Shown: in pieces, positions 1 to 6,554 of the stretch
How the letters are laid out: every line of letters begins with the position of its first letter
How positions within the stretch are numbered: position 1 is the stretch's first letter
Origin: a virus
Lineage: Duplodnaviria; Heunggongvirae; Uroviricota; Caudoviricetes
Direction: 5' to 3' (one strand)
Length of the DNA: 6,554 nucleotides
Virus record (IMG/VR): IMGVR_UViG_2695420685_000018
Notes under the pieces: model-generated
Seen by the model: only the letters and a program-made list of their open reading frames with translations
Database searches by the model: none
Told to the model about the DNA's origin: nothing
Translations under genes and position numbers: made by a program

Positions 1-1625
1 ACCAGTTGCTGCGCCTCTGTCTGCGAAAAAATCTCCGGATCATCAGGAAAACGGATGGCATACGACGTGGCTTCATCCGCAGGCGTGGGATCGGCTTTCA
101 TACGGGCATAGAGAATTTCTTTTGCGGTGTCCGTCCCCACTTCGCACAGATACACGCCCCGCTGATTGCGGGTTTTTGGCATGGTGATCACCTGCTTGCC
201 ATAAACAGATGCACCTTTTACCGGCAGCACCCGGAAAACACCGTGTTTTTTTGACCTCTGATAGACAATTTCGCCATCGATCCCCCCGGTGTCCCAGCAG
301 ACACGGGAAATGGTCATTTCGGTTCCGTCTGCATGGCGGTATTTTTTGTTGATCGCCACATCCACACGTAACAGCGTCTCTTCCTCATCGGGACGCCCCA
401 TAATGATGATTTTATCCACCAGAAAGGCTTCCTCTCCCGGAGCCCATCCCCAGACATACATCTCAAAACGGTTTCGCTGCGAGTCAATGCCCGCCGTCAG
501 ATAAACCACCCGGGAAGGCACCGCCGCCGTGTAACGCACAACCTTATCCATCAGCACCTGGTGATCGAGTTTTTCGCCCACGGCCTCTTCCCAGGTCTCG
601 CCCAGCGTGGTGTTCACAAAGGTTTTCAGGCCGTTGGGATCTTTCAGTGCATCCAGCCAGTCATAGACAATCTGTACCCAGGTGGTGAACGGACTGTACG
701 CCGTCCAGATATGGAATGTGATGGAGCGCGGCGGCGGAATTTCATTATCCGCGGCGCTGAAAAATGTCAGACCGTCACGAGTCCACATGCCCGTGTTTTC
801 ACAGATCCACCGCCCGTTACTCTGGTCAAGCTCAGACTGATGGATCACACAGCCATGATGCTCACAAAGGTAGAAAACACTTTCTGGCTTATTCTTCTCC
901 CACTTAAGACCGAAAGGCGAGGCATCATCGCCAAATTTCAGATACTGCTCCTCCCCACAGTGCGGACAGGGCACATAAAAACGCATGAAGTGTGCCGACT
1001 CGTTAGCGGCTTTTTCGATCTGGCAGGAGCCTTTGATTTTAGGCGTCGAGCCGCGAATGGATTTTGGCCATACAGAGCCCTCAATACGTTTATCCCCCAG
1101 CAGGGTTGGCGAACCCTCTTTTTCAACATCCGGTTCGAACGAGGAAAGCTCGTCATAACAACCCACACCGGAGGAAAAACGCTTCAGGGTGAGCGTATTA
1201 TCGCGGTGTTTTCTTCCGAACCATGGAGCCAGCTCCAGCAATGCAGGAACATCCCTTATCGTTGGCTCAACATGAGATTTCATAAAATCTTCAGCAGCTG
1301 AGTCCGTGGGCTGAAAAAGAAGGCTGTTGCGTGATTTATGCTCAATAAAATAAGCCTCCACTCCCAGCAACATCTTTGTATAACCAACACGGGCAGATTT
1401 AATCAGGTTAACCGTGCGAATCAGATCGTTGCCCATACAGTTCATGATGCCAACCTGAAACGGCAGTGTTTCCCACCGCCCCGGGGTATAAGACGACTCT
1501 TTAGGAAGGTAATAATGTTTATTGGCCCACTGAACTGTCGTCAGTGGAACAGGAATAATGAGAGATAAAAGCCCTGTAGCTATCGCACCGGCTGCATTAG
1601 CTGCCTTCTGTGCGTCTGAAATCAT
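1..1625 (-). CDS. A: Terminase large subunit (lambda gpA-like), N-terminal ~541 codons; C-terminal part lies beyond the left window edge
   Basis: Seen in sequence: ATG at 1625-1623 on the minus strand, frame open to position 1 (no complete minus-strand ORF is reported here, consistent with run-off). Hand translation gives [62 protein letters not shown]... at the start and ...[19 protein letters not shown] at the window edge, same frame. Established knowledge (recalled, not searched): collinear with lambda gpA (…[20 protein letters not shown]…, …HFPNNPDIFDLTEAQQL…). Start overlaps the 3' end of nu1 as in lambda. The middle of the gene was not verified codon by codon. Confidence 0.9.
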
Positions 1626-2145
1626 CGATCCACCCGCCCACGTTTTCACCGGCCTTAGCTGCAACATTGGAGGCTTTCGCGATTTCAGTTTTCACCACAT
1701 CAAGGTGTGATGGTGAAATGTCCGGATATTTACGCTGTAATGTCAACGGCACACGCACAAGTATCCCCGAAATCTCCTGTGCCACACGTTGCAGAATGAA
1801 GGTAAACAGTTCAGTTTCCAGCACCACTCCGTCTTCACGGGCATTTTTCAGTTCCTGCGCATCTGCCTGCGCTTTTGTGAGCCGGTAGCGTTCATAGTCA
1901 ATGGTGCCGGGTTGTAAATCTGACTCCGCTGCCGCACGCAAATCGGCCAGTTCTTTGCGGAGCTTTTCGTTTTCGATATCAGTTTCCCTCTGCGCATACC
2001 ACTGAATTGCCATGGCAGTATCAAATACAGATTCAATGCCCTTACTGCCTTTGGAGACGCAAGGGAGCCCCTGAGACTGCCAGCGTTCAATCGTCCGCGG
2101 GTCCACGTTAAAAATTTCGGCAAGCCTCTTTTTATTAACCTTCAT
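1597..2145 (-). CDS. nu1: Terminase small subunit (lambda Nu1-like), 182 aa
   Basis: ORF track 1597..2169 (-). From the internal ATG at 2145 the product [28 protein letters not shown]...[18 protein letters not shown]...[28 protein letters not shown]... closely parallels lambda Nu1 (MEVNKKQLADIFGASIRTIQNWQEQGMP...) from memory. The 8 upstream codons begin with a non-ATG codon and have no lambda counterpart. The start lies about 187 bp downstream of cosN, matching lambda geometry. Confidence 0.9.
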
Positions 2146-2360
2146 AGAACAACCCATTATCAAATACAAGGCCCGACATGAAAACGCCAGAAAAAGGCAT
2201 TTTCGGACACTTTCATGTCGGACATTTATGAATGCAATATTAAAAAAAACAAAAAGTTATATTCGAGAAGTACCGACACGATTTTCCCTGAAAAATTTTC
2301 ATAAATAGTGAAAAACCGCGAGGTCGCCGCCCCGTAACGATCTGGATCACCGGAAAGGAC
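2146..2360 (-). other. cos site region (cosQ-like flank, cosN, cosB-like repeats) of a lambda-type packaging system
   Basis: Seen in sequence: the minus strand reads ...GGTGATCCAGATCGTTACG|GGGCGGCGACCT|CGCGGTTTTTCACTATTTATGAAAATTTTTCAGGG..., nearly identical to the lambda genome end/start junction as I recall it (…GGTGATCCGACAGGTTACG + GGGCGGCGACCTCGCGGGTTTTCGCTATTTATGAAAATTTTCCGG…). Between cosN and the nu1 start are repeated CCGACA/TGTCGG motifs, including an 11-bp inverted pair (plus ccgacatgaaa 2173-2183 and tttcatgtcgg 2211-2221), plausible Nu1-binding R elements, plus an A-tract at about 2241-2256. Confidence 0.8.
2321..2332 (-). other. cosN 12-nt cohesive-end sequence
   Basis: Plus strand aggtcgccgccc at 2321-2332; its complement reads 5'-GGGCGGCGACCT-3', identical to the lambda left cohesive end (established knowledge). 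Confidence 0.85.
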
Positions 2361-2488
2361 CCGCCAACGACTTTCGCGTGCAGGCATTAAAAATTTTGCA
2401 GTTCCATGCCTAGTTGAAACCTCGATTTCTATAACATCCAATTTTGTAAATTTAGATATAGCTCAACTTTTCCCAATGTTTTCAAGTG

Positions 2489-2494
2489 TATAAA
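2489..2494 (+). promoter_or_regulatory. Candidate sigma70 -10 element (TATAAA) for the plus-strand 355-aa gene; no convincing -35
   Basis: Seen in sequence: TATAAA about 60 nt upstream of the ATG at 2556 in an AT-rich tract. The gene is antisense to the phage late operon and so needs its own promoter somewhere in 2400-2555. Weak call. Confidence 0.25.
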
Positions 2495-2544
2495 AACAAT
2501 TGGCGTTACGCCATAACACTATACTTAGGATAAGTAAAGATTTT

Positions 2545-2550
2545 AAGGAG
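2545..2550 (+). promoter_or_regulatory. Shine-Dalgarno AAGGAG for the 355-aa gene
   Basis: Seen in sequence: aaggag at 2545-2550, 5 nt upstream of the ATG at 2556. Confidence 0.7.
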
Positions 2551-2555
2551 TTTTA

Positions 2556-3623
2556 ATGAGTCAACATCAATATTATCCACAGCTGAAATGGAAGCCTGCT
2601 GAATATGAATCTCTGATGCTTTTAGATCAAACTACGCTCTCTGGTTTTACTCCGATCATTACCATTCCAGACATAGACTGGGATTATGAAAACGAATGCT
2701 ACAAGAAGAGTTTGAGTTCTTACTTATCTGACTTCGGTATTAACCTTGCGGCATCCTGGAAAGCCAATCGTCCTGTTTTGCTGGATGTTAAATATTTAGA
2801 TAAACATGGTTCGAGCCGCCATCATCCTCTAGATATGTGTATCCAAGATGCTAGAGTAAATGGTAAGGAAATTATCCCTGTTGTTTCTCCCGCATATTCA
2901 ACAAACTATATACATGCTGTTCAACGCAACTTAATCAATGGGCTCGCTATATCTATCACCCCCCAGACATGGCACCAATTCACAAGTCTGGTTAACCACT
3001 TAAATATTCATCCTAGTTTAATTGATGTAATCATTGATTTTGGAGATATTCAAAACGCAACTGATAGTTTAAAACAACAAGCATTAAGCATGGTCAACAC
3101 ATTATCAGGCCAAGCTCCGTGGAGAAACTTGATTTTATCTTCAACCGCATACCCGGCATCACAGGCAGGGATACCGCAACATCAAGTTCATCATATTCCG
3201 CGCCATGAATACGATCTTTGGATGTACGTAGTACAGAATTTTAGCAATGGAAGAACGCCAAGTTTTAGTGATTATCCCACCGCTAGCTCTACCATTACGA
3301 GCGTAGACCCACGCTTCATGTCTCAGTATGTCTCAGTGAGATATTCGAACGATACCTCATGGATCTTTGTAAAAGGTACCGCAGTTAAAGGAAATGGATG
3401 GGGCCAAACTAAAAACTTATGTACTACCCTTGTTAGTTCGCCAGAGTATCAAGTCTTTGGCTCCAAATTTAGTTGGGGGGATGATTACATTTACCAAAGA
3501 TCATTAGGCGCTAACAAATCTGGCGGCTCTAAAGAATGGCGTAAAGTTGCACATACGCACCATATTACGTTAGTCGTGAGACAGCTTTATTGGTTGGCGC
3601 AGACTCAGCCTGCCAAGCCTTAA
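2556..3623 (+). CDS. Hypothetical protein, 355 aa, no confident family assignment; first gene of the cos-proximal AT-rich insert
   Basis: ORF track 2556..3623 (+). ATG preceded by a strong SD, long ORF in a low-GC segment, no predicted transmembrane stretch or signal peptide by eye. Unverified impression only: resembles proteins annotated as 'beta family' or 'sce7725-like'. Requires a profile search. Confidence 0.8.
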   Translation: MSQHQYYPQLKWKPAEYESLMLLDQTTLSGFTPIITIPDIDWDYENECYKKSLSSYLSDFGINLAASWKANRPVLLDVKYLDKHGSSRHHPLDMCIQDARVNGKEIIPVVSPAYSTNYIHAVQRNLINGLAISITPQTWHQFTSLVNHLNIHPSLIDVIIDFGDIQNATDSLKQQALSMVNTLSGQAPWRNLILSSTAYPASQAGIPQHQVHHIPRHEYDLWMYVVQNFSNGRTPSFSDYPTASSTITSVDPRFMSQYVSVRYSNDTSWIFVKGTAVKGNGWGQTKNLCTTLVSSPEYQVFGSKFSWGDDYIYQRSLGANKSGGSKEWRKVAHTHHITLVVRQLYWLAQTQPAKP

Positions 3624-4185
3624 CTTTCCAGCCTACGCGTTTCTTTAAGGCTGTTCTGACTTCAGGCCTGAGATTCGCTATTGGAATATTTTCCGCAATA
3701 ATATTCCATAACTCAAATCGGGGCTTGCTTTTGATTCCTTTGGAATAGCCCCATCGTTCAAGTACGTCGATACATTCATCTTTCCAAAGCAATTGAGCGA
3801 GCATCAATGTGTCATGGTTTCGATTAAGCTTTTCTCCACGCATGTGCTTTATAAGAATGGCGCCTTTTGGCCCAACAGAAACCGTTTTAACGCCCCACCA
3901 ACCTGGGATTAACTTTAATGCTCCCTCAAGGTGTTTCTCAGCTACGACAAGAGTAACCTTGTCCATTACAGAAGAATAATGCTTGATTTGAAGAGGCAAA
4001 CGCTCCAAAGAGTCATATTCACTTTTGAGCTCGTACCCGTGTATAACACCATTTATTACAGCAATGTCTGCTCTACTGGCGCCAAGGGATATGGAAAATT
4101 CATCGACCACAAGGCAGTCTGGATCTAAATGCGATTCTTTCAAAAGCTTATGATGCACCGCGAACCTAACATCTTGATCTTTCAT
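3565..4185 (-). CDS. Hypothetical protein, 206 aa, with an N-terminal PD-(D/E)xK-like nuclease motif (putative nuclease); second gene of the insert
   Basis: ORF track 3565..4185 (-). ATG at 4185-4183 preceded by AAGGAG. Residues ...VVDEF(28-30)...RADIAV(38-43)...GYELKS(50-55) fit the hydrophobic-strand-D / hydrophobic-strand-E-x-K arrangement of PD-(D/E)xK nucleases (inference from motif spacing). Unverified impression: resembles 'sce7726-like' or MmcB-like proteins. Confidence 0.75.
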   Translation of the reverse strand: MKDQDVRFAVHHKLLKESHLDPDCLVVDEFSISLGASRADIAVINGVIHGYELKSEYDSLERLPLQIKHYSSVMDKVTLVVAEKHLEGALKLIPGWWGVKTVSVGPKGAILIKHMRGEKLNRNHDTLMLAQLLWKDECIDVLERWGYSKGIKSKPRFELWNIIAENIPIANLRPEVRTALKKRVGWKVKAWQAESAPTNKAVSRLT

Positions 4186-4190
4186 GACTT

Positions 4191-4196
4191 CTCCTT
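4191..4196 (-). promoter_or_regulatory. Shine-Dalgarno AAGGAG for the 206-aa gene
   Basis: Seen in sequence: plus ctcctt at 4191-4196 is AAGGAG on the minus strand, 5 nt upstream of the ATG at 4185. Confidence 0.7.
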
Positions 4197-4213
4197 ACTC
4201 CCTCCGTTATTGA

Positions 4214-4219
4214 ATTATA
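4214..4219 (-). promoter_or_regulatory. Candidate sigma70 -10 hexamer (TATAAT, perfect consensus) for the 206-aa gene
   Basis: Seen in sequence: plus attata at 4214-4219 is TATAAT on the minus strand, about 29 nt upstream of the ATG. The -35 position is occupied by a tandem direct repeat rather than a TTGACA-like hexamer. Confidence 0.45.
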
Positions 4220-4222
4220 GCG

Positions 4223-4242
4223 CACTGCATTTTACTGCATTT
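4223..4242. repeat. Tandem 10-bp direct repeat (cactgcattt / tactgcattt) overlapping the -35 region of the 206-aa gene promoter; candidate operator
   Basis: Seen in sequence: 4223-4232 cactgcattt and 4233-4242 tactgcattt, 9 of 10 identical, head to tail, immediately upstream of the TATAAT element on the minus strand. Confidence 0.6.
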
Positions 4243-4535
4243 GAGAGATTTGACCACTTCAATCACAAAATGCTTATCTGCAGCAACAAGATTCATAGCC
4301 ATACGACTATGGTGATTACCTTTTGTCTGGAAAACTGACCATTCCACGAAGATCAGATAGGTCTATAGAATCTTGGTTTGTCATAGCGTTCGTCTTACTT
4401 TGAGATGAACCTTTGCTGCATAGGAGATCAGCCCGTCAAGGCTCACCAGCACTAACTGACTACTCAAAGGCTCATTCCAAAGGGTTTGGTTCGACGTGGT
4501 TGAGTGCGCTGCGGTGCGCGGTGAAATACCTGTAC

Positions 4536-4566
4536 AAAAATGCCCCGCATCTGCGAGGCATTTTCC
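4536..4566 (-). terminator. Intrinsic terminator-like hairpin downstream of Rz, with some bidirectional potential
   Basis: Seen in sequence: plus aaaaaTGCCCCGCATCTGCGAGGCAtttt. On the minus-strand RNA this is a 7-bp GC-rich stem (GCCUCGC/GCGGGGC, one G-U pair), 4-nt loop, followed by AUUUUU. It lies about 40 nt past the Rz stop. On the plus strand the stem carries a C-A mismatch and a shorter U tract. Confidence 0.55.
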
Positions 4567-4601
4567 TGAAAGTCACGTATTAAATTTCAGTGAAATTAAA
4601 A

Positions 4602-5060
4602 TTATTTTAAGCACTGCGTCCTGATGTACTCCTGCAGGTAGTTGACCTGAGCGGTTATCTTGTCGATTCCACTTCGGAGACGGTAATAATTGAGTTCAGC
4701 ATCTGCTGTAAGTCTTGGGCTTTCTCCATCGCCCATGCTGCTGGCTCCGGTCGTTGACTTTGCACAGGTGGCGGCGACTTGCAGGCGCTTACGCCCAGCA
4801 GAAACATCAGCACGAAGACTTTCGATAGTCGCGTTAGCATCAGCAAGCTCCTTTGTGTATCTGGCGTCGAGTTCTGCTACATCACGCTGACGCATCTGCA
4901 TGTCAGTAATTACCACGTTCGCCAGCTTCAGTTCTCTGGCATTTTTGTCGCGCTGGGCTTTGTAGGTAATGGCGTTATCGCGGTAATGATTAACAGCCCA
5001 TGACAGGCAGACGATGGTGCAGATAACCAGAGTATAAATAATCGCTGCGACTCTGCTCAC
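4602..5060 (-). CDS. Rz: Rz, inner-membrane spanin subunit (lambda Rz-like)
   Basis: ORF track 4602..5075 (-). From the GTG at 5060 the product [48 protein letters not shown]... is near-identical to lambda Rz ([48 protein letters not shown]...) from memory. The GTG start overlaps the endolysin TGA stop (GTGA). The upstream in-frame codon at 5075 is TTG and has no lambda counterpart. Confidence 0.88.
4655..4840 (-). CDS. Rz1: Rz1, outer-membrane lipoprotein spanin subunit, embedded in the +1 frame of Rz
   Basis: ORF track 4655..4846 (-). From the ATG at 4840: [36 protein letters not shown]..., i.e. a signal peptide with lipobox V-S-A-C followed by a Pro-rich segment, entirely inside Rz in another frame. 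This is the defining Rz1 architecture (established knowledge). Confidence 0.85.
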
Positions 5061-5590
5061 TGATCTATCCCCCAACAGGCTAATGCGCTTTCCTGGTCAC
5101 GACGAATAACCTGTCCATAGCAGTTATTTGAACGTATGCGGCAATCGCGCCCACCATCTTTTATCCACCAGCGAATCGCCTCGCATGCGCCCTTACGATC
5201 ACCGGCATTCAGCCGCTTATAAAACGTCGACGGGAAACACTTACCGGGGCCAATGTTATAGGGACAGAATGACGCTATACCCGCTTTCTGTGGTTCGGTC
5301 AGTGGTACTTTAATATTGCGCTCCACCCATGCCAGCGCCTTATCACGTTCAATAGCGTTAACCTGGTCGCATTTTTCCTTCGACAGCTTCATTCCCGGTA
5401 TGACGGGCTTACCATCCACCATTGTGGCACCACGACAGATGGTCCATATACCGGAACCATCGCGGTATGCCGTAGTGTGGTTACCCTCTTTTTCATCCAG
5501 AAACTGGTCAAGTATTTGAGGAGCAGACGCGCCTGCAGCAATCAGCGCCAGAACAGCAGCTGACAGGCCGTATTTGATTTTTGCGCTCAT
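5057..5590 (-). CDS. R: SAR endolysin (T4-lysozyme-type muramidase, phage 21 R / DLP12 RrrD-like), 177 aa
   Basis: ORF track 5057..5590 (-). N-terminal Gly/Ala-rich weakly hydrophobic segment [16 protein letters not shown] (signal-arrest-release type) followed by the catalytic spacing E35-x8-D44-x5-T50 ([16 protein letters not shown]), as in P21 R and T4 lysozyme E11/D20/T26 (established knowledge). Confidence 0.9.
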
Positions 5591-5645
5591 GGATATTTAT
5601 CAGGATGCTACCAATGAAAGATACTGGAAAGCCAACTGCAAAAAG

Positions 5646-5960
5646 CTAACAACCCGTAATCGAGTTATCAGAACTGTTAATTTTTATGGTATACCGCGCC
5701 TCTGAACAGGGGCGCGTTTCTGGCAACAGCTCGTCCCCTTCACATAACCCGGCAGCAACATCCATGAAGACCTGTCTGATGCTCCTTCTGGCTGCTGCCT
5801 CATAAAACTCCAGCGCGGCACCTTCAACACGGTCCAGCGAGATGTCCAGGTCAAAAATTTCACCGTCAAAGCGTTTTTTGTCCCGTAACGCTAAAGTTAC
5901 CGTAACTTTATTCTCAAAATTGCGGATCCCTTTCACAATCAGTTCATAGTTTTGAGTCAT
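5646..5960 (-). CDS. Small hydrophilic protein of unknown function, 104 aa, YdfR-like (DUF1327-type) gene between holin and endolysin
   Basis: ORF track 5646..5960 (-). ATG 4 nt after the holin stop with a GGGGAGAG SD-like tract. No transmembrane segment. Position and size match YdfR of the E. coli K-12 Qin prophage, which sits between essQ and rrrQ (recalled, not searched). Confidence 0.7.
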   Translation of the reverse strand: MTQNYELIVKGIRNFENKVTVTLALRDKKRFDGEIFDLDISLDRVEGAALEFYEAAARRSIRQVFMDVAAGLCEGDELLPETRPCSEARYTIKINSSDNSITGC

Positions 5961-5964
5961 TGAA

Positions 5965-6180
5965 TTACTCTCCCCGTGCAGCCTTACGACGGTCCTCTCT
6001 GATTTTGAAATACAGGTTAGTCAGATATGTCAGCAGCCCAAACAGCAGACTCCCCAGCACGCCTATTGCCGCCCACTGAGACGGGGAAACCCTGTCCAGC
6101 AACTGCAGGAACCAGTAGCCCGTTCCCACCGCTGACGTGGTGTATGACACACCTGTTGTGATTTTTTCCATCTGGTACAT
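5965..6180 (-). CDS. S: Class II holin / pinholin (phage 21 S21-like), 71 aa, with dual-start motif
   Basis: ORF track 5965..6258 (-), trimmed to the ATG at 6180: [71 protein letters not shown]. This parallels S21 (…[65 protein letters not shown]) from memory. Two transmembrane segments; Met1 and Met4 give a dual start; GGAG lies upstream of the ATG. The 26-codon upstream extension in the ORF track begins with a non-ATG codon and runs through the terminator hairpin. Confidence 0.9.
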
Positions 6181-6212
6181 ACCCCGTCTCCCGTTATCCG
6201 GAAGCTGACAAC

Positions 6213-6246
6213 AATAAAAAAAGCCACCAGTTAAGTACTGATGGCT
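6213..6246 (-). terminator. Intrinsic terminator (tR'-like position) between the upstream ORF and the holin
   Basis: Seen in sequence: minus-strand RNA 5'-AGCCAUCAG-UACUUAA-CUGGUGGCU-UUUUUUAUUG, a 9-bp stem (one G-U pair), 7-nt loop and U tract, ending about 35 nt upstream of the holin ATG. Confidence 0.55.
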
Positions 6247-6330
6247 CTGATAACTCATGCAGGCATCTCAGACGACCCACTGACACTACCGGTGAGTTTA
6301 ACGATACCTTCCATTTGACTGGCTCACTTT

Positions 6331-6554
6331 TTATGATGATGCTGGTGCATTTATCTCCAGCACCAGACTTTCTATCTCAACGCCATACGCTGCATTTTTG
6401 GTAATATCCGTCAGCGTCAGCGCATTCAGCCCCAGTGTCAGACTGTCTTTTATGACCTGGAATGCCGGGCCAGCCACTCCATTCAGTTTCGGAGTAACCG
6501 TGGCACTGCCGGCGGTGAACACCAGCTCCAGCGTCTGCCAGTCGTTACCGTAAT
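6331..6554 (-). CDS. 3' end (about 74 codons) of an unidentified protein-coding gene running off the right window edge
   Basis: ORF track 6331..6522 (-). I checked that the same frame stays open to position 6554 (...YGNDWQTLELVFTAGSATVTPKLNGVAGPAFQVIKDSLTLGLNALTLTDITKNAAYGVEIESLVLEINAPASS*). No family recognised. It sits where lambdoid phages carry Q or Q-S morons, but the C-terminus does not resemble Q proteins I recall. Confidence 0.5.
   Translation of the reverse strand, partial: YGNDWQTLELVFTAGSATVTPKLNGVAGPAFQVIKDSLTLGLNALTLTDITKNAAYGVEIESLVLEINAPASS

Follow-up and report, generated by a model that had tools for sequence, protein, structure and literature searches.

A two-gene beta–sce7726 cassette in the cos-proximal cargo slot of a lambdoid Escherichia coli prophage, a likely toxin-less variant of the gop-beta-cII defence family

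Two convergent genes make up a cargo cassette some 2 kb long (positions ~2371–4380) in the window analysed here, the whole stretch of 6,554 nucleotides from the Caudoviricetes record IMGVR_UViG_2695420685_000018. The cassette lies between cos and a truncated rha gene adjoining Rz, and sequence comparison indicates that it is likely a minimal variant of the known gop-beta-cII defence family that lacks the toxin gene. A defence or exclusion role is, in our analysis, the best reading of the gene pair, and we give a probability of roughly 0.55 to the interpretation of the insert as a mobile cassette whose stand-alone beta-cII-type pair would protect the lysogen, with a nuclease as effector and beta as controller. 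What seems to be new is the toxin-less two-gene form, since the literature that could be searched yielded no study of this form or of how gop-beta-cII and PD-lambda-2 work. The initial annotation had proposed a candidate undescribed module whose products matched no characterised system that could be named with confidence. This interpretation holds in part only: both proteins fall into families that already have names, with matches to models of Pfam, NCBIfam, and PADLOC (“beta,” “cll,” and PD-Lambda-2_C), and in P4 their homologues supply two genes of the three-gene system gop-beta-cII.

The low GC content attributed to the insert (taken as 2400–4535) has been corroborated on full computation, since this segment reaches 41.3% and the drop is significant (chi-square p = 7e-12), although the flanks are at about 50% (50.9% left and 50.0% right) and not in the mid-50s as first estimated. 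Similarly, GC3 is 0.37–0.41 in the cassette and 0.49–0.53 in the flanks. The extent of the cargo had to be redrawn: homology to prophages with alternative cargo stops at 2363–2370, and homology to the P22 Rz–rha region begins at 4381, so that the cassette covers approximately 2371–4380. The segment 4381–4600 (minus strand) is non-cargo flank made of a remnant of the Rz–rha intergenic region and the first ~24 codons of rha, with 86.6–87.1% identity to the Rz(15)–rha junction of P22 and BTP1, and includes the hairpin after Rz (~4535–4565). The truncation of this neighbouring rha points to a past rearrangement at the site. The core common to ~75%-identical copies in unrelated phages extends from 2432/2536 to 4270/4291, and no RNA family was detected by an Rfam search anywhere in the window.

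On the opposite side, the site read from the sequence at 2321–2332 (AGGTCGCCGCCC; lambda GGGCGGCGACCT on the minus strand) is cosN, by comparison with lambda cos. It is about 40 bp away from the cargo boundary, and Nu1 is found beyond it in the ORF list (2148–1597). The proposal of a variable cos-proximal cargo slot is sustained by the comparison of sibling prophages, in which near-identical terminase genes are accompanied by other cargo at the position of the cassette: iss (a bor-type lipoprotein gene) plus a TonB-like gene, DUF6979, ynfO plus DUF1398, Rha, or PerC. The identical cassette, in turn, has been found beside Nu1 variants of 30–100% identity. When the cassette plus ~200 bp of flank per side was used as query, 1412 of 5426 E. 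coli genomes matched at least part of it and 126 carried the cassette (about 2% of complete E. coli genomes), both ORFs being intact and 99–100% conserved in about 120 genomes. An IS2 insertion in strain CUVET17-972 was considered as a natural knockout and rejected, since the element sits ahead of beta and leaves both genes intact. As in morons of the bor/iss slot, the cargo is discrete, its GC content deviates, the Rz–cos slot is variable, and the upstream blocks are conserved. Acquisition of the insert by horizontal transfer, as cargo of a variable site next to cos, is supported for this lambdoid E. coli prophage, and so is the view of the two genes as a self-contained pair that brings its own expression signals.

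The two genes have exactly the sizes, strands, and convergent arrangement initially reported. The first one, beta (2556–3623, plus strand), codes for a 355-aa protein that matches the Pfam family Beta_protein (PF14350) over its full length (E 8e-56), the PADLOC “beta” model (E 3.5e-10), and P4 beta (BLASTP E 3e-7, 22% identity), and that is already named “beta family protein” in RefSeq. The Beta_protein genes form 2447 clusters at 50% identity. The PADLOC PD-Lambda-2_C models (E 4e-32 and 2e-25, mainly residues 132–349) score better for this protein than the P4 “beta” model. Its predicted structure is a (beta/alpha)8 or TIM barrel, and D77, D161, D239, and H336, among others, are invariant in 50 diverse beta proteins, with D77 and D239 located where predicted strands end and D161 within a strand. 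Such invariant Asp/His residues in a predicted TIM barrel suggest that beta is an enzyme. The invariant acidic residues are more in keeping with catalysis than with a simple antitoxin role, which counts against the effector-and-controller reading proposed for the pair. Assignment to a specific enzyme (DpdA, PLD/GDPD, or tryptophan synthase alpha) was rejected, as the fold matches all score as generic TIM barrels; and beta does not belong to the NCBIfam sce7725 family, because none of the five betas scanned against NCBIfam (that of the window and those of P4, Rac-SA53, Sorangium, and Aneurinibacillus) matched any of its models.

The second gene (3565–4185, minus strand) codes for a 206-aa protein of the sce7726/P4-cII family, as indicated by its matches to NCBIfam NF033832 (sce7726_fam, E 2e-54), the PADLOC “cll” model (E 4e-31), and P4 cII (BLASTP E 3e-19, 27% identity), and by its RefSeq name, “sce7726 family protein.” Homologues are labelled “regulatory protein” in some sources. 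The nuclease-like motif noticed at first in this product has been confirmed. The predicted fold is that of a PD-(D/E)xK nuclease with a restriction-endonuclease-like alpha/beta core, and the C-terminal domain is helical and ends in a disordered tail (residues 192–206). The E/D/ExK motif is intact, D40, E52, and K54, together with E29 and Q66, being invariant in 41 homologues including P4 cII. Sequence and profile searches of the PDB retrieved no solved relative of either protein. Both genes are under strong purifying selection (dN/dS 0.04–0.06).

As previously noticed, an AAGGAG ribosome-binding site is located 5 nt before each ATG, at 2545–2550 (plus strand) for beta, where AAGGA is invariant in an upstream alignment of six versions, and at 4191–4196 (minus strand) for sce7726. 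The promoter-like elements claimed for both genes are borne out in the case of sce7726 only, where consensus scan and alignment define a conserved promoter-like block (4214–4256, minus strand) formed by TGGTCA (4256–4251), a 16-nt spacing, TAAAAT (4234–4229), and then TATAAT (4219–4214), at positions invariant across six versions that are ~75% identical overall in DNA. A tandem AATGCAGT repeat within this block (4241–4234 and 4231–4224) could be an operator. Upstream of beta, the six-version alignment reveals just a conserved AT-rich block (2452–2494, plus strand), with TTAGATATAGCTCAACTTTT and, further on, TATAAA at 2489–2494, which is a candidate promoter; no canonical −35 was found upstream of the gene and the block failed a sigma-70 consensus scan. 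This weakness of the beta promoter by consensus counts against the proposed protective role of the cassette. At their 3′ ends the genes share a 59-nt antisense overlap (3565–3623), in which the C-terminal helix of beta stands opposite the disordered tail of sce7726, and scanning past both stop codons revealed nothing that resembles a terminator.

The co-occurrence of the two genes has been verified in a survey of 80 genomic loci from many phyla that were found through sce7726, most of them bacterial genome contigs in which the neighbours are often non-phage genes. Beta adjoins sce7726 in 77 of these loci; the pair is convergent in all 77, its 3′ ends overlap in 76, and the relative reading frame is the same in 75. 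A reverse survey seeded with beta agrees with these figures, since the pair was present in every locus with enough sequence. There are exceptions, such as a Xenorhabdus locus with sce7726 and no beta, and the more distant sce7726-like genes without beta of Myxococcus phage Mx4 and Bacillus phage Edson. The genes surrounding the surveyed pairs are those of mobile elements and scattered defence genes, with an apparent but modest enrichment of the latter. The pair takes the same post-lysis position in phages of Gordonia and Mycolicibacterium, and also in an enterobacterial phage that is unrelated. A third gene is missing from most loci; in 13 of the 77, a PD-lambda-2B-like peptidase gene is found directly upstream of beta and co-directional with it. 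Because the pairing and its geometry are nearly universal among these loci and the third gene is mostly missing, the beta/sce7726 pair looks like the conserved core and the described three-gene systems look like elaborations of it, to which a minority of loci have added, ahead of beta, gop (P4) or the HigB and Xre-peptidase genes (PD-lambda-2).

The gop gene was searched for in several ways. There is no plus-strand ORF of at least 40 aa between cos and beta, a tblastn search with P4 gop turned up nothing meaningful within the cassette (its top alignment there, E 0.19, runs across the start of beta), and the small ORFs listed in 4186–4601 are unremarkable. Because gop and a HigB-type toxin are both missing, the predicted sce7726 nuclease is the proposed effector, which would cut phage or host DNA, whereas beta would act as a controller or sensor keeping the nuclease silent until a phage cue is received. 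Like its three-gene relatives, which act against lambda and P1, the pair might in this way shield its lysogen from other phages, through abortive infection or exclusion. With transcription converging and no terminator in between, the expression of the two genes may be coupled; in the prophage, moreover, late transcripts antiterminated by Q would run through sce7726 in the sense direction and through beta in the antisense direction.

A broader interpretation of the same data, which we put forward tentatively, is that of an ancient and self-sufficient two-component immune module consisting of a TIM-barrel enzyme and a PD-(D/E)xK nuclease, in which the frame-locked 3′ overlap is a regulatory device and gop or the HigB/Xre-peptidase genes are lineage-specific add-ons. 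The overlap would then set the balance between sensor and effector through mutual antisense control or transcriptional interference. If this were true, the definitions of gop-beta-cII and PD-lambda-2 would have to be rebuilt on a core that has been overlooked, and a fourth gene would have gone unrecognised in PD-lambda-2 loci.

The pair could also be a selfish addiction cassette, in which a nuclease toxin and the beta antidote stabilise the cassette or the prophage by post-segregational killing without any defence against phages. This is unlikely in our judgement: it would agree with the residence of the pair on mobile elements, with the extremely tight linkage and frame-locked overlap that make the genes hard to separate, with the neutralisation of a toxic partner by P4 beta (PMC9122126), and with the term toxin-antitoxin-like given to the related systems in two studies (PMC9122126; PMC9519451), but both products are bigger than is usual in classical type II toxin-antitoxin pairs, the genes converge instead of forming a co-transcribed operon, and both tested relatives defend against phages, although addiction and defence are not mutually exclusive. 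Improbable too is a role in the life cycle of the carrier phage, either as a late nuclease for breaking down host DNA or processing that of the phage or as a lysogeny regulator, restrained by beta in the lysogen. The names “cII” and “regulatory protein” of the homologues suggest the latter, and other features point in the same direction: sce7726 has the orientation of the phage operon upstream, and beta the opposite one, in five independent phage contexts, in four of the five the pair directly follows the lysis cassette, read-through of a late operon of the lambda type would express sce7726 late, and more distant sce7726-like genes reside without beta inside operons of lytic phages. However, the cargo of the slot is interchangeable and non-essential, the cassette is present in 126 of 5426 E. 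coli genomes only, most of the 80 surveyed loci are on bacterial contigs with frequently non-phage neighbours, and the P4 genes are non-essential (PMC9122126). A restriction-modification-like arrangement, in which the TIM-barrel enzyme would mark self (DNA or the nucleotide pool) and the nuclease would attack unmarked incoming DNA, seems still harder to credit. Finally, an inert remnant left after toxin loss, as might be thought from the three-gene composition of the described systems, the missing gop, and the truncated rha, is very improbable given the intact and conserved ORFs, the strong purifying selection, the intact catalytic residues of sce7726, the conserved upstream regulatory blocks, and the low number of surveyed loci (13/77) with the PD-lambda-2B-like peptidase directly upstream of beta.

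The beta-cII-type pair is of interest because the common and deeply conserved unit is this pair and not the toxins behind the toxin-antitoxin label. The rules of PADLOC and DefenseFinder (system names gop_beta_cll and Rst_gop_beta_cll) demand all three named genes, and such rules would miss a two-gene form that is spread over about 2% of complete E. coli genomes, many phyla, and actinobacteriophages. If the pair defends alone, it would provide a simpler system for asking what the TIM-barrel beta senses or catalyses, and would be one of the few cases in which an overlap between convergent genes has been conserved from phylum to phylum; if it does not, the toxins would be the true effectors and beta and cII accessory.

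The closest known system is gop-beta-cII of the satellite phage P4, which protects against lambda and P1 and in which gop is the known toxin and beta neutralises the toxic partner, the share of cII in defence not having been separated from the rest of the system (PMC9122126). This system is triggered by a phage gene adjoining ral, orf184 being the trigger reported (bioRxiv 10.1101/2023.04.06.535777). Like P4, the cassette has a cII/sce7726 homologue convergent with a beta gene whose product (PF14350) is, at 355 aa, just as long as that of P4, and is non-essential cargo adjoining the cos site of a temperate element. Unlike P4, it has no gop (in P4, a 133-aa membrane toxin co-transcribed with beta), its proteins are only 22% (beta) and 27% (cII) identical to those of P4, its cII-type protein is shorter (206 vs. 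264 aa) and without the P4 C-terminal extension, the genes overlap by 59 nt at their 3′ ends instead of being separated by a 27-nt gap with an annotated terminator, and the host element is a lambdoid prophage and not a P4-like satellite.

Another related system is PD-lambda-2, made of a HigB-like gene A, an Xre-HTH/M78-peptidase gene B, and a beta-family gene C (Vassallo et al., 2022), where the beta homologue is needed for defence (PMC9519451). The cassette shares gene C with this system and lacks genes A and B, which were found neither in the cassette, with its two ORFs only, nor in 20 kb of annotated sequence from an identical prophage. Conversely, sce7726 is not included in the published three-gene definition of PD-lambda-2, although sce7726 and beta converge in the 13 surveyed loci where a PD-Lambda-2_B-type gene (E 7e-140), in most cases following a HigB-like ORF, immediately precedes beta. 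The published PD-lambda-2 clone extends only 396 bp beyond gene C and is probably too short for an sce7726 gene; the clone could contain no more than a truncated one. As it nevertheless conferred defence, beta-type systems may not need the nuclease. A search for the E. coli PD-lambda-2 locus (ECOR42) through homologues of gene B gave no E. coli entry among the 120 matches listed.

Other comparisons are more distant. In contrast with the PD-(D/E)xK immune nucleases (Can2/Card1, Cap4, and type II restriction enzymes) and with MmcB-like/SPO1766 proteins, the cassette has no CARF or SAVED sensor domain, sce7726 has no sequence-level relationship to any solved protein, and its partner is a TIM-barrel protein and not a cyclase or a methylase. 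Type II toxin-antitoxins differ as well, the genes of the cassette being convergent and not in an operon, with products of 355 and 206 aa. Lastly, the cassette shares with the morons bor of lambda and iss of E. coli the slot between lysis cassette and cos, which is interchangeable with iss in sibling prophages, and beta is transcribed against the late operon as bor is; but those morons encode a serum-resistance lipoprotein, whereas the cassette encodes a pair formed by a predicted nuclease and a predicted TIM-barrel protein.

Read on the minus strand, the window corresponds to the late region of a lambda-like E. coli prophage, as judged from its ORFs and the RefSeq annotation of an identical prophage: holin (6258-5965), a 104-aa YdfR-family gene (5960-5646) placed within the lysis cassette after the holin and before the lysozyme gene, lysozyme (5590-5057) and Rz with embedded Rz1 (5075-4602) are followed by a two-gene region, by cosN (AGGTCGCCGCCC, 2321-2332, located in the sequence), and by Nu1 (2148-1597) and the beginning of the large-terminase gene. 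An AT-rich two-gene insert had been proposed between Rz and cos at 2400-4535, against flanks in the mid-50s% GC. The insert is present and the contrast holds (41.3% over that interval vs 50.9% and 50.0% in the flanks, p = 7e-12; GC3 0.37-0.41 vs 0.49-0.53), but the flanks are computed at about 50% and the limits have been corrected. On the left, similarity to prophages carrying alternative cargo ends at 2363-2370, and on the right 4381-4600 matches the intergenic region between Rz(15) and rha and the first ~24 rha codons of P22/BTP1 at 87% identity; the cassette therefore extends from about 2371 to 4380. Judging from this match, 4381-4600 lies outside the cargo, and most of an rha gene has been replaced by the cassette. 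Other prophages whose Nu1 and TerL are nearly the same have iss together with a TonB-like gene, DUF6979, ynfO together with DUF1398, Rha or PerC in its place, which confirms the variability of this cos-proximal slot. Of 5426 complete E. coli genomes, 126 carry the whole insert, with an identity of at least 99% in nearly all of them.

The cassette behaves as mobile cargo. Copies identical at the protein level (99-100%; L088-L153) adjoin Nu1 variants of 30, 39, 52, 66, 83, and 100% identity, as well as lysozymes of 34-100% identity and two types, which indicates that lambdoid phages swap it as a mosaic unit. It travels with the lysis-module end across lambdoid phages having different packaging modules. 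A ~77%-identical version sits between an unrelated endolysin/holin pair and unrelated TerS/TerL, its DNA likeness to the window being confined to 2432/2536-4270/4291. The pair is also convergent, with overlapping ends, in the Gordonia phages DumpsterDude and Powerball and in Mycolicibacterium phage Mycofy1; it follows the lysis cassette in DumpsterDude and Mycofy1, and occupies the nin region of Rac-SA53, which separates the replication genes from Q. The sce7726-family ORF is unannotated in the deposited records of DumpsterDude (L087, 4501-5115; a small opposite-strand ORF is given instead) and Mycofy1 (L156, 3001-3597), where it is 41-44% identical to the window protein across almost all of its length, while the Powerball homologue is annotated 'exonuclease'. 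At chromosomal loci, the neighbourhood consists mainly of genes of mobile elements, among which defence genes are scattered (MzaA, dCTPase, dGTPase, type I and type III R-M, DitA, and UG29 reverse transcriptase).

The two genes, beta (355 aa, 2556-3623, plus strand) and sce7726 (206 aa, 3565-4185, minus strand), are convergent ORFs exactly as first described, and overlap by 59 nt (3565-3623). The AAGGAG sites reported there lie 5 nt before each ATG. As for promoter-like elements, upstream of sce7726 a block at 4256-4214 (TGGTCA-16-TAAAAT, then TATAAT) is invariant across versions about 75% identical overall, while the conserved block upstream of beta (2452-2494) contains TATAAA but no canonical -35. 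Inside the sce7726 block, a tandem AATGCAGT repeat (4224-4241, minus strand, 10-nt spacing) is invariant in six diverged versions and could be an operator. The putative leader of beta contains a perfect GC-rich hairpin (TGGCGTAACGCCA, 2501-2513) some 43 nt ahead of the start codon; it is not kept in the ~75%-identical versions. In E. coli CUVET17-972, an IS2 (L155 ~450-1790; window ~2449) has inserted some 107 bp ahead of the beta ATG, at the edge of the conserved block, leaving both genes intact. Terminator-like sites were found downstream of neither stop codon, and each transcript should thus read into the opposing gene. Late transcription of lambda is antiterminated by Q; here it would have to pass through the cassette along the minus strand before reaching Nu1, a read-through that would be sense for sce7726 and antisense for beta. 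In all five phage contexts, sce7726 runs in the direction of the phage operon upstream of it, and beta runs against that direction.

The co-occurrence of both genes, raised as a question at the start, is widespread. A scan for the sce7726 motif with one genome per species yielded 80 loci from Enterobacterales, Vibrionaceae, alpha- and beta-proteobacteria, Myxococcota, Firmicutes, CPR bacteria, Acidobacteriota, Chloroflexota, and others. Beta lies immediately downstream in 77 (two of the three exceptions are contig ends), and all 77 pairs are convergent, with 3' ends overlapping in 76 (median 50 nt). The homologous domain ends overlap too (median 17 nt), and the relative reading frame is identical in 75/77 pairs. 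A reverse survey seeded with beta on viral and metagenome contigs found convergent sce7726 in every locus with enough sequence. In close enterobacterial relatives, neighbour genes are more than 100 nt away, and hence the pair stands alone. Genes of sce7726 type without beta occur in Xenorhabdus koppenhoeferi (L010, 4435-5567), Myxococcus phage Mx4 (p30, L157), and Bacillus phage Edson (L158), one of them immediately following an Rz homologue, the other two, which are more distant, within co-directional phage operons.

Contrary to the initial view that neither product matched a nameable system, both fall into named families. The 355-aa protein has an end-to-end match to Pfam Beta_protein PF14350 (E 8e-56) and also hits the PADLOC models PD-Lambda-2_C (4e-32) and 'beta' (3.5e-10); the 206-aa protein matches NCBIfam sce7726_fam (2e-54) and PADLOC 'cll' (4e-31). 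By these profiles, they are assigned to the families of satellite phage P4 beta and cII, and direct comparison with P4 gives 22% identity for beta (E 3e-7) and 27% for cII (E 3e-19). AlphaFold2 predicts both with high confidence (pLDDT 92 for beta, 90 for sce7726). The nuclease-like motif noticed in the smaller protein is well supported, as E29, R38, D40, E52, K54, and Q66 show no variation among 41 homologues, P4 cII included, and the predicted active site looks intact. Among 50 diverse beta proteins including that of P4, Y6, P33, D77, D161, P200, D239, W328, and H336 are invariant, and E16, H56, R133, R216, E218, Y240, R262, Y263, and D309, among others, nearly so, a pattern suggestive of catalysis or of ligand binding. 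Purifying selection on both genes is strong (dN/dS 0.04-0.06 against ~77%-identical versions).

What is shown for the locus is the family and fold of each protein, a nuclease motif that is intact, the lack of any third gene, a convergent overlap that is conserved, purifying selection, and the behaviour of cargo; the mode of action is inferred. By analogy with its three-gene relatives, the pair may protect the lysogen via abortive infection or exclusion, the nuclease acting as effector and beta as controller or sensor, with their levels possibly coupled through convergent transcription. Against this, the defence shown for P4 is that of its whole three-gene locus, PD-lambda-2 seems to work without intact sce7726, beta has the look of an enzyme, and more distant sce7726-like genes exist without beta. 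Alternatively, the pair might be a pure addiction module, serve the phage's own lytic or lysogenic cycle, or work by restriction-modification-like logic. An inert remnant is contradicted by conservation and selection. The proposal of an undescribed defence or exclusion module is thus retained, on analogy, as a defence candidate, but not as undescribed, since the families belong to named systems.

The first of these systems, gop-beta-cII of P4, protects E. coli against lambda and P1, and gop is toxic when beta is absent (PMC9122126); the phage accessory gene orf184 causes cell death via this system (bioRxiv 10.1101/2023.04.06.535777). The P4 order is gop (+), beta (+, also 355 aa), and cII (-), with beta and cII convergent like the window pair, although their ends are separated by a 27-nt gap with a terminator, whereas those of the window overlap. 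The window locus has no gop: the stretch from cos to beta contains no plus-strand ORF, a tblastn search with the P4 gene gave no meaningful match in the cassette, and nothing stands out among the small ORFs that separate sce7726 from Rz. In PD-lambda-2, gene C encodes the beta-family protein; its HigB-like and Xre-peptidase genes are absent from the window locus, which, lacking gop as well, falls outside the three-gene definition of both systems. In 13 of the 77 loci, a ~400-aa Xre-HTH/M78-peptidase gene (PADLOC PD-Lambda-2_B, E 7e-140) lies immediately upstream of beta, usually preceded by a ~93-aa HigB-like-looking ORF (L037, L047, L056, L058, L060, L063, L066, L068, L073-L076, and L082). 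Operons of PD-lambda-2 type thus often have a convergent sce7726 opposite them, as in these four-gene loci, and the published definition of three genes leaves it out; the published clone extends only 396 bp beyond gene C and was probably too short to include it. For specialists, this overlooked link and the conserved frame-locked overlap are the points worth pursuing. The beta/sce7726 pair looks like the conserved core, to which gop in one case and HigB/Xre-peptidase in the other would have been added, and the locus is a toxin-less beta-cII pair, apparently the common core of two named systems.

Follow-up and report, generated by a model that had tools for sequence, protein, structure and literature searches.

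The gene at positions 2556 to 3623 of the window (the whole 6,554-nucleotide stretch analysed here, from IMG/VR virus record IMGVR_UViG_2695420685_000018) encodes a protein of the beta family that is paired, tail to tail, with a gene for a cII-like nuclease, and it is this combination of beta and cII nuclease, not gop and beta, that forms the conserved unit. The two genes are the only ones on a low-GC accessory cassette of an Escherichia coli lambdoid prophage, and by analogy with characterised systems the cassette is best read as a gop-less two-gene relative of P4 gop-beta-cII that would also be related to component C of PD-lambda-2. On balance, we think it probable that the cassette guards the lysogen from other phages, with the nuclease as effector and beta, an enzymatic or sensing partner, restraining or licensing it. 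The cassette and its flanks comprise the following features.

1597-2169, minus strand: terminase small subunit gene (nu1)
2321-2332: lambda-type cosN, reverse complement of GGGCGGCGACCT, flanked by nu1 and the cassette
2371..4380, no strand assigned: low-GC accessory cassette (moron), carrying beta and the cII-like gene only
2451..2495, plus strand: putative beta promoter/operator, TTAGAT.TAGCTCAA...TTTTCA..GTATAAAA, from a five-genus alignment
2545..2550, plus strand: Shine-Dalgarno sequence AAGGAG, 5-nt spacer to the beta ATG at 2556, read from the sequence
2556..3623, plus strand: beta family gene, 355 aa, predicted divergent TIM barrel, then a C-terminal helix
3565..3623, no strand assigned: tail-to-tail overlap of the beta and cII-like coding regions, 59 bp
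3565..4185, minus strand: sce7726 / Phage_P4_cII family gene, 206 aa, convergent to beta
4191..4196, minus strand: Shine-Dalgarno sequence AAGGAG for the cII-like gene, with a 5-nt spacer to its ATG, read from the sequence
4210..4265, minus strand: putative promoter/operator block of the cII-like gene, from a five-genus alignment
4381-4600: rha remnant, ~220 bp, adjoining Rz
4602-5075, minus strand: Rz gene
5057-5590, minus strand: lysozyme gene

The beta gene and its family

The original prediction had described a well-initiated 355-aa reading frame here, and its limits are exact, with the AAGGAG at a 5-nt spacing from the ATG at 2556; in an alignment of five genera the AAGGA core of this Shine-Dalgarno sequence is kept. 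The absence of a transmembrane segment or signal peptide, likewise predicted, is borne out by the hydropathy profile (maximum Kyte-Doolittle 19-residue mean of 1.05) and by the polar N-terminus. The protein matches Pfam PF14350 (Beta_protein) at an E value of 8.2e-56 and 190.4 bits (cutoff 27), with residues 6-342 aligned to profile positions 1-342 of 342, and an identical protein in RefSeq, WP_000077907.1, bears the NCBI name 'beta family protein', PF14350 being precomputed for the identical cluster. Membership in the PF14350 family is essentially certain, and the earlier, unaided impression of a 'beta family' protein was right; the gene is already annotated by its family name, and no new family has been discovered. 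PHROG 9159 is matched at 7e-153. Among PADLOC models the best matches are to PD-Lambda-2_C (PDLC03984 at 4.4e-32, with its best stretch at residues 141-344, and PDLC03983 at 2.2e-25), the P4-derived 'beta' model (PDLC02985) being weaker at 3.5e-10 over residues 3-338. Direct comparison with P4 beta, the founding member of the family, gives a BLASTP E value of 3e-7 and 22% identity across the full length of both 355-aa proteins, and a family HMM built here retrieves P4 beta at 2.7e-39.

A HMMER search of 1.84 billion representatives returned 3,775 related clusters (50% identity), 1,441 of them below 1e-30; since nearly all are 350-370 aa long, they make up a large single-domain family. Against orthologues of 77% identity, dN is ~0.15 and dS is saturated, giving a dN/dS of ~0.06-0.08 or less, which indicates that beta is under strong purifying selection. 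With a Pfam match from end to end, ~3,775 related clusters and a low dN/dS, beta is therefore a real gene and no chance open reading frame, and its conservation reaches far beyond this prophage.

A convergent nuclease partner with an overlapping 3′ end

The gene that converges on beta encodes a clear member of the sce7726 family (NF033832 sce7726_fam, 184.1 bits against a cutoff of 70, E value of 2.3e-54), with further matches to the PADLOC model 'cll' (3.8e-31) and to P4 cII (BLASTP 3e-19, 27% identity) and a precomputed annotation as PF26915 (Phage_P4_cII). A PD-(D/E)xK motif is intact (E29, D40, E52-x-K54) on a predicted nuclease fold, which places the protein in that superfamily, and the nuclease domain is followed by a C-terminal helical, SAP-like domain. 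The last 19 residues (188-206), which are the part overlapping beta, are predicted to be disordered and are unconserved, while dN/dS of the gene is ~0.04-0.06. The closest structures are those of MmcB-like / DUF1052 PD-(D/E)xK proteins (PDB 3dnx) and of SAP-plus-nuclease proteins such as FAN1, which have the predicted fold and the catalytic E...D...ExK constellation in common with the cII-like protein, although sequence identity is at most 19%. We know of no link between these proteins and any TIM-barrel partner.

The original prediction had supposed a conserved pair, and this proved correct. Beta loci were gathered from assemblies, genomes, phage records and viral contigs of IMG/VR, and were then searched with HMMs built here; one scan of genome contigs with an alignment of the family returned only 8 loci. 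Among 50 loci made non-redundant at 90% identity, an adjacent convergent cII gene stands at the beta 3′ end in 46. The 3′ ends overlap in 43 of these 46 pairs (median 42 bp; range from a 140-bp overlap to a 27-bp gap). The four loci that lack the pair comprise two at contig ends (L099 and L100), one in which an insertion splits beta (L102) and a genuine PD-lambda-2 system (L110). Hosts of the pair are phages and prophages of Proteobacteria, Bacteroidota and Actinobacteria, with sources that include E. coli, Klebsiella, Cronobacter, Vibrio, Acinetobacter, Burkholderia, a Bacteroidetes MAG and Gordonia/Mycolicibacterium phages, and the pair is also found on plasmids of rhizobia, Rhodococcus and Bacillus.

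A tblastn search with P4 Gop over 55 loci and the window found gop in P4 only, and the plus strand between 2170 and 2556, upstream of beta, holds no open reading frame of more than 29 aa. Genes upstream of beta are otherwise unconserved, the exceptions being PD-Lambda-2_B-like Xre-peptidases (L087, L099, L100, L110) and short ImmA-like peptidases; the true PD-lambda-2 B component is matched at 8e-184 in L110 and at 6e-80 in L087. The L087 locus (2712-5639) is a hybrid, in which the PD-Lambda-2_B-like Xre-peptidase gene directly precedes beta and the convergent cII gene is also there, and in L088 and L102 a short ImmA/IrrE-like metallopeptidase gene precedes beta-cII. L087, L088 and L102 thus link the PD-lambda-2 and beta-cII architectures.

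The two genes are not always kept together in intact form. In the viral contigs L051, L102, L105 and L113, beta is split by frameshifts or insertions and the cII-like gene is intact, so that the nuclease seems to be tolerated without intact beta in at least some genomes, an observation that bears on the toxin/antitoxin and restriction-modification-like models considered below. A cII/sce7726-like nuclease without a beta partner is present in Myxococcus phage Mx4 (L070), and partial cII/sce7726 matches occur in hundreds of records of lytic Staphylococcus, Bacillus and Lactobacillus phages.

A predicted TIM barrel with a conserved putative catalytic face

An AlphaFold2 model of beta, computed with 23 homologues (pLDDT 91.9, pTM 0.91), has strands and helices in alternation and ends in a long helix. 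This topology, together with significant structural similarity to solved TIM barrels, supports a high-confidence prediction of beta as a divergent TIM (beta/alpha)8 barrel. The match is generic and points to no substrate; no characterised enzyme family was matched, and sequence searches of the PDB with the beta and cII profiles gave no significant relatives.

Among 151 members of the family (median identity 28%), fifteen positions are at least 96% conserved: Y6, P8, E16, P33, D77, P108, D161, P200, R216, D239, Y240, Y263, G323, W328 and H336. Six of these (E16, at 99%, D77, D161, D239, W328 and H336) are invariant or nearly so, and all six are present in P4 beta. In the DSSP string of the model, D77, position 133, D161, P200, R216, D239/Y240 and Y263 fall at the C-terminal ends of strands or no more than 3 residues beyond. 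The C-terminal ends of the strands form the catalytic face of TIM barrels, and the model would thus put the conserved acidic, histidine, arginine and tyrosine residues of beta on a putative catalytic face, in what looks like an enzyme or ligand-binding site and unlike a simple antitoxin. The claim that the protein has no recognisable catalytic motif stands insofar as no named motif is present, but it does not extend to the invariant residues E16, D77, D161, R216, D239, Y240, Y263, W328 and H336, which lie on the predicted TIM-barrel face.

Position 133 (window ~2952-2954) is arginine in 97% of the family and serine here, and it is serine, threonine or lysine across the enterobacterial and Vibrio clade. 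This substitution marks the clade and, in the model, falls at the end of a strand on the putative active face.

A mobile cassette at a variable site

The window comes from a lambdoid prophage of E. coli, and many complete E. coli chromosomes contain it at 100% identity. Along the minus strand of strain DA33133 the order is tail and head genes, terminase large and small subunit genes, both cassette genes, and genes for an Rz-type lysis protein, lysozyme, YdfR and holin. The borders of the cassette were set at 2371 and 4380 because in cassette-free E. coli genomes homology to the flanks ends at about window position 2370 and restarts at 4381. As the original prediction had noted, the insert is low in GC (40.6% for 2371-4380, vs ~50% in both flanks), and GC at third codon positions is 0.37 in beta vs 0.49-0.53 in the neighbouring phage genes. 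With cosN separating nu1 from the cassette, the latter comes to lie at the right-hand end of the genome once packaged. The lysis-terminase junction is also where beta-cII is found in prophages of Klebsiella and Cronobacter.

Window positions 4381-4600 are 87% identical to part of rha of P22-like phages, and the corresponding place next to Rz is annotated with a complete 'Rha family transcriptional regulator' in other prophages of E. coli. That only a remnant of rha is found here suggests that the cassette replaced most of this gene. In one E. coli genome (H120, NZ_CP124337.1) the nu1-Rz site holds unrelated cargo, a DUF6979 protein and hypothetical proteins, and in another (H1, NZ_CP115370.1) an IS2 element is inserted inside the region matching window 2200-4600; the nu1-Rz site is a variable cargo hotspot. 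The cassette itself moves between phages, as an identical cassette is found elsewhere next to terminase small subunits with no more than 30-66% identity to the one in this window.

These data bear on the possibility that the pair works for its carrier phage, whether in the control of lysogeny, in recombination or in processing DNA near cos, and not in defence. The cII gene reportedly took its name from a plaque phenotype of P4, the cassette abuts cos, an integrase or cI-like repressor gene adjoins beta-cII in other phages, and stand-alone cII-like nucleases sit in the early operons of lytic phages and of Mx4, so that the nuclease family is not specific to defence. Against such a role, only 126 of 5,426 complete E. 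coli genomes carry the cassette, whereas thousands have the flanking phage genes without it; its GC content is foreign, it is exchanged between phages with different terminases, unrelated cargo occupies the same site in H120, and the pair is also on plasmids. Rarity, foreign GC, exchange, replacement and plasmid carriage together argue for accessory cargo and not a core phage function, and we consider a service to the carrier phage unlikely.

Expression signals of the two genes

The block upstream of beta contains a -10-like TATAAA at 2489-2494 that was not called by a consensus promoter scan. The block upstream of the cII-like gene has TATAAT at 4219-4214 (minus strand), immediately preceded by a tandem 9-10-bp repeat, AAATGCAGT AAAATGCAGT, at 4242-4224 (minus strand), and here the promoter scan did report a promoter-like site, at 4256-4229. 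Both blocks are kept in five genera although the flanking DNA is unalignable, and the tandem AAATGCAGT repeat is kept in the cassettes of E. coli, Klebsiella, Pantoea, Edwardsiella and Pectobacterium, where it may be an operator for autoregulation. With a conserved promoter block of its own, each gene would be expressible in the lysogen.

A simple scan predicted no intrinsic terminator in or near the overlap (3565-3623), and therefore, as far as consensus scans can tell, each transcript would read antisense into the other gene. A universal rule by which beta lies antisense to lytic transcription was rejected: it holds in E. coli, Klebsiella and Cronobacter and fails in the Acinetobacter prophage (L065-L068), in which beta is directly downstream of, and co-directional with, a cI-like S24 repressor gene, a position like that of lambda rexAB. 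In Vibrio (L060), beta comes after an integrase gene. Either location would fit with expression in the lysogen. Since the orientation of beta-cII relative to lytic transcription varies between phages, no single transcriptional logic is established.

Comparison with known systems

The gop-beta-cII system of P4 protects against lambda and P1, and its gop and beta have been treated as a toxin-antitoxin-like pair (Rousset et al. 2022, PMC9122126), the described toxin in P4 being Gop, a protein with two transmembrane segments, and not cII. A phage accessory gene, orf184, triggers the toxicity of P4 gop-beta-cII (Silas et al., bioRxiv 10.1101/2023.04.06.535777). In PD-lambda-2, a system described as derived from a toxin-antitoxin module, defence requires the beta homologue PD-lambda-2C, which has been called 'related to a P4 phage antitoxin', and toxin neutralisation does not (Vassallo et al. 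2022, PMC9519451). A function given earlier as unknown can thus be narrowed, inasmuch as the P4 homologues together with gop are a validated anti-phage system (PMC9122126) and PD-lambda-2 depends on a beta homologue for its defence (PMC9519451); our literature search turned up no publication that deals with the gop-less pair or with the biochemical activity of either beta or cII.

The window cassette and P4 gop-beta-cII (PADLOC/DefenseFinder gop_beta_cll) have the beta and cII homologues and their convergent layout in common, and differ in several respects: (i) P4 carries gop upstream of beta on the same strand, whereas the cassette has no gop, and the P4 system was tested for defence with gop present only; (ii) the sequences have diverged widely (22% identity for beta, 27% for cII), and the cII-like protein has 206 aa here vs 264 in P4; (iii) the genes overlap by 59 bp in the window, whereas those of P4 are 27 bp apart with an annotated terminator in the gap; and (iv) the carrier is a lambdoid prophage here and a P4-like satellite there. 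With PD-lambda-2 the cassette has only the beta-family protein, component C, in common. PD-lambda-2, as at L110, places a HigB-like gene (A) and a gene for an Xre-peptidase (B) ahead of C and has no cII nuclease, whereas the cassette has neither upstream gene and has the nuclease instead.

The likeness to sce7725 that had also been proposed did not hold. The NF033831 sce7725_fam model (cutoff 60 bits) has no match to beta at E ≤ 1, nor has beta any NCBIfam match at all, even though the neighbouring partner is a clear member of sce7726, the other half of the sce7725/sce7726 pair (NF033831/NF033832). When 60 diverse beta proteins were compared with NF033831, 12 gave sub-threshold matches, with a best E value of 8.7e-4; one such match among beta proteins is faint and N-terminal, and no family besides sce7725 recurs in more than 2 of the 60. 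This pattern of sequence similarity suggests that sce7725 is at best a remote sister family of beta, without membership of one in the other. A seed for sce7725 was sought beside plasmid-borne sce7726 genes and none was found there: the partner position of the plasmid-borne sce7726 gene in P. aeruginosa is taken by a Tn3 transposase, and the neighbours of sce7726 genes in Mycobacteroides and Hymenobacter have no NCBIfam match.

Models for the function of the pair

In the reading that we favour, defence of the lysogen, beta and the cII-like gene would act as an autonomous two-gene cassette at a variable site close to cos, flanked by the lysis genes and the terminase gene. Superinfecting phages would be blocked by exclusion or abortive infection, as with the homologues in P4 gop-beta-cII and PD-lambda-2. 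The cII-like nuclease, with its SAP-like and presumptively DNA-binding tail, would be the effector, and beta, as an enzymatic or sensing partner, would hold it in check or license it, while convergent transcription without a terminator would add mutual antisense control. The assignment of roles to beta and to the nuclease is the weakest step: as the described toxin of P4 is Gop, which is absent here, casting the nuclease as effector is an extrapolation.

An alternative is an addiction module without an anti-phage role, in which the nuclease would be a toxin, beta its antitoxin and the antisense arrangement a type-I-like control, the sole benefit being stabilisation of the prophage. The toxin-antitoxin-like treatment of P4 gop/beta (PMC9122126) and the toxin-antitoxin origin of PD-lambda-2 (PMC9519451) fit such a module, as do the 3′ overlap without a predicted terminator and the occurrence of the toxin-antitoxin pairs hok/mok, HicAB and BrnT near beta-cII in several phages. 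With 355 aa and an enzyme-like conserved site, however, beta would be an atypical antitoxin, and both of the homologous systems that have been tested defend against phages, which makes mere addiction rather improbable in our view. A third model borrows the logic of restriction-modification: the TIM barrel of beta would modify DNA or the nucleotide pool, the TGT-like DNA transglycosylase DpdA serving as a model, and the cII-like nuclease would cut unmodified DNA, with the convergent layout setting the order of expression as in some type II restriction-modification systems. It strikes us as quite improbable. That the pair is a decaying, non-functional remnant of a three-gene gop-beta-cII after loss of gop would agree with the lack of a gop homologue or upstream reading frame, with the pseudogenised beta copies elsewhere (L051, L102, L105, L113) and with the IS2 insertion in the cassette region of one E. 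coli strain (H1), but both reading frames are intact, with strong ribosome-binding sites and conserved promoter blocks, dN/dS is ~0.05 with all invariant residues kept, and pairs without gop are the norm (46 of 50 non-redundant loci, gop being in P4 only), so that intact signals, conserved residues and purifying selection largely exclude this highly improbable reading.

Extending the defence reading beyond this prophage, we tentatively propose, as a possibility short of an even chance, that beta-cII is an autonomous immune module across phyla, in which a TIM-barrel enzyme governs or works together with a SAP-tailed PD-(D/E)xK nuclease and the almost invariable 3′ overlap serves as an antisense switch, with gop in P4 and the HigB/Xre-peptidase genes in PD-lambda-2 as lineage-specific add-ons to this core. 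The beta family is large (~3,800 clusters at 50% identity) and sits in two experimentally validated defence systems, and current detection rules, if they ask for three genes, may overlook most beta-cII members. The conserved beta-cII unit, the enzyme-like rather than antitoxin-like look of beta and the nearly constant tail-to-tail overlap together suggest mutations and constructs with which immunity of the gop-beta-cII and PD-lambda-2 types can be tested. The remaining interest lies in the chemistry of this defence-associated TIM-barrel family and in its strikingly conserved tail-to-tail overlap with a nuclease partner.

Other reading frames in the window

An Rfam search of the window gave no match. 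The 71-aa open reading frame at 2226-2441 (minus strand), which spans cos, is probably spurious. A 63-aa open reading frame at 4655-4846 (minus strand), out of frame within Rz and with a lipobox-like LLGVSAC, is the expected Rz1 spanin gene.

Follow-up and report, generated by a model that had tools for sequence, protein, structure and literature searches.

Two genes that run towards each other in the analysed viral DNA share the last 59 bp of their coding sequences, and our analysis supports with good confidence an overlap that is real and inherited, namely a fixed-phase, tail-to-tail interlock of a beta-family and an sce7726-family gene that was lengthened by a stop loss in E. coli and E. 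albertii, the 3′ ends of the two mRNAs being presumably complementary. The window denotes here the whole stretch of DNA that was analysed (6,554 nucleotides). As judged by sequence comparison, the 59-bp overlap is the local form of a phylum-spanning, phase-locked interlock in the beta/cII core, a family-wide trait that had been missed in an earlier reading made from the letters of the window alone (the sequence-only reading). The features that carry the argument were located as follows.

2371–4380, no strand assigned: low-GC insert (moron), approximate extent, between cos/small terminase and Rz
2556–3623, plus strand: beta-family gene, 355 aa, relative of P4 beta and PD-Lambda-2_C
3565–4185, minus strand: sce7726-family gene, 206 aa, relative of P4 cII
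3565–3623, both strands: convergent overlap, encoding beta residues 338–355 (plus strand) and sce7726 residues 189–206 (minus strand)
3585–3587, plus strand: Leu344 codon, the last conserved residue of beta, invariant in the beta alignment A2
3628–3630, minus strand: Trp186 codon, the last conserved residue of the sce7726 domain, nearly invariant in alignment A1
3613–3615, minus strand: Trp191 codon TGG of sce7726, where the closest relatives have the stop TAG
3568–3612, minus strand: the other 15 codons of a 16-codon extension (QAESAPTNKAVSRLT; first codon, Trp191), antisense to the C-terminal helix of beta
3565–3567, minus strand: present sce7726 stop TAA, antisense to beta Ile338/Thr339 and adjoining the conserved His-His motif

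Both open reading frames matched family profiles over their full length (PF14350 and NF033832) and can, therefore, be regarded as genuine genes. The plus-strand product belongs to the Beta_protein family (PF14350; E=8e-56, 190.4 bits against a cut-off of 27), with residues 6–342 aligned to positions 1–342 of the 342-position profile. It also matched phrog_9159 (E=7e-153) and, among the PADLOC models, 'beta' (E=3.5e-10) and PD-Lambda-2_C (PDLC03984, E=4.4e-32; PDLC03983, E=2.2e-25). The minus-strand product is a member of NF033832 (E=2e-54, 184.1 bits, cut-off 70; residues 1–183 on positions 1–182 of 184), its homologues carry PF26915, and it matched the PADLOC 'cll' model, which is the model of P4 cII, at E=3.8e-31. 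The AlphaFold model of beta (mean pLDDT 91.7) displayed a TIM-barrel fold with a long C-terminal helix that is confident at residues 325–350, and the part of beta within the overlap comprises the end of this helix and a five-residue tail. The sce7726 model (mean pLDDT 88.1) presented an alpha-beta-beta-beta-alpha-beta core with a D...(D/E)xK motif, which places the predicted structure in the PD-(D/E)xK restriction-endonuclease-like fold. Profile searches of the PDB sequences with beta and with sce7726 gave no match for either. An AAGGAG Shine-Dalgarno site lies ahead of each gene. A tandem exact duplication of 10 nt (ATGTCTCAGT twice, 3318–3337) was also seen in beta, inside the conserved FMSQYVSVRYS motif, and is probably a coincidence of the codons used. 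A literature search on PF14350 and 'beta family protein' yielded nothing but TGF-beta and importin papers that do not concern this family, and 'sce7726' was mentioned only in passing, in genome papers, in the literature searched.

The flanks of the gene pair are those of a lambdoid E. coli prophage, with the large and small terminase genes on the left and Rz (Rz1 nested), lysozyme and holin on the right, all on the minus strand. The pair itself had been taken for an insert, and the base composition and the alignments confirmed this: the GC content is 33–46% in this segment against about 50–55% in the flanks, insert-less prophages align with the window as far as about 2363–2370, and the backbone homology, which breaks near 2364–2371, returns near 4381, where the P22-like Rz-rha DNA homology begins. 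The insert measures about 2.0 kb and contains beta, sce7726 and their upstream regions only. Its site, between the lysis genes and cos, is the classic 'moron' position. The window holds a second case of overlapping genes in its backbone, an Rz1-like lipoprotein ORF (4655–4846, minus strand) nested out of frame in Rz (4602–5075, minus strand); Rz1 inside Rz is the classical embedded spanin gene pair.

The ORF listing places the beta stop TAA at 3621–3623 on the plus strand and the sce7726 stop TAA at 3565–3567 on the minus strand, and the shared stretch of 59 bp (3565–3623) is coding on both strands. The identical CDS pair with the same overlap is annotated by RefSeq/PGAP (WP_000077907.1 and WP_000654791.1) in E. 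coli DA33133 and other strains. Both sources agree with the sequence-only reading, which had described two converging insert genes with these stops and this overlap. From the coordinates, the codon positions are paired as p1:p1, p2:p3 and p3:p2, and each wobble position faces the second position of the partner. The junction (3480–3720) is at least 99% identical in 127 of 5,426 complete E. coli genomes. It also occurs in E. albertii, and 15 independent contigs from gut metagenomes contain it, 12 of them with a beta protein 99–100% identical to that of the window.

The wider family was sampled by scanning one genome per species with the sce7726 profile and keeping the best 80 of 206 matches, a non-random set with 37–85% identity. 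These 80 loci form 49 clusters at 70% identity, and 79 of them contain both genes. They represent Proteobacteria, Firmicutes, Bacteroidota, Patescibacteria (candidate phyla radiation), Nitrospirota and Myxococcota, and Actinomycetota were found among the phage and plasmid records. Within these 79 loci from the best 80 of 206 matches, the two genes were convergent in every case, overlapped in 77 (11–336 nt, median about 50) and kept the same reading phase in 75. The pair is a conserved antiparallel overlapping gene pair whose phase is kept in distant genomes, and at the family level the overlap is beyond chance. The overlap measures 11 nt in Edwardsiella, Klebsiella, Pantoea, Pectobacterium and many gut contigs, and 18 nt once; Photobacterium and Xenorhabdus have a small gap without overlap. 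Independent annotations gave overlaps of 41 nt (Rac-SA53), 47 nt (Agrobacterium), 32 nt (Rhodococcus) and 62 nt (Acinetobacter). When plasmid records were selected through beta alone, sce7726 was annotated under the beta match in 16 of 21, and all informative metagenome contigs selected in the same way had a convergent sce7726, the metagenome scan with the beta alignment A2 covering close relatives only. In Gordonia phage DumpsterDude (L084, MT024859), an unannotated sce7726 homologue was observed at 2956–3633 on the plus strand (HMM E=1e-63), sharing 89 nt with the beta-like gene 33; the annotation shows instead gene 32, a small ORF on the opposite strand.

The codon of the last conserved sce7726 residue, Trp, and that of the last conserved beta residue, Leu, lie exactly 1 nt apart in 67 of 75 loci, and the conserved [KR] that follows the sce7726 Trp shares 2 nt with the beta Leu codon. 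The conserved ends thus interdigitate, which leaves no neutral insertion point for spacer DNA. In the window, the Trp186 and Leu344 codons are 40 nt apart, and an in-frame spacer of 39 nt is found in its clade. Codon-position entropy tracked the sce7726 frame as far as the junction and the beta frame from there on, and this switch indicates that each tail is a passenger of the partner's conserved coding sequence. A recurrent backstop for sce7726 stops was located antisense to the HH[IL][TK] motif of beta in the junction displays of 14 loci. No extra wobble-site conservation was found in the overlap, the sole reduction being explained by two-fold-degenerate His, Asn and Gln codons. With the last conserved codons abutting at typically 1 nt, each ORF must read on antisense into the conserved C-terminal coding sequence of its partner until a chance stop is reached. 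The outcome is a variable overlap length, one fixed phase and tails that evolve as the passengers of the partner. No description of a phase-locked tail-to-tail interlock of the beta/cII core was present in the literature searched.

Insertion sequences were observed in three cassettes. Beta was truncated and sce7726 left intact by an IS66-family element in E. coli RM10410 (L087, 292–844) and by an IS30-family element in Acinetobacter pNDM-AP_882 (L118, 1401–3268). These two cases show that the nuclease-like protein is tolerated without full-length beta, and they speak against beta acting simply as an antidote to the nuclease. In E. coli CUVET17-972 (L088, 506–1734), IS2 lies about 150 nt upstream of beta, on the small-terminase side of the cassette, and may have altered beta expression.

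The greater part of the 59 bp is younger than the family trait. In the DNA alignment, the window has CCA at a position that reads CTA (TAG on the minus strand) in the loci of Edwardsiella, Klebsiella, Pantoea and Pectobacterium. The substitution T>C at 3614 turns the sce7726 stop TAG into TGG and is silent in beta (Ala353, GCT>GCC). Because of this change the ORF runs 16 codons further, to the TAA at 3565–3567, which accounts for a protein of 206 aa in E. coli compared with 188–193 aa in nearly all homologues; in the closest relatives it has 190 aa and ends in ...KV(R/K)(V/A). Hence, 48 of the 59 bp stem from one stop-loss substitution that is specific to E. coli and E. albertii. Residues 189–206 have pLDDT values below 50 (34–38 in the extension), the tail is predicted to be disordered, and the extension has no counterpart in homologues. 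On the plus strand, this DNA codes for the confidently modelled C-terminal helix of beta, and the extra 48 bp therefore look neutral; both sequence and model describe what is probably a recent stop loss with a neutral added tail. The 59-bp length bears no sign of selection and looks accidental. In the enterobacterial clade of the window, a 39-nt in-frame spacer separated the conserved ends, leaving an 11-nt overlap, and the T>C change in the E. coli/E. albertii lineage, by adding 16 codons, extended it to 59 bp.

The sequence-only reading had further held that no terminator can sit between the genes and that each transcript must, therefore, run into the partner. The former stands, as the overlap leaves no intergenic space. 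The latter stands in part: an intergenic terminator is indeed absent, but a terminator inside the partner ORF, or Rho, could in principle end the transcript. The signals around the two genes are listed below.

2452–2494, plus strand: promoter-like block upstream of beta, TTAGATATAGCTCAA ... TATAAA, from the alignment of the window with four related loci (L002–L005)
2501–2513, minus strand: small hairpin TGGCG-TAA-CGCCA with a T run, in the beta leader, 43 nt upstream of the beta start
4214–4256, minus strand: predicted sce7726 promoter region from a promoter scan, with TGGTCA-16-TAAAAT (4256–4229) and a perfect TATAAT (4219–4214)
4537–4564, no strand assigned: bidirectional terminator-like hairpin (inverted repeat I18, 13-nt arms, 92% complementary)

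The upstream blocks of both genes were conserved in four other genera, and a simple consensus scan gave no promoter call for beta. A direct repeat, ATGCAGT-AAA-ATGCAGT (4240–4224, minus strand, copies 10 nt apart), overlaps the predicted sce7726 promoter and is conserved in Edwardsiella, Klebsiella, Pantoea and Pectobacterium; by its sequence it looks like an operator. Intrinsic-terminator-like hairpins in the partner gene downstream of either stop were present at 8 and 13 of 72 loci, compared with 6–11 of 72 in the controls, and were not enriched. RNA folding of four stretches around the overlap gave z-scores from -1.2 to +0.95 and hence no special structure, and an Rfam scan of the whole window at E<=1 gave no match. 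An 8-bp stem (3616–3623/3645–3652) and a 14-nt inverted repeat around the overlap (3530–3543/3634–3647) were set aside as chance occurrences that are not conserved in relatives. The small hairpin in the beta leader, also not conserved in relatives, could end sce7726 read-through transcripts after they have crossed the whole of beta. For a beta transcript, the first strong hairpin is the one at 4537–4564, whose arms (AAAATGCCCCGCA/TGCGAGGCATTTT) lie just downstream of Rz in phage backbone DNA common to P22-like phages.

Each gene has a promoter of its own, and no terminator is at hand to separate the transcripts; their 3′ ends are therefore expected to be complementary. The two mRNAs would be complementary over at least 59 nt and the polymerases would meet head-on, from which reciprocal dampening by polymerase collision and by RNase III cleavage of the duplex would be expected. 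Such dampening may explain the retention of the convergent layout, while Rho-dependent termination may take place soon after each stop. The ORFs themselves need not overlap, since the genes of P4 and of two relatives do not. Transcriptional interference or antisense regulation between beta and sce7726 is plausible from the arrangement of the sequence, and the sequence-only reading, taken as a whole, was a reasonable inference that is partly supported.

Among the competing explanations, there is next to no chance that an error in sequencing, a frameshift or a wrongly annotated stop produced the overlap and that the true genes lie apart. An sce7726 ORF that is 16 aa longer than nearly all homologues does carry the '3′-end extension' signature flagged by Palleja et al., but the identical sequence is present in 127 complete genomes and many metagenome contigs, the window differs from its relatives by a base substitution without an indel, and these relatives still overlap by 11 nt, overlap being the norm of the family. 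Given the junction in the complete genomes, the metagenome contigs and E. albertii, a sequencing, frameshift or assembly artefact is excluded; we rejected it at the DNA level, which also settles the possible frameshift that the sequence-only reading had raised. We further consider it very improbable that the tail is adaptive, i.e., that the 16 extra sce7726 residues provide a new function, such as partner binding or a degradation tag, and that this benefit favoured the longer overlap. The long allele has reached fixation, being carried by all 127 cassette-bearing E. coli genomes and by E. albertii, and extended tails arose independently in other lineages (P0002, P0043 and P0045). However, fixation says little when the E. 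coli copies are almost clonal (identity of at least 99%). The model predicts a disordered extension, the beta helix encoded on the opposite strand determines its sequence, and the tails of close relatives vary in length and sequence.

A selected antisense switch deserves more weight than either of these, although we hold it only tentatively. Here, the convergent, terminator-less layout itself would have been selected, and mutual repression by collision and RNase III cleavage of the 3′ duplex would set the ratio of beta to nuclease or make their expression mutually exclusive. In the prophage, a Q-antiterminated late minus-strand transcript would run through the cassette in the sense direction of sce7726, hence antisense to beta, and would silence beta and boost sce7726 in lytic growth. 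In all four phage contexts (the window, Rac-SA53 (L083), P4 (L082) and DumpsterDude), sce7726/cII was co-oriented with the adjacent upstream phage operon and beta opposed to it, the operons being late genes, early genes, int or a lysis cassette. Besides this orientation, the switch is favoured by convergence in 79 of 79 loci (from the best 80 of 206) and in P4, the absence of a spacer in 67 of 75, the lack of enrichment of embedded terminators, the own conserved promoter of each gene, with an operator-like direct repeat at that of sce7726, and the description of the module as toxin-antitoxin-like and abortive-infection-like (PMC9122126, PMC9519451, bioRxiv 10.1101/2023.04.06.535777). Against it, overlap lengths extend from zero to 336 nt, P4 works as a defence system despite a 27-nt gap and a terminator hairpin, neither extra wobble conservation nor conserved RNA structure was found, and the IS-destroyed beta genes beside an intact sce7726 speak against a strict antidote relationship. 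We regard as rather unlikely the broader proposal that the interlock is a selected antisense toggle across bacterial phyla, repressing both genes mutually by head-on transcription and 3′ pairing, and that PD-lambda-2 shares a hidden fourth gene. The conserved layout could also be simple inheritance of a cassette that moved horizontally as a unit; with no neutral insertion point between the ends, it could persist without regulatory benefit. The preferred explanation remains the inherited, fixed-phase interlock with a lineage-specific stop loss.

To our knowledge, conserved long antiparallel overlaps of two real protein genes are rare in bacteria, and the known examples seldom extend past close relatives. 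A single phase and a single spacing kept across phyla would make this junction a clean natural case of mutual constraint between dual-coding ends. The beta/sce7726 pair is, moreover, the core shared by two anti-phage systems that have been validated experimentally, and their working model would be reshaped to include a nuclease-fold cII/sce7726 protein that always faces beta, joins PD-lambda-2 operons and tolerates the loss of beta. If the toggle were true, the dominant promoter, or read-through from an invading or resident phage on one strand, would decide whether the nuclease is made. The overlap can also make gene callers and manual annotators miss the partner gene, as in DumpsterDude.

The way in which the overlap grew has a known parallel. 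Rogozin et al. reportedly described in 2002 long convergent overlaps that arise through stop-codon loss. The usual origin of such overlaps is a stop-codon mutation, and their conservation beyond close species is rare (Palleja et al., 2008, PMC2478687). In the window, the growth from 11 to 59 nt is of this kind, with a point-mutated stop and a 3′ extension into the convergent neighbour. However, stop-loss overlaps are mostly found in very close species (PMC2478687), whereas the beta/sce7726 pair has retained its overlap and phase in different phyla, even where protein identity falls to about 37%.

Type I toxin-antitoxin pairs with 3′-overlapping convergent RNAs, such as txpA/RatA and bsrG/SR4 of B. 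subtilis, offer a regulatory comparison. They share with the window the convergent units and the prophage or defence context, and 3′ pairing with RNase III as the effector would be expected here as well. They differ in that the partners in the window are two sizeable proteins, with neither a small hydrophobic toxin nor a non-coding antitoxin RNA. Excludons and non-contiguous operons (Listeria, S. aureus) likewise couple genes of opposite orientation through overlapping transcripts. The window pair resembles them in orientation and in its possible coupling by transcript overlap, but these systems are defined by mapped long antisense transcripts and not by a dual-coding overlap of conserved protein ends.

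The closest relatives are two defence modules, P4 gop-beta-cII and PD-lambda-2, of which the window pair is, by its gene content, the gop-less two-gene core. Only this core is carried, as gop and the PD-lambda-2 components A and B are missing. When the window and the 80 loci (the best 80 of 206 matches) were searched with phmmer, gop homologues were absent throughout. The small ORFs of the insert had no PADLOC match, with P4 Gop as positive control recovered at E=4.8e-70. Upstream of beta, the window has no ORF, and it contains neither a third conserved gene nor the HigB-like A and Xre-peptidase B.

The P4 gop-beta-cII locus is said to have been described by Ghisotti et al. in 1990, and in P4 gop lies upstream of beta and is co-transcribed with it. 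The window has the adjacent beta and cII homologues of this locus and lacks the upstream gop. A tblastn search with the window sce7726 found P4 cII at 27% identity, the RefSeq name of P4 cII is 'sce7726 family protein', and P4 beta was matched by HMM at E=9.5e-13. Furthermore, beta and cII are convergent in P4 too, and both loci are on a mobile phage-type element adjoining cos. In contrast to the overlap in the window, the P4 genes are separated by a gap of 27 nt, in which a strong hairpin bears the annotation of cII terminator, P4 cII has 264 aa with an extra C-terminal part, and gop is present. The P4 locus confers protection from lambda and P1, and gop is toxic when beta is absent (Rousset et al., 2022, PMC9122126), its toxicity in the gop-beta-cII context being triggered by phage orf184 (bioRxiv 10.1101/2023.04.06.535777). 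Protection is known only for the gop-containing P4 and ECOR59 loci (PMC9122126; bioRxiv 10.1101/2023.04.06.535777), and the module has been called toxin-antitoxin-like and abortive-infection-like (PMC9122126, PMC9519451, bioRxiv 10.1101/2023.04.06.535777).

With PD-lambda-2, the window shares the beta-related component C (E=4e-32 to PD-Lambda-2_C), which is 'related to a P4 antitoxin' and required for defence (Vassallo et al., 2022, PMC9519451). As defined, PD-lambda-2 differs in having three co-directional genes without a cII-like component (PMC9519451), and the window is without A and B. In 24 of the 80 loci (the best 80 of 206 matches), PD-Lambda-2_A (HigB-like) and PD-Lambda-2_B (Xre-M78 peptidase) precede beta, which is then followed by a convergent, overlapping sce7726. 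Examples of this A-B-beta-sce7726 order are L033 (3974–7140), L038 (3028–6318) and Agrobacterium pAt1D1460 (L116, 246–3606). The arrangement suggests, from gene order, that sce7726 is an unrecognised fourth component of PD-lambda-2.

Follow-up and report, generated by a model that had tools for sequence, protein, structure and literature searches.

A predicted PD-(D/E)xK nuclease of the P4 cII family, encoded convergently with a Beta protein in a cos-adjacent cassette of a lambdoid prophage

The DNA analyzed here, a stretch of 6,554 nucleotides from a member of the Caudoviricetes (IMG/VR record IMGVR_UViG_2695420685_000018; hereafter the window), encodes a protein of 206 residues that is, with near certainty, a PD-(D/E)xK-fold member of the family that includes cII of phage P4 and that, given an invariant tetrad of acidic and lysine residues, is likely to be an active metal-dependent nuclease. 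Its gene is convergent with that of a Beta protein homologous to P4 beta, and the two together constitute a small cassette inserted beside cos in a lambdoid prophage. From this homology and gene linkage we infer that the nuclease may be the effector of a beta-controlled anti-phage module related to the published gop-beta-cII and PD-lambda-2 systems. The idea of the initial annotation, that a small nuclease beside a partner gene in a moron slot could be a defense effector, is a reasonable one.

Setting of the cassette between Rz and cos

The window corresponds to the late region of a lambdoid prophage of Escherichia coli that resembles phage 21, and it is read on the minus strand. Its features outside the nuclease gene are as follows.

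5057..6258, minus strand: holin, YdfR-family and lysozyme genes
5057..5590, minus strand: lysozyme, with a hydrophobic N-terminus that resembles the signal-anchor (SAR) type
4602..5075, minus strand: Rz, with embedded Rz1
4655..4846, minus strand: Rz1-like open reading frame inside Rz, with a cysteine closing its hydrophobic N-terminus (LGVSAC)
2556..3623, plus strand: Beta_protein gene, 355 codons, homologue of P4 beta and PD-lambda-2C, predicted TIM barrel
2545..2550, plus strand: Shine-Dalgarno sequence AAGGAG of beta, 5 nt before its ATG, read from the sequence
2319..2334, minus strand: cosN-type sequence, containing GGGCGGCGACCT, approximately 220 bp from the beta start
1597..2169, minus strand: small terminase gene, with the cos region before it and the large terminase gene beyond

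The holin, lysozyme, Rz, and Rz1 genes are an ordinary lambdoid lysis cassette. Between Rz and cos lies an insert of approximately 2.4 kb that carries two open reading frames, one of 355 codons on the plus strand and one of 206 codons on the minus strand, and that coincides with an island of low GC content (0.35–0.44 over window positions 2250..4500, compared with approximately 0.50 in the flanks). The cosN-type sequence at 2319..2334, which we take to be the lambda cohesive end, is flanked by DNA that matches the cos/terminase region of phage 21 at 98%, and its distance of some 220 bp from beta makes the cassette cos-adjacent, like the defense hotspot of P4. A terminator-like match on the same bases (CGGGGCGGCGACCTCG, 2334..2319) includes the lambda-type cohesive-end sequence of cos and was dropped as a terminator for that reason.

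The slot is variable. In PhiR63_2 and PhiR57_1 the flanks are 97% identical, and the slot instead holds Bor and hypothetical genes, while the exact cassette (100% conserved) is present in 126 of 5426 complete E. coli genomes, or about 2%. The cassette is therefore a moron whose position beside cos, in a variable slot that follows Rz, parallels the P4 hotspot. In E. coli CUVET17-972 (L129, 506..1734), an IS2 element lies between cos and the start of beta, with both cassette genes intact. The element may separate beta from its promoter; as an insertion upstream of beta that disrupts neither gene, it is uninformative about the cassette itself.

Family, predicted fold, and conserved motif of the 206-residue protein

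The gene and the parts of its product to which the following paragraphs refer are listed here in the direction of translation.

4229..4256, minus strand: candidate sigma-70 promoter, TGGTCA-16-TAAAAT, a weak consensus match
4191..4196, minus strand: Shine-Dalgarno sequence AAGGAG, 5 nt before the ATG, read from the sequence
4185..4183, minus strand: start codon, ATG
3565..4185, minus strand: gene of the sce7726-family, P4-cII-like protein, 206 codons (open reading frame, profiles, and homology)
residues ~1–120: predicted N-terminal PD-(D/E)xK nuclease domain
4024..4104, minus strand: residues 28–54, with E29, D40, and E52-x-K54 as putative metal-binding catalytic tetrad
3976..4014, minus strand: residues 58–70, with D58, R62, Q66, and Y70, spanning the loop and helix that follow strand 3
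3625..3822, minus strand: residues ~122–187, C-terminal helical domain (helices 126–130, 135–144, 156–166, and 169–182)

Sigma-70-like sites are no commoner in the promoter region than expected by chance (3 found, 6.4 expected). Neither the sigma-70-like site nor a 46-codon open reading frame upstream of the nuclease gene (4207..4347, minus strand) carries a RefSeq annotation or has other support. The plus-strand open reading frames at 3931..4128 and 4025..4153, over the same bases as the motif, are also without support.

By profile and homology, the protein belongs to the sce7726/P4 cII family and is not an orphan. It matches the NCBIfam model NF033832 ("sce7726 family protein") with 184.1 bits against a cut-off of 70, over model positions 1–182 of 184, and is also matched by the PADLOC model "cll" (3.8e-31) and by phrog_984. 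An identical protein exists in RefSeq (WP_000654791.1) under the name "sce7726 family protein," which is likewise the name given to P4 cII, and in precomputed Pfam assignments all 120 of the homologues listed carry PF26915. A word-indexed search returned 314 homologues, and a HMMER scan of 1.84 billion cluster representatives returned 5,669 clusters at E ≤ 1e-3, of which 1,394 reached E ≤ 1e-30. Historically, the P4 cII gene received its name as a regulator. In the literature searched, "sce7726" turns up in genome-annotation lists only and no paper gives cII or the sce7726 family a biochemical function; searches of the literature and the PDB found neither a demonstrated nuclease activity nor a solved structure for any family member. 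Some members (P0148, P0178, P0222, and P0239; 326–395 residues) are annotated with long extensions. Such extensions, in which no Pfam domains were found among ten long members, are probably read-through antisense to beta or the product of miscalled starts, not true fusions.

An AlphaFold2 model of the protein, built from an alignment of 48 sequences, has a pLDDT of 92.6 and a pTM of 0.86. It begins with a helix (residues 3–14), followed by three strands (25–32, 37–44, and 48–54), a helix (63–73), a strand (76–82), a helix (83–92), and two further strands. In this model E29 lies on strand 1, D40 on strand 2, and E52 and K54 on strand 3, within a core of the canonical alpha-beta-beta-beta-alpha-beta type; judged by these strand positions, the four side chains would converge. 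The C-terminal helical domain contains the invariant residues W134, E137, and R183 and is possibly a module for binding nucleic acid or a partner, and the tail beyond it is disordered (pLDDT 51–57) and unconserved.

The best match in a structure search with this model was 3dnx, followed by YaeQ, PaqCI, SfsA, BstEII, FAN1, NgoMIV, Cap4, and Vsr, and Foldseek independently returned 3dnx as the sole significant match (E 1.8e-4, probability 1.00). The restriction-endonuclease-like core of the model and the match to 3dnx both bear out the PD-(D/E)xK fold that the initial annotation had proposed. The profile and structure searches suggested there as a check gave a divided result, in that the fold emerged from structure and did not emerge from sequence profiles alone. 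A Pfam scan of the protein, with a Pfam set that does not include PF26915, gave no family at E ≤ 1; a scan of 48 homologues found no family either, with PF06319 unmatched at E ≤ 5; and PDB searches with the single sequence and with a profile returned only noise (TAF1 and PTK2B, E > 0.1), 3dnx not being among the hits. The protein of 3dnx is SPO1766 (146 residues), which we take to be the structural representative of the DUF1052, or MmcB-like, family, PF06319; one source applies the family name "DNA repair protein MmcB-like" to a homologue. The likeness of the window protein to SPO1766 is structural, with no sequence-profile link, and SPO1766 differs in that it has no C-terminal helical domain.

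The motif residues were correctly read, as translation of 4024..4104 gives D28-E29-F...R38-A-D40-I-A-V...G50-Y-E52-L-K54-S. All four residues of the tetrad are invariant in 48 homologues of 39–83% identity. In a family-profile alignment of 340 distinct homologues, every sequence has E52, K54, D58, R62, and Q66, D40 is found in 338, and E29 is found in 336, with gaps in the other four. Some 80 of these sequences were collected by a DNA scan with HGYE[LI]KSxxD as the seed and so contain E52, K54, and D58 by construction; the other 260 or so were unseeded. Y70 is present in 328 of the 340, which gives a QxxxY motif, and in the C-terminal domain E137 and R183 are found in 338 and 339 sequences, respectively. 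The tetrad is retained in the remotest members examined, namely P4 cII (24% identity), p30 of Myxococcus phage Mx4 (32%), and gp0580 of Bacillus phage Edson (27%). Judged from this conservation, the E29/D40/E52/K54 motif is not a chance pattern. Membership of the RecB/Cas4-type nucleases would call for a QxxxY motif in the helix that follows the ExK strand and, besides, for a family profile match or Fe-S cysteines. In the model, Q66 and Y70 fall within helix 63–73, and residues 58–70 are probably part of the active site or of substrate binding.

The Beta partner, the convergent junction, and known systems

The neighboring gene had been described as an uncharacterized partner. A partner gene is indeed present, yet it is not an uncharacterized one: its product matches Pfam family PF14350 (Beta_protein) at 8e-56 and is a homologue of P4 beta and PD-lambda-2C. 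It has the same length as P4 beta (355 residues), with which it shares 22% identity (E 3e-7), and among PADLOC models PD-Lambda-2_C (4e-32) scores better than the P4 "beta" model (3.5e-10). The protein is probably a TIM barrel, on the basis of a high-confidence structure prediction, and has conserved residues of an enzyme-like kind (Y6, E16, D77, D157, D161, R190, R216, D239, Y240, Y263, D309, and H336). No specific enzyme family was identified for the barrel, and a candidate assignment as a DpdA/TGT-like DNA modifier was rejected, since dozens of unrelated TIM barrels score at least as well. The Beta proteins are matched by no NCBIfam model, and a literature search on PF14350 found nothing; the term "Beta family protein" leads to work on PanDA, a 2TM-beta effector that is unrelated.

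The two genes of the window overlap at their 3' ends by 59 nt (3565..3623), which leaves no room for an intergenic terminator. On one strand these bases encode the tail of the cII-like protein, which is unconserved and disordered, and on the other the last 19 codons and stop codon of beta. This arrangement was followed through 80 loci fetched from Proteobacteria, Firmicutes, Myxococcota, CPR phyla, Elusimicrobiota, Bacteroidota, and others, to which P4, phage Rac-SA53, a Gordonia phage, and an E. coli chromosome with the identical cassette were added. The nuclease gene is convergent with beta in 81/81 loci having enough downstream DNA, with pairs found across Proteobacteria, Firmicutes, Myxococcota, CPR bacteria, Elusimicrobiota, and actinophages, and the 3' ends overlap, by 11–158 nt, in 78 of the 81. 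When the search was begun from beta, every viral contig with enough DNA also had the cII-like gene. Beta and the nuclease co-diverge (Mantel r 0.72, 0/1000 permutations), with beta evolving the faster of the two (mean identity 29% vs. 42% for the nuclease).

Since the 3' ends overlap and there is no room for a terminator, the two mRNAs must overlap antisense to each other. Close relatives of the nuclease are 190 residues long, with an overlap of 11 nt; these short relatives, together with the unconserved tail, indicate that the conserved trait is a tight, terminator-less convergent junction and not the sequence of the overlap. The layout is not that of a type II toxin-antitoxin operon, in which adjacent genes are co-transcribed. 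The cII-like gene points the same way as the late lysis-terminase operon (3565..6258, minus strand), to which beta is antisense. On induction, late read-through might accordingly raise the level of nuclease mRNA and produce RNA antisense to beta.

Pairing is not without exception. A prophage of Xenorhabdus koppenhoeferi (L010, 4414..6810) is alone among the loci with sufficient downstream DNA in having no beta. An intact cII-like gene stands there directly after Rz/Rz1, as in the window, and a Ser/Thr-kinase-like fragment and a PP2C-like open reading frame occupy the position of beta. The relatives in Bacillus phage Edson (L127, 2435..3028) and in Mx4 (L128, 2492..3061) lie in co-directional operons with no beta neighbor and keep the catalytic residues. 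These beta-less cases imply that the nuclease is not always lethal when unpartnered. Matches also occur in 241 Staphylococcus phage records and in other Bacillus and Lactobacillus phages, the neighboring genes having been read in Mx4 and Edson only; such distant sce7726-like genes in lytic or large phages point to a broader clade of stand-alone phage nucleases.

The closest known relative of the cassette is gop-beta-cII (DefenseFinder/PADLOC "gop_beta_cll"), which adjoins cos in the P4 defense hotspot and protects E. coli from lambda and P1 (Rousset et al., 2022; PMC9122126). The P4 locus is non-essential, and gop, a small membrane protein that is toxic without beta, has been interpreted with beta as a toxin-antitoxin pair (PMC9122126); expression of the phage accessory gene orf184 triggers cell killing by gop-beta-cII (bioRxiv 10.1101/2023.04.06.535777). 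The window protein is homologous to P4 cII over its full length (24–27% identity, BLASTP E 3e-19) and shares with it the E/D/ExK/D/R/Q residues, as well as a gene convergent with that of a 355-residue Beta_protein in a cos-adjacent, non-essential hotspot. There are also differences. The window protein has 206 residues and P4 cII 264, the former being without the C-terminal extension of some 60 residues found in P4; the 3' ends overlap by 59 nt in the window and are separated in P4 by a 27-nt gap in which a terminator is annotated; the cassette resides in a phage-21-like lambdoid prophage and not in a P4 satellite; its proteins share only 22–27% identity with those of P4; and gop is absent. No open reading frame suitable for gop was found upstream of beta or in the slot of the window, and a phmmer search with P4 gop against the window and 84 loci found P4 itself only.

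PD-lambda-2, the second related system, consists of a HigB-like A, an HTH-M78 peptidase B, and a beta-like C, of which the window has only the C-like gene, with no open reading frames for A or B. The nuclease gene forms no part of the system as published, which is defined by three genes. Among the 81 loci, 17 have a PD-lambda-2B-like HTH-M78 peptidase upstream of a beta-like C with a convergent cII-like gene beyond, and in 10 of these 17 the HigB-like PD-lambda-2A is also present. A convergent nuclease gene is thus a frequent fourth member of PD-lambda-2-type loci. These PD-lambda-2-type loci with convergent nuclease are listed below.

L037, 5001..8122
L048, L057, L059, L061, L064, L067–L069, L071, L072, L076–L079, L081, and L083

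In PD-lambda-2 the beta-like C protein is dispensable for neutralization of the toxin and needed for defense (Vassallo et al., 2022; PMC9519451), which fits a role as sensor or adaptor. The cloned ECOR42 fragment of this system defended with less than 400 bp beyond its genes, in which a full cII-like gene could not be contained, so the nuclease is not required by every system that contains beta. The simplest reading of these comparisons is that beta and the nuclease form a core, to which gop or the HigB/peptidase genes are optional additions. A different arrangement is seen in defense effector nucleases with a PD-(D/E)xK domain (Can2/Card1, Cap4, and the NucS/EndoMS-type core), which carry a CARF, SAVED, or other sensor domain in the same polypeptide, whereas any sensing here would fall to Beta, a protein of its own, or to the small helical domain.

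A candidate anti-phage module and its alternatives

With modest confidence, the cassette is most likely to be a gop-less beta/cII defense module with the nuclease as its effector. In such a scheme, E29, D40, E52, and K54 would form a metal-dependent catalytic site, completed by D58, R62, and Q66xxxY70, and the C-terminal helical domain would bind the substrate or a partner. The nuclease would be one half of an old and mobile two-gene cassette, of which the convergent TIM-barrel Beta protein is the other half, and the cassette would act in the lysogen as an anti-phage module of the abortive-infection type. Beta would restrain the nuclease until it senses or transduces a cue that comes from the infecting phage; the nuclease, once released, may cut nucleic acid of the phage, the host, or both. 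Against an effector role stand the absence from the window of gop, the presumed toxin of the validated system, the defense afforded by the PD-lambda-2 clone without a full nuclease gene, and the beta-less genes of L010, Mx4, and Edson. A bolder proposal, which we consider rather doubtful, is that beta and sce7726 are an autonomous and widespread two-gene immune core, onto whose beta the gop-beta-cII and PD-lambda-2 systems have added toxins as elaborations; Beta would be catalytic, making, destroying, or sensing a small molecule or nucleic-acid modification, and control would rest in part on the convergent terminator-less layout with its overlapping antisense transcripts.

Alternatively, the protein could serve the life cycle of the prophage itself, as a nuclease for MmcB-like DNA repair or processing or as a regulator in lysogeny control, which the name cII would imply. 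The best structural match, 3dnx, with its MmcB-like family name, would suit such a role, as would the position of beta-less relatives within early operons of lytic phages and the orientation of the gene with the late operon beside cos. We regard this as unlikely, as the cassette is dispensable, being absent from related phages with 97%-identical flanks, and is a low-GC insert; the beta-linked clade is found mostly in bacterial chromosomes of many phyla, with no fixed phage position, and the homologous P4 locus is non-essential and defensive (PMC9122126).

Two further readings are each more improbable than this. The convergent layout resembles that of many type II restriction-modification pairs, and a TIM-barrel Beta might modify DNA, RNA, or a metabolite while the PD-(D/E)xK protein cuts unmodified nucleic acid. 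Such a division of labor is hard to reconcile with the undistinguished DpdA/TGT scores of Beta, with the counteraction by P4 beta of a membrane protein, gop (PMC9122126), with the need for PD-lambda-2C in a defense that proceeds without a full nuclease gene (PMC9519451), and with the intact nuclease without beta in L010. Equally improbable is a selfish, toxin-antitoxin-like addiction module that stabilizes the prophage or the cassette and has no part in phage defense. The interpretation of gop/beta as a toxin-antitoxin pair (PMC9122126) lends it some weight, as do the high mobility of the cassette across phyla and its inheritance as a unit; however, convergent genes that each have their own Shine-Dalgarno sequence and promoter do not make an antitoxin-toxin operon, anti-phage phenotypes have been measured for the relatives in P4 and PD-lambda-2 (PMC9122126; PMC9519451), and the nuclease occurs without beta in L010, Mx4, and Edson.

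Inactive PD-(D/E)xK domains exist, and no activity of the family is reported in the literature searched, but that this protein is a catalytically dead scaffold for binding DNA or protein is very improbable, as the tetrad, D58, R62, and Q66 are near-invariant in 340 sequences, down to 24% identity, in the pattern of an active site.

The family and a related system were already known, and the gop-less two-gene form, the assignment of a nuclease, and the universal convergent pairing did not appear in the literature searched. Within the published anti-phage systems P4 gop-beta-cII and PD-lambda-2, the present analysis gives one component, cII, a testable chemistry, as a predicted PD-(D/E)xK nuclease with named catalytic residues, and suggests that beta encodes a TIM-barrel enzyme. 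The core pair is widespread, its nuclease family comprising approximately 5,700 sequence clusters that extend from E. coli prophages to CPR bacteria and actinophages, and current defense-finder rules would probably miss it when gop is absent. If the gop-less pair defends alone, the annotation of many prophage and genomic loci would change, and the role of the convergent overlap would become a tractable regulatory question.

Follow-up and report, generated by a model that had tools for sequence, protein, structure and literature searches.

Read on the minus strand, the 6,554-nucleotide stretch of DNA analyzed here (the window) corresponds to the late region of a lambdoid prophage, in which a convergent pair of genes lies between Rz and cos. 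The genes and landmarks of this region are the following:

5965-6258, minus-strand reading: P21-type holin
5646-5960, minus-strand reading: DUF1327
5057-5590, minus-strand reading: lysozyme
4602-5075, minus-strand reading: Rz
4537-4564, no strand assigned: hairpin after Rz with A/T runs on its flanks (inverted repeat, 13-nt arms, 92% complementary)
3565-4185, minus strand: P4 cII-like/sce7726-family gene, 206 aa, PD-(D/E)xK fold
2556-3623, plus strand: Beta_protein gene, 355 aa, convergent with the cII-like gene (Pfam PF14350, 8.2e-56)
2319-2334, minus strand: lambda-type cosN, GGGCGGCGACCT (called a "terminator-like" hairpin by the scan)
1597-2169, minus-strand reading: Nu1

The homology with the Rz-rha region of P22 and lambdoid phages ends at 4381, approximately 24 codons into rha. 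Positions 4381-4453 (minus strand) hold this 5′ remnant of a P22-type rha gene, with a stop at the breakpoint, and the 110 nt from 4381 to 4270 match neither P22 nor the cassettes of other genera. The hairpin that follows Rz is common to the window and P22 and is presumably an insulating terminator upstream of the cassette promoter described below. Prophage morons are units of promoter, gene and terminator located between late genes, for example, bor and lom of lambda. The insertion between conserved phage genes and the breakpoint with respect to related phages at 4381 mark the cassette in the window as a moron that has taken the place of rha between Rz and cos. Elsewhere in the window, a 27-nt imperfect inverted repeat (2168-2226) adjoins the start of Nu1; an Rfam scan of the whole window at E-values up to 1 produced no match.

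The cII-like/Beta cassette and its distribution

The cII-like protein belongs to the sce7726 family (NCBIfam, 2.3e-54; PF26915), is identified by PADLOC as "cll", and has a fold of the DNA-binding type with a SAP-like C-terminal part. For the Beta protein, PADLOC reports PD-Lambda-2_C as the best match along with "beta". The gop-beta-cII locus of P4 is an anti-phage system (Ghisotti et al., 1990; Rousset et al., 2022, PMC9122126). As in P4, the cII homolog of the window, which shows 27% identity to P4 cII, is encoded convergently with the 355-aa Beta protein (PF14350). Unlike in P4, gop is missing in the window and in the related loci, where a tblastn search with P4 Gop gave no match in the window or in any fetched locus, and Beta shares only about 22% identity with P4 beta. 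The two-gene unit consisting of Beta and the cII-like gene without gop (2556-4185 in the window and four further loci) occurs in at least seven genera, where it resides in prophages, a restriction-enzyme island or chromosomal sites.

The cassette spans approximately 1.9 kb, and its lineages, ten of which, from different genera, were compared, were gathered from genomes, viral contigs and metagenomes; the arrangement of the convergent pair is identical at all loci inspected. About 2% of complete Escherichia coli genomes carry it (127 genomes and 129 places among the 5,426 searched), and the other hosts are Klebsiella, Cronobacter, Edwardsiella, Pectobacterium, Providencia and Proteus. The settings include the lysis region of a prophage in E. 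coli, the tail region of a prophage in Proteus, a restriction-enzyme island in Providencia and a site beside an MFS transporter gene in Cronobacter. The difference of the flanks between hosts indicates that the promoter travels with the genes.

The two genes overlap tail to tail at 3565-3623, by 59 nt in E. coli, where the cII-like protein has 206 aa, versus just 11 nt in the other lineages, where it has 190 aa. Transcription converging on this overlap could make the two genes interfere with each other. At the other end of the cassette, the Beta promoter is immediately preceded by cos. The Beta promoter region (approximately 2443-2495, plus strand) contains a conserved block, TTAGAT(A/T)TAGCTCAA ... 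TTTTCA..GTATAAAA, with a 6-nt quasi-repeat (TTAGAT/TTAGCT in most lineages) and without a clear -35 element. No motif common to the cII-like and Beta promoters is evident. Terminal inverted repeats of the cassette were considered and rejected given that there is just an 8-nt TTTTGT(A/G)A resemblance in E. coli, which is not kept in Klebsiella.

The conserved block upstream of the cII-like gene

The region between the outer edge of the cassette and the start of the cII-like gene contains the following features, to which a second repeat of the same kind within the Beta gene is added:

4257-4270, minus strand: upstream block TTTTGTGATTGAAG, retained in 7 of 10 lineages, at the outer edge of the cassette
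4251-4256, minus strand: -35 element TGGTCA, from the promoter scan
4233-4242, minus strand: repeat unit 1, AAATGCAGTA, comprising the 3′ part of the spacer and the first two bases of the -10 element
4229-4234, minus strand: TAAAAT at the junction of the repeat units, proposed principal -10 element
4223-4232, minus strand: repeat unit 2, AAATGCAGTG, comprising the last four bases of the -10 element and the discriminator
4221-4223, minus strand: predicted transcription start, placed 6-8 nt downstream of the -10 element ending at 4229
4214-4219, minus strand: consensus TATAAT, candidate secondary -10 element or initially transcribed -10-like element
4191-4196, minus strand: Shine-Dalgarno sequence AAGGAG
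3318-3337, plus strand: second perfect tandem 10-mer, two copies of ATGTCTCAGT, inside the Beta coding sequence

The minus strand reads, in order, ctc, the two repeat units, cgc and TATAAT, with 28 nt between TATAAT and the ATG (4185-4183), so that the 10-bp tandem repeat and the hexamer are present with exactly the sequences and coordinates given by the sequence-only reading. That reading also held that no -35 element is present. For the TATAAT hexamer, this is correct: there is no -35 element at 15-19 nt from it, and the hexamer located 17 nt upstream, AAATGC, matches TTGACA at none of the six positions. It is not correct for the region, given that TGGTCA-16-TAAAAT (4256-4229) overlaps the repeat.

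The 29-nt core of the block, AAATGCAGTAAAATGCAGTGCGCTATAAT, is identical between the window and each of four other lineages at 26-28 of the 29 positions, whereas the four-fold degenerate sites of the adjacent gene, which are near saturation, show 39-51% identity in the same four comparisons (binomial p from 1e-5 to 4e-10). The retention of the core despite near-saturated neutral sites indicates that the block is subject to purifying selection rather than preserved by chance. The similarity between lineages starts at about 4270, or at about 4257 in the three most divergent ones (Pectobacterium, Providencia and Proteus), and continues through the region that contains the repeat; the upstream block at 4257-4270 is possibly an UP-like region. 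All 36 matches of the block in viral contigs are located upstream of cII-like genes, and in E. coli, the block and the cassette coincide in all 129 places (127 genomes). The earlier proposal that this is a cis-regulatory region of the downstream gene is thus borne out by strong purifying selection across lineages, and we are confident that the block is the promoter region of the cII-like gene. A small ORF that crosses the promoter (4207-4347, 46 aa) is not a gene: it has no family match, and the upstream sequence is not conserved between lineages.

A consensus scan identifies TGGTCA-16-TAAAAT as the sole promoter-like site on the minus strand of the intergenic region and places an equivalent promoter at the same position in three orthologous loci, those of Klebsiella, Pectobacterium and Edwardsiella. 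The site combines a -10 hexamer that has A at position 2 and T at position 6 (TAAAAT) with a -35 element that matches at least 4 of 6 consensus bases at a distance of 16-18 bp (TGGTCA at 16 nt), as expected of a sigma-70 promoter. Across the ten lineages, the -35 element takes the form T(G/A)G(T/C)CA, i.e., the invariant bases (T4256, G4254, C4252 and A4251) are exactly those that match TTGACA, and both mismatching positions vary. In the -10 element, T4234, A4233, A4231, A4230 and T4229 are invariant in all ten lineages, and the third position alone varies (A/G/C); in -10 elements, the third position is the least important whereas the last T is critical. The spacer is fixed at 16 nt without indels in the ten lineages, with five central positions varying freely. 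Estimated with a rough matrix of approximate literature frequencies, the weight-matrix score of this promoter stays at about 8.8 bits throughout the ten lineages. The invariant bases of the ten lineages, T.G.CA-16-TA.AAT, are those of a normal sigma-70 promoter and do not support the view of the repeat as standing in place of a -35 element. With the repeat junction as a -10 element that has its own -35 element, neither an unusual architecture nor a special regulator is required.

We therefore consider it reasonably probable that the site is an ordinary sigma-70 promoter of the mobile cassette, with the -10 element at the repeat junction, and rate at much the same level the assignment of the principal promoter to the upstream hexamers. 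Under this proposal, the promoter would reside within 4270-4213 (minus strand) of the cassette, and RNA polymerase would use primarily TGGTCA (4256-4251) and TAAAAT (4234-4229), separated by the 16-nt spacer. With transcription starting near 4221-4223, the leader would measure about 37 nt, lack structure and carry a strong Shine-Dalgarno sequence. The late transcript would be terminated upstream, at 4537-4564, and hence this promoter presumably provides for expression from the prophage, which would be constitutive in the lysogen. Conservation supports the promoter itself, and the hairpin may insulate it from the late transcript. No RNA structure is conserved in the leader (z = +2.24 compared with shuffled sequences, 0 compensatory pairs), which is less structured than its own shuffles. 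The lack of structure and of covariation implies that the constraint acts on the DNA.

The TATAAT hexamer, located 15 bp downstream of this promoter, is kept in 7 of 10 lineages; it is replaced by TATAAC in Pectobacterium, with the loss of the critical last T, and by GATAAT in Providencia, and is absent at this position in Proteus. It has no conserved -35 partner: the best weight-matrix score drops from 9.1 to -0.6 bits among the lineages, with a different partner each time. Several points speak in favor of this hexamer: it is a perfect consensus, most lineages (7 of 10) retain it although neutral sites are saturated, and it lies at a good distance from the ATG. Most likely, as far as sequence comparison can tell, TATAAT is a weaker second -10 element in a tandem promoter, and in E. 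coli it may make a substantial contribution or even dominate.

Origin of the repeat and alternative explanations

Two exact tandem repeats 9 nt or longer, with a period of 9-12, occur in the window, compared with 0.055 expected per dinucleotide shuffle of the window (P(>=2) = 0.0015), suggesting that the repeat in the promoter is more than a random coincidence. The 9-mer of the repeat taken singly, with at most one mismatch allowed, is not enriched in the window (4 matches compared with 2.35 expected). A tandem repeat per se is no indication of regulation. The second repeat is part of the Beta coding sequence, where the relatives carry ATGTCTCA(A/G)T ATGTTGC(A/G)GT; in E. coli, two adjacent substitutions (TG to CT, changing Ala to Ser) turned unit 2 into an exact copy of unit 1. 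Both this repeat and that in the promoter were perfected in the E. coli lineage, and the perfection of such quasi-repeats looks like templated (misalignment) correction.

In the promoter, unit 1 varies among lineages at positions 1, 2, 5, 6 and 8 (4242, 4241, 4238, 4237 and 4235, respectively), and unit 2 at positions 1, 5, 7, 8 and 10. No position of the core is less conserved than position 7 of unit 2 (A4226), where one of the ten lineages has the base of the window and all others have T or G, which implies that the perfect repeat is derived in E. coli. The identity between the units is 9/10 in E. coli and 6-8/10 in the other lineages. What was described as a tandem repeat would accordingly be the 3′ half of the spacer, the -10 element and the discriminator of a conserved promoter, i.e., an old imperfect quasi-repeat that was perfected in the E. 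coli lineage at the least constrained position of the core. Variation of the copy number of the 10-mer (phase variation) was considered and rejected because there are exactly two units in all E. coli-type loci.

The sequence-only reading took TATAAT to be a -10 element without a -35 element and the direct repeats to be the site of an activator (which would be of the class II type) or a repressor. The perfect hexamer 28 nt from the ATG with no partner at 15-19 nt fits this model, as do the conservation of AAAT..AG in unit 1 and of GC.GTGCG in unit 2 beyond the needs of core hexamers, the parallel G to A changes in both units in Providencia and Proteus (4238 and 4228), which keep the AAATAC/AAATAC periodicity, and the encoded protein, with its DNA-binding type fold and SAP-like C-terminal part. 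However, it is TA.AAT and T.G.CA that are invariant, whereas TATAAT is degraded in Pectobacterium and missing in Proteus; the units are only 6-8/10 similar outside E. coli, and the base that perfects the repeat is the least conserved in the core. Among 5,426 E. coli genomes, a search for further copies of the 44-nt block turned up none outside the cassette (near-exact matches of at least about 20 nt), and viral contigs contain no copy off the cassette either; the absence of copies away from the cassette argues against a regulon. Promoters of other cII-like genes do not characteristically contain tandem repeats, which occur in 3 of 70 compared with 4.4% in shuffled sequences. Thus, the part of the proposal that concerns a cis-regulatory region stands, but the units are not constrained in parallel and the block has no second copy, and we regard a dedicated activator or repressor site of this kind as unlikely.

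The sequence, period and orientation of the repeat were also compared by eye with known consensus sites, which is weak evidence, and did not fit those of PhoB, OmpR, CpxR, ArcA, PhoP, TorR, PmrA, LexA, CRP, FNR, Fur, MarA/SoxS, Lrp, IHF or DnaA; the misfit of PhoB, OmpR, CpxR, ArcA, PhoP, TorR, LexA, CRP and MarA counts against the activator or repressor model. A CRP half-site, TGTGA (4267-4263), was considered and rejected, with a center at about -37.5 and a poor second half-site, and the patterns of sigma-54, sigma-32, sigma-E and sigma-28 do not fit on inspection.

Several conserved bases (AAAT at 4242-4239, A4236, G4235, C4227, T4224, G4221 and GTGCG) are not explained by a bare core promoter, which leaves room for a repressor-type operator overlapping the promoter. 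P4 cII has historically been called regulatory, and combined with the DNA-binding type fold of the cII-like protein, this makes autoregulation conceivable. Specifically, an operator of two direct repeats of about 10 bp could be composed of AAAT..AG (unit 1) and GC.GTGCG..TATAA (past the -10 element) and be bound by the cII-like protein or Beta, although we assign this possibility a low probability. If autoregulation were true, the repeat would be a cognate operator borne by the cassette and not a site of a host regulator.

A sister clade of cII-like genes (51-60% amino acid identity) has unrelated upstream DNA without a tandem repeat. In at least four loci of this clade, a distinct promoter that is likewise plain and conserved, composed of an A-tract, nTGCTA, 17 nt and TAAAGT, is located 60-100 nt upstream of the gene, and the leader of approximately 55 nt contains a conserved motif, (G/A)TTTAAAGT(C/T).

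Another possibility is that the upstream promoter fires and that sigma-70 region 2 is then engaged anew by TATAAT, at about +3 to +10 of the transcript, with a promoter-proximal pause that would tune the output. It is well established that sigma-dependent pauses occur at -10-like elements of the initially transcribed region, as at lambda pR′ and many E. coli promoters. The geometry is suitable, with the -10 element ending at 4229 and TATAAT at 4219-4214, and the element is kept as DNA without RNA structure. The argument is purely inferential, however: TATAAT is lost in Proteus and weakened in Pectobacterium, and there is no antiterminator or other evident use for a pause at the cassette, so that this explanation, too, appears improbable.

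That the repeat and TATAAT are chance features or mutational debris without function is hardly credible given the strong purifying selection on the whole block and its invariable location in front of the same gene, even though the second perfect tandem 10-mer of the window lies in a coding sequence and neither repeat is perfect outside the E. coli lineage, which makes the perfection of the repeat, as such, look like a mutational by-product.

Comparison with known promoters and implications

Among the known systems, the preferred reading, an ordinary sigma-70 promoter with the -10 element at the repeat junction, is closest to moron promoters. The cassette occupies the Rz-cos slot that in P22 is taken by rha, is preceded by a presumed hairpin terminator, has its own -35 and -10 elements and moves between unrelated contexts. 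It differs from typical morons in that it consists of two convergent genes, each with an outer promoter, rather than one gene, and carries a defense-type payload. The cassette promoter adds a further example to a well-known class of elements (moron or cassette promoters) rather than representing a new architecture. The promoter of cII in P4 is similar in that it has a consensus TATAAT about 30 nt before the ATG and a weak -35 element, but it contains no tandem repeat and its sequence is unrelated to that of the cassette promoter. A literature search turned up no publication about promoters of sce7726 genes.

The resemblance to a Pho box, or sites of the PhoB/OmpR family in general, lies in the tandem direct repeats spaced by about one helical turn beside a good -10 element and in the plus-strand CTGCAT(T), which faintly recalls CTGTCAT. 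In contrast to a Pho box, the period is 10 rather than 11, the orientation is opposite, and the proximal unit lacks CTG in other lineages. Furthermore, the units are not equally conserved, as would be expected of equivalent recognition sites; the block is not found upstream of other genes in the E. coli genomes or viral contigs; and a usable, conserved -35/-10 pair that overlaps the repeat already accounts for the site. Similarly, if the upstream promoter is used, a -10-like hexamer is present in the non-template strand within the first ~10 transcribed bases, as in the sigma-70 pause elements of lambda pR′ and lacUV5, but unlike in these systems, no Q-type antiterminator is associated with the cassette.

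Taken together, the sequence-only reading saw the sequence correctly but, with fair probability, put the -10 element on the wrong hexamer. There is no sign of a new regulatory principle here, and the case calls for caution in that a perfect TATAAT combined with a striking repeat does not necessarily amount to a functional architecture. For the cassette family, a promoter is now assigned to the widespread mobile cII-like/Beta cassette, a relative of P4 gop-beta-cII, and the approximately 60 bp to be kept for native expression of the cassette are identified.
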